Source of the DNA: an uncultured delta proteobacterium
GTDB lineage: Bacteria; Myxococcota_A; Polyangia; Polyangiales; Ga0077539
DNA length: 64,000 nt
Direction: 5' to 3'
Assembly (NCBI GenBank): GCA_903845045.1
Contig: CAIMWA010000340.1
Span: 1,880 to 65,879, forward strand
The translations under genes and the position numbers were made by a program. Positions 1-64,000 of the stretch are shown piece after piece. Below the pieces are notes generated by a model. The model did not search any database, had not been told where the DNA came from, and saw only the letters and a program-made list of their open reading frames with translations. Every line of letters starts with the position of its first letter. Position 1 is the stretch's first letter.

Positions 1-9130: not shown

Positions 9131-10441
9131 GTGAGCGATCGGCCGACCCTGCTCTGCGTCGACGACGAGCCGACGGTGCTCGCGAGCCTGAAGGAGCAGT
9201 TCCGCCGCCTCTTCGACGGGCGCTTTCGCGTCGAGGTCGCGCAGGACGCCGCCGAGGCCCTCGAGGTCATCGCGGAGCTCGAGCACGACGGCCACGACCT
9301 CGCGGTGATCGTCAGCGACCACATCATGCCCGGCGTGAAGGGCGACGAGCTGCTCATCCAGGTGCACGCGCGGCTGCCCCGCACGCGCAAGATCCTGCTG
9401 ACGGGCCAGGCCGGCCTCGACGCCGTCGCCAACGTCGTGAACCACGGGGCGCTCTACCGCTACATCGCGAAGCCCTGGCAGCGCGACGACCTCGAGCTGA
9501 CGATCCAGGAGGCCGTGCGCAGCTACCTGCAGGAGCTCGAGGTGGAGCGCCAGCGGCAGGAGATCCTCGACGGCCACGCGGCGGCGCGGCGCTTCGTGCC
9601 CTTCGAATTCCTACGGCTGCTCGGCCGCCAGCGCCTCGGCGAGGTCACGCTGCACGACCACGTCGAGCAGCAGCTCAGCATCTTCTTCTCGGACATCCGC
9701 TCGTACACGACCCTCGTCGAGGGACGGACGCCGAAGCAGAACTTCGATTTCATCAACGAGTACCTCGGCTTCATGGAGCCCGCGATCCTCGACGAGGGCG
9801 GCTTCATCGACAGCTTCATGGGCGACGGCATCATGGCGCTCTTCGAGGGCGGCGGAGACCGCGTGGTGCGCGCCGGCATCGCGTCGCTGCGCGCCCTCGA
9901 CCGCTTCAACGCCGTGCGCGTCGCGCGCGGCGAGCCGGCGATCCGCATCGGCATCGGGATCAACAGCGGCCCGCTGATGCTCGGCGTCATCGGCGGCAAG
10001 GAGCGCCTCAACGCCGGCGTCATCGGCGATCCGGTCAACACGGCGGCGCGCCTCGAGACGTTCTCGAAGCAGGTCGGCGCGTCGATGCTCGTGAGCGAAG
10101 ACACCGTCGCGCGCCTCGATGACCCCGGCGCCTACGCGCTGCGTCCGGTGGACCACGTGCGCTTGAAGGGCAAGAGCCGCCCGGTGCGCGTCTACGAGGT
10201 GCTCGACGCGCTTCCCGACGCCGAGCGAGCGCGCAAGCTCGCGACCCGCGACGACCTCGCCGCCGCCCGCGCGGCGATGGCCGACGGCGACCTCGGCGCG
10301 GCGCTCGCGCACCTGGCGTCGGCAAGGGACCTCGACGCGGTGGACCCGGTGATCACCCGGGCCCTCGCCCGCTGCCGCGCGTTCATCGCCGGCGGCGTGC
10401 CCGAAGGCTGGGACGGCGTGACCGACCTCGAGGACAAGTGA
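9131..10441 (+). CDS. Response-regulator receiver fused to class III adenylate/guanylate cyclase
   Basis: GTG start at 9131 (VSDRPTLLCVDDEPTVLASL...). REC motifs: DHIMPGVKGDEL, YIAKPW. Cyclase motifs: IFFSDIRSYTTL, GDGIMALF, GDPVNTAARLE. The upstream part of the track ORF is Arg-rich noise. Confidence 0.9.
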   Translation: MSDRPTLLCVDDEPTVLASLKEQFRRLFDGRFRVEVAQDAAEALEVIAELEHDGHDLAVIVSDHIMPGVKGDELLIQVHARLPRTRKILLTGQAGLDAVANVVNHGALYRYIAKPWQRDDLELTIQEAVRSYLQELEVERQRQEILDGHAAARRFVPFEFLRLLGRQRLGEVTLHDHVEQQLSIFFSDIRSYTTLVEGRTPKQNFDFINEYLGFMEPAILDEGGFIDSFMGDGIMALFEGGGDRVVRAGIASLRALDRFNAVRVARGEPAIRIGIGINSGPLMLGVIGGKERLNAGVIGDPVNTAARLETFSKQVGASMLVSEDTVARLDDPGAYALRPVDHVRLKGKSRPVRVYEVLDALPDAERARKLATRDDLAAARAAMADGDLGAALAHLASARDLDAVDPVITRALARCRAFIAGGVPEGWDGVTDLEDK

Positions 10442-10466
10442 GCCCCTCTTCCGCGGAGTTGCGCCC

Positions 10467-10865
10467 ATGAACGCTCGCCAGGCGGTGCTCCTCGTCGACG
10501 ACGAGCAGCTCATCCTCGACAGCCTTCGCCTGCAGATCCGCCGGATGGGCGGCGGCGACCTCGCCATCGAGTGCGCCAACGGCGTGTCCGAGGCGTGGGA
10601 GGTGCTCGACGAGCTCCAGGGCGACGGCGTGGCGGTGGTGCTCGTCATCTCCGACTGGTTGATGCCGAACACCCGGGGCGATGCGTTCCTCGAGGCGCTC
10701 AAGGCGCGCTTCCCGGGCATCCGTCGCGTGATGCTCACGGGACAGGCCGACGCCGACGCGCTCGAGCGGGTGCGCGCCCGCGATCTCGTCGACCGGCTGC
10801 TCCTCAAGCCGTGGTCCGATCACGACCTGGCGCAGGTGCTCGCGCTCGTACGGAACGACGCCTGA
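10467..10865 (+). CDS. Stand-alone response-regulator receiver domain protein
   Basis: 132 aa: AVLLVDDEQLILDSL..., ISDWLMPNTRGDAFLEAL, MLTGQAD, LLKPW. Confidence 0.9.
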   Translation: MNARQAVLLVDDEQLILDSLRLQIRRMGGGDLAIECANGVSEAWEVLDELQGDGVAVVLVISDWLMPNTRGDAFLEALKARFPGIRRVMLTGQADADALERVRARDLVDRLLLKPWSDHDLAQVLALVRNDA

Positions 10866-10881
10866 CCGCGCGGAAGGGGAC

Positions 10882-11154
10882 GTGCGCGTGAACGAGTCAC
10901 GGGTCTCCGGCGAGCGCCTCGGCTTCGCCGCCGTGGTCGCGTTGCTGCTGGGCCCGGTCCTCGCGCAGGGAGCCTGGCGTCCGTGGGTGCACGCGGTCGG
11001 AGGCGCGGGCCGCGCGGCGAACGTCACCGGCGCGGCGCTGGTCCTCGCTACCTTCCTCGCGGGAGCGCAGCGGTCGCCTTCCCTTCGAGCGCCACGTCGC
11101 GCTCGCGCTGACGACGGTCCTGTCGATGGCGCGGGTCAGCGTCTTCGTCGGTGA
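10882..11154 (+). pseudogene. Probable N-terminal part (two TM helices) of the downstream GT87-like gene, in a different frame (apparent +1 frameshift near 11065-11090)
   Basis: The GTG at 10882 is preceded by GGAAGGGGA (10872-10880). The translation MRVNESRVSGERLGFAAVVALLLGPVLAQGAWRPWVHAVGGAGRAANVTGAALVLATFLAGAQ is membrane-like, then degenerates to Arg-rich sequence. Frame 2 becomes protein-like from about 11080 (PFERHVALALTTVLSMARV...). Confidence 0.4.
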
Positions 11155-12349
11155 CGCGTCGCGGGTCGATCGGCAGGCGCTCCCCGGCGTGGCGTTCCTC
11201 GAGACCCACAGCTGCCTGACGGCGTACGTGCGCGCCGAGGCCCTGGGCCGCCGGCACGTCGCCAACCTCTACGACACCCGCTGGTGGTCCGGATCGCACG
11301 GGCTTCCGCCTCGGGCGCCCGGCGAGGTCGATCCGTACCGGCCGTTCACCCTCGACTACTTCGCCTATCCGCCGCCGTTCCTGCTGGCGATGCTGCCGCT
11401 GGTGCCGCTCGACGGCGACTACGCGGCGCAGCGGGCGCTCTGGTTCGGGCTCAACGCAATGCTCTTCGCCGTGGGCCTCGGCGTCGTCGCGCGGTGGACC
11501 GACGGTCCCCACGGTCACCGCACGTGGCTGCTCGCGCCGCTCCTCTTCGGCAGCCTGCCGATGCTCGTGACGCTGCAGGTGGGCAATTTCCAGATCGCCG
11601 TCGTCGTGCTCGCGGTGCTGGCGATGGTGGCCTTCGACTCCGAACGACCAAGGACCGGCGGGGCGTTGCTCGCCTTCGCGGCGCTCTCGAAGCTCTCGCC
11701 GGCGGTGCTGGGCCTCGTGCTCCTCGCGCAGCGCCGCTGGCGCCACGCGGCGTACACGGCCGGCTTCGGCGCGCTCTTCGTCGCCCTCTCGGCGCTCGCC
11801 ACGGGCACGGACCCGCTCGTCTCGTTCGTGCGCTACGCGCTCCCGCGCATCCGCTCCGGCGAGGCCTTCGCGTTCCTCGACGACGACCTCTTCAGCGTGT
11901 TCACGAACCTCTCCCCGTTCGGCGTGCCGTTCAAGCTGCAGCTCCTCGGCGTGCACGTCGCGGATCCGTGGTCCGCGGCCCGGCGCATCGGCCATGGCTA
12001 CGCGGCGGCGCTGGTGATCTTCCTGGGGTTCACGATGCGAAGCGCGGCGCCCGATCGCGGGACGCGGGCGGTGACGTGGATGTCGCTGCTCGTCCTCGCG
12101 TCGTTGCAGAGCCCCTTCGCGCCGGGCTACGTGAGCATGGGCGCGCTCTGGGCCATCACGTTGCTGGCGACAGAGGTGCGGCGACTGCGCGGCGCCGCGA
12201 CGCTCGCGCTGGCCTGGGTGGGGATCGCCGCGTTCGTGCACTTCCGCGATGTCCGCATGCTGGGCGTCGAGAGCCTCGTGCAGAGCGCGCTGGTGGTCGT
12301 GGTGCCGGGGACCCTCGTGCTTCGCGCCGCGCGGCGACGCGCCGCTTGA
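11126..12349 (+). CDS. Polytopic membrane protein, DUF2029 / GT87-like glycosyltransferase
   Basis: Multiple TM segments and ...HVANLYDTRWW...PFTLDYFAYPPPFLLAMLPLV...YAAQRALWFGLNAMLFAVGL...FAALSKLSPAVLGLVLLAQRRW, the typical DUF2029 layout. The ATG at 11126 is probably internal (see feature 10882-11154). Confidence 0.75.
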   Translation: MARVSVFVGDASRVDRQALPGVAFLETHSCLTAYVRAEALGRRHVANLYDTRWWSGSHGLPPRAPGEVDPYRPFTLDYFAYPPPFLLAMLPLVPLDGDYAAQRALWFGLNAMLFAVGLGVVARWTDGPHGHRTWLLAPLLFGSLPMLVTLQVGNFQIAVVVLAVLAMVAFDSERPRTGGALLAFAALSKLSPAVLGLVLLAQRRWRHAAYTAGFGALFVALSALATGTDPLVSFVRYALPRIRSGEAFAFLDDDLFSVFTNLSPFGVPFKLQLLGVHVADPWSAARRIGHGYAAALVIFLGFTMRSAAPDRGTRAVTWMSLLVLASLQSPFAPGYVSMGALWAITLLATEVRRLRGAATLALAWVGIAAFVHFRDVRMLGVESLVQSALVVVVPGTLVLRAARRRAA

Positions 12350-12444
12350 CGTCGCGCCGAGGGGTCCGCTTTCCGGCCACCTCCTGGCCGGGTCGCGCGC
12401 GTTCCGGGTGTGGCAGAAGCGGTGTTCGACGGGGCGACCGGATC

Positions 12445-13818
12445 ATGACCAGGGAGCGAACCTCAGAGGCCGGACACGCTCCCGATACCGTCATCGGCGG
12501 GAAATACAGGCTCGTACGGATGCTCGGCCGCGGCGGCATGGGCGCCGTCTACGAGGCGGAGAACACCTGGACGCAGCGTCGCGTCGCGCTGAAGGTGATG
12601 CGCGCAAGCGTCGCCGACGACGAGGTGTTCGTGCGCCGCTTCATGCAGGAGGCGCGCACCGCTTCGCAGCTGCAGCATCCGAACATCGTCGACGTGCTCG
12701 ACATGGGCCAGGACGCGACGACCGGAGAGATCTTCATCGTCCAGGAATTCCTCTCCGGGCGCGACCTCGGTCGCCTCCTCGCGGAGCGCGGGACGCTGTC
12801 CGTGCGCGAGGCCTTCGACGTGATGGTTCCGGTGATGGAGGCGCTCGTCGCGGCGCACGCCCGGGGCATCGTTCACCGCGATCTGAAGCCCGAGAACATC
12901 TTCCTCGCGGAGACGGCGAAGGGCGTGGTTCCGACGCTCATCGATTTCGGCATCGCGAAGGTGGTCGTCGACGACGCTTCGTTGCAGCAGACCGGCACCG
13001 GGGTGCTCCTGGGCACGCCGGACTACATGTCCCCGGAGCAGGCCCGCGGAGAGTCGGCACTCGATGGTCGCAGCGACGTCTGGGCCCTCGGGGTGGTGCT
13101 CTACGAGCTGCTCTCGGGCAAGAAGCCCTACACGGCGGCAAACGCGAACGCCCTCATCGCCAAGATCATCTACGAAGCCCCGACGCCGCTCGACGTGGTC
13201 GCGCCGCAGCTCTCGCCCGCGGTGGTCGACCTCGTCATGCGCGCCGTGCGACCCGCGCTCGCCGAGCGCCATGCGACGATGCAGGCGTTCCTCGACGCGC
13301 TGCGCGCCACCGACGCGCGGACCGTCGATGCGAGCGCGCCGGCGCCCGTCGTTCGCGCCGCCGCGGCGCCCCCCCTCGGCGCGGGGCAGCACGCGACCGC
13401 GGCCACTGCGGAGACCTTCGCCCCCGTCGCGACGAACAGCATCGTCGAAGGCCGTCGGTCGAAGCGCTCCTTGGCCCTCGCCGCGTTCGTCTTCGCCGGT
13501 GCGTCGGTCGGCGCCCTCGTGGCGTTGCGGTCGTCCGCAGGAGCGGAGCACGCCGCCGCGTCGCTGTCCGCGCCCGTCGAAGCGCCCGTGACCATCGTGC
13601 GACCGGCCGCGCCCGTGGTGTCTGCGGCGGCCGCCTCGGTGCTCGCGCCGATGACCACCGACGCGGGTCCGCCGGTCGTCGCGACACCGGCCCCCGCGCA
13701 GCCCGCGCCGCCCGTGGCGCCCGCCGGCCGACGTCGAGGACCGGCCCGTCGCGGCGCGCATGGATCCACCGACTTCGCCACTCCGATCTCCGGCGCGCCC
13801 ACCATTCCTCTCGACTGA
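12445..13818 (+). CDS. Ser/Thr protein kinase with C-terminal TM helix and Pro/Ala-rich tail
   Basis: ATG at 12445. Motifs: GRGGMGAVYEA, VALKVM, HRDLKPENIF, DFGIAK, GTPDYMSPEQ. TM helix: LALAAFVFAGASVGALVAL. A P/A-rich tail follows, ending ...GAPTIPLD*. Confidence 0.92.
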   Translation: MTRERTSEAGHAPDTVIGGKYRLVRMLGRGGMGAVYEAENTWTQRRVALKVMRASVADDEVFVRRFMQEARTASQLQHPNIVDVLDMGQDATTGEIFIVQEFLSGRDLGRLLAERGTLSVREAFDVMVPVMEALVAAHARGIVHRDLKPENIFLAETAKGVVPTLIDFGIAKVVVDDASLQQTGTGVLLGTPDYMSPEQARGESALDGRSDVWALGVVLYELLSGKKPYTAANANALIAKIIYEAPTPLDVVAPQLSPAVVDLVMRAVRPALAERHATMQAFLDALRATDARTVDASAPAPVVRAAAAPPLGAGQHATAATAETFAPVATNSIVEGRRSKRSLALAAFVFAGASVGALVALRSSAGAEHAAASLSAPVEAPVTIVRPAAPVVSAAAASVLAPMTTDAGPPVVATPAPAQPAPPVAPAGRRRGPARRGAHGSTDFATPISGAPTIPLD

Positions 13819-13824
13819 GGCAGC

Positions 13825-14862
13825 TTGTCGTACCGCGCCACACGCATCGTCACCGCCGTGCTCGCGTGGTCCCTCGCCGGGACCGCCGCGTTCGCGCAGT
13901 CGAACGTCGCCGAGCTCGCGTCGCGCCGGCTGCTGCTGGAGCGCGCCGAGGCTGCGCGCAATGCCGGCGACCACGCCGCTGCGCTCGACGCTGCGACGCG
14001 TGCCGGTCAGATCGAGATGTCGCCGTCGGTGCGGCTCTTCATCGTCGAAGAGCTCGAGCACCTCGGGCGGCTGGCCGAGGCGTTCGGCGCGGCGGACCTG
14101 TGCCTTCGAGAGGTCGAGACGAACACCGCCGCGCGCAACCGCGACGCCGTTCGCGAGCGCTGCCGCGCCATGCAGGCGGGACTTCGGGCGCGCGTCGGCC
14201 AGGTCGTCGTGTCGGTGCCCTCGCCGGCGCCTGCGCAGCTCCGCGTCGTCATCGGCGGCGCGGCGCTGAACCCGGCGCTCTTCGGCGTGCCGATGATCGT
14301 GACGCCGGGCGACGTCGAGGTCGCTGCGACCGCCGCGGCGCGGGTGCCGTGGAGGACGACGGTGCGCGTCGTCGCCGGTGCCACGGTGCCCGTGCGCGTC
14401 GAGCTCCCCGAGGCCGCCGTCGAGGCACCGCCGGTCGCCGTCGCCGCACCCGACACGCCGTCGCGCCCGATCCCGCCGCAAGCGACCGCCCCCGCGCCCG
14501 CGTCGCACGGCGGCACCCAGCGAGCGCTCGCGTGGTCCAGCGCCGGCGGTGCGTTGCTCTTCGTCGGAGGAGGCGTGGCGGCGGTGCTCGTGGAGCGCGG
14601 CGCGACGAACTTCCTCCTCGACGCGACGAACAACTGCCGCGGTACGCGCGACGCGCTCACCGGAACCTGCCGTGACCACGCGAACACCGAGGGACTCGGA
14701 CAGGCGCTGGCCATCGCGGGCTTCGTCACCGGCGGCGTGCTCGCGGCGACCTCGGTGGTGCTCTTCCTGACGGCGCCGCGCTCGCGGGCGGCGGTGGCCT
14801 CGAGGGTGTTGTGCGGCCTCGCGACGGGCATGACCGGCGCCGAGTGCGCGTGGAGGTTCTGA
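13825..14862 (+). CDS. Secreted/membrane protein: helical N-domain, PEGA-like beta domain, Pro-rich linker, two TM helices flanking a Cys pair (paralog of 30577-31638)
   Basis: TTG start with GAGG upstream. Signal peptide: ...AVLAWSLAGTAAFAQ. Shared with the paralog: RR.LLE.A.A.R..GDHA.AL..AT.AG...M.PSVR.FI. PEGA-like segment: VVVSVPS...VPMIVTPGDVEVAA...VRVEL. Confidence 0.75.
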   Translation: MSYRATRIVTAVLAWSLAGTAAFAQSNVAELASRRLLLERAEAARNAGDHAAALDAATRAGQIEMSPSVRLFIVEELEHLGRLAEAFGAADLCLREVETNTAARNRDAVRERCRAMQAGLRARVGQVVVSVPSPAPAQLRVVIGGAALNPALFGVPMIVTPGDVEVAATAAARVPWRTTVRVVAGATVPVRVELPEAAVEAPPVAVAAPDTPSRPIPPQATAPAPASHGGTQRALAWSSAGGALLFVGGGVAAVLVERGATNFLLDATNNCRGTRDALTGTCRDHANTEGLGQALAIAGFVTGGVLAATSVVLFLTAPRSRAAVASRVLCGLATGMTGAECAWRF

Positions 14863-16067
14863 TGCGAGCCCGGCGGATCTCGATGCTGGCGGCTGCCGCG
14901 TTCTTCGCCGGAGCGTGCGCGCGACCCGACCTCCTGCCGTACCTCGACGCCGCGGCCGACGCCGCGGACGCTCCGATGCTCGACGCCCGCGACGCACCGG
15001 CTACCGACGTGCCCGCCGTCCCCGATGTGCCGGACGTCGCACTGCTCGACGTGACGGACGCGGCGTCCGCGGACGTTGCCGACGTCGCCGACGTGCAAGG
15101 CGCCGACGCGCCCGACGTACGCGACGTCCCTGCCGTCGTCGACGCTGGCGTCGACGCACCGGTGGTCGCCGACGTGCTCCTCGACGTCGCGCGCGACGCC
15201 GGCGACGCACCCGACGTTGTGGACGTTCCCGACGTGCCGAACGCTCCGGACGTCGTGTGTGCGTCGGGGCTGACCGCATGCTCCGGCGTGTGCGTGCCGA
15301 CGTCCACGAATCCGCTCAACTGTGGGAGCTGCGGCAACGCCTGCGACGGCGCCCATGCGTGCCGCGCGGGAAGCTGCGCCATGCTGACGTGTCCGCCCGG
15401 CATGGCGCTGATCCCGGCCGCGACGTTCCAGATGGGCGACCCGATGAGCGATGACACCTATGCACGCCCGGTGCATCCGGTGCAGCTCTCGGCATACTGC
15501 ATCGACCTGCACGAGGTCACCGTCGCGGACTACCGCGGCTGCCCGAGCGCGACGTGCACGACGCCGCGCACCGGAACGTCTTGCAACAACGGGGTCGCCG
15601 GACGCGACAATCATCCGGTGAATTGCGTGAATTGGGCGCAGGGCGACGCGTACTGCCGTTGGCGTGGAGCCCACCTGCCGACGGAGGCGCAGTGGGAGTT
15701 CGCGGCGCGCTCGACGGACGCACGAACCTACCCGTGGGGTAATCCTCTCCCGACGAACCAGCTCTGTTGGATGAGCGCTACGACGTGCCCTGTGGGTTCG
15801 TTTCCGGCAGGAAACTCCGCGTACGGCGTTGCGGACATGGCCGGCAACGTCTGCGAGTGGGTGGCCGACTGGTGGTCGTCCTATGCGGCGAGCACCGTTC
15901 CGCTCGTCGACCCGACGGGGCCCACCAGCAGCTCCGTCCGGCCGGTCCGCGGCGGCGCCTTCAGCTACACCACCGAGAGCGATCTGCGCTCGTCGTGGCG
16001 CGAGGCCTCGGATCCGACGAACACGAACCCCACCCTCGGCTTCCGCTGCGCGCGCGACCCGATGTGA
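14862..16067 (+). CDS. Lipoprotein with acidic DxPDV linker, Cys-rich module and formylglycine-generating-enzyme (SUMF1/FGE-sulfatase) domain
   Basis: The ATG at 14862 overlaps the upstream TGA by 1 nt. Lipobox: AAAFFAGAC. Cys-rich module: NPLNCGSCGNACDG..C. FGE motifs: FQMGD, HPVQLSAYCIDLHEVT, NHPVNCVNWAQGDAYCRWRGAHLPTEAQWEFAAR, GNVCEWVADWW, VRGGAF, GFRCA. Confidence 0.9.
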   Translation: MRARRISMLAAAAFFAGACARPDLLPYLDAAADAADAPMLDARDAPATDVPAVPDVPDVALLDVTDAASADVADVADVQGADAPDVRDVPAVVDAGVDAPVVADVLLDVARDAGDAPDVVDVPDVPNAPDVVCASGLTACSGVCVPTSTNPLNCGSCGNACDGAHACRAGSCAMLTCPPGMALIPAATFQMGDPMSDDTYARPVHPVQLSAYCIDLHEVTVADYRGCPSATCTTPRTGTSCNNGVAGRDNHPVNCVNWAQGDAYCRWRGAHLPTEAQWEFAARSTDARTYPWGNPLPTNQLCWMSATTCPVGSFPAGNSAYGVADMAGNVCEWVADWWSSYAASTVPLVDPTGPTSSSVRPVRGGAFSYTTESDLRSSWREASDPTNTNPTLGFRCARDPM

Positions 16068-16106
16068 CGCCGCTGGCCGCGGTCGCTGCGGGCATTCCGA
16101 ACTCCC

Positions 16107-17087
16107 TCAGCGGCCACCCCGGTACGGCCCGGCGCCCGGCGGCCCGAACGGCATTCCTGCGGCGAGCGCCTCGGCCGGCTCGCACGCGGCCTTGAGGAAC
16201 TCCTCCGCCGTCGCGAACCTCGCATCGGGCGACTTCATCAGACAACGCGAGATCGCCGCCCGCATCCTCGGCGAGGCGGTCTGCGGCGACGCCGGCGTCG
16301 ACCACGGTCTCGGCTCGCCCGTGAGGTGGCATTTCGCCCACTCCCACGCCGTGGTCGCCGCGTACGGGCTGCGTCCTTCGAACATCTCATAGGCCACCAG
16401 CGCCAGCGCGTAGAGGTCCGAGCGCGCGTTGGCCTTCGCGCCGGTGAAGCGCTCGGGAGCCATGTACGGCGGGGTCCCGAGCACCGTGCCGCCCTCATCG
16501 CCGGCGCGCGACGCCAGCAGCGAGGCGAAGAGTCCGACATTCAACAGCCAACCGCTGTTGATGAAAGACGAGCTGTCCGCACACAGCACCGTCTCGGGCT
16601 TCACGTCACCATGGATCAGCCCGACGGAGTGCAGCGCCCCGAGCGCGCGGGCGATCTGCTCGACGATGCGCGACGCGTCGCTCGGGTGCAGGGGACCGCG
16701 GGCCACCGCCGCCGCGAGGGTGAGCCCGAAGTGCCACGCTCCGACCCACGTCACGGCGCCGTCGGCGAGCGTGCCGAAGTCGAGCTGCGGCTGCGCGTGC
16801 GTGTGCGAGAACGATCGGAACCGCTGCATTTCGAGGTGAAATCGATCGCGCTCGAGGGGCGTGCGAAACAGCGCGTCGTGGAGGACGCTGAGGGTCACGG
16901 TGTGGCCGTCGCCGTCCAGGGCGAGCCACGTGAGCCCGAGGCCGTCGTCGCCCATCTCCTTCGTGAGGCGGTAGCGGTCGAGCACCCAGACGCCCGGACG
17001 CAGGCCGCCACGCGTCGTGCGCCCGCAGGACGAACACGCGGCCGGACCCAACGACGCGGTGCATGCCGTGCAACGTGAGCTGTTCAT
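16107..17087 (-). CDS. Kinase-fold protein with degenerate catalytic motifs (predicted pseudokinase) and N-terminal Cys4 zinc-ribbon-like motif
   Basis: Trimmed to the ATG at 17087 (MNSSRCTACTASLGPAACSSCG...). The kinase fold is recognisable (GTPPYMAPERF, SDLYALALVAYEMFEGRSPY). Catalytic motifs are substituted: VTLSVL replaces VAIK, HGDVKPET replaces HRDxKxxN, and LNVGL replaces DFG. Confidence 0.8.
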   Translation of the reverse strand: MNSSRCTACTASLGPAACSSCGRTTRGGLRPGVWVLDRYRLTKEMGDDGLGLTWLALDGDGHTVTLSVLHDALFRTPLERDRFHLEMQRFRSFSHTHAQPQLDFGTLADGAVTWVGAWHFGLTLAAAVARGPLHPSDASRIVEQIARALGALHSVGLIHGDVKPETVLCADSSSFINSGWLLNVGLFASLLASRAGDEGGTVLGTPPYMAPERFTGAKANARSDLYALALVAYEMFEGRSPYAATTAWEWAKCHLTGEPRPWSTPASPQTASPRMRAAISRCLMKSPDARFATAEEFLKAACEPAEALAAGMPFGPPGAGPYRGGR

Positions 17088-17149
17088 CGGTGCTGCGAGG
17101 ATACCCCGGGCACCGCACGACGGAGGCTTCACCGATGCGTCGCCGCGCC

Positions 17150-17178
17150 TTGACAGCCGATGCTTCGCAGGAGCAACT
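17150..17178 (+). promoter_or_regulatory. Candidate sigma70-type promoter (perfect TTGACA -35 box) upstream of the chitinase gene
   Basis: TTGACA at 17150-17155, N17, GCAACT at 17173-17178. If used, it favours the GTG 17196 start. Confidence 0.2.
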
Positions 17179-18116
17179 CGCGTCGCAGGCATCCAGTGTC
17201 GCCCACGTCCCGACGCCTCGCGTTGCTCACGCTCCTCGGCTTCGTCGACGCGGCATGCTCCGGTCACCTCGGCGCATCGGGTGACGGCGGCTCCTCGCGC
17301 GACGTCGTGTCGTCACCGGACGTGTCCGGCGGAGACGCGACGGCGGCCGGCGGACTCGCTGCCTACCTGACGCGCGCGCAGTTCGAGGCGATGTTTCCGC
17401 ACCGGGCGGACAGCGCGTGCTCCGGGGCGTATTTCACCTACGACGCCTTCGTCGCAGCGACGCGCGCGTTTCCCGCGTTCCTCGCCGAAGGCACCGACGA
17501 CCAACGGCGCCGCGAGCTCGCCGCGCTCCTTGCGAACGTCGCGCACGAGACCACCGGCGGATGGGCCACCGCGCCGGGCGGCCCCGAGGCGTGGGGGCTG
17601 TGCTTCCGCGAAGAGGTGGGCTGCGCGACGGCGGCACCTCCCGCTTGTGCATACTGCTCCCCGTCGACCGAGTGGCCCTGCGCGCCGGGGCAGCGCTACT
17701 ACGGCCGCGGTCCCCTGCAGCTCAGCTACAACTTCAACTACGGCCCTGCGGGAAGGGCCCTCGGCGTCGACCTTCTCGCGCACCCCGACCTCGTCGCCAC
17801 CGACGGCACCGTGGCGTTCGAGACCGCGCTCTGGTTCTGGATGACCGCCCAGGCCCCGAAGCCCTCGTGCCACGACGCGATGACCGGCCACTGGACGCCC
17901 GACGCGACGGACCTCGCGGCGGGGCGGCGACCCGGCTTCGGCGAGACCGTCGACATCATCAACGGCGGCATCGAGTGCGGATACACCGTCGCCGCTCCGC
18001 CGCGTCCCGCCTCGTCCAACGTGCAGGATCGACTGCGCTTCTACGCCGCGTTCACGGCACAGTTCGGCGTGTCCGAAGGCGACGCCGTCGACTGCGGAAC
18101 GATGCGTCCGTACTGA
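17160..18116 (+). CDS. Glycoside hydrolase family 19 chitinase (lipoprotein)
   Basis: Motifs: [59 protein letters not shown]. The start may instead be the in-frame GTG at 17196 ([21 protein letters not shown]). Confidence 0.92.
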
Positions 18117-18144
18117 TCGCCACCACCCCGGGGAACGCCGTGCG

Positions 18145-19146
18145 ATGATGCGTCCTCCCGCCGTGCGCATGCTCCTCCCGCTCGTGGCCCTCGCGGCCGT
18201 GTCGTGCCTCGAAGACCCCCTCGAGGCGACGCGCGACGCGTCCCGCGACACCGCGACGACGGACCTCGCCGCCGCCGACCTCCCGACGGACCGCCCCGCC
18301 GCGCAGGACGCGCCCGACGCGACCGTCGATGCATCCCTCGATGTCGCCGCCGACACCGCCGTCGATGCCGTCGCCGTCGATCGCTCCAGCGGCGACGTCA
18401 CCCCCGACGCGCCCGTCGACGTGCCGCGCGACGCCGGCGATGCGGGGTTCTTCGGTTCGTCGCGCTGCGCCGATGCGGGCCTCGCGCTGTGCGAGGACTT
18501 CGAGGCCGACGCGGGCTTCGACCACACGCTGTGGAGTTCCTTCGCGTCCAACGGCACCCTCGTCGTCGACACCGTGCGCGCGGCGCGGGGCACCCACGCG
18601 CTGCACATCCACACCCACGCCCCGGCGGTCGACGGGGGCGCCGGCGCGAACGTCGGACTCCGTGCGGTGCGAGGCTTTCCGCCGCCGGGCGACACGTACT
18701 TCGGGCGGGCTTTCGTGTGGATGGCCGTGAACTCCCCGACGACGCACGCGACGCTCTTCGAGTCCGGCGGCACGCTCGACGGCGGCGTCAGCGTCTCGCA
18801 GCGCTTCAGCGTGTCGTCGCAGCACATCGAGGCGAGCTACGACACGTCGCCGCGCCCCCCGACCACCGACTACTCGCGCCGCTCGGCGATGGCCATGCCG
18901 CTCGACCGCTGGGCGTGCGTCGAGTGGCAATTCAAGGGCGACACCAACGAGCTGCACTTCTGGGTCGACGGCGTCGAGCTCGCCGACACCGCAGTGCTCG
19001 GCTCCCGCGTCCCCGCGTGGATCGCCCCGGCGTGGACCCGCGTGAACCTCGGCCTGCAGCTCTACCGCCCGGACATCGTCAGCGACTTCGACCTCTGGCT
19101 CGACGAGGTCGCCATCGACACCGCGCGCATCGGCTGCTTTCGCTGA
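18145..19146 (+). CDS. Lipoprotein with acidic linker and concanavalin/LamG-like jelly-roll domain
   Basis: Lipobox: LVALAAVSC. A D/A/T/P acidic region follows. C-terminal domain: ...CEDFE...LW...GTHALHI...YFGRAFVWM...WACVEWQFKGDTNELHFWVDG...FDLWLDEVAIDTARIGC. Confidence 0.7.
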   Translation: MMRPPAVRMLLPLVALAAVSCLEDPLEATRDASRDTATTDLAAADLPTDRPAAQDAPDATVDASLDVAADTAVDAVAVDRSSGDVTPDAPVDVPRDAGDAGFFGSSRCADAGLALCEDFEADAGFDHTLWSSFASNGTLVVDTVRAARGTHALHIHTHAPAVDGGAGANVGLRAVRGFPPPGDTYFGRAFVWMAVNSPTTHATLFESGGTLDGGVSVSQRFSVSSQHIEASYDTSPRPPTTDYSRRSAMAMPLDRWACVEWQFKGDTNELHFWVDGVELADTAVLGSRVPAWIAPAWTRVNLGLQLYRPDIVSDFDLWLDEVAIDTARIGCFR

Positions 19147-19153
19147 GCTCCGC

Positions 19154-19942
19154 TCACCGCCGCCACGCCACCCCCAAGAGCCCCGTGACGTACTGGTCCA
19201 CGGCGCCGCTCACGGCGCGCGCGTCGCCCGCCGCCGGGTGCATGTCGCTGAAGTAGCGGCGGTACTCCGCGCCGAAGCGCAGCTCGACGCCACCCGCGAC
19301 GGCCACCGCCACGCCCGCCGCGAAGTCCGCCGCCGCCGTCGTGAGCCGCGGGAAGTAGATCCGCGGTGCGTCGCCGACGGAGAGCACCGCGAGGTACGCC
19401 GCGCGGGCGGTGAACGCCACGCGAGCGGTGACGGCGATGCGCGCGCTCGCACCGATTCGAAGCGACTGCGTGCCCACGTTGGGAACGCCGGCGTCGAGGC
19501 CCGGGGTGCTGCGCCCGAGGGTGAAGCGCTGCGCGACGTAGCCGACATCGAGCCCGACGTCCGGGAGCGATGCCGGGAGACGCACGCGCAGCCCCGCGCC
19601 GTAGGTCCATGCGCGCACGGGCACGGCCTGACCATCGACGCCGAGGGAGTCCGGCGCGGCCACGTAGAGCGCCTCGGCGGTCACGCCGAACATCGACGCC
19701 ACGCGACCGCGGAGGAGCGCGCCCGGGTAGAACGCCGCGCGGCCGTAGACCCCCGGCGCCGCCGAGAGGTCGTAGCCGTTCATCTGGTGCGCGACGTCGT
19801 CCTGGTACGCGAGATGCCGACCGACCACCGCCGCGCCGGCCTCGACGTCGACGAACGCCGCCCGATCTTCGGCGCGCGCCGCAGTGGACGCGACGACCAT
19901 CGACGCGGCGATGCACGCCGCGAGCACCGACGAGACCCTCAC
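19154..19942 (-). CDS. Putative outer-membrane beta-barrel protein
   Basis: GTG start at 19942, with a GTGA overlap onto the upstream DUF1552 stop. Signal peptide: VRVSSVLAACIAASMVVASTAARA. Alternating hydrophobic beta-strand pattern: GLRVRL, GLDVGYVAQRF, RIGASARIAV, VAFTARAAYLAV, VELRFGAEYRRYF. Only the last 262 codons of track ORF 19154-21229 are protein-like. Confidence 0.6.
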   Translation of the reverse strand: MRVSSVLAACIAASMVVASTAARAEDRAAFVDVEAGAAVVGRHLAYQDDVAHQMNGYDLSAAPGVYGRAAFYPGALLRGRVASMFGVTAEALYVAAPDSLGVDGQAVPVRAWTYGAGLRVRLPASLPDVGLDVGYVAQRFTLGRSTPGLDAGVPNVGTQSLRIGASARIAVTARVAFTARAAYLAVLSVGDAPRIYFPRLTTAAADFAAGVAVAVAGGVELRFGAEYRRYFSDMHPAAGDARAVSGAVDQYVTGLLGVAWRR

Positions 19943-21299
19943 GCCGTGCTCACCGCGCCGAGGTTCGCGAGGGGCTGCGTGCCCTCGAGGCCGAAGCTCG
20001 TCGCGCCCACGCCGAGGGCGTGGAGCATCGCGAGGTAGAGGTTCGCAATGGGCTGCTCGGTGTCGTAGCGAACGTGCCGCCCGGGATCGAGCTGGCCCCC
20101 GCAGCGCCCCGCGAGCAGCGCCGGGAGCTGGTAGTGCCAGTGCCCGTTGCCGTCGGCGATCTCGCTCGAGAACAGCGCCGCCGTGTGGTCGAGGAGCGTG
20201 CTCCCGTCGGCTTCGCGGAGCCCCTGCAACAGCCCCACGAAGGAGGCGAACTGCTGCACCTCCCAGGTGCCGATCATCTGCAGCTTCGCGAGCTTCGCCG
20301 GGTCGCCCATGTGGTGGCTCAGCTCGTGGTGCGCGCCGTTGGCGCCGATGAACGTGTAGTCGCGGTTGCTCCCGGCGTTGCCCAGCATGAACGTCGCCAC
20401 GCGCGTCACGTCGCAGTGCAGCGCCATCGCCATGAGCTGGTTCATCACCGCGACGGTGTCGGCGTACGCGAGGCCATCCATGGGCCGCGGGGGTGCACCG
20501 CAGGACACCGAGCGTCCCATGGAGCCGACGCGCCCCTCGAGCTCGCGCACGGCGGTGAGGTACTCGTCGAGCTTCTGGCGATCGGTGCGTCCGAGCCGCG
20601 GCGCGAGGCTCTGCGCGCTGCCGGTCACGTAGTCGAGCACGCTCGTGCGGTGGGCCTGGCGGCGCGCGCGGTCGGCGTCGCTCTCGCCCACGGCGAAGAG
20701 CCGGTCGAAGATCGCGCGGGGGTTCGTGAGCTTCGGAAGCGGCGTCGTCGCGTCGGCCCAGGAGATGTTCCGCGCATACGCGCACGAGTAACCCGAGTCG
20801 CAGCCGCCGGTGGGCGCGCCGCCGTCGACGCCGAGCTGCAGCGACGGAACCACGGACCCCATGCCGATGCCCGCCGCGGCGACCTGGTCCACGGACACGC
20901 CGTTCTGGATGCCCGCACCCTCGGTCTTCGTGATGCGCGCCGCCGTGAGGAACGACCCGGTGCCCCGCGCGTGATCGCCGGCGCCGTCGTTGGAGCCCAT
21001 GTACGCGGCCTGCGCGGGGCGGTTCGCGAGGTTGCTGAGCACGAGCACCTCGGAGCGCACCGGCGCGAGGGGCATCAACATCGGCGAAAGCGCGTAGTCG
21101 GCGCCGGTGGTCGTCGGCGTCCACGCATCCGAGGTGGAGCCGTTGATGCCGCAGGGCACGTACCAGATCACCATGCGCCGCGGGATCGTTCCGCCGCCGG
21201 CGTGCGCGGGCCGTCGCGGCAAGAGGCACTCGAGGAGCGGGATCGAGAGCGCGACGCCCGCGGCGCCGAGCAGCCTGCGTCGTGTGAGGTGCATGGCCA

Positions 21300-21300
<1 letters not shown>
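19939..21300 (-). CDS. DUF1552 family protein (Tat-type signal)
   Basis: MAMHLTRRRLLGAAGVALSIPLLECLLP...RMVIWYVPCGI...SPMLMPLAPVRSEVLVLSNL...GAHHELSHH...LLAGRCGGQL, the classic DUF1552 layout. Its start overlaps the upstream stop by 1 nt. Confidence 0.88.
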
Positions 21301-23450
<2,150 letters not shown>

Positions 23451-23631
23451 GGACCTTCAACGTCGTTCGGAACGCCCGGCGCTGTCAACGCGCGGCGCGC
23501 GTGCCGCTGGCGTCGCGGGCAAGTCCGCGGTCTCCGGGCGGTTTATTGACCCCGCGGGCGCGGCCGCGCTAGCGGTCGAGGGCTGCGACGAAGGGTGTGC
23601 CTCGTGCGGCGGAGCGACGACGAGCACCACC

Positions 23632-24462
23632 ATGAGCGATCGAGCCGACCACGCCCCGCGCCACTCCTACGACATGGACCACCTCGACGCCGCCGCCGAG
23701 CTCGAACGGCTCAAGGCGCAGGTGGACCTCGTGCGTGGTCGTGAACGCGACTACCTGCGCACCCTCGGCGTGGCCGACGACGCGACGGTGCTCGACCTCG
23801 GCTGCGGACCGGGGTTCCTGAGCGAGGTGCTCGGCGAGCTCGTTCCCCGCGGGAAGGTGTGGGGCGCCGACGTCGACCCGGCGTTGCTCACGCGTGCCCG
23901 CGACGCCTTCGCGCGCCGCGGTTGGACCCACGGGACCTTCGTCGAGGCCTGGGCCGACCGCCTGCCGCTGGAGGACCGCTCCGTCGATCTGGCGTACTCG
24001 CGGTTCCTCTTTCAGCACCTCGCGAAGCCCGAGGCGGTGGTGACGGAGCTGCGTCGCGTGCTGCGCCCCGGCGGCCGCGTGGTGCTCGTCGACACCGACG
24101 ACGCGAGCCTCGTCGTGCACCCCGAGCCCGAGGGCTTTCGCGCGCTCCTCGACGCCTCGAACGCAGCGCAGCGACGCGTCGGCGGCGACCGCTTCGTGGG
24201 CCGCAAGCTCCGCGGGTACCTCGTGCGCGCGGGCTTCGTCGACGTGGGCGTGCGCGTCGAGCCGTTCACCAGCGAGATGGTCGGAATGGCCGCGTTCCTC
24301 GACATCGCCGTCGGCTACAAGCGCCAGATCATCACCGAGGATCTGCTCGCCGCGAGCGCCGTGGCCGAGGTCATCGCGCGCCTCGGCGCCCTCGCGTCCG
24401 ACGCCGGGGCCTTCGGTCAAACCCTCGGTTACGTCGCCAGCGCGCGGGCGCCCGCGGCATGA
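23632..24462 (+). CDS. Class I SAM-dependent methyltransferase
   Basis: ATG at 23632. Motif I: VLDLGCGPGFLS. Also DLAYSRFLFQHL and LRPGGRVVLVDTD. Confidence 0.85.
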   Translation: MSDRADHAPRHSYDMDHLDAAAELERLKAQVDLVRGRERDYLRTLGVADDATVLDLGCGPGFLSEVLGELVPRGKVWGADVDPALLTRARDAFARRGWTHGTFVEAWADRLPLEDRSVDLAYSRFLFQHLAKPEAVVTELRRVLRPGGRVVLVDTDDASLVVHPEPEGFRALLDASNAAQRRVGGDRFVGRKLRGYLVRAGFVDVGVRVEPFTSEMVGMAAFLDIAVGYKRQIITEDLLAASAVAEVIARLGALASDAGAFGQTLGYVASARAPAA

Positions 24463-26513
24463 TCGACGAAGGCCGGCGGACGGACCCCGGCGCGTCCGCC
24501 CGCCGCGACGAGGAGCTCGTGTTCAACACGCGCCTCGTCGAGCCCATGCTCCGCTACTTCGAGGACCGCTTCGGCGCCGACGCGCTCGCAGAGATCGTGC
24601 GCGACTCGGGCAGCACCCTCGCCGTGCTCCGCGACCCCGCGCAGTGGATCTCGGTGCCGCAGCTCCTTCGGCTCAGCCGCGCCATGGTCGACCGCAGCGG
24701 CGATCCGCTCGTGACGTACCGCGCGGGCCTCGAGCTCCTCGACCCGCGGGTGCTCGGCCTCACGTGGTTCGTCGCGCGCGCCCTCGCCGGTCCGCGCACC
24801 GTCTACGAGAAGATGACCGAGTTCACGCCGGACCTCTCGCGCATCACCCGATGGAAGCGCATCGAGTCCGGCGACCACCACGTCGTCGTGCGCTTCGAGC
24901 TCGAGAACGGCCACCGCGACGACCCGCTGTTCTGCTTGAACCGCCAGGGCGCCCTCGCGGGCATCCCCAAGGTCTTCGACCTTCCCCTCGCGCGCGTCGC
25001 GCAGACCGCGTGCCTTCCCGACGGCGACCCCTACTGCGAGTACCGCGTCGAGTGGGTGCACCACGCGCGCGGCGCCGGCGTGCTGCCTTGGCTGGGCTCC
25101 TTCGCGGGCATCGCCGCGGTGCCCCTCGCGCTTCGCGGCGGAGCCCACCCCGGGGCGGCCATCGGCGCCGCGGTGCTCGCGTTCGTGCTCTTCGGAGTCT
25201 ACACGCAGGTCCTCGAGCGCCGCGCCGCGCACAGCGCCGTCGACGTGCGCGAGCAGCTCGTCGCCGCCAAGAAGATCATCGACGGCAACGTGCGGCTCCA
25301 CCGCGAGCGGCAGCTCCTCGAGAAGGTCGACCTCGCCGCGCGCCGCGAGCTCGATCGCTCGGCGCTCATCGCCACGGCCCTCGACGCCGTGCGGAACACC
25401 CTCGGCTACGACCGCGCGATGTTCCTCGCCGTCGACGACGCGCAGCAGCGCCTGGTCTTCGCGGGCGGCGCGGGCTTCGCGGCGTCGGCGCTCCCGCGGC
25501 TGCGCGCGCTGTCGCTGAAGCTCGAGGCCCCGCGCAGCGACGAGCTCCTCTTCGCGAACATCCTCCGCAGCGAGAACGGCGTCCGCGTCGCCGACGTCGC
25601 GGCCTTTCGCCAGCAGATCAACGCCGCGAACCAGGCGCTCCTCGACGGCCTCGGGAGCCGCGCCTTCGTGGCGGTCCCGGTGCGCGGCGCCGATGTCCCG
25701 CTGGGCCTCCTCGTCGTCGACCAGGTGGACGCCGACCGCACCCTCGGCGACCACGACCACGCGATGCTCCAGCAGGTCGGGCACCTCGTCGGCCTCGCCC
25801 TCGCCAACGCGAACCTCGTCGAGAACCTTCGCCGCGAGCGTCAGGTGCTGCAGACCGCGCTGCTCTTGAACCAGAAGTTCTCGCAGTACCTCCCGCGCAC
25901 CGTGGTGGACCGCATCCAGCTCGACCCCGAGGCCGCGCTGCACCTCGGCGGGCAGCGTCGCGTCGCGGCGGTCCTCTTCTCGGACATCGTCGGCTTCACG
26001 CCGTGGTCCGAGGTCGTCGAGCCGGAGACCGTGGTGACCTTCCTCAACTGGTACTTCGAGGCCATGGACCGCATCGTGGAAGAGACCCACGGCATCCTCG
26101 ACAAGCGCATCGGCGACGGGATGATGGTCGTGTTCCTCGACGCCGACGACCGCGAGGGCCCCGCACGGCGCGCGCTGCGCTGCGGGCTGCGCATGCAGGA
26201 GGCCGTGGCACGGCTCACGGCGATGCCCGAGCGTCCCCGCGAGGCGTCGTTCGCGGTGCGCGTCGGCGTGTCCTACGGCGAGCCCGTGGCGGGCAACCTC
26301 GGCTCCGCGCATCGACTCGAGTACACCGTCATCGGCGACACCGTGAACGTCGCGAGCCGCCTCGAGGGCCGCTGCGAGCCCGGCATGGTGTTCGCCACGG
26401 AGCAGGCGCTGCGGGCCGCCGGCGACGGCGTGCGCGCCGAGCCTCGCGGCGAGCTCATGGTCAAGGGCCGCAGCCAGCCCGTATCTGCCTTCGCCATCCT
26501 CGGAGTGGACTGA
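24459..26513 (+). CDS. Membrane-associated class III adenylate/guanylate cyclase with V4R/H-NOX-like N-domain, 2 TM helices and GAF
   Basis: ATGA overlap with the methyltransferase stop. The N-domain ends ...CLPDGDPYCEYRVEW (V4R-like). TM helices: LPWLGSFAGIAAVPLAL and AAIGAAVLAFVLFGVY. GAF: ...AFVAVPVRGADVPLGLLVVD. Cyclase: AAVLFSDIVGFTPWS, GDGMMVVF, GDTVNVASRLE. Confidence 0.88.
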   Translation: MIDEGRRTDPGASARRDEELVFNTRLVEPMLRYFEDRFGADALAEIVRDSGSTLAVLRDPAQWISVPQLLRLSRAMVDRSGDPLVTYRAGLELLDPRVLGLTWFVARALAGPRTVYEKMTEFTPDLSRITRWKRIESGDHHVVVRFELENGHRDDPLFCLNRQGALAGIPKVFDLPLARVAQTACLPDGDPYCEYRVEWVHHARGAGVLPWLGSFAGIAAVPLALRGGAHPGAAIGAAVLAFVLFGVYTQVLERRAAHSAVDVREQLVAAKKIIDGNVRLHRERQLLEKVDLAARRELDRSALIATALDAVRNTLGYDRAMFLAVDDAQQRLVFAGGAGFAASALPRLRALSLKLEAPRSDELLFANILRSENGVRVADVAAFRQQINAANQALLDGLGSRAFVAVPVRGADVPLGLLVVDQVDADRTLGDHDHAMLQQVGHLVGLALANANLVENLRRERQVLQTALLLNQKFSQYLPRTVVDRIQLDPEAALHLGGQRRVAAVLFSDIVGFTPWSEVVEPETVVTFLNWYFEAMDRIVEETHGILDKRIGDGMMVVFLDADDREGPARRALRCGLRMQEAVARLTAMPERPREASFAVRVGVSYGEPVAGNLGSAHRLEYTVIGDTVNVASRLEGRCEPGMVFATEQALRAAGDGVRAEPRGELMVKGRSQPVSAFAILGVD

Positions 26514-27598
26514 TGGAGCTCACGACCCTCGACACCCTCGACCACGCGCGCGCCCTCGTCGACCTCGTGTACTCGTCCTACGGGCTCACCTTCCACCGCG
26601 ACTTCGTCTACAGCCCGGAGCGCCTCCTCGAGCTGAACCGCCGCGGCTTCGTGCGCTCGTTCCTCGCCATCGAAGACGGCGTCGTACTCGGGCACCTCGG
26701 GTGGATCCGCCCGTTCTTCGAGCTCTCGCGCGGCGGCGAGCCGGTGACCGACGACGGCATCGGCGAGGTCGGCCTCTCCATCGTGCGGCCCGAGGCGCGC
26801 GCGCGGCACGTGCAGACGCAGCTCGCGATGTTCATGGTCGAGTGGACGCGCCCGCACGCGAAGTTCGGCGGCTTCATGAAGTGCGTCACGAACCACGCGT
26901 ACAGCCAGCGCACCGCCGCGAACATGGGCGGCAAGCCCCTCGCGCTCTTCCTCGCGGGCGTGCCCAAGTGGGTCGTCTACGACCGCGCGACGGAGCCCCC
27001 GTCGTCTCCCATTTCGACGCTGCTCTACCACGTGGCGCTGCAGCCGACGCCGGCCCGCGAGCTGCGCATCCCGCCGCACCTCGACTGGGTCGAGGCCCTC
27101 GTACGCGAGAGCGGCGAGCCCCGCACGCTCGTCTACGGCGGCCCCCTCGACGCCGCGCCGACGGACCTCGAGGTGGAGTTCCAGCCTTCGAAGCGCCTCG
27201 CGCAGGTGCACGTGCTCCATGCCGGCCCGGACCTCGCGATCCGCCTCGCGGACACGAACCAGTGGCTCCTCGGCGGGCACATGGAGCACGTGAGCTACTT
27301 CCTCCCGGCGGACAGCGTGCACGTACAGCGGCAGGCGCTCGCCCTCGAGGGCTACGGCATCTTTCCCGCGGGATGGATTCCGGCGCTCCACGGCGGCGCG
27401 CGCGACGTGCTGGTCTACGGATCCATCGTGCACCAGGACCTCGACGACGCGGCCATCGTCACCCACGACGACGCCGGCGCGAGGCTGCGCGACCGCGTGG
27501 TCCGCGCGTGGCGCGAGTGCAGGATCAGCCCTCCGCGACGTGGACGCGGAGCGACGGCGATCCCCCGCGGCACCCTCTATCGCACGCGATCGGGTTGA
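26513..27598 (+). CDS. Hypothetical protein, possibly GNAT-fold (weak)
   Basis: TGATG 1-nt overlap with the cyclase stop. The composition is protein-like (MELTTLDTLDHARALVDLVYSSYGLTFHRDFVYSPERLLELNRRGFVRSFLAIEDGVVLGHLGW...IVRPEARARHVQTQLAMFMVEW). No firm family assignment is possible by eye. Confidence 0.6.
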   Translation: MELTTLDTLDHARALVDLVYSSYGLTFHRDFVYSPERLLELNRRGFVRSFLAIEDGVVLGHLGWIRPFFELSRGGEPVTDDGIGEVGLSIVRPEARARHVQTQLAMFMVEWTRPHAKFGGFMKCVTNHAYSQRTAANMGGKPLALFLAGVPKWVVYDRATEPPSSPISTLLYHVALQPTPARELRIPPHLDWVEALVRESGEPRTLVYGGPLDAAPTDLEVEFQPSKRLAQVHVLHAGPDLAIRLADTNQWLLGGHMEHVSYFLPADSVHVQRQALALEGYGIFPAGWIPALHGGARDVLVYGSIVHQDLDDAAIVTHDDAGARLRDRVVRAWRECRISPPRRGRGATAIPRGTLYRTRSG

Positions 27599-27630
27599 GC
27601 GCGCCGCGCGGCCTCCGTTACGGTGCCCGC

Positions 27631-30036
27631 ATGGCACGACGCATCGCACCGCTGCTCACCGCCCTCGCGCTCGGCGCATGCTCGCCCTCCACGGTCCCCG
27701 TCGACGCCGCAACGGCCCTCGACGCGACGCCCGCGATGGATCAGACGCCGGCCCTCGACGCGCCCGACGCGACGTCTTCCGCTGACGTGCCCGCGGTGAT
27801 CGACGCCCCCTCGGTGGCCGATGGCGCCGACGCCGCCGCCGTCGATGTCCCCACCGACGCGCCGCCGCCGACGAACTGCGATCCCGCGGCGAGCACGGCG
27901 GACCTTCGCGCGGGCCTCGCGCGCATCGACGTTACCGGCGCGGCCCCTTCGTCGCTCACGACCTTCGCCGTGGGGGCGTTCCCGGTGCTGCTCGGCGCCG
28001 GACGCGCGCCGTATCTCGTCGCCTCGTGCGTGGGCGCGGGGCGCGTGGTTCTCGCGGGCCACGAGAGCTTCTTCGGCGGCACCGCCGATGACCGCCCGCG
28101 CCTCGTCGCGAACGCGATGCGCTGGCTCTCGCGCGGTCACTCCGTCGTCGTCGGCGTCGAGGGCTCGAACGCCGCGCTCGTCGCGAACCTCGGCGCGGCA
28201 GGCTTCACCACCCGCACCGCAACGGTGGCCGACCTCGCGTCGGTGCAGGTGTGGATCCCGTCGCTCTACACCGATCGTTCGACGTCGGATCTCGCGGCCA
28301 TCGCGGCTTTCCTGGCCCGCGGCGGGGCGGTGCTCGCGGGCGGCCAGGGTTGGTCCTGGGCGGGCTCGCACGGCGGCGTGTCGATGGAGCAGTACCCCGG
28401 CAACCGTTGGCTGATCCCCATGGGCGTCGCGGTGTCGAGCGAGACCGACGTGGCCTCGATGCTGACCCCGGCGACGCCCGCCCCGGTGGACCTCGACGCC
28501 GCGCGCACGGCCCTCGACCGCGTCGCCGACCACGTCGCGCACCGCGTGACGCTCTCCCTCGCGGACGTCGACATCGCCTCGAACGCCGTGCGCCGCGCGC
28601 TTCGTCTGCTCTCGGTGTCGTCGGACTACGTCGCCTACGCGCGCACCGTGCGTCCTTCGCTGCCCACGGTGATCCCGACGGCGGCGCACCCGGTGACGCC
28701 GGCCACGCAGCCCGTCGAGGCCCTCGCGCTCACCCTCGACGCGAAGCTCGCCCTCGAGCTGCCCGCCGCCGAGGTCACCGCGCACCCCGCGGCCGCGGAT
28801 TTTCCGGGGGCCCCGACGGCGGGCGCGATGACGACGACGGTGTCGCTGAGCGTCGATGGCACCTACGCAGGACGCGAGGCGCCATACATCTACGCCGCGC
28901 CGCGCGCTGCGGTGTGGCGCTCCCTCGGGGTGTACGCGGCGCCCGGCGCGCAGGTCACCGTCACCGTCTCGGACAACGCGACGCACGGCGGCGTCGACGT
29001 GCTCGTGGGTCAGCACACCGACACGCTGTGGTCCCTCGCGAGCTGGCCGCGGGTGCCGCAGATCACGCGCGCGTGGCCGGTGACCGCGACCACGACCACC
29101 GTCGCGAACGCCTTCGGCGGCCCCGTGTACGTGCGCGTCGCGGCGGGGTCGACGCTCGGGCCCATCGCCGTGACGGTGCGCGGCGCGCTGCCCATGCCGC
29201 TCTTCGTCGCGGGCACCACGACCCCGGCGCAGTGGCAGTCCATGCTCGCGACCACCGCGGCGCCGTGGGTGGAGCTCGCGTCGGCGAAGCTCGCCCTGCA
29301 CCTGCCCATCGCGACGGTGCGCGCGCTGAGCGACCCTACGGCGCTGCTCGCGTGGTGGGACTCGGTGCTCGACAGCCACGCCGACCTCGCGACGATCCCG
29401 CACGCGCGCGTTCGCGCCGAGCGCGCCGTCACCGACCGCGAGATCAGCGCGGGCTACATGCACTCGGGCTACCCGGTGATGGCGCACCTCGACTCCGCCG
29501 CGGGCTTCGTCGACCTCGCCGCCCTCGCGCGCAGCGGCGACTGGGGCCTCTTTCACGAGCTCGGGCACAACCACCAGTGGGCCGACTGGGTGCTGCCCGG
29601 CGCCACCGAGGCGAGCGTGAACCTCTACTCGGTGCACGCGATGCAGTACGTCGTGGGGCTCGCGCCGGTGTCCGGGCACCCGGCCATCACGCCCGCGATG
29701 CGCGACGCCACGATCCGCGCCTACGTCGCCGGCGGCCGCAATTTCGCGCGCGACTGGAACGTCTGGACCGCCCTCGAAACTTATCTCCAGCTCGAGGAGG
29801 GCTTCGGCTGGCCCCTCTTCACCACGCTCTTCGCGGAGTACCGCGCGCTGGCTGCGGCCGACCGCCCCGCCGACGATGCCGCGCGCGTCCAGCAGTGGAT
29901 CGTGCGCTCGTCGCAGGCCTCCGGGCGCAACCTCGGGGACTTCTATGCGATGTGGGGATTTCCCATGACCGACGCCACGCGCTCGGCCATCGCGTCGCTC
30001 CCGGCGTGGACCGCGAACCCCATGGCCCGGTATTGA
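27631..30036 (+). CDS. Lipoprotein with peptidase M60 (enhancin-like) zinc-metallopeptidase domain (TCAF-like architecture)
   Basis: Lipobox: LLTALALGAC. An acidic linker follows. N-terminal region: ...RVVLAGHESFFGG...GGAVLAGGQGWSW. C-terminal motifs: GYMHSGYPVMAH and the zincin motif FHELGHNHQW, then GATEASVNLYS. Confidence 0.85.
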   Translation: MARRIAPLLTALALGACSPSTVPVDAATALDATPAMDQTPALDAPDATSSADVPAVIDAPSVADGADAAAVDVPTDAPPPTNCDPAASTADLRAGLARIDVTGAAPSSLTTFAVGAFPVLLGAGRAPYLVASCVGAGRVVLAGHESFFGGTADDRPRLVANAMRWLSRGHSVVVGVEGSNAALVANLGAAGFTTRTATVADLASVQVWIPSLYTDRSTSDLAAIAAFLARGGAVLAGGQGWSWAGSHGGVSMEQYPGNRWLIPMGVAVSSETDVASMLTPATPAPVDLDAARTALDRVADHVAHRVTLSLADVDIASNAVRRALRLLSVSSDYVAYARTVRPSLPTVIPTAAHPVTPATQPVEALALTLDAKLALELPAAEVTAHPAAADFPGAPTAGAMTTTVSLSVDGTYAGREAPYIYAAPRAAVWRSLGVYAAPGAQVTVTVSDNATHGGVDVLVGQHTDTLWSLASWPRVPQITRAWPVTATTTTVANAFGGPVYVRVAAGSTLGPIAVTVRGALPMPLFVAGTTTPAQWQSMLATTAAPWVELASAKLALHLPIATVRALSDPTALLAWWDSVLDSHADLATIPHARVRAERAVTDREISAGYMHSGYPVMAHLDSAAGFVDLAALARSGDWGLFHELGHNHQWADWVLPGATEASVNLYSVHAMQYVVGLAPVSGHPAITPAMRDATIRAYVAGGRNFARDWNVWTALETYLQLEEGFGWPLFTTLFAEYRALAAADRPADDAARVQQWIVRSSQASGRNLGDFYAMWGFPMTDATRSAIASLPAWTANPMARY

Positions 30037-30066
30037 CCGGCGTGCTTCGACGCCGATGCCGCGGCG

Positions 30067-30095
30067 TTGACACCCTAGTGCCCCGGTGATGGGAT
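30067..30095 (+). promoter_or_regulatory. Candidate promoter: TTGACA-N17-TGGGAT
   Basis: TTGACA at 30067-30072 and TGGGAT at 30090-30095. The -10 overlaps the ATG at 30094, so the ATG at 30109 would be the usable start, giving a very short leader. Confidence 0.25.
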
Positions 30096-30567
30096 GACCG
30101 TCGCTCCCATGGGCCCAACGAAATCGGGCGCACCGCCATCCGAAGCCCCGGCGTTGGCGCTCGCGTTCGCCGCCGGGCTGCTGACCGTCGCCCTCGGCAC
30201 CCTCGTGGTGACCCGCGCGCGCCCGTCTGCGCCGCCGCCGCAGCGTCCTCCCGCAGCGTACGTCGTCGTGCCCGCGCCGGAACCCCCGCCGGCCCCCGCC
30301 CCGGCCGTCGAAGCACCGCCCGCACCCGCGGAGGCGCCCACGGCGGAGCCCCCGCCCGCGGAGCCTCCGACCGCGACAGCGCGGGTCGTCGAAGCACCGC
30401 CGGCGCCGGAGCCACGCGCTCCCCGGCCGCCGCGGGCCGTCGAAGCCCCGGCGTCGCGGGCACGCCCAGCTCCCCGCGGGCCGCACCCGCTCCCCGCGGG
30501 ACGTCCGCTGCGACCGACCCCGCGAACGACGTCGCGGCCGTCCCCCGCGCCCATCGAATTGGAGTAG
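30094..30567 (+). CDS. Small membrane-anchored Pro/Ala-rich protein (resembles the TM plus tail of kinase 12445-13818)
   Basis: TM helix: LALAFAAGLLTVALGTLVV. Three [AV]VEAP[PA] repeats follow, ending ...PAPIELE*. GGAG lies 12 nt before the next ATG. The low-complexity P/A content keeps confidence moderate. The start may be the ATG at 30109. Confidence 0.5.
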   Translation: MTVAPMGPTKSGAPPSEAPALALAFAAGLLTVALGTLVVTRARPSAPPPQRPPAAYVVVPAPEPPPAPAPAVEAPPAPAEAPTAEPPPAEPPTATARVVEAPPAPEPRAPRPPRAVEAPASRARPAPRGPHPLPAGRPLRPTPRTTSRPSPAPIELE

Positions 30568-30576
30568 CAGGCACCG

Positions 30577-31638
30577 ATGCGCGCGCGCCTCGCCCCATGG
30601 ATCCTCGCTGTGACCCTCGGCTCGCCGTGGAGCGTGCTCGCGCAGACCGCGCCCACGGCGCTCGCCCCCGCGGCGGCGACGCGGCGTCGCGAGCTCCTCG
30701 AGACCGCGGCGAGGCTACGCGCGCAGGGCGATCACGCGCACGCCCTCGAGAGCGCGACGGCGGCCGGCGAGCTCGCCATGACGCCGTCGGTGCGCATGTT
30801 CATCGCCGACGAGCACCTCGCCCTCGGCCACGACGCCGACGCCTGGACGCACGCCCGCGCCTGCGTCGACGAGGCGACGGCGGCGACGGAGCTCAACAAC
30901 CGCGAGCGCATCCTCGGCGCCTGCAACGAAGCCGTCGCGGCCTCCGAGGCGCGCATCGCGCGGGTCGTGGTCCGCGCCCCGGCCAACGCCCCGCCGGACA
31001 CCGTGGTGCACCTCGGCGCCTGGTCTTCGCCGCTGTCGGCGCTCCACGGCGACGTCGCGTTCGCGCCGGGCCGCGCCGTCGCGAGCGTCACCGTCGCGGG
31101 CTTCGCGCCGTGGCAGCGAGAGCTCGACCTGCGCGCCGGCCAGCGCACCGTCGTCGACGTCGTGCTCGCTCCCGCATCGTCCGCCGCGACCACGGCTCCC
31201 GCACCGATCGCGACGGTGACGACCGCGCCGTCGGCGGCCGCTGCGGAGCCACCGCGCGCCGTTCGCTCGCCGGCCGTCCCCGCGCCCGATGCCCCCGTCG
31301 CACCGCGCGGTGCCATGGCCCCGTGGATCCTCGGCGGCGTCGGCGTCGCGGCGACGGTGGCCGGCGGCGTGCTGCTCGGCGTGAGCCTCGACCTCACGTC
31401 GGGCCTGCACTGCTCGTCCGGGGTGTGCGATCGCTACATGGCGACGGGCGACTACACGACGGCGGCGGCGACGGCGAGCGCGTCGTACGTGACGCTCGGC
31501 GCGGGCGTCGCGATGATCGGCTCCGCGGCGCTCTGGCTGCTGCTCGGACGCCCGGCAGCGACGTCGCCTCGCGCGGTGGCGGCGTGGGCGCAGCCGGCGC
31601 ACGGCGGCCTCGTGCTGGGGGTCGGAGGCGCGCTGTGA
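30577..31638 (+). CDS. Paralog of 13825-14862 (helical N-domain, PEGA-like domain, linker, two TM helices flanking a Cys pair)
   Basis: Signal peptide: ILAVTLGSPWSVLAQ. Shared block: TRRRELLETAARLRAQGDHAHALESATAAGELAMTPSVRMFIADE. PEGA-like segment: VVVRAPANAPPD...FAPGRAVASVTVAGFAPWQRELDLRAG. C-terminal TM-CSSGVC-TM arrangement. Confidence 0.75.
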   Translation: MRARLAPWILAVTLGSPWSVLAQTAPTALAPAAATRRRELLETAARLRAQGDHAHALESATAAGELAMTPSVRMFIADEHLALGHDADAWTHARACVDEATAATELNNRERILGACNEAVAASEARIARVVVRAPANAPPDTVVHLGAWSSPLSALHGDVAFAPGRAVASVTVAGFAPWQRELDLRAGQRTVVDVVLAPASSAATTAPAPIATVTTAPSAAAAEPPRAVRSPAVPAPDAPVAPRGAMAPWILGGVGVAATVAGGVLLGVSLDLTSGLHCSSGVCDRYMATGDYTTAAATASASYVTLGAGVAMIGSAALWLLLGRPAATSPRAVAAWAQPAHGGLVLGVGGAL

Positions 31639-32891
31639 CACCGCCGCGTTCCGTGGTCGCTGCGGCGTGCGCGGCGTCCATGGCGGCAGGCTGCCTGGGC
31701 GAGCTCTTCGTCGCGTTTCCACACGGCGACGCGGGCGCCCCGAGCGACGTCGGCGTCGCTGCGCTCGATCGGGGCAACGCCGTCGACGCGCCGTGCACCT
31801 CGGGATCCTGCGCCGACGCGGGGCGCGATGCTTCGACGCCGAACGACCTCGTCCGCCCCGTCGACGCAGGCACCGATGCGACGGTGTTCGAGGCCGGCGC
31901 CGACGTTCCCGCCGACGTCCCGCGCGACACCCCGGACGTCTTCGTGCAGCGCCCCGGCAACGACGAGTGGACCGCCGCGGAGCTCATCCCGCTGTCCAAC
32001 CCGCAGGAGCTCAGCCTGCACCGCGACGTGTCCGGCGCGTCCCTCGACCCGACGCACGCGCTGCCCGCCGCGTGCGCGTGCCCCGACGGAAGCACCCCCG
32101 GCGACGTGTGGTTCCGCGTCACCTTCACCGAGCCCACGGTGCTCTACGTCGACACCTTCGGATCGACGGTCCCGGCGGTCGTCGGCCTCGCCGAGGACGA
32201 CGGCACCTGGCTCGCCCCGGACGCCGCGCTCCCGCAGGCGGGGCGCTGCGACACCGCGCACTGCGACCCCGACATCGCCGGGGTGTCGTGGTCCCGCGCC
32301 TACGCCCTCGTCGACGCGCGCTCGTACCGCATCGCGGTGACGATGTGCTCCGCGGGGCGCCTCCGGCTCAACGTGCAGCGCGTCGGCCTCCTCGTCACCG
32401 GCGAGCTCGGCGGCGCGCCCCTGGTGGGCACCTCGACGCGCCCCACCTTCGTCGGCGCAAGCTCCGGCTGGGACGCGTCGGGCCTCGACGTCGGCGACTG
32501 CGGGCGCTTCGGCACCTGCGGCTCCGGCGCGGTCTGCGACGCCGGCGCGACGTCGGCGTGGTCGGGACGCACCGCGCAGTGGTTCGTGACCTGCGGCGGC
32601 CCGGGCACCTTCAGCACCTGCGTCACCGACGGCGGGCGCATCACGAGCTGCGACCTCGACCCGGTGCTCGCGGTCTACGACGCCGGCCAGGGCGCCGTGC
32701 GCGCCGGCGGGTGCAACGACGACGCCGTGGGCGGCTGCACCAACCCCGCGATGTCGACGTGTGCGGGCCACGCCGCGCGCCTCGCCGACGTGCCCCTGTC
32801 CCGCGGCCTCGGGGCGGTGCTCGCGTACAACTATCAAGCGTCCGCGGGACCGCAGACCTTCACCCTCGCGCACCGCCTTCCGACGCCCTGA
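31635..32891 (+). CDS. Lipoprotein with acidic linker and Cys-rich C-terminal domain of unknown function (PPC-like segment)
   Basis: GTGA overlap with the upstream stop. Lipobox: ASMAAGC. D/A/P/V linker. Also GNDEWTAAELIPL...GDVWFRVTFTEPTVLYVDTFGS. Many Cys residues are present. Confidence 0.65.
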   Translation: MTPPRSVVAAACAASMAAGCLGELFVAFPHGDAGAPSDVGVAALDRGNAVDAPCTSGSCADAGRDASTPNDLVRPVDAGTDATVFEAGADVPADVPRDTPDVFVQRPGNDEWTAAELIPLSNPQELSLHRDVSGASLDPTHALPAACACPDGSTPGDVWFRVTFTEPTVLYVDTFGSTVPAVVGLAEDDGTWLAPDAALPQAGRCDTAHCDPDIAGVSWSRAYALVDARSYRIAVTMCSAGRLRLNVQRVGLLVTGELGGAPLVGTSTRPTFVGASSGWDASGLDVGDCGRFGTCGSGAVCDAGATSAWSGRTAQWFVTCGGPGTFSTCVTDGGRITSCDLDPVLAVYDAGQGAVRAGGCNDDAVGGCTNPAMSTCAGHAARLADVPLSRGLGAVLAYNYQASAGPQTFTLAHRLPTP

Positions 32892-32897
32892 CGGGGC

Positions 32898-33794
32898 CTA
32901 CGCCAGCGGCGCTCGGAGCAGCTGCACGGCGATGCGCTCGAAGAGCCCGCGGCGGGCATCGCCGGCGCGAAAGACGAGGCGGAACACGTCGTCGGCGGGA
33001 CGCACCTTCGGAAACAGCTCGACGAGCGTGCCGCGCCCCAGATCGCCGTCGACGACGTACCGCGGAAGGACCGCGACGCCGCGCCCCGCGCGCACCATCG
33101 CCACGATGGCGTCGAGGGTCCCGAGGATCCAGACGCGCGCGAAGGAGAGACCCCCGTCGGCGCCGGCGGCGTCACGCCAGTAGCGGTAGAGCGGCAGGTC
33201 CGGAGCCGCGTCGAGGAGCGTGTGCTGCGCGGCCTGCGCGCGGCGTCGCAGCGGCGTGCCCGCGACGAGCCTCCGCGCCGCGACGAAGACGTACGCCTCC
33301 GGGTGCAGCGGGATCGCGTCGAGCTTGGGGTCGACGGTGCGCGAAGACGTCACCGCGGCGTCGACCTCGTGCGTCCGAACGCGCAGCAGGAGGTCCTCGC
33401 CGGAGCCGAAATACAAATGGATCCACACGTGCGGGAGCGCCTTGCGCAGCGCCCCGAGCTGCGGGAGCAGCCACGACATGCCGAGCTCGTGGCGCGTTCC
33501 CAGCGTGAGCTCCACCGGCGCCGCGGCGAGCTCGCCCCGCACTGCGCGCGAGGTCTCCGCCGCGAGCGCCACCACCTGCGCGGCGTGCGCGACGAGGGCG
33601 TGGCCGGCCTCGGTGAGCGCGACGTGCCGTGTCGTCCGCGCGAACAGGCGCACGCCGAGCTGCTCCTCGAGCTGCTGGATGCGCGCCCCGTACGCCGCGG
33701 GCGTCAGGTGCACGGCCTTCGCGGCCGCACGGAAGTTCAGGGCCTGGGCCCCCGCGAGAAAGCACCGGAGGTTCTCCAGCGACGGAAGCGTCAC
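32898..33794 (-). CDS. LysR-family transcriptional regulator
   Basis: GTG start at 33794, with a GTGA overlap onto the upstream stop. HTH: LENLRCFLAGAQALNFRAAAKAVHLTPAAYGARIQQLEEQLGVRLFARTTRHVALTEAG, followed by a LysR substrate-binding domain. Confidence 0.9.
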   Translation of the reverse strand: MTLPSLENLRCFLAGAQALNFRAAAKAVHLTPAAYGARIQQLEEQLGVRLFARTTRHVALTEAGHALVAHAAQVVALAAETSRAVRGELAAAPVELTLGTRHELGMSWLLPQLGALRKALPHVWIHLYFGSGEDLLLRVRTHEVDAAVTSSRTVDPKLDAIPLHPEAYVFVAARRLVAGTPLRRRAQAAQHTLLDAAPDLPLYRYWRDAAGADGGLSFARVWILGTLDAIVAMVRAGRGVAVLPRYVVDGDLGRGTLVELFPKVRPADDVFRLVFRAGDARRGLFERIAVQLLRAPLA

Positions 33795-34651
33795 GCCGCC
33801 ATGCGCCGCCGCCCGCTCCACGCGCTCGCAGCGTCGAGGCCCAGCTCGCCGAGCTGCGGAACGATCACCGTCCGTACCGTGTCGGCGAAGAGGTCCCGGG
33901 CGTCCTGGCCGCGGCAGAGCCCGAGGGCCTCGCGCTGCGCCGCGAGCTCCGCCGACGGATCGTCCGCGACCGGAAGGAACGTGTGCTCCGCGGCCTCGAG
34001 GTACCCGAACGCGACGCGGAGATACGCGTTTGTGCGGACCACCGCCTCGACCCCGAGCCCGGGCAGCGCGTCGCGCACGAAGGTCCACCCGAAGCGGGCG
34101 TGCGACACCTCGTCGCCGAGGATCTGGTCGAGGGTCCACCGCACCAGCGGCTCCGTCGCGAGGGAGCGCTCGTGGGAGACCAGCGCCACCGCGACGGTCT
34201 CCGCGAGGCAGCCCACGAAGAGCGCGTTGCGCATCGCCGACTCGAGCGGCGACACCCCCGTGTGCCGTGGCACCGACGCCGGCACCGCCTCGGCCTCGGC
34301 CCTCGGAGCCCCGCCGAACGCGGCCACGACGCGCCCGCACAGCTCCGCGTGGTGCACCTCGTCGAGGGCCATGCGCAGCACCGTCGTCTGCACCGCGAAG
34401 GCGCTCCCGCACTCCATCATCGCGCCGTGCAGGCCCGCGAAGACGCCCGACGACCGGTGCTCGTTCACCATCCGCAGGCGCCAGGTGCCGACCGCCGTCG
34501 CGCGCACGTCGTCGGTGTAGCGCTCCCGCAGCGCCGACGTCTCCGGCGCCGGTCCGTCGCCGCGCGCGCGCTGCAGGTACCCGAGAAGGCGGCGATGCTC
34601 GGCGCCGAAGACGCCCGCCGCGCCCAGCTCGGCGTCGACGGTGCGCGTCAC
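33791..34651 (-). CDS. Ferritin-like (di-iron carboxylate type) protein
   Basis: GTG start at 34651, with a GTGA overlap onto the upstream stop. Two E-x-x-H motifs: LDEVHHAELCG and GDEVSHARFGW. All-helical composition. The upstream 100 codons of the track ORF are Arg-rich noise. Confidence 0.65.
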   Translation of the reverse strand: MTRTVDAELGAAGVFGAEHRRLLGYLQRARGDGPAPETSALRERYTDDVRATAVGTWRLRMVNEHRSSGVFAGLHGAMMECGSAFAVQTTVLRMALDEVHHAELCGRVVAAFGGAPRAEAEAVPASVPRHTGVSPLESAMRNALFVGCLAETVAVALVSHERSLATEPLVRWTLDQILGDEVSHARFGWTFVRDALPGLGVEAVVRTNAYLRVAFGYLEAAEHTFLPVADDPSAELAAQREALGLCRGQDARDLFADTVRTVIVPQLGELGLDAASAWSGRRRMAA

Positions 34652-35058
34652 GCCTCGGCTCCGTCCATGGCCGGGGGTGCGAACGGTCCCCAGGCCGCGC
34701 ACGCGAGCGTGCAGCCCTGGCCGGTCCGCGTCATCACGTCGCGCAGGCACGCGAGGTACGCCGGCGTGCACGCCGGGAGCGTCCCGTTCGGGAGAAGCAG
34801 CGCGCAGTCGTCGCACGAGGCCGCGGCATCGGCCACGACGTCGGCGCCCGCGTCCGCTGCGGCGTCCCGCGACGAAGCATCGACGGCCGCCTGCACCGGC
34901 GCGCCATCGGCGGCGGACGCGGCGTCGCCCGGCGAGAGCGACACCGCCGCGCCGCATCCCGCGGCTCCAGCGGCGAAGGACGCGACGGCGGCGGCGGCGA
35001 GCAGCGCCCGGCGACGAGCTTCGGCATGACGGGGGTTCACGGCATCGGGATGGACCAT
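34648..35058 (-). CDS. Small lipoprotein with C-terminal 6-Cys region
   Basis: ATG at 35058. MVHPDAVNPRHAEARRRALLAAAAVASFAAGAAGC contains an RRR n-region and a lipobox. An acidic D/A linker follows. C terminus: SCDDCALLLPNGTLPACTPAYLACLRDVMTRTGQGCTLAC. Confidence 0.6.
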   Translation of the reverse strand: MVHPDAVNPRHAEARRRALLAAAAVASFAAGAAGCGAAVSLSPGDAASAADGAPVQAAVDASSRDAAADAGADVVADAAASCDDCALLLPNGTLPACTPAYLACLRDVMTRTGQGCTLACAAWGPFAPPAMDGAEA

Positions 35059-35186
35059 GGCGATCGCTCCTTGGGTGAGGGTTCGACCCGCATCGTGCGA
35101 TGGACTCATTGCATGGGGAATCAGGATGTTTCGCACGTCACCGTATGTCTCGTCCTTACAATTTCCCCGGGGCGTGGCCGACGCCG

Positions 35187-35612
35187 TCAGCCTCGGCGCT
35201 GCGCACCGCACTGTCCGCACGCGGGCTCGACGTCGGGCCGGCGCGCGCCGCAGAAGTCACAGACGACCTCGCTCGGTCGCAGCGAGGCCGCAGCGTCGGC
35301 GCGGACCCGACACTGCGCGACGGTGGTCCACTCGCGGGCGCCGTCGTCGAAGTGGACGAAGAGCGCGGCGCCCACGCGCTGGGCGATGACGCCGGCATAG
35401 TAGGTGCGCCGGCCCTTCCAGTTGACGCTGACCGTGACCCCGGGACCGAACACCCCCGGGAGCACCGCCCCCGACGGCACGTCGGCCTCGTCGCCGTCGA
35501 GGTAGGCGACGTGCAGCCCCGCGGGCTTCAGCTCGACGACCACCGCCGGGTACACGAAGCCGTCGTCGAGCCACGGTGCGAGCACCTCGTCGCCGATGCG
35601 AAATGCAGTCAT
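35187..35612 (-). CDS. Tandem Tudor/Agenet-like domain protein with C-terminal zinc ribbon
   Basis: The ATG at 35612 is preceded by GGAGGA 5 nt upstream. Motifs: FRIGDEVLAPWLDDGFVYPAVVVEL and VSVNWKGRRTYYAGVIAQRVGAALFVHFDDGAREW. C terminus: CDFCG-x10-CGQCG. Confidence 0.8.
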   Translation of the reverse strand: MTAFRIGDEVLAPWLDDGFVYPAVVVELKPAGLHVAYLDGDEADVPSGAVLPGVFGPGVTVSVNWKGRRTYYAGVIAQRVGAALFVHFDDGAREWTTVAQCRVRADAAASLRPSEVVCDFCGARRPDVEPACGQCGAQRRG

Positions 35613-35704
35613 GGTTCCTCCGGGCGCGAGCGTCGCAAGGACCCGCGAAGGGCGCAACGAGCGAAGCGACACGGTGTAGGCTCGTTGCCCCCGCAGACGA
35701 CGCC

Positions 35705-36733
35705 ATGCCCCGATCCACGGCCGACTCCTCTTCGCTCATGGCGCGCTCCAGCGGACGTGCGCTCCTCGTGGTGCTCGGCGCGGCGGCGAGCCTCGTCGCC
35801 TTCGAGGTCGTGGCCCGGACGTTCGACCTCACGCCCTCGGTGCAGACCGTGCCCGCGGCGATGCGGGGCGCTTCGCGGTTCAGCCCGATGCACTCCACGC
35901 ACCTTCGGATGCTGCACGGCGTGCCGGTGTGGGGCGACGACGGGCGGGCGGGGCTCGCGTGCGTGCGAGAGCACCCCGAGCGGGTGCGCGTCGCGTTCTT
36001 CGGCGACTCCATCACCTACGGCGTCGGCGTTCGCGACGCCGAGCTGTTCACGACGGTCCTCCAGGCCCGCCTCGACGCCGCGCGGCCGGTGCCGGGCTTC
36101 TGCGTGCTGAACTTCGCCCAGCCGGGCTTCGGCTTCGACCAGAGCCTCGCCATCGCGCGCGACGAGCTCCCGGCGCTGCGCCCCGCGTTCGTGTTCTTCG
36201 AGTTCTGGAGCATGGAGCGCGACTACCGGCGCCTCGGCACCGACGCCTACGAAGTGCACCGGCACCGGCTCCGCGGCGACGGCTTTCCATCGCCGCTCGG
36301 CGCGGCGCTCGTGCCCGACGCCGCGAACAGCTGGCTCTTCGCGCACTCCGCGGGCTACCGCTGGCTGGCCTTCGACCATGGCAGCACCTTGCGCCCCGAC
36401 GAGGAGATCACCCCCGCGGCGTTCGCGGCGCACGTCGAAGCGACGCTCCCATCGCTCTTCGACTCCGTCGGCGCGCACGGGGTTCTCTTCGCGGCGACGC
36501 CCCTCGGCGAGCCCTTCGACGTCCCGCTCCACGGCGTGGCGCGCAACGCGTGGATCGCGCCGGTGTACGCCATCGCGCACGCCCACGGCATGACCGCGCT
36601 GCGCCTCGACGAGGCCCTGCTGCACGACGACCCTGCGGCGATCCGGCTCGACTCGAATTGCCACTTCAACCCCGCAGGCCATCGGCGCCTCGCGGAGATC
36701 TTCGCGCAGACGATGGAGCCGATGCTTCGATGA
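35705..36733 (+). CDS. SGNH/GDSL-family hydrolase with N-terminal membrane anchor
   Basis: ATG at 35705 (alternative at 35738). TM helix: ALLVVLGAAASLVAFEVV. Block I: VAFFGDSITYGVG. Later motifs: NFAQPGFG and ...DSNCHFNPAGH (block V-like). Confidence 0.8.
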   Translation: MPRSTADSSSLMARSSGRALLVVLGAAASLVAFEVVARTFDLTPSVQTVPAAMRGASRFSPMHSTHLRMLHGVPVWGDDGRAGLACVREHPERVRVAFFGDSITYGVGVRDAELFTTVLQARLDAARPVPGFCVLNFAQPGFGFDQSLAIARDELPALRPAFVFFEFWSMERDYRRLGTDAYEVHRHRLRGDGFPSPLGAALVPDAANSWLFAHSAGYRWLAFDHGSTLRPDEEITPAAFAAHVEATLPSLFDSVGAHGVLFAATPLGEPFDVPLHGVARNAWIAPVYAIAHAHGMTALRLDEALLHDDPAAIRLDSNCHFNPAGHRRLAEIFAQTMEPMLR

Positions 36734-37347
36734 CCGAAGCGCCCGCGCCTGCCGTCGAGCGCGTGACCGGCGCGTTCTTCGCTCGCGACGTCGCCGTCGT
36801 GGCCGAGCACCTCCTCGGCGCCGTGCTCTGCACGACGTCCGACGACGGCGTGTCCGGCGGACGCATCATCGAGGTCGAGGCCTACCGTCGCACCGACTCG
36901 TGCAGCCACTCGTTCCGCGGACGCACGGCCCGCAACGCCGCGATGTTCGCCGCCCCGGGGACCGTCTACGTGTACCTCGTCTACGGCATGCACCACTGCG
37001 TGAACTTCGCGTGCGACCGCGAGGGCCAGGGCGACGCCGTGCTCGTGCGCGCGCTCGCTCCGATGAATGGCGTCGCGCTCATGCGTGCGCGGCGCGGTCC
37101 GACGGCGGCCCCCGACCGGCTCTGCGGAGGTCCCGGGAACCTCTGCCGCGCGCTCGGCATCGACCGCGGCATCGACGGCGCCGACGTCGCGACGTCGCCT
37201 CGCATCGCGCTCTACGAGGGCGCCCGCGGCGCCGACGAGACCGTCGTGCGGAGCGCGCGCATCGGCGTCGTCGGAGCGCCCGGCGACGTCGCGCTCCCGT
37301 GGCGATGGCGCCTCGTGCCTGCTGCGTCGCGCCGCCCGGTGCGTTGA
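36730..37347 (+). CDS. mpg: DNA-3-methyladenine glycosylase (Mpg/AAG family)
   Basis: ATGA overlap with the upstream stop. Motifs: FFARDVAVVAEHLLG, GRIIEVEAYRRTDSCSHSFRGRTARNAAMF, GTVYVYLVYGMHHCVNF, AVLVRALAP, GPGNLCRALGI. Confidence 0.9.
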   Translation: MTEAPAPAVERVTGAFFARDVAVVAEHLLGAVLCTTSDDGVSGGRIIEVEAYRRTDSCSHSFRGRTARNAAMFAAPGTVYVYLVYGMHHCVNFACDREGQGDAVLVRALAPMNGVALMRARRGPTAAPDRLCGGPGNLCRALGIDRGIDGADVATSPRIALYEGARGADETVVRSARIGVVGAPGDVALPWRWRLVPAASRRPVR

Positions 37348-37371
37348 CAACACCCCACCGTCACGGCGAAT
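37344..37371 (+). promoter_or_regulatory. Candidate promoter: TTGACA-N16-GCGAAT overlapping the mpg stop
   Basis: TTGACA at 37344-37349 and GCGAAT at 37366-37371. The esterase ATG at 37382 would then be nearly leaderless. Confidence 0.25.
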
Positions 37372-39100
37372 GCTGCCGTCGATGAAGAGCCTGTGGGGTT
37401 CGGTGGTGGCGATGGTGGCCGTCGCGGCGTGCAGCTCGGACCCTGCGGGTCCCGGCGCCGACGGCAGCGTGAACGATGGCGCGGCGTCGACCGATGCGCC
37501 GGCGACGCTGGACGCCACGGTGCCCATGGACGGCGCCGCCCCGGCCGACGTCACGCCCGACGTGACGCCCGACGCGCCCCCGGACGTACCGCCGGTGCCG
37601 GTGTCGGCGGTGACCGAGTCGGGTCCCGTCAACGGGGTGTCCGTCGGTGGCGTGGCGGTGTTCCGACGCATCCCCTACGCGGCCCCGCCGGTCGGTGCGC
37701 GCCGCTTCACCCCGCCCGCGCCGCCGACCCCGTGGACCACGCCCATCGACGGCACCGTCGCGGGCTCGCAGTGCGCGTCGGGCTCCTCGGTGTTCGAAGG
37801 TTCCATGGTGCACGGCGACGAGGACTGCCTGCACGTCAACGTCTTCACCCGCTCCACCGCCGGGTCGCGACCGGTGATGGTGTGGATCCACGGCGGCGGC
37901 TTCACTACCGGCAGCGGCTCCGACCCGGTCTACGACGGCACGCGCTTCGTCGTCGAAGACGACGTCGTCGTGGTGACGATCAACTACCGCCTCGGCGTCT
38001 TCGGCTTCCTCGCGCACCCGTCGGTGGCGATGGCCGACGGGACCACCGGCAACTGGGGCTTTCTCGACCAGCAGGCCGCGCTGCGCTGGGTTCGCGCCAA
38101 CGCCGCGCACTTCGGCGGCGATCCGTCGCGCGTGACGATCTTCGGCGAGTCCGCAGGCGCGACGTCGGTGCTGCTGCACACCGTGGCGCCGGGATCGCGC
38201 GGTCTCTTCGTGCGCGCCATCGCCGAGAGCTCGCCGGTGCTGCGCATCCCTTCACGGGAGCGGTCGACGCAGTTCGGCAACATGGTCGCGGCCAGCGCGC
38301 ACTGCACCACCGGCGACGTCGCGGCCTGCCTCCGCGCCGCTTCGGCCACGGACCTCTACGCCGGCGTTCCCGCGGGCACGGACCCCGGCGGACCGTTCTT
38401 TCAAGACCGCGGCTTCGTGTATCTCCCGACGCTCGACGGCGTGACCTTCACCGAGCAGCCGCTGGTGACCCTGCGCGCCGGGCACGAGGCCGCCGTGCCG
38501 GTGATCCTCGGCACGAACAGCGACGAGGGAACGCTCTTCGCCGGCGGCCTCCTCGGCGCCGCCGTCGCGACGGATGCCGACTACCACGCCGCGCTCGGCC
38601 GCGGTGCGACGCTGCTCGGCCTCACGAGCGCGCAGGGCGACGCGATCTACGCGCAGTACCCGGTGTCGCGCTACGGCACCCCGGCGCGCGCGCTCACCGC
38701 GGTGACCACCGAGGGCATCTTCCACTGCGCGAACCGCTGGGTGGCCCGCGCGCACACCGCCGCGGGCAACGCCGCGTTCCTCTACCGCTTCGACCAGCTT
38801 CCGGCGCACGTCACGCTGCCGGGCATCGGCGTCTTCCACGCGGCCGAGCTCTCCTTCGTCTGGGGCGTGCGCAACGGGCTCCTCGGCGACGACTCCTCGG
38901 CGCCCGCGCTCGGACCGGCGATGCGCGCGTACTGGTCGTCCTTCGCGGGCACCGGCGTCCCGAGCGGCACGCCCGCGTGGGCCGCCTACGACGCGACCCG
39001 CGACCAGCGCCTGCAGCTCGCCACGCCCATCGCCAGCGAGCCCGTCGACCCGAACGGCCGCTGCGGCTTCTGGTCGGGCCTCTTCGACACCCTCAACTGA
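37370..39100 (+). CDS. Type-B carboxylesterase/lipase family lipoprotein
   Basis: Start at 37370 or 37382. Lipobox: MVAVAAC. Motifs: FRRIPYAAPPVG, EDCLHVNVFT, VMVWIHGGGF, NYRLGVFGFLAHP, GNWGFLDQQAALRWVRANAAHFGGDPSRVTIFGESAGA. Confidence 0.92.
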   Translation: MLPSMKSLWGSVVAMVAVAACSSDPAGPGADGSVNDGAASTDAPATLDATVPMDGAAPADVTPDVTPDAPPDVPPVPVSAVTESGPVNGVSVGGVAVFRRIPYAAPPVGARRFTPPAPPTPWTTPIDGTVAGSQCASGSSVFEGSMVHGDEDCLHVNVFTRSTAGSRPVMVWIHGGGFTTGSGSDPVYDGTRFVVEDDVVVVTINYRLGVFGFLAHPSVAMADGTTGNWGFLDQQAALRWVRANAAHFGGDPSRVTIFGESAGATSVLLHTVAPGSRGLFVRAIAESSPVLRIPSRERSTQFGNMVAASAHCTTGDVAACLRAASATDLYAGVPAGTDPGGPFFQDRGFVYLPTLDGVTFTEQPLVTLRAGHEAAVPVILGTNSDEGTLFAGGLLGAAVATDADYHAALGRGATLLGLTSAQGDAIYAQYPVSRYGTPARALTAVTTEGIFHCANRWVARAHTAAGNAAFLYRFDQLPAHVTLPGIGVFHAAELSFVWGVRNGLLGDDSSAPALGPAMRAYWSSFAGTGVPSGTPAWAAYDATRDQRLQLATPIASEPVDPNGRCGFWSGLFDTLN

Positions 39101-39112
39101 GCGTCGCGGCGC

Positions 39113-41266
39113 TCACCCGGGCGCCACCGTCACGGGCACGCCGGTCAGGATCGAGTCGCCGAGGATGGCCTCGACGCGCGTCTCGTCGGTGAGGACGTTG
39201 ACGTTGGCGCCGCCGAGCGTCGACGCGATGCGCGGCCCGCCCGGCGCCGCGCCGTGGCCGTACCCATGCGGCAGCGAGACGACGCCGCGCATCACGTCGT
39301 CGGTGACCTTCGCGCGCACCGTGACGCTCCCGACATGCGTCTCCACACGCACCGGCGATCCGTCGACGACGCCGCGCTCCCGCGCATCATCGGGATGCAC
39401 CAGCAGCCCCGATCGGTCGGGCCCCTTCACCAGCGACGCGACGTTGTGCAGCCACGAGTTCATCGCGCGGAGATGCCTCCGGCCGATGAGCACCAGCGGC
39501 GCCCGCGGCGCGGCGACCCAGCGCTCGAGCCCCGGCAACGCGCGGAGGTACACCTCCGGTGCCAGCTCCACGCGCCCGCGCGGCATGCGCACCTTCTCGG
39601 GTCCGCACCGTCGCAGCGCACCGAGGTCCAAGCCGTGCGGCGCCGCGCGCACCTTCGCCAGCGTGAGTCCGCCGGGCCGCGCGCCGAAGCGGTCGCCGTA
39701 GGTCCCGGCGCGCAGCAGGGCGTCGAGCACGGCATCCGCCGACGGCGTCGCCGCGCGGAGCACGCGGGTCAGCGCACGCCCCGCAGTTCCGGCGGAGAGC
39801 CGCTTGCCCGCGACGCGCACGGCGAGCTCCGTGAGGATCGCATAGTCGTCGAGCGCGCCCTCGGCCGCCGGGAGCACCGCCTCGGAGTACTTCACCGAGT
39901 TCCGCACCGCGACGGAGTGCATCAGCAGCGCGAAGTGGCTGCGCTCGAGGGCGCTCACCGGCGGCAGCACGAGGTGCGCGTGGCGCGTCGTGGCATTCAC
40001 GTACGGGTCCACGCTCACCATGAATTCGAGGCCCGCGAGGGCGCGGCCGAGGCGCGGACCGTTCGGCGTCGAGAGCACCGGGTCGCCGGCGAAGGTCACC
40101 AGCGCGCGCACCTGGCCCGCGCCGGGCGTCTCCATCTCCTCGATCATCGCCGCCGACGGCAGCGATCCCGCGAGCTCCGGGAGTCCGCGCACCCGGGAGC
40201 GCCAGCGACCCCACGCGTTGCCGAGGAGCACCCGCGCGATGGGGCCGATGTCCACCGCGGGTGACGCGAACATCATCCCGCCGGGCACGTCGAAGTTGCC
40301 GGTGACGACGTTGAGCGCCTCGACGAGCCAGCTCGCGAGCACGCCGTGCTCGCTCTGGCAGAGGCCCACGCGCGCATAGACGATGGAGCTCGGAGCCGTG
40401 AGCTCCCGCGCGAGACGGCGGATCACCGACGCAGGAACGCCAGTGACGTCCTCGACGCGCTCCGGAGCGAAGCGCCGCGCGGCCGCGGCGAGGGCCTCGA
40501 TGCCCGTCGCCCGCATGCGCAGCGCGGCGATGTCGACGCGCCGCTCGGCGAAGAGCGTATGGAGCATCGCGAGCAGCAGCGCGGCGTCGGACCCCGGGCG
40601 CAGGAAGTGGTGCTCGTCGCAGAGCGCCGCCGTCTCGGTGCGCCGCGGGTCCAGGAGCACGATGCGACCGCCTCGCTCGCGCACGCCGCGCAGCCTGGCG
40701 CGTACGTCGCCGAGGCTCATGACGCTGCCCATGGAAACCGCCGGATTCGCGCCCAGCATCAGCACGTGCTGCACGCGGTCGATGTCCGGCACGGTGATCG
40801 AGAGACCGTCGCCGTACATCTGCATCGCGGCGAAGATCTTGGGGTTCGAGTCCTGCGAGTTGGCGTCGAAGCGGTTGTGCGTGCCGAGCGCCGCGAGCAG
40901 CGCCTGCACGCCCAGCGCACCCCCGTGGTTGTTCGCCATGGGATTGCCGCTGTACATCGCCACGGCGTCCGTTCCATGCGCGCGCGACACCGCTGCGAGG
41001 CGCGTCGCGGCCTCGTCGAGGGCCTCGTCCCACGGCACCGCCTCCCAGCCGCCGGCGGTGCGGCGCATGGGGCTTCGAAGCCGGTCGGGATCTTCGTGAA
41101 GCTCGCGCAGCGCGGCGCCCTTGGGACACATGTGACCGCGGGAGAACACGTCGTCGGCGTCGCCACGGATCTGCGTCACCGCGCCGCCGTCGACGGTCAC
41201 CGCGAGGCCGCACATCGCGTCGCAGAGGCTGCACGTGCGGTAGCGAAGCTCCCCCGCGGCGATCAC
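39113..41266 (-). CDS. Molybdopterin-dependent oxidoreductase (MopB superfamily) with N-terminal 4Fe-4S motif
   Basis: GTG start at 41266, with a GTGA overlap onto the GH38 stop. Motif: YRTCSLCDAMCGLAVTV...FSRGHMCPKG, followed by molybdopterin-binding and C-terminal beta-barrel regions. No Tat signal. The upstream 870 codons of track ORF 39113-43882 are shadow sequence. Confidence 0.85.
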   Translation of the reverse strand: MIAAGELRYRTCSLCDAMCGLAVTVDGGAVTQIRGDADDVFSRGHMCPKGAALRELHEDPDRLRSPMRRTAGGWEAVPWDEALDEAATRLAAVSRAHGTDAVAMYSGNPMANNHGGALGVQALLAALGTHNRFDANSQDSNPKIFAAMQMYGDGLSITVPDIDRVQHVLMLGANPAVSMGSVMSLGDVRARLRGVRERGGRIVLLDPRRTETAALCDEHHFLRPGSDAALLLAMLHTLFAERRVDIAALRMRATGIEALAAAARRFAPERVEDVTGVPASVIRRLARELTAPSSIVYARVGLCQSEHGVLASWLVEALNVVTGNFDVPGGMMFASPAVDIGPIARVLLGNAWGRWRSRVRGLPELAGSLPSAAMIEEMETPGAGQVRALVTFAGDPVLSTPNGPRLGRALAGLEFMVSVDPYVNATTRHAHLVLPPVSALERSHFALLMHSVAVRNSVKYSEAVLPAAEGALDDYAILTELAVRVAGKRLSAGTAGRALTRVLRAATPSADAVLDALLRAGTYGDRFGARPGGLTLAKVRAAPHGLDLGALRRCGPEKVRMPRGRVELAPEVYLRALPGLERWVAAPRAPLVLIGRRHLRAMNSWLHNVASLVKGPDRSGLLVHPDDARERGVVDGSPVRVETHVGSVTVRAKVTDDVMRGVVSLPHGYGHGAAPGGPRIASTLGGANVNVLTDETRVEAILGDSILTGVPVTVAPG

Positions 41267-44103
41267 GGCCCGCGCACCCGCAGCGTCACCACCGGCGCGT
41301 CGAGCACGAGCGGGTTCGACACCGGCGCGTCGTCGCGCTCGAGCAGGTCGACGCGGGTGATGGACCCCACGGGCAGAAGCCCCGCGGTGATGGTGAGCGG
41401 TGCCGTCGGCGCGGTGCGCTGCACGCGTACGATGGTGCCCTCGCCGCGCTCGGCGCGCTTGCCCGCGGAGACGACGAAGCCGGTGCCTGCGAGGCCGAGC
41501 ACCGACGCCGACGCCGCGCCGCCGGTGGTGCCCGTGGCCTGCGCCGCCGCGGCCTCCAGCGTCGCGTACGCGTCGGCGAGAAGGTCGAAGGCCCCTGCAT
41601 GCGGACGCAGCGAGAAGCGCAGCGCGTGGTGCACGGCCTCGGTGCCCGACGCGCCGAGCACGTCGCAGCGCTCGGTGTACGCGTTGCGCGACACCATCAC
41701 GTCGACGGACCCGTCGTCGCCCCAGCGCACCCCGGTGCTCACCGACGTCAGCACGGCGAAGCCGGTGCCGTCGCCGCGAAGCAGGTCCATCCCGCGCACG
41801 GTGGGCCAGAAGGTCGGATCGAAGAGGGCGTGCGACGGCCGCTGCACGACCCCCGCGGGCTCGTCGAACCAGCCCGTCGCGCCCGAGGCGTTCGTCGCGA
41901 CGTGCAGCGTGTACGTCTGCCCGCGCAGCGCCGCGGCGTCGACGTCGACGTCGAGGCGTCCGGCGAGGGCGCGCATCGCCGCGGTGACGCTCATGGTCAC
42001 CGTGGTCGTGCCGCGCTGCACGCGCACCGACGCCCGCACCGGTCCGCGGTCGAGCACGGTGATCGTCGGCGTGCCCTCGATGGGGTCCGACGGAGCGAAG
42101 TTGCACCCGAGGGTCTCGCTGCCGATGCGGTAGAGCCCGCCCTGGTCGTCCCACACGCGCAAATCGAGGGACGGCGCCGCGAGGGTCTCGCGCCCATCGA
42201 CGGCGAGCGAGCGCAGCATCCCCGTCGATCGGTCGATCACCGCCACGAGCGCGGCGCTGGTGTCGCGCAGCGTGATCGTGTCGGCCGCCTCGACGACGGA
42301 CACGGGGCCGGACGCTGCGCGGTCCGCGAAGGCGACGCGTTGGTACCCGAGCGGCGGCACGTCCGGCGCGACGACGAGCACCGTGGCGCTGGCGAGGGTG
42401 CCGTCGGCGTTGCGCGTGCTCGCGAGCACCTGCGTCGGCGCCGTCGAGCCGACGTCGTGCACGCCTGCCCCGAACGTCAGCGCCACCGTCGCCGCGCGAG
42501 GACCGCGCGCCCCGAGGCCGCCCAGCACCACCGCGCTCGCCGTCGACGCGGGCTCCGGGCCAACGTTGCGGGCCACGCTCAGCACCGCCGTGGCGGTGAT
42601 CGCGCGCGCGTCGTCGGCCACGGTGTTCATCCACGGGAGCTGCTCGCCGGTGGTCACCGTGTCGAGGGCCGTCCCCGCGATGAAGTCGTGGTGGTCGCTG
42701 CGCGCGAAGAGGTCCCATGCGTCGGCGAGGGCCTGCGCGGGGTACGGCACGCCGCCCATGGCCGTCGCCAGCAGCGAGGCGCTCTCGGCCTGCGCGAGCG
42801 CGTCGCCGGCGCGGCGCACGGCGTACTTCAACGCGAGCCGCGAGCCGAGGTAGCCGGTCATGTACGGCGCGAGGTCCCGAGTCATGTGCGGAAGGTCGTC
42901 GCGGCGCGTGTCGAGGAGCGACGCGTAGTCCTCGAAGGTCGACGCCACCACCCAGATGCCCGTGCTCGCGGCCTGCGTGGCGTTCCAGCGCCGCACGATG
43001 GCGAGCAGGTCCGTCTTCGGTGACTGAAAGTCGCAGCCGATCGGGATGAACACGTACGGCGTGCGCGCGTACGGCGTCATCTCGCGCACGTACCCGGCGA
43101 TGCGGCCGTTGGTGTAGGCGGCGTCGTCGCCGCGGGGGTGGTCGTTGACGTAGCCGCCCGGCACCGGCGAGCCCGAGTTGTCGAGGTTGTCGCCCTGGCA
43201 GTAGAGCCGCCGCGGCATCCAGTGCGCCAGCACCTCGCCGCCGCCAGGACCGACCCACACGAAGTCCGCGGTGCCCATGTCGCGGAGAAGCGCTGCCGTC
43301 GATCCGGCGACGATCTCGTCCTGGTGGTGCGTGGCCTCGAAGGCGTCGTGGAGGCCGTCGACGCGCGCGAAGGCCACCGACGTGTAGCCCATCGAAGCGA
43401 GCACGTCGGGCACCGTCGGCGAGTGGCCGAAGCTGTCCGGGAGCCACGCCGCGCGAGCCCGCACGCCGAGCGCCGTCTCCGCGAAGATGGACCCGCGAAG
43501 GAAGTCCCGCGCGAGGGCCTCCGTCGTCGGGAGCAGCGTGTCCGGGCTCGTCATGCCGCCGCCGACGACGCGCAACGCCCCGCGCCCCGCCGCGCTGCGC
43601 AGCGACGCCGCCTGCTCCGGGTGCTGCCGAAGATGCTCCTGCAGGAACGCCATCTCCGCGACGCCGTAGCGGTAGTCCGGGTCCGCATCGAGGAGCCGCT
43701 GCGCGCCGGTGAGGATGTTCCCGACGAAGCGGTCGTAGTAGTCGGCGAAGCGGTAGATCCAGTCGATGTCCATGTGGCTGGTCTGCGCGAGCACGAGCAC
43801 GCAGCCCGCGGAGTCGGGCACCCCCAGCGCGCGACGCACCGTCAGCTCGCGCTCCGTCGGCGCGCGAAACGGACCGGGACACCGCGGCGGCTCCGGCGGC
43901 ACGTCGGGGACGTCGTCGACCATGACGTCGAGCGCCGGAATGCCCGCGTCGGGGACGTCCATCGACGAGGCGTCGGTGCGCCCGAGGTCCGACACCACGG
44001 CGTCGCCGGGCGAGGCCGCGTCGTCGGCGGCGCTCGTCGACGAGCCGGCCGTGCCGAGGGCAAACGTGCAGAGCACCGCGAACGCAGCGGAACGGTTCAT
44101 CAC
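41263..44103 (-). CDS. Glycoside hydrolase family 38 (alpha-mannosidase), secreted
   Basis: Signal peptide: MMNRSAAFAVLCTFALGTAGS. An acidic linker follows. Motifs: LAQTSHMDIDWIY, GGGMTSPDTLLP, WLPDSFGHSPTVPDVLASMGY. Confidence 0.9.
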   Translation of the reverse strand: MMNRSAAFAVLCTFALGTAGSSTSAADDAASPGDAVVSDLGRTDASSMDVPDAGIPALDVMVDDVPDVPPEPPRCPGPFRAPTERELTVRRALGVPDSAGCVLVLAQTSHMDIDWIYRFADYYDRFVGNILTGAQRLLDADPDYRYGVAEMAFLQEHLRQHPEQAASLRSAAGRGALRVVGGGMTSPDTLLPTTEALARDFLRGSIFAETALGVRARAAWLPDSFGHSPTVPDVLASMGYTSVAFARVDGLHDAFEATHHQDEIVAGSTAALLRDMGTADFVWVGPGGGEVLAHWMPRRLYCQGDNLDNSGSPVPGGYVNDHPRGDDAAYTNGRIAGYVREMTPYARTPYVFIPIGCDFQSPKTDLLAIVRRWNATQAASTGIWVVASTFEDYASLLDTRRDDLPHMTRDLAPYMTGYLGSRLALKYAVRRAGDALAQAESASLLATAMGGVPYPAQALADAWDLFARSDHHDFIAGTALDTVTTGEQLPWMNTVADDARAITATAVLSVARNVGPEPASTASAVVLGGLGARGPRAATVALTFGAGVHDVGSTAPTQVLASTRNADGTLASATVLVVAPDVPPLGYQRVAFADRAASGPVSVVEAADTITLRDTSAALVAVIDRSTGMLRSLAVDGRETLAAPSLDLRVWDDQGGLYRIGSETLGCNFAPSDPIEGTPTITVLDRGPVRASVRVQRGTTTVTMSVTAAMRALAGRLDVDVDAAALRGQTYTLHVATNASGATGWFDEPAGVVQRPSHALFDPTFWPTVRGMDLLRGDGTGFAVLTSVSTGVRWGDDGSVDVMVSRNAYTERCDVLGASGTEAVHHALRFSLRPHAGAFDLLADAYATLEAAAAQATGTTGGAASASVLGLAGTGFVVSAGKRAERGEGTIVRVQRTAPTAPLTITAGLLPVGSITRVDLLERDDAPVSNPLVLDAPVVTLRVRGP

Positions 44104-44119
44104 TCCGTGCGGGAGTGTC

Positions 44120-46558
44120 TCACCACACGGACTTCGGAAGGAACGGTCCCGCGACCGTCGCAGCGCCGCGCCGCGCGGCCTCGAGGGCGAGCACGGCGCG
44201 GGTCGTGCGCACGGCGCTGTCGGGGTTCAACGACAGCGCGTCGATGCCGCAGTCGACGAGGAACGCCGCGAGGTCCGGGTGGTCCGACGGTCCTTGGCCG
44301 CAGATGGCGGCGTGGCGGTGGTTGCGGTGCGCGCCCTCGATGGCCGTGCGGAGCATCTGCAGCACGCCAGGGTCGCGCTCGTCGAACTCGAAGGCCACCA
44401 GCGCCGAGTCGCGGTCGACGCCGAGCGTCAGCTGCGTGAGGTCGTTGGAGCCGATGGAGATGCCGTCGAAGAGCGCGCAGAACGCGTCGATCTGGATGAC
44501 GTTGTTCGGGATCTCGCACATCACCAGCACGCGCAGCCCGTCATCGCCGCGGCGAAGCCCTTGCGCGGCCATGGCGTCGAGCACGCGCTGACCCTCGTCG
44601 ACGCGACGGCAGAACGGGATCATGAGCTCCACGTTGCGCAGGCCCATGTCGTCGCGCACGCGGCGCATGGCGCGGCACTCGAGGGCGAAGGCCTCAGCGT
44701 ACATCGGGTGCGTGTACCGCGACGCGCCGCGCAGGCCGATCATCGGGTTCTCCTCGAAGGGCTCGAAGTCGGCGCCGCCGAGCAGCTTCGCGTACTCGTT
44801 GGACTTGAAGTCCGACAGCCGCACCACCACGGGCTTCGGGTGGAACGCCGCGGCGATGGTCCCGACGCCCTGCGCAAGGCGGTCGACGAAGAACTCCGCG
44901 CGATCGGCGTAGCCCGCACAGCGCGCGTCGAGGGCGGCGCGCACCGCCGGGTCCTTCACGCGCTCGGGGTGCAGGAGCGCCATCGGGTGCACGCCGATGG
45001 AGTTGTTGATGATGAACTCGATGCGCGCGAGGCCGACGCCGTCGTTGGGGATCGCCGCCAGCGTCATGGCCCGCGACGGCTCGGCCACGTTCAGGAGGAT
45101 CTGCGTGCGCGGCCGCGCGCCGCCGTCGACCTCGGTGCGCGTCACGTGGTGCTTCAGCGAGCCGCGCAGCACGCGCCCCACGTCGCCGCCGGCGCAGCTC
45201 ACCGTCACCTCGGTGCCCGTCGGGACCTTCACCGTCGCCCCGTCGGCGCCGACGATGGCCGCGATGCCGAGCTCCCGCGCGACGATGGCCGCGTGGCACG
45301 TGCGCCCGCCGCGCTCCGTCACGATGGCCGACGCCTGCTTCATCACCGGCTCCCAGTCCGGCGTCGTCGTCGCCGCGACGAGCACCTCGCCGGGGTGGAA
45401 CGCGTCGAGGTGCGACGGGTCCGTGATGACCCGCGCGACGCCCGCGCCGATGCGCTCGCCGACGCTGTTTCCGCGCACGAGCTCGGGGCCCTCCTCGTCG
45501 AGCACGTACTCCTCGACGACGTCGAGGCGGCGCCGCGCCTGCACCGTCTCGGGCCGCGCCTGCACGATGCAGAGCGCTCCGTCGGGGCCGTCCTTGGCCC
45601 ACTCGATGTCCATCGGCGTGTCGTGGCCGGCGCGCGCGGAGTAGTGCGCCTCGATGGCCACGGCCATGCGCGCGAGCGCCACCACGTCGGCGTCGGCGAG
45701 GCAGAAGCGCCCGCGGTCGGCGTCGGTGACGGGCTCGTTCACCGTGGCCTCGGCACCGTCGCGGCCGTACACGAGGCGAAGCTGCTTGGCGCCCAGCTTG
45801 CGGCGCACGATGGGGCACGGCGCGACGCCCACGCCGGCCTTGAAGACGTAGAACTCGTCGGGGTCCACGGCCCCCTTCACGACGTTCTCGCCGAGGCCCC
45901 AGGCGGCGTTGATGAGCACCACGCCGCGAAATCCGCTCTCGGTGTCGAGGGTGAACGCGACGCCGCTGCACGCGCGGTCCGAGCGCACCATGCGCTGCAC
46001 GCCGACGGAGAGGCCGATCTGCATGGCGTCGAAGCCCTGGTCGACGCGGTACGACACCGCGCGCTCGGTGAAGAGGCTCGCGAGGCAGCGTCGGTACGCC
46101 TCGCGCAATGCGTCGGCTCCGCACACGTTGAGGTAGCTCTCCTGCTGACCCGCGAACGACGCGCCGGGAAGATCCTCGGCGGTGGCCGACGAGCGCACCG
46201 CGACGGACTCGCTGCCGCCGTCGCGCACGAGCCGCGCGTACGCCGCGGCGATGGGATCCCACACGTCCGCAGGGATCTCCGCCGCCTCGATGAGAGCCCG
46301 CACCGCCGCCGCACGGCGCGCACGCTCGGCGACGTCGCGCCCCGCGATGCCATGGACGATGTCCGCGATGCGCGCGCGCAGCCCGCCGTGCTCGAGCACG
46401 CGCCAGTACGCGTCGGCGGTCACCGCGAAGCCGCCGGGCACCGCGATGCCGAGGGGCTTCAGCGCCCCGAGCATCTCGCCCAGCGACGCGTTCTTGCCGC
46501 CGACGATCGCAACGTCGGCCATCGAGAGCTCGGAGAGATCTCGTACGAAGGGGGTCAT
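44120..46558 (-). CDS. ppsA: Phosphoenolpyruvate synthase
   Basis: 812 aa. Motifs: DVAIVGGKNASLGEM, MVRSDRACSGVAFT, GGRTCHAAIVARELG (phosphohistidine region), plus the C-terminal PEP-utilising TIM barrel ...GSNDLTQL. Confidence 0.95.
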   Translation of the reverse strand: MTPFVRDLSELSMADVAIVGGKNASLGEMLGALKPLGIAVPGGFAVTADAYWRVLEHGGLRARIADIVHGIAGRDVAERARRAAAVRALIEAAEIPADVWDPIAAAYARLVRDGGSESVAVRSSATAEDLPGASFAGQQESYLNVCGADALREAYRRCLASLFTERAVSYRVDQGFDAMQIGLSVGVQRMVRSDRACSGVAFTLDTESGFRGVVLINAAWGLGENVVKGAVDPDEFYVFKAGVGVAPCPIVRRKLGAKQLRLVYGRDGAEATVNEPVTDADRGRFCLADADVVALARMAVAIEAHYSARAGHDTPMDIEWAKDGPDGALCIVQARPETVQARRRLDVVEEYVLDEEGPELVRGNSVGERIGAGVARVITDPSHLDAFHPGEVLVAATTTPDWEPVMKQASAIVTERGGRTCHAAIVARELGIAAIVGADGATVKVPTGTEVTVSCAGGDVGRVLRGSLKHHVTRTEVDGGARPRTQILLNVAEPSRAMTLAAIPNDGVGLARIEFIINNSIGVHPMALLHPERVKDPAVRAALDARCAGYADRAEFFVDRLAQGVGTIAAAFHPKPVVVRLSDFKSNEYAKLLGGADFEPFEENPMIGLRGASRYTHPMYAEAFALECRAMRRVRDDMGLRNVELMIPFCRRVDEGQRVLDAMAAQGLRRGDDGLRVLVMCEIPNNVIQIDAFCALFDGISIGSNDLTQLTLGVDRDSALVAFEFDERDPGVLQMLRTAIEGAHRNHRHAAICGQGPSDHPDLAAFLVDCGIDALSLNPDSAVRTTRAVLALEAARRGAATVAGPFLPKSVW

Positions 46559-46759
46559 GGGCCGCTCCTGGGGTTCGACGCGAACGCATCACCTGCCGCG
46601 CGCGAACGAGCGCTCGGCACCAACGGGCCGACCGCCTTCCAGCACCCTGCGTGCCGCACGCCGCCTCCCGTGAAATCGCGCTGCAGCTCCGCGGAAAATC
46701 GCACGCCTTGCACGCCTTGCATGCAACGACCGCGGTGGAGTCGACGGCGCCCCGCGGCA

Positions 46760-46788
46760 TTGACACCGCAGCGCTCCCGTCGTACCGG
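46760..46788 (+). promoter_or_regulatory. Candidate promoter (-35 TTGACA) upstream of lipoprotein gene 46800
   Basis: TTGACA at 46760-46765. The -10 is poor (TACCGG at 46783-46788). The ATG lies 40 nt from the start of the box. Confidence 0.2.
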
Positions 46789-46799
46789 CCCGTTCAACC

Positions 46800-48389
46800 A
46801 TGAAGACGTGGCACCTCCTCGCGATGGCGGCCTGGGTGGCCGGGTGTGCGGCCGACGAAGCCACGACGGGCTACGCGCCCGGCGAGGACGAGTGGGCCGC
46901 GGACCAGATCGTCGGCTCCAACGCCGTCGGCCGGCGCATGACCCTCGAGGGCTATGTGTACGTGCCCGTCGGCGCGACGCAGGCGACCATCACGGCGGCG
47001 GTGTCGTCGCAGATGCGCGTGCTCTTCGGCGCGGCGCGCTCCAACGACATCGGCCTGTCGGAGCGCTTTCCGGTGATCAACGCGGCGTCGTTCCGCACCG
47101 ACACGCTCACCGTCGTCGACACGGCGCACCCGGGCTCGGCGACGCACGCCGTGACCCGCGTCCGGTACACGTATCGCACCCGTGCGGTGGTTCCGCGCAC
47201 CCTCGAGAACGCGAGCACCGTGCCCACGGCCACGCTGTTCCCCGTGGGCTACGCGTCGCGCTCCGCGGAGATCATCCAGCGCTGCCAGGACCCGGACACG
47301 CAGGCGCTCACGGCGGCGACGATCTGGTACCACTTTCACCCCGCCCTCGACGCGTGCGCCGCGGCCATCGACGCCGAGCGCGCGCAGATCGACGCGGACC
47401 GCCGGCTGCTGACGAACGCCGACCGGCAGGTCACGGCGAGCGAGGCCGCGCGGCTGTACCTCCCGGTGACGATGCAGCTCGTGCCCCTCGAAGGGAACGC
47501 GCAGGCCTCGCCGGAATACCATCGCTTGTATGAAGACGACCGCTTCGTCGCGTACTCGTTCTTCGGCATCGACCGCGAGGACGACCCCTACGACTACGGC
47601 GCGAAGAACTGGTTCACGTGGCTCCGCACGCTCACCGCCGCGCAGCCGACGCTGCGCTTCTCCGTGCCCGACGGCACCGACCTGCTGCGCGTGGTGTGGA
47701 ACGGCCAGCCCGTCGCCGGCGTGACGTGGCCGCGGGTCACCGCGTGGGTCCTCGACGATGCGGGCTACCCCGCGGAGGTCTCCGCGGCGGACCGTCGCGC
47801 GTTCCGTCTCCAGGTGCTGCGCCAGCTTCGCGGGCATTACGTGCACCTCGGCACGACGCTGCGGGTGACCACGCAGGGACGCACCCGCGCGGTGCCCGTC
47901 GAGCTGCGCACGTACTACGGCGACGAGGAGATCGACCAGCGCTCCGCGGTGCGGCGCTACATCGCGGCCTTCGCCGACGCCGACGTGTTCCAGTACACGG
48001 GCCACTCGCACCTGGGCCGCGGACCGCTGGACCCGACGAACTACGCGGCGTCGGTCTTCCCCGACAAGTACCAGCTCATGATGGTCAACAGCTGCGTGTC
48101 GTTCAACTACTACAACCAGTTCTTCCGCATGCACCCGGGCGGCACGGCGAACCTCGACACCATCACCAACGGCATCGAGGTGTACCTCGAGGGCGCCGGG
48201 CTCTCGTCCGCGCGCTTCATGGCCGCGCTGCTCGACGGGCGCTTTCGCAGCTACTTCGACATCCTCACGAGCATGCGCGTGGACCTGCCTTGGGACCACT
48301 CGCACGACCCCGACCGCGTCGCCGACGGAGAGCTCGACAACGTGTTCACCCAGGCGCGCTACGGCATGAGCATCGCGCCGTCGCCGTAG
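46800..48389 (+). CDS. Lipoprotein of unknown function with His...Cys dyad arrangement reminiscent of clan CD peptidases
   Basis: Lipobox: LLAMAAWVAGC. The composition is protein-like throughout. C-terminal segment: ADVFQYTGHSHLGRGPLDPTNYAASVFPDKYQLMMVNSCVSFNYY. Confidence 0.8.
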   Translation: MKTWHLLAMAAWVAGCAADEATTGYAPGEDEWAADQIVGSNAVGRRMTLEGYVYVPVGATQATITAAVSSQMRVLFGAARSNDIGLSERFPVINAASFRTDTLTVVDTAHPGSATHAVTRVRYTYRTRAVVPRTLENASTVPTATLFPVGYASRSAEIIQRCQDPDTQALTAATIWYHFHPALDACAAAIDAERAQIDADRRLLTNADRQVTASEAARLYLPVTMQLVPLEGNAQASPEYHRLYEDDRFVAYSFFGIDREDDPYDYGAKNWFTWLRTLTAAQPTLRFSVPDGTDLLRVVWNGQPVAGVTWPRVTAWVLDDAGYPAEVSAADRRAFRLQVLRQLRGHYVHLGTTLRVTTQGRTRAVPVELRTYYGDEEIDQRSAVRRYIAAFADADVFQYTGHSHLGRGPLDPTNYAASVFPDKYQLMMVNSCVSFNYYNQFFRMHPGGTANLDTITNGIEVYLEGAGLSSARFMAALLDGRFRSYFDILTSMRVDLPWDHSHDPDRVADGELDNVFTQARYGMSIAPSP

Positions 48390-48426
48390 CTGCATTTCCG
48401 CCCTTTTGCGACGTCGCGTGTAGAAT

Positions 48427-51400
48427 GTGGGCCGGTCCGTGCTGAGCGGCGACCCCACATCGACGGCGTCCGGCGCAGGCATCGACCCGAGCCATCGGAC
48501 CGCGCTGCGCCGCACCGTTCGCGTCCTCCTGATCCTCGGCCTCGGCGTCGCCTTCGTCGCCGCCGCGCCCGCGATGCGAGCGCCGCTGGGACCCGTCGGG
48601 CACCTCACGCTGCACACGGTGCTCGAGACGACGTCCATCGTCGTCGCGATGACGGCGTTCGCGGTGGGCTCCGCGGGACGGCGGCGCGGCATGCCCGGCA
48701 ACGTCCTCGGGCTCGCCTGGGCGTTCTTCTTCGTCGCGATCCTCGACTTCTCGCACATGCTCTCCTTCGAGGGCATGCCCGACTTCGTCACGGCGAACAC
48801 CGTCGACAAGACCATTCGCTTCTGGCTCGCCGCACGAACCGTCGCCAGCGCTGCGCTCCTCTACGTCGCCGTCGCGCCGTGGCGTCCCACCATGCACCCG
48901 GCCCTTCGCCGCCTCGCTCTCGGCGCCGGGGTCGCCGTCGTCGGCGTCGCGCACTGGCTGATCCTGGCGCACCCCGAGCTGCTCCCGCGCACGTTCGTGC
49001 CGGGCCACGGGCTCACCACGGCGAAGGTCGTCTACGAGTACGGCCTCATCGCGCTCGACCTCGCGGCGGCGGTGGCGCTCGCCGTGCGCATGCGAGGTCC
49101 CCTGCCGTTCAACGCCCCGGCGCTCTTCGGCGCGGTGTGCGCCATGGCGATGAGCGAGCTGATGTTCACGCTCTACCGCGACGCCGCCGACGTCTCCATC
49201 GTCGTCGGGCACCTCTACAAGGTCGCGTCGTACTTCTTCCTGTACCGCGCGGTGTTCGTCGACGTCGTCGAGTTCCCGTACGAGCTGCTCCGCGCGTCCG
49301 AGGCGAAGCTCCTGGCGACGCTCGCGGCGATGCCCGCGACGGTGCTCGAGGTCGACCGCGACGGGCGCGTCGTGGGCCACCCGACGGCGCGGGACCCCTC
49401 CCTCGCCGCCGTCGTCGGCGAAGTGGTCGGCAAGACCTTCGGCGAGTTCCTCCCGGCGGCCGTCGCGCGAGTGTGCATGAGCACCATCGCCGAGGCCGAT
49501 GCGAACCCCGACGGCGTGCCCGCACGGCGCCAGGTCCGCGCGACGGTGGGTGGGCGTTCGCGGTGGTTCGAGCTGTCCGTCTCCGTCCGTGCGTCCGCCG
49601 ACGCCGCCTCGCGACGCTTCGTGCTCCTCGCGGTGGACATCACCACGCTCAAGGCCGACCAGGCCAACGCGGTGCTCCAGGCGCGGCGGGCCGAGGCGCT
49701 GCTCGGGCTCCCGGCCGCGGCCGTCGGCGTCGCCGAGGAACCCTTCCTCGAGCGCGCGATGGCCGTCGCCCGGGAGCTCACGGGGAGCAGCGCAGGCTTC
49801 GTCCGCGTGGCCCGCGAAGGCGAGAGCGGCATCGACGCCGGGACGGGGCCCGCTTCGGACCCAGGGACCCTCGCCGTGCCGGTGGTCGAGGGCGACGCCG
49901 TGCGGGTGGTCCTCTCCGTCGCGAAGAAGCCCGAGCCGTACACGGACCTCGACGTGGAGACGCTGCGACTCCTCGCCGACACCGTCTGGCGGGTGCTGGG
50001 CCAGCGCCGCGCCGAGTCTGCCCTGCGCGCGAGCGAGAGCCGGCTCTCGGCGGTGCTCGACGGCGTCGACGCCGCGATCTTCATGAAGGACCGCACATAC
50101 AAGTACCGGTATGTGAACCAGGAGATGGCCGACCTCATGGGGCGCCCGCCGTCCGAGGTGATCGGCGCGGACGACCAGATCATCATCGGCGGCGATCGGG
50201 CCGACGCGTACGCAGCGTCCGATCGGCGCGTCGTCGAGGACGGCGAGCGCTGGGCGTCGGAGGAGCCCTACGCGGATCCGGTGACCGGCGCGCTGCGGAC
50301 GTTCTGGTCCGTGAAGGTGCCGCTGCGCGGCGCCGACGGCGCCATCGAGGGGATCTGCGGCGTGTCCACGGAGATCACCGCACGCAAGGAGCTCGAGCGC
50401 TCCGTCGGCATGCTGTCGCTGGCCGTGGAGCAGAGCCCCAACGCGGTGATCATCACCGACGTGAACGCGCGCATCGAGTATGCGAACCCGGCGTTCTGCC
50501 GCGTGACCGGGTACAGCCTCGCCGAGGTGCTCGGGCGCAACCCGCGGGTGCTGCAGTCGGGCAAGACGCCGCGCGAGCGCTACGTCGAGATGTGGGCGCG
50601 GCTGAGCGAAGGGCTCCCGTGGCGCGGCGAGCTCGTCAACCGCCGCAAGGACGGCACCGAGTTCGTCGAGAGCACGCTCATCTCCCCGGTGCGCCAGGCC
50701 GACGGCGCGATCACGCACTACCTCTCCATCAAGGACAACATCACCGAGAAGAAGGCCGCCGAGGAGCGCATCGAGCGCCTCGCGCACTTCGACCAGCTCA
50801 CGGGTCTGCCCAACCGAGTGATGCTGCTCGAGCGTTTCCGCATGGCGGCCAGCCTCGCCCGGCGCCGCAACGAGCAGCTCGCGGTGCTCTTCCTCGACCT
50901 CGACCGCTTCAAGGACATCAACGACACCCTCGGCCACAGCCTCGGCGACGACCTGCTCATCGAGGTGAGCCGCCGGCTCCGCGCGACGGTGCGCGACCAC
51001 GACACGGTGTCGCGGCTCGGCGGCGACGAGTTCATCCTGGTGCTGCCGGGCATCGACGCGAGCGGCGTCACGCAGGTGGCCGAGCGGCTCCTCGAGGCCG
51101 TGGCGCGCCCGATCCTGCTGCCCTCGCACGAGCTCACCGTCTCGGCCTCCATCGGCATCGCGATGTACCCGCAGGACGGCGAGGACTTCGAGACGCTGTC
51201 GAAGAACGCCGACGCGGCGATGTACCGCGTGAAGCAGGACGCCCGGAACGGCTACCGCTTCTTCACGCCGGAGATGCAGCGTCGCTCGGCGCGCACGCTC
51301 ACGCTCGCGAGCGCCCTGCGGCACGCGATGGAGCGCGACCAGCTCTCGCTGCACTACCAGCCGCAGATCTCCCTCTCCGACGGGCGCGTGGCAGGCGTCG

Positions 51401-52086
51401 AGGCGCTGCTGCGGTGGCGGCACCCGGAATTCGGCATGGTGTCGCCCGGCGAGTTCATCCCCATCGCCGAGGAGACGGGACAGATCATCGCCATCGGCGA
51501 GTGGGTGCTGCGCACCGCCGCGACGCAGCTCCGCGGATGGCTCGCGGCCGGCGCGGCGCCGATGGTGGTGGCGGTGAACCTCTCGGCGGGACAGTTCCGC
51601 CACGGCAACCTCACGCAGCTCATCGCCGGCGTGCTCGCCGACGTCGGCCTGCCGCCGCACTGCCTCGAGCTCGAGCTCACCGAGGGCGTCGCCATGGACG
51701 ACGCCGTCGCCGCCACCACCATCATGGACCGGCTGCACGAGCAGGGCGTGCGCATGTCCATCGACGACTTCGGCACCGGCTTCTCGTCGCTGAACTACCT
51801 CAAGCGCTTCAAGGCCTACATGCTGAAGATCGACCAGTCCTTCGTGCGCGGCCTGCCCGGCGACGCGAACGACCGGGCCATCGTGCAGGCGATCATCCAG
51901 ATCGCCGGGAGCCTCGGCATGATGACCATCGCCGAGGGCGTCGAGACCGCGGAGCAGCTCGCCTACCTGCAGAGCGTCGGCTGCCACTTCGTGCAGGGCT
52001 ACCACCTGAGCCGCCCGCTGCCGCCCGAGGCGCTCGAGACGTTCCTGCGCGAACGCGGCGTCATGCCCGTCGCCGCAGAGGCTTGA
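48427..52086 (+). CDS. Membrane sensor: multi-TM N-domain, PAS, GAF, PAS x2, GGDEF, EAL (c-di-GMP turnover)
   Basis: About 7 TM helices at the N terminus. PAS: FMKDRTYKYRYVNQ and AVIITDVNARIEYANPAFCRVTGY. GGDEF: RLGGDEFILVL. EAL: GVEALLRWRHPEFG and DDFGTGFSSLNYLKRF. Confidence 0.93.
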   Translation: MGRSVLSGDPTSTASGAGIDPSHRTALRRTVRVLLILGLGVAFVAAAPAMRAPLGPVGHLTLHTVLETTSIVVAMTAFAVGSAGRRRGMPGNVLGLAWAFFFVAILDFSHMLSFEGMPDFVTANTVDKTIRFWLAARTVASAALLYVAVAPWRPTMHPALRRLALGAGVAVVGVAHWLILAHPELLPRTFVPGHGLTTAKVVYEYGLIALDLAAAVALAVRMRGPLPFNAPALFGAVCAMAMSELMFTLYRDAADVSIVVGHLYKVASYFFLYRAVFVDVVEFPYELLRASEAKLLATLAAMPATVLEVDRDGRVVGHPTARDPSLAAVVGEVVGKTFGEFLPAAVARVCMSTIAEADANPDGVPARRQVRATVGGRSRWFELSVSVRASADAASRRFVLLAVDITTLKADQANAVLQARRAEALLGLPAAAVGVAEEPFLERAMAVARELTGSSAGFVRVAREGESGIDAGTGPASDPGTLAVPVVEGDAVRVVLSVAKKPEPYTDLDVETLRLLADTVWRVLGQRRAESALRASESRLSAVLDGVDAAIFMKDRTYKYRYVNQEMADLMGRPPSEVIGADDQIIIGGDRADAYAASDRRVVEDGERWASEEPYADPVTGALRTFWSVKVPLRGADGAIEGICGVSTEITARKELERSVGMLSLAVEQSPNAVIITDVNARIEYANPAFCRVTGYSLAEVLGRNPRVLQSGKTPRERYVEMWARLSEGLPWRGELVNRRKDGTEFVESTLISPVRQADGAITHYLSIKDNITEKKAAEERIERLAHFDQLTGLPNRVMLLERFRMAASLARRRNEQLAVLFLDLDRFKDINDTLGHSLGDDLLIEVSRRLRATVRDHDTVSRLGGDEFILVLPGIDASGVTQVAERLLEAVARPILLPSHELTVSASIGIAMYPQDGEDFETLSKNADAAMYRVKQDARNGYRFFTPEMQRRSARTLTLASALRHAMERDQLSLHYQPQISLSDGRVAGVEALLRWRHPEFGMVSPGEFIPIAEETGQIIAIGEWVLRTAATQLRGWLAAGAAPMVVAVNLSAGQFRHGNLTQLIAGVLADVGLPPHCLELELTEGVAMDDAVAATTIMDRLHEQGVRMSIDDFGTGFSSLNYLKRFKAYMLKIDQSFVRGLPGDANDRAIVQAIIQIAGSLGMMTIAEGVETAEQLAYLQSVGCHFVQGYHLSRPLPPEALETFLRERGVMPVAAEA

Positions 52087-52134
52087 CCGCGAAGAAGACC
52101 TTCCGAGGCCTCGAAGACGCACGGTGCGGTACGC

Positions 52135-52163
52135 TTGACACATCCCCATCGGCGATGCGATCG
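52135..52163 (+). promoter_or_regulatory. Candidate promoter (-35 TTGACA) upstream of the PSI-repeat lipoprotein gene
   Basis: TTGACA at 52135-52140. Possible -10 TGCGAT at 52156-52161 (short 15-nt spacer). The ATG at 52171 lies 36 nt from the start of the box. Confidence 0.2.
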
Positions 52164-52170
52164 GGCTGGG

Positions 52171-53862
52171 ATGCGTTTGCTCGTTCCGGCCTTGGTGTTC
52201 GGTCTCTGCAGCCTCGTCGGCTGCGCATCCGGGGAGTCCAACGTGCAGGTCGTCACCGACGCCGGCGCGACGGACCTCGGCTCACCCGTCGACACGCCGT
52301 CCACGGGCGTGAACTGCGGCGCGGTCACGCAGTGCGGCACGTGCACGAGCCTCGGTCCGTGCGGCTGGTGCGCCGGCACGAACACCTGCGTGGCCGGCTC
52401 GGCGACGGGTCCTGCGGTGGGAGCGTGCGCGGGGGCGTGGTCGTTCTCGCCTGCGATGTGTCCTGCTCCCGTCGACGCGGGCACGCCGCCGAGAGACACC
52501 GGAACTGCCACGGACACCGGCACCGTGGCGACCGATGCGGGCATGGCCGTCGACGCGGGCGACCCCTGCGCGACGAACACCACCTGCGGGAGCTGCACCG
52601 CCGAGTCGTCGTGCGGCTTTTGCCGGGGTACCGGCCGCTGCCAGACGGGCACCCGCGACGCGCCCACGGTGGGCGGAGCGTGCTCGTCGGGCTGGTCGTG
52701 GCTCTCGACGGACTGCTCGTCCACCGACGCCGGCACCGCGACGGACGCCGGCGCCCTCGCCGACGCGGGGGATCCGTGTGCGAGCGCCACGAACTGCGCG
52801 ACGTGCACGCAGCGCAGCCAGTGCGGGTGGTGCCCCGGCGCGAACCGCTGCCTCACCGGCACCGGCACCGGACCGAACAGCGGCGCGGCGACCTGCGGCA
52901 CCTGGGCCTGGTACTCGGGTCAGTGCAGCGGATCCGACGGTGGAACTTCGACCGACGCGGGCGCGGCGACGGACGCCGGCGACCCCTGCGTGAGCGCGAC
53001 ATCGTGTTCGACGTGCACCGCGCGCAGCCAGTGCGGGTGGTGCCCGGGCGCGAACCGCTGCGCCGTCGGCACCTCGTCGGGCCCGAGCGGCACCGTCGCG
53101 GCCTGCGGCACCTGGGCCTGGATCTCGTCGGCGTGCACCGCGACGGACGCGGGGGTCGTGAACGACGCCGGCACGCCGAGCATCCCGGGCTTCGGCAACC
53201 CCGCGAGCTTCAACCCCGCGGACGTGGCCCGCGCGTGCCCCGCCGGCGCGACGCTGCGCCTCGCCGTCGCCCGCGTCTATGCGACGCCGCGCAAGCCCTC
53301 GGGCTCGCCGTGGGACGGCATCGCGGGCATCAGCGACTTCGTGTGTCCTGCCGCCGCGGACCAGGTGCGCACGGCGCTGCGCGACCAGCTCAACAACCAG
53401 CGCATGGGCGTCGGCACCACCGTCGACACCATCGTGGGCGACGCCTTCCACGGCGTCGTGGCGTCGCAGTGCGGCACCGCCATCGACTGGTTCCTCGGGC
53501 GCTGGGAGGGGCCGGACATGTTCGCGCAGCTCCACAACCCGGCCACGGCGACGAGCACCGTGTGGCGCACGCCGACGGAGAACGACAGCTGGGAGGCCCC
53601 GCGCGTGGGCGCCACCTGGCCCACGGCCTACGTCGACATCCCGTGCTCCGCGCTCGGCGCGACGCTCTACGGCCTCGACGTGCGTGACCACGACCCGATC
53701 CCGCCGGACGACCCCGTCGGCCAGATCGACTTCCGCGGCAGCGAGGTGTCACCGCACGCGATCTGCACGGGATGGGCGTTCCACGACGGCGTCGACGGGC
53801 TGGCGGGCGTGCTCTTCACCGCCCACGTCACCGGCGGCACGCAGAACTGCACCGGCCTCTGA
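52171..53862 (+). CDS. Lipoprotein with four tandem PSI (plexin-semaphorin-integrin)-like 8-Cys domains and a C-terminal beta domain (C2-like by eye)
   Basis: ATG at 52171. Lipobox: FGLCSLVGC. Four units of D-P-C-x5-C-x2-C-x5-C-G-[WF]-C-x5-C-...-C-...-W-x-W-...-C span about 52309-53136. C-terminal segment: ...LYGLDVRDHDPIPPDDPVGQIDF. Confidence 0.85.
   Translation: MRLLVPALVFGLCSLVGCASGESNVQVVTDAGATDLGSPVDTPSTGVNCGAVTQCGTCTSLGPCGWCAGTNTCVAGSATGPAVGACAGAWSFSPAMCPAPVDAGTPPRDTGTATDTGTVATDAGMAVDAGDPCATNTTCGSCTAESSCGFCRGTGRCQTGTRDAPTVGGACSSGWSWLSTDCSSTDAGTATDAGALADAGDPCASATNCATCTQRSQCGWCPGANRCLTGTGTGPNSGAATCGTWAWYSGQCSGSDGGTSTDAGAATDAGDPCVSATSCSTCTARSQCGWCPGANRCAVGTSSGPSGTVAACGTWAWISSACTATDAGVVNDAGTPSIPGFGNPASFNPADVARACPAGATLRLAVARVYATPRKPSGSPWDGIAGISDFVCPAAADQVRTALRDQLNNQRMGVGTTVDTIVGDAFHGVVASQCGTAIDWFLGRWEGPDMFAQLHNPATATSTVWRTPTENDSWEAPRVGATWPTAYVDIPCSALGATLYGLDVRDHDPIPPDDPVGQIDFRGSEVSPHAICTGWAFHDGVDGLAGVLFTAHVTGGTQNCTGL
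52309..53136 (+). repeat. Coding tandem repeats (4 PSI-like units); units 3 and 4 share near-identical DNA cores 210 nt apart
   Basis: 52812-52851 and 53022-53061 match (gcgcagccagtgcgggtggtgccc[c/g]ggcgcgaaccgctgc, 1 mismatch). 52892-52911 equals 53102-53121 (cctgcggcacctgggcctgg). Confidence 0.85.
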
Positions 53863-53909
53863 TCCCCCCCGGTGGATGCGCCGGGCCCGCCTGCGCTACC
53901 ACCTCACGC

Positions 53910-54476
53910 GTGAAGCCCCCATCGCAGCGCGCCGTGCGCGTCGCCCTCGTCGCGGTGGTCCTCGCGGCCCTCGTCGTGGCGTGGCGTGCGGGCCTGCTGG
54001 CCCACTTCTCGAGCGCTGCGGAGGTGCGCCGCTCGCTCCTCGCGCTGGGCCCTTGGGGCTACGTCGGCTTCATCGCAGCGTACGCAGCGCTGCAGCCCTT
54101 CGGCGTCCCCGGCACGGTGTTCATCCTCGCGGCGCCGCTCGTGTGGCCGTGGCCCGTGGCCTTCGCCGTGTCCATGGTCGGAACGATGGCCGCCAGCGTC
54201 GTGGGCTTCTCCTTCGCGCGCTTCGTCGCCCGCGACTGGGTGTCGACGCGCATCCCCGACCGCTTCCGCCGCTGGGACGACGCCCTCGCGCGCCGGGCCT
54301 TCGCGACGGTCTTCACGCTGCGCCTGGTGTTCTGGATGCCTCCGCTCCTCCACGCATTCTTCGGCGTCTCGAAGGTGCGCGCCTCGACGCACTTCTGGGC
54401 GTCGGCCCTCGGCTACGTCGCGCCGCTGCTCGCCGTGAGCTACTTCGGACAGCGCCTCTTCGAGCTCTTCCGCTGA
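53910..54476 (+). CDS. TVP38/TMEM64 (DedA-related, SNARE-associated) membrane protein
   Basis: GTG at 53910, in frame with track ORF 53772. Sequence: ...LGPWGYVGFIAAYAALQPFGVPGTVFILAAPLVWPWPVAFAVSMVGTMAASVVGFSFARFVARDWV... Confidence 0.8.
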   Translation: MKPPSQRAVRVALVAVVLAALVVAWRAGLLAHFSSAAEVRRSLLALGPWGYVGFIAAYAALQPFGVPGTVFILAAPLVWPWPVAFAVSMVGTMAASVVGFSFARFVARDWVSTRIPDRFRRWDDALARRAFATVFTLRLVFWMPPLLHAFFGVSKVRASTHFWASALGYVAPLLAVSYFGQRLFELFR

Positions 54477-54613
54477 CGCGTGGCGGCCCCGCCGCGTGCG
54501 ACGCGCGCCCCTCGGTCCGTGGGTCCGCGGTGCGTGCGGAGTCCGTCGCCGCGCGCGCGAAGCGGCCTGGAATCCGTGGGGCCGCCCCGCGACGCCGAGG
54601 CCGCGCCCCGGCG

Positions 54614-54682
54614 CAAGATGATTGGAGGTCCCAAGATCGATTTCGTATGGGGAATTTAAGGGAAAATAATCGAAGCGAAGGC
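54614..54682. promoter_or_regulatory. AT-rich island (probable promoter/regulatory region) upstream of the small-ORF operon
   Basis: caagatgattggaggtcccaagatcgatttcgtatggggaatttaagggaaaataatcgaagcgaag is by far the most AT-rich stretch I saw in the window. It lies in the 250-nt gap between 54476 and 54727. TTGCGA (54689-54694), N17, GGGCAT (54712-54717) lies just before the ATG at 54727. Confidence 0.35.
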
Positions 54683-54726
54683 CCATCGTTGCGAAGGCCC
54701 TCGGCGAGGGCGGGCATGCACACGCC

Positions 54727-54921
54727 ATGTCGAACATCCAAGGCGTCAACGGTCAGAGCTCGGTCAACATCATCCGCGAGGCAGCGCCCCCGCCGCCGCC
54801 GGCCCCCAAGGCCGCGGCCACGAGCCAGCCCTCGAACCCGCTCGAAGGCCTCCAGGGCCTGGTGAACCAGATCTCCTCGTCGGTGCACGCGAGCGCGATC
54901 CCCGCTCACCAGAACTGGTAG
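54727..54921 (+). CDS. Small 64-aa protein, candidate scaffold/precursor peptide (C-terminal ...AIPAHQNW)
   Basis: MSNIQGVNGQSSVNIIREAAPPPPPAPKAAATSQPSNPLEGLQGLVNQISSSVHASAIPAHQNW*. It has only 1 Arg and is rich in N/Q/S/I, which is opposite to GC-driven noise ORFs. Most codons end in G/C. It has no Cys and no signal peptide. The stop lies 13 nt before the next gene's GTG. Confidence 0.6.
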   Translation: MSNIQGVNGQSSVNIIREAAPPPPPAPKAAATSQPSNPLEGLQGLVNQISSSVHASAIPAHQNW

Positions 54922-54934
54922 CGCGCGTCGGTCC

Positions 54935-55627
54935 GTGCGCCCATTCGGCGTCGCCCGCTACGCAGAGCACCGCACGCGGCTCGTCGACGGCGACGGTCGC
55001 GTCTTCGCGGGGCACCTCGACGAGTCCGCGGGCGGCGTCCCGCGCGCCGTCGTCGTCATCCACGACTTCTACGGGCTGACGCAGCCCGTTCGCACCGCGG
55101 CCACGCGCCTCGCCGCCGACGGCTTCGTCGTCTTCGCGCCGGACCTCTACCGCGGGCGCGTGGCCACGAGCCCCGCCGACGCCGGCGCCCTCGCATCGCA
55201 GCTCGCATGGGACCAGGTGGCGTTGGAGCTCGGCCTCGTCGTCGCGGCGCTTCGACGGCGGAGCGCGGGCATGAAGGTGGCGACGCTCGGCTTCGCCATG
55301 GGCGGCGCGGCATCGCTCGTGGCGGCGGCGGCCCTGCCCGACCTCGCGGCGGCGGTGACCTACTACGGCGTCCCGCAGGACGTCGTGCTCCGCAACCGGC
55401 GCGTGCGCGTGCTCGGCCACTTCGGCGCGCGCGACGTGAAGGTGACGCCTCCACGCGTCGACGCCCTCGCCGCGATGTTCGCGACGCACGGCATCGACGG
55501 CCGGCTGCACCGCTACGACGCCGCAGGAAACTTCGCGAACCCGCTGCTCCCCGAGGTCTTCGACGCCGCCGCCGCCGACACGGCGTGGCAGCGGACGCTC
55601 GCGTTCCTCCACGAGACGCTCGGCTGA
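54935..55627 (+). CDS. Dienelactone-hydrolase-fold protein with substituted catalytic Cys and His
   Basis: Aligns by eye along its whole length with Pseudomonas DLH (ClcD): AVVVIHDFYGLT, FAPDLYRG, VATLGFAMGGAASL (vs VGLVGYCLGGALAF), VLGHFGARDVKV (vs ALFHMGGQDHFV), RYDAAGNFAN (vs WYEEAGHSFA). Confidence 0.85.
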   Translation: MRPFGVARYAEHRTRLVDGDGRVFAGHLDESAGGVPRAVVVIHDFYGLTQPVRTAATRLAADGFVVFAPDLYRGRVATSPADAGALASQLAWDQVALELGLVVAALRRRSAGMKVATLGFAMGGAASLVAAAALPDLAAAVTYYGVPQDVVLRNRRVRVLGHFGARDVKVTPPRVDALAAMFATHGIDGRLHRYDAAGNFANPLLPEVFDAAAADTAWQRTLAFLHETLG

Positions 55628-55651
55628 GCGCTTGCGCACGAAAGGCCTCCC

Positions 55652-57499
55652 ATGACGGCGACGAAGCGATCGGGGTTCGAGGTGTCTCTGCACGCGGGTG
55701 CGGCGGGTTCGCTGCCGGGTGCGCTGGAGGTCGACGTGGGCAGCGACCTCCCGGTGGCCTTCGACGGCCTGCGCGCGCTCCTCGACGCGCTCGGCGAGCG
55801 GGCGCCGCAGCACCTCGACGCGATGCGTGAGGGCTACGCGGCGGAGTGGAACGTCCTCTTCCCGCGACGCCACGTCGACGGTCCGGACCTCCTCGCCATC
55901 GCCGACGCGCCGAACCAGCGGCGGCTCTTTCGCGAGTCCGAGCAGGTCTTTCGCGTGCTGCGTGCGGCCGCGCGCACCGTCGTCGACGCCCTGCGCGACC
56001 TCGATGCGCCGCTGGTGCTCCGCAACACCGGCGCGTGCGACCTCGTGAGCCTCCGAGGGCTCATGTACGCCGGTCAGCTCGCCGCGCTCGACGGCGTTCG
56101 CGCCGAGGTGTCCCTGGGCGAATGGGACGCCGCGCCGGCCTTCGCCGCACGCTCCTTCGCGGCGTCGGGCCGCGAGCTTCGTTCGCGCGTGGCAGCGCGT
56201 CTCGGAGCCTCGCCGCGAGCGGGATCGCGGGACGCCGCGTGCGTCTCCACGGCGGGGCGCCGGTCGACGGTGGAGGGATCGCATCTGGCCCTCGCGGTGC
56301 GCGCCGATGCCCCGCCGGTGCAGCGCATGGCGGCGGCGCTCCTGGCGCTGCGGGCGTGCTTCTTCTCGACGCACTACGAGGGCGCGGCGCTCGCAGCCGA
56401 CACCGCGCTGGACCTCCTCGACGCCTCTTCGACGGCGTGGACGCCGAGCGCGCTCCTCGCGGCGTGGGACGCGCTCGCCGACGACCGCTTCGACGTGCCG
56501 ATGCTCGAGATCGACCGCGCGCACCTCGCCGAGGGCACCGGCCTTCGCGCGCTCGTGCTGACCCACCGCGGCGTGGCGCAGGCCTTCGCGGGCTTCGGTG
56601 AGGCCGCGAACGCATCCTTCGAGGCCGCCCTCGCCGTCGCCCCGTCGCCGGAGATCGCGGCGGACCTTCACCTGTATCGCGCGCTCGTCGCCCTCAAGGG
56701 CCGCGGTGACCTCGCGAGCGCCGAGTCCGAGGTGGCTGCCGGACTGGCGTGCCTCGCGGGACGTCCTCGCGACGTTGCGGCGCTGCATGCCGCGTGGCTG
56801 CACAACCTCGAGGCGCTGGTGCACTTCCGCCGCAACGACCTCGACGCCGCGCACCTCGCCGAGGAGCGCTCCATGGCGAGCATCGACGGCGTGCCCGGGG
56901 CGTCGGCGGTGCACCTGAAGACGAACCTCGTCTCGAACTTCAGCGTGCTCTACGAGCGCCGCGGCGACCACGACACCGCGCTGCGCATCTGGGACACCTT
57001 CGCCGCGCTCAACGCGAAGGTGCGCAGCGACGCCCTCGACAAGGTGCACCTCCATCGCCGCGGGGCGCTGCTGCGCGGGCGCGGCGACGTCGACGAGGGC
57101 CTGGCGCTGCTTCGCGGGGCGCGCGAGAAGGCCCTCGCCACCGGCGACGTCTTTCACGCCGAGGTCCTCGCCGGGAGCATCGCGCGGACGCATCTCGATC
57201 GCGGCGAAGGGAGCGACCGCGCCGAGGCCGCGACGTGGTACCGCCTCGCCGCCGAAGGGGCGCGCGCGTGCGGCGACTGCGTGCGGCTCGCGCAGGACCT
57301 CGCCGGCGTCGCGCTCGCCGAGGGCACCACGAACCTCGACGAGGCCCGCGCGGTGCTTCCGCTGGATCGGACGCACCCGCGCACCGTGCTCGACCCCCTC
57401 GCCGCCGCCCTCGACGACGGCTCGCCGGCGGCCCTTCGCGCCGCGATGCCGCGCCCGCAGACGAAGCTCGGGCGCCCCTTCGTCCTCGTCACCGTGTAG
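55652..57499 (+). CDS. 615-aa helical-repeat (TPR-like) protein of unknown function
   Basis: ATG at 55652, 24 nt after the upstream stop. The composition is Ala/Leu-rich and helical, with TPR-like segments (e.g. HLYRALVALKGRGDLASAESEVAAGLACL..., LHNLEALVHFRRNDLDAAHLAEE..., NFSVLYERRGDHDTALRIWD). No family is recognised. Confidence 0.65.
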   Translation: MTATKRSGFEVSLHAGAAGSLPGALEVDVGSDLPVAFDGLRALLDALGERAPQHLDAMREGYAAEWNVLFPRRHVDGPDLLAIADAPNQRRLFRESEQVFRVLRAAARTVVDALRDLDAPLVLRNTGACDLVSLRGLMYAGQLAALDGVRAEVSLGEWDAAPAFAARSFAASGRELRSRVAARLGASPRAGSRDAACVSTAGRRSTVEGSHLALAVRADAPPVQRMAAALLALRACFFSTHYEGAALAADTALDLLDASSTAWTPSALLAAWDALADDRFDVPMLEIDRAHLAEGTGLRALVLTHRGVAQAFAGFGEAANASFEAALAVAPSPEIAADLHLYRALVALKGRGDLASAESEVAAGLACLAGRPRDVAALHAAWLHNLEALVHFRRNDLDAAHLAEERSMASIDGVPGASAVHLKTNLVSNFSVLYERRGDHDTALRIWDTFAALNAKVRSDALDKVHLHRRGALLRGRGDVDEGLALLRGAREKALATGDVFHAEVLAGSIARTHLDRGEGSDRAEAATWYRLAAEGARACGDCVRLAQDLAGVALAEGTTNLDEARAVLPLDRTHPRTVLDPLAAALDDGSPAALRAAMPRPQTKLGRPFVLVTV

Positions 57500-57505
57500 G
57501 CCCCG

Positions 57506-64000: not shown

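Follow-up and report, generated by a model that had tools for sequence, protein, structure and literature searches.

Is the short open reading frame (ORF) at positions 54727-54921 of the forward strand a gene at all and, if so, what is done to its product? The window, i.e. the whole stretch of 64,000 nucleotides analyzed here, is 73% GC, and many of the ORFs listed for it are shadow ORFs. Since ORF length alone is not significant in DNA of this composition, the reality of the 64-aa gene was settled by conservation, as detailed below. The initial annotation, made from the letters alone, had read the ORF as a candidate scaffold peptide for PEARL chemistry of the ammosamide type and had named a LanB-like and a DUF692 enzyme encoded downstream as the possible modifying enzymes.

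Results

The 64-aa ORF and its upstream region

Read from its ATG to a TAG stop, the ORF translates as MSNIQGVNGQSSVNIIREAAPPPPPAPKAAATSQPSNPLEGLQGLVNQISSSVHASAIPAHQNW, a peptide of 64 residues with one Arg, no Cys and a PPPPP tract. An N-terminal MSxIxGV motif is followed by a Pro/Ala/Ser-rich linker, a predicted amphipathic helix, PLEGLQGLVNQI, and a tail ending in Trp. The unusual composition pointed out earlier holds upon comparison, N, Q, S and I together making up 40.6% of the residues versus 6.5-9.2% in the neighboring genes, and Arg 1.6% versus 7-10%. Also as first noted, nearly all codons end in G or C (59 of 64); GC content by codon position is 0.62/0.52/0.92, and the same pattern is found in the downstream genes. 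With two acidic and two basic residues, the peptide is near neutral. It has no hydrophobic N-terminal segment, in agreement with the earlier reading that it carries neither Cys nor a signal peptide, and thus differs from bufferin-type substrates, which have a signal peptide and Cys motifs.

The TAG stop lies 13 nt ahead of the GTG of the next gene at 54935, exactly as first reported. The AT-rich region described directly upstream of the peptide gene was likewise found: the intergenic stretch 54610-54699, to which no strand is assigned, has a GC content of 0.50 compared to 0.73 for the whole window, and the 100-nt bin 54600-54699 (GC 0.55) is the lowest within 53.5-62.5 kb. This stretch is a candidate promoter or operator region, a function that we infer. 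A tandem 16-nt direct repeat, ATCGAAGCGAAGGCCC / ATCGTTGCGAAGGCCC, occupies positions 54669-54700. A scan of the upstream region for sigma-70 consensus sites and terminators came back empty, and an Rfam search of it returned no match.

Conservation of the peptide

Searches of Pfam and NCBIfam with the 64-aa peptide gave no match, a word-indexed search for homologues, queried with nothing but the peptide, returned only the peptide itself, and phmmer, run exhaustively against 1.84 billion representatives, yielded two true relatives, two Pro-rich artefacts and nothing more. Conservation upstream of homologous operons, especially that of the C-terminus, had been proposed as the test of the ORF. 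In loci retrieved via the PEARL gene alone, a peptide homologue was present in five of five distinct syntenic loci, sharing both its stop position and its Trp-ending C-terminus with the window ORF. Scanning metagenomes for the motif brought in 13 further distinct members. In all, about 20 distinct homologues of 59-67 aa were found, all of them ending in AIPAHQ[N/S]W-stop and all originating from uncultured Myxococcota or from soil, peat and freshwater metagenomes; the window's own peptide was called on 22 contigs. All 18 motif matches that also displayed the family's upstream helix were followed, in this order, by genes for a dienelactone hydrolase (DLH)-like protein, an AmmC1/BhaC1-type (C1) protein and a PEARL. 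None of 24 chance motif matches had the helix, the DLH-like gene, the C1 gene or the PEARL gene. In every homologous locus the peptide gene is the first of the cassette.

The C-terminal octapeptide, AIPAHQNW in the window (codons 54895-54918, forward strand), ends as AIPAHQ[N/S]W-stop in 5/5 motif-independent homologues and 18/18 aligned members, and its codons vary synonymously. Because the near-zero pN of these last eight codons in the metagenome set is partly a product of the search pattern, we relied on the five loci found independently of the motif, together with codons -28 to -9, which lie outside the searched motif and where pN/pS was 0.27/0.60, indicative of purifying selection. From its sequence, codon bias, homologues and purifying selection, the 64-aa ORF is a genuine, conserved small gene of the precursor or scaffold type, tied to a PEARL-like enzyme. 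Conservation across the family is highest at the last residue, Trp64, which we propose to be the site of modification. In many members of the family, the linker includes a His-rich stretch (HHHH).

The 615-aa AmmC1/BhaC1 homologue and the DLH-fold protein

Two genes located between the peptide gene and the LanB-like gene had been passed over by the initial annotation. With these included, the locus reads as a four-gene cassette, peptide, DLH-fold protein, 615-aa AmmC1/BhaC1 homologue and a single PEARL, whose order is kept as far as the contigs reach.

The 615-aa protein (55652-57499, forward strand) was unannotated and had no match in Pfam, NCBIfam or PDB sequences; it could be identified only from an alignment in the supplement of PMC9850906. 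Using reference sequences rebuilt by OCR from Fig. S8 of that paper, blastp matched it to M. fulvus GEN09191 (3e-58), AmmC1 (2e-21) and BhaC1 (8e-17), with identities over partial alignments to these rebuilt references of 34% to AmmC1 and 27% to BhaC1. Full-length alignment revealed the shared motifs AP..RRL.RESEQ and HLK.NL.SN.SVL, a Lys equivalent to K391 of BhaC1 and a C-terminal K(L/M)xRPF. Thus, by homology, shared motifs and the Lys391 equivalent, the cassette includes a putative enzyme of the AmmC1/BhaC1 type found in pyrroloiminoquinone-type pathways, and with this AmmC1/BhaC1 homologue the ammosamide-type link suggested at the outset is stronger than had been supposed. Homologues of the 615-aa protein adjoin PEARLs in 50+ loci. 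A related protein, marked by the motif SERRLSRESE, is encoded at two loci, L079 and L087; the exact N-terminal strings of the Pseudovibrio and Rhizobium BhaC1 homologues given in the supplement of PMC9850906 matched none of the ORFs of these two loci.

Characterized members of the AmmC1/BhaC1 family contain TPRs and are FMN-dependent. BhaC1 and AmmC1 modify only a C-terminal Trp and recognize a helix at a fixed distance from it, Lys391 being close to the Trp (PMC9850906; PMC11117183). By homology, the 615-aa protein is predicted to trihydroxylate the C-terminal Trp to an o-hydroxy-p-quinone. BhaC1 requires Leu-Ala before the Trp, where the window's peptide family has Gln-Asn/Ser, and it rejected Asn at -2 (SI of PMC9850906), so that recognition must differ in the window system.

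The other overlooked gene (54935-55627, forward strand) encodes a 230-aa DLH-fold protein (PF01738, 1.4e-32) in which the nucleophilic Cys is replaced by Ala (GFAMGG), a substitution invariant in five orthologues of 49-56% identity. Its PDB relatives display GFCMGG or GFCYGG together with GH, compared to GFAMGG and GN here, the His of the triad thus being missing. The protein is probably not a classical hydrolase, judging from these residues. Present at all cassette loci and missing from all multi-PEARL clusters, its gene is cassette-specific. Neither TldD/E nor any other peptidase is encoded in the conserved cassette, which thus departs from pearlin pathways in which a dedicated protease frees the modified residue and lets the scaffold be reused, and neither is a glycine oxidase (BhaG/Amm14). 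Given that the sole hydrolase-like protein of the cassette is devoid of a nucleophile, no release step is evident; release of the modified residue by a host protease is possible.

The PEARL

The last gene of the cassette (57506-59647, forward strand) encodes a 713-aa PEARL-type protein that matches PF04738 only, i.e. the LanB N-terminal (glutamylation-like) domain, with no elimination domain. Its recognition as LanB-like by the initial annotation, and that of the following gene product as DUF692/MNIO (PF05114), were both correct. Its only PDB relative is TbtB (6EC7). As in pearlin systems, a small ribosomal peptide adjoins the PEARL, a synteny kept in every homologous locus that is long enough, and the C-terminus of the peptide, the proposed site of chemistry, is conserved. 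Peptide-PEARL synteny and the invariant Trp-ending C-terminus bear out the original scaffold reading; a PEARL scaffold peptide with its chemistry at the terminal Trp is supported at the sequence level.

It is very improbable that the small conserved protein is not a substrate but, for example, a regulatory or chaperone subunit of the enzymes, or that it is a classical LanB substrate undergoing Ser/Thr dehydration. Some members of the family do harbor Ser/Thr near their C-terminus (SSS, ANT), but no Ser/Thr column is conserved across the family, and the usual Thr position is occupied by Ala in the window (...HAS versus ...NTR). The cassette genes scanned encode neither a SpaB_C elimination domain nor LanC. 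Also against these readings, conservation peaks at the last residue, and the gene neighbors that of a protein from a family working on C-terminal Trp. With no conserved Ser/Thr column and no elimination domain or cyclase, the locus does not look like a class I lanthipeptide system, and this reading was rejected.

Ligation by PEARLs depends on ATP and aminoacyl-tRNA, and the ATP-site residues specific to these enzymes are exemplified by Asp542 and Arg803 of TglB. The specificity of a PEARL is not predictable from its clade, AmmB1 using Leu-tRNA and AmmB4 Arg-tRNA. In a neighbor-joining (NJ) tree of 63 PEARLs, the clade of the window PEARL grouped with that of the PEARLs that occupy the amm11 position in ammosamide/lymphostin-like clusters with 100/100 bootstrap support, and a sister clade from bha-like clusters joined at 98/100. 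Sequence identities follow the same pattern, 36-43% to the amm11-position group versus 23-35% to all others, and the window PEARL did not group with the amm8-, amm9- or amm18-position paralogues. Locus L048 is colinear with amm7-amm15, as it includes a hypothetical Amm10-like gene, TldD and Glyoxalase_3 (= Amm15). The LanB-like genes of amm are Amm8, 9, 11 and 18 (PMC8210675). Gene order and the naming convention led us to equate the amm11 position with AmmB3, the Gly-tRNA-dependent amine donor; position is the sole basis for assigning the bha-like sister clade to BhaB5. Both AmmB3 and BhaB5 take Gly from Gly-tRNA and attach it to a quinone, and the adduct proceeds to an aminoquinone even without an enzyme (PMC11117183).

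This grouping bears on a different use of the same cassette, in which the PEARL would carry out the canonical reaction, C-terminal extension. Extension is the founding activity of PEARLs (PMC11117183; PMC12424672), the amino acid and site used by a PEARL are not yet readable from sequence, and the initial annotation had allowed for a residue appended after the Trp. The 100/100 grouping with the amm11-position paralogues, rather than with those of amm8, amm9 or amm18, and the identities to match, speak against it, and we regard extension as unlikely. Moreover, because BhaC1 leaves a non-terminal Trp unmodified, extension as a first step would block the C1 step.

The neighboring MNIO and DUF2063 genes

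The genes for the PEARL, the MNIO and a partner protein with a DUF2063 domain are on the same strand and follow one another with GTGA stop/start overlaps, at 59644-59647 between PEARL and MNIO and at 60462-60465 for the next pair. One transcript is thus feasible, and the 3-thiaglutamate pathway offers a precedent (TglB/TglHI; PMC9303977, PMC9016710) for a route in which the LanB-like enzyme would add Cys, or another residue, after the Trp, and the DUF692/MNIO and its partner would then modify the peptide. Such a route was part of the initial annotation. We give it only the slimmest chance, as the MNIO and DUF2063 genes are absent from every other syntenic cassette locus; unlike in tgl, the MNIO and its partner are not conserved with the PEARL and the scaffold peptide. 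The peptide itself is devoid of Cys, and its PEARL grouped with the amm11-position clade and with no Cys-adding type that we could identify. Of the proposal that the terminal Trp is modified by the LanB-like and DUF692 enzymes, the invariant Trp and the syntenic PEARL stand, and the part given to the DUF692 enzyme finds no support.

The MNIO scored 313.8 at the BufB equivalog, above the cut-off of 310. We take its DUF2063 partner to be of the type reported with signal-peptide precursors, unlike TglI. Elsewhere in Polyangiales, MNIO homologues of 72-85% identity have unrelated upstream genes and no PEARL nearby, and are always accompanied by a convergent gene for a Cys-rich lipoprotein. The window has this gene too, at 61319-62149 on the reverse strand and convergent with the MNIO and DUF2063 genes; its product, a candidate substrate of their own, harbors an export signal and Cys motifs (CxGxNxCxG-like). 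The candidate substrate, a lipoprotein of ~250-276 aa, matches BufA2 weakly (E 0.031; 14.5 bits versus a cut-off of 60). An overlapping low-complexity ORF on the forward strand (61344-62234, 296 aa) was rejected as a shadow of the reverse-strand gene. The MNIO, DUF2063 and lipoprotein genes together form a separate, widespread module of Polyangiales that looks bufferin-like. In the window genome, the overlap of the MNIO start with the PEARL stop makes co-transcription, and hence some functional link, possible.

Discussion

The most probable explanation of the locus, and one in which we have reasonable confidence, is that the product of the ORF serves as carrier (scaffold) peptide in a minimal pathway of the pearlin type, made up of four genes, in which the encoded terminal Trp would be oxidized to a quinone and then aminated. 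The AmmC1-like enzyme would bind the conserved helix (D.L.ALQ.L..QIE...), thread the tail of ~11 residues into its active site and hydroxylate the indole of the ribosomally encoded Trp three times, oxidation yielding the o-hydroxy-p-quinone. Using ATP, the PEARL would next activate the vinylogous carboxylate of the quinone and condense it with the amine of an aminoacyl-tRNA, most likely glycyl-tRNA by analogy with AmmB3 and BhaB5, and the Gly adduct would decay or be processed to an aminoquinone. The DLH-fold protein may bind the peptide or the quinone, or assist in adduct processing without a nucleophile. The end product could be a released modified Trp or the modified peptide itself. Because the Trp is encoded, a PEARL for its appending would not be needed, unlike in amm, bha and lym.

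The cassette resembles amm, with which we group the colinear lymphostin-type clusters of Salinispora (AmmA = Amm6), in that a small scaffold peptide gene adjoins genes for a C1-type enzyme, here the AmmC1-like 615-aa protein, and for PEARLs, here a member of the amm11-position orthogroup, and in the chemistry at a C-terminal Trp proposed here. In contrast to the near-neutral window peptide with its encoded Trp, AmmA is acidic, ends in ...IAPLALA and receives its Trp from the PEARL AmmB2. The AmmA-type peptides of the loci that we fetched are likewise acidic, end in ...IAPLA(L)(A) and are all devoid of W. A profile of the window peptide family did not detect AmmA-type peptides, and the window peptide is not an acidic AmmA/BhaA-type scaffold with a PEARL-appended Trp. 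Further, the window cassette has a single PEARL, compared to four in amm, and lacks the glycine oxidase, TldD/E protease, dipeptidase, halogenase and other enzymes of that pathway; amm, in turn, has no equivalent of the DLH-fold protein.

The bha system of Bacillus halodurans shares the same enzyme families with the window. There, BhaC1 turns the Trp, only when C-terminal, into an o-hydroxy-p-quinone, to which BhaB5 then adds Gly from Gly-tRNA (PMC9850906, PMC11117183). BhaA needs two PEARLs, for Ala and then Trp, before BhaC1 acts, whereas the window Trp is encoded. The likeness to 3-thiaglutamate biosynthesis (TglA, TglB, TglHI) consists of a scaffold peptide with a PEARL, and of the same-strand MNIO gene after the latter; TglB, however, adds Cys and TglH works with TglI, while the window MNIO is BufB-like, has a DUF2063 partner and is not conserved with the cassette. 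Any likeness to the bufferin/oxazolin systems (BufA-BufB-BufC; HvfA-B-C) is confined to the neighboring module, with its BufB-level MNIO, DUF2063 partner and exported candidate substrate with Cys motifs, the latter being a convergent lipoprotein of ~250-276 aa and not a short upstream BufA.

We raise, tentatively, a further possibility, namely that the cassette makes a peptide-bound, Trp-derived (amino)hydroxyquinone rather than a released molecule, which might serve as a redox cofactor, a metal ligand or a reactive warhead. If so, the system could be the ancestral state from which the long amm and bha routes with PEARL-appended Trp arose. The encoded Trp, the lack of a conserved protease, the nucleophile-less hydrolase-fold partner and the HHHH found in many linkers are compatible with a peptide-bound quinone, for which the hydrolase-fold partner would be a binding or processing subunit.

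Returning to the minimal pathway with an encoded Trp, all characterized pyrroloiminoquinone-type pearlin pathways build, to our knowledge, the ...Ala-Trp end by one to three PEARL steps before Trp chemistry begins. What is new here is a Trp that is encoded rather than appended, a single PEARL, a non-acidic peptide and a cassette free of proteases. Comprising four genes in ~5 kb, the cassette could serve as a minimal test system for the conversion of Trp to a hydroxyquinone and for tRNA-dependent amination, and would make available a second recognition sequence, non-acidic in this case, for tagging proteins with a quinone at the C-terminus. An encoded-Trp cassette also bears on why other pathways append their Trp, and the nucleophile-less α/β-hydrolase-fold protein is proposed as a new conserved pathway partner. 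With regard to genome mining, neighboring genes whose stop and start codons even overlap gave a false hint of a PEARL-MNIO hybrid pathway. Finally, the tail of the window peptide has a Pro at -6 from the Trp, as does the K(I/V)APLALAW tail of AmmA/BhaA (PMC9850906).

A rare peptide family with an invariant C-terminal tryptophan

The peptide ORF at 54727-54921 (+), whose 64 codons translate as MSNIQGVNGQSSVNIIREAAPPPPPAPKAAATSQPSNPLEGLQGLVNQISSSVHASAIPAHQNW*, encodes a single Arg, no Cys and one PPPPP tract, with Asn, Gln, Ser and Ile making up 40.6% of the residues versus 6.5-9.2% in the adjacent genes. Fifty-nine of the 64 codons end in G or C, and GC content by codon position (0.62/0.52/0.92) resembles that of the neighboring genes. 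A 13-nt gap separates its stop codon from the GTG at 54935, and the region's GC minimum (0.50, compared to 73% for the window) lies just upstream, at 54610-54699. The composition, codon bias, gap and AT-rich upstream DNA reported in the initial annotation were thus all reproduced. Since GC-rich DNA of this kind abounds in shadow ORFs, dozens of which were listed in the window, a 64-codon ORF is on its own weak evidence of a gene, and conservation provided the real test.

Used as a query in a word-indexed homologue search, the peptide matched only itself, the identical sequence being found on 22 contigs. Homologues were reached instead through the LanB-like protein, by inspecting the gene neighborhoods of the proteins closest to it (48-55% identity). 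The order small ORF, dienelactone hydrolase (DLH)-like gene, gene for a protein of ~615-650 residues and LanB-like gene recurred at the homologous loci L007, L009 and L011, as well as at L012, L014 and L046 identified by genome scan, and the small ORF ended in ...AIPAHQ(N/S)W-stop in all five distinct sequences, none of which had been found using the peptide as a query. A degenerate DNA pattern for AIPAHQxW-stop, run against a metagenome collection, yielded 42 matches. Eighteen of them displayed Asn or Ser at position -2 from the C-terminal end together with an upstream LQxLxxQIEGAANT helix, and all 18 preceded a DLH-like gene, then a homologue of the 615-aa protein, then a PEARL gene (LanB N-terminal domain without elimination domain), as far as the contigs extended. 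The remaining 24 differed at -2, bore no resemblance to the family farther upstream and were accompanied by none of the cassette genes.

On alignment, the 18 distinct peptides (59-67 aa) begin with the motif MSxIxGVG, continue through a variable linker of Pro, Ala, Ser and Thr into a helix of the form D.L.ALQ.L..QIE(G/S)(A/S)ANT(R/K/Q), and end without exception in AIPAHQ(N/S)W. The search pattern left codons -28 to -9 unconstrained, and pN/pS there was 0.27/0.60. Many family members harbor a Shine-Dalgarno-like AAGGAG or GGAGG 6-10 nt 5' of the ATG, and the gap between the peptide and DLH-like genes is short wherever it could be read. An exhaustive phmmer search added one member, P0245; the family is rare. 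The peptide gene is real, and the proposal that the small ORF is a genuine gene with a conserved C terminus is upheld by both the cassette loci and the metagenome pattern matches.

In many members (L093, L095, L100, L120, L124, L129 and P0245), a His-rich tract (HHHH, HHHHH or QHHHH), which might bind metal or act in recognition, immediately follows MSxIxGVG; the window peptide has GQSSVN at this place. The cassette of L124 (10409-12504) is decayed: its peptide and DLH-like genes are intact, but only ~63 codons of the C1 gene remain and run into the last third of the PEARL (query residues 427-712), equivalent to an internal deletion of ~3 kb. Directly 5' of the peptide gene, L010 (513-2199) and L011 (2161-3932) carry an ECF-type sigma factor gene (Sigma70_r2/r4), followed in L011 by a FecR/TPR anti-sigma-like gene, and an unannotated 460-aa gene takes the sigma factor's place in L009 (2290-4003). 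In the window, a VTT/DedA-family membrane protein gene (53772-54476) and a gene for a PAS/GGDEF protein lie upstream instead. Within the AT-rich stretch, 27-58 nt 5' of the peptide ATG, a 16-nt direct repeat in tandem (ATCGAAGCGAAGGCCC / ATCGTTGCGAAGGCCC; 54669-54700) is a candidate regulator-binding site.

Relationship of the cassette enzymes to ammosamide-type tryptophan-modifying enzymes

Of the enzymes expected downstream, the LanB-like protein (57506-59647, +; 713 aa) and the DUF692 protein were indeed present, but two intervening genes had been overlooked, encoding a 230-aa dienelactone hydrolase-family protein (PF01738; 54935-55627, +) and a 615-aa protein devoid of Pfam or NCBIfam matches (55652-57499, +).

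Searches of Pfam, NCBIfam and PDB sequences with the 615-aa protein returned no match, and at over 50 of the loci retrieved, in Salinispora, Streptomyces, Actinomadura, Myxococcus and Brevibacillus among others, its homologues adjoin PEARLs. BhaC1 and AmmC1 are TPR-containing, FMN-binding proteins whose own BLAST searches "returned proteins of unknown function"; they trihydroxylate only the C-terminal Trp of their scaffold, and the product oxidizes to an o-hydroxy-p-quinone (PMC9850906, PMC11117183). Against sequences rebuilt at OCR quality from the supplementary alignment of PMC9850906, blastp gave 3e-58 with the M. fulvus homologue (35% identity over 585 aa), 2e-21 with AmmC1 and 8e-17 with BhaC1. 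Full-length alignment revealed the shared motifs AP..RRL.RESEQ, HLK.NL.SN.SVL and a C-terminal K(L/M)xRPF, and conservation of the Lys equivalent to BhaC1 Lys391, which the published model puts beside the Trp and which forms a cross-link with the quinone (PMC11117183). By these alignments, the 615-aa protein is homologous to the C1 family. A further C1-like paralogue, divergent in sequence and carrying the motif SERRLSRESE (~30% identity over ~300 aa to the window protein), was found in proteobacterial and ktedonobacterial clusters of bha-like type (L070, 10051-12399; L079, 7126-8916; L087, 10076-11908) and differs from the Pseudovibrio and Rhizobium homologues named in PMC9850906.

The 713-aa PEARL has Lant_dehydr_N, the LanB N-terminal domain, and no other domain, and its sole PDB relative is TbtB, a split-LanB glutamylation subunit. 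Neighbor joining of 63 PEARL-type proteins, drawn from 24 loci, placed the window clade with the PEARLs at 8001-10250 of actinomycete and myxobacterial clusters (bootstrap 100/100), to which the window protein is 36-43% identical versus 23-35% to all other paralogues. In Salinispora, locus L048 reads C1, PEARL, PEARL, a 489-aa hypothetical protein, PEARL, TldD-like and, farther on, a Glyoxalase_3 protein. The LanB-like genes of amm are Amm8, 9, 11 and 18 (PMC8210675), Amm10 is a hypothetical protein kept in lymphostin clusters, Amm12/13 are TldD/E and Amm15 is a PF13468 protein (PMC12424672); the L048 order corresponds to amm7-amm15. Together, the tree, the identities and this gene-order match place the window PEARL in the amm11-position family as a predicted orthologue of that enzyme, which we infer from naming order to be AmmB3. 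AmmB3 and BhaB5 attach glycine to the oxidized indole at the expense of ATP and Gly-tRNA, and the adduct is converted to an aminoquinone efficiently with a glycine oxidase but also without enzyme (PMC11117183).

The peptide family, the invariance of its terminal Trp and a synteny of four genes are observed, and the core of our interpretation is that the only invariant end of the peptide is a C-terminal Trp and that the peptide gene always lies two genes 5' of the gene for an enzyme family specific for C-terminal Trp. The C1-like enzyme would probably oxidize Trp64 to a hydroxyquinone, and there is about an even chance that the PEARL would then aminate the ring from Gly-tRNA. That the PEARL would extend the peptide's carboxylate instead appears unlikely.

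Among the loci compared, the DLH-like protein is confined to the peptide-C1-PEARL cassette. Its nucleophile elbow reads GFAMGG in five of five orthologues (49-56% identity), in contrast to GFCMGG or GFCYGG in structurally characterized relatives, and the position of the triad His is occupied by Asn or Gly; the Asp is kept, as are what we take to be the equivalents of E36 and R81 of the Pseudomonas DLH sequence. A classical hydrolase activity is thus improbable and, with nucleophile and triad His replaced, a release step is not assignable to the protein. Glycine oxidase is absent from the cassette; a role of the DLH-like protein in binding the peptide or quinone, or as a non-nucleophilic aid in conversion of the Gly adduct, is speculative.

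Comparison with classical scaffold peptides

AmmB2 or BhaB7 adds the Trp in the amm and bha pathways (PMC11117183). The scaffolds of the multi-PEARL clusters compared are acidic and end in ...IAPLA (L037, L041, L043, L044, L077), ...IAPLAL (L079, L086, L087) or ...IAPLALA (L066, L076), none encoding a Trp, whereas peptides of the window family are near neutral and have the Trp encoded. The varied truncation points of APLALAW suggest that the number of PEARL-appended residues would differ between clusters (3, 2 or 1). A profile of the window family did not detect AmmA-type peptides, and the two share only a Pro six residues ahead of the Trp (K-I-A-P-L-A-L-A-W in AmmA-type, K-A-I-P-A-H-Q-S-W in the window family). 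In the literature, of which our coverage was incomplete, neither the peptide family nor the cassette, nor any scaffold with an encoded Trp, was found described.

An independent MNIO module next to the cassette

Downstream of the PEARL gene lie genes for the MNIO/DUF692 enzyme (59644-60465, +; 273 aa; NCBIfam BufB, 313.8 bits versus a cut-off of 310) and a DUF2063 protein (60462-61340, +; 292 aa). The suggestion that the former acts on the 64-aa peptide found no support, as every other cassette compared lacks an MNIO and MNIO homologues sit in unrelated contexts. The MNIO is far more conserved and widespread than the cassette, with thousands of homologues, the best 120 of which are 72-96% identical and many from Polyangiales. 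At L132-L134, the genes 5' of the MNIO are unrelated (DNA polymerase I, ribH/nusB and a hypothetical), and MNIO, DUF2063 and a convergent gene recur. The sole argument for a link is the overlapping GTGA junctions at the MNIO boundaries in the window, where cassette and MNIO genes may be co-transcribed. The MNIO module is independent of the cassette, a neighbor rather than a partner.

In the window, this three-gene module conserved in Polyangiales spans 59644-62149, the convergent gene (61319-62149, -) overlapping the end of the DUF2063 gene. Its product, 49-53% identical to those of L132 and L133, is a lipoprotein (~250-276 aa) sharing with them a lipoprotein-type signal (ALLTAALGGLLCFA.SC) and, after an Asp/Ala/Ser-rich linker, a Cys-rich C-terminal domain, HPHCGGxN(S/T)CxGFSFD...HxCAxLNTCTG(Y/F)(S/T)CV. 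It matches BufA2 weakly (E 0.031), and DUF2063-type partners pair with signal-peptide precursors, TglH having another partner type (MNIO survey, PMC12452194). The lipoprotein probably serves as an MNIO substrate of bufferin-like type, long and lipid-anchored, its location on the opposite strand being unusual compared to bufferin operons. The 296-aa low-complexity ORF at 61344-62234 (+), liable to mislead gene callers, was rejected on codon-position GC and homologues as a shadow of this minus-strand gene. Downstream of the lipoprotein gene, on the same strand, lies a gene for a 590-aa carboxylesterase-family protein (PF00135, E 2.6e-100; 62189-63961, -).
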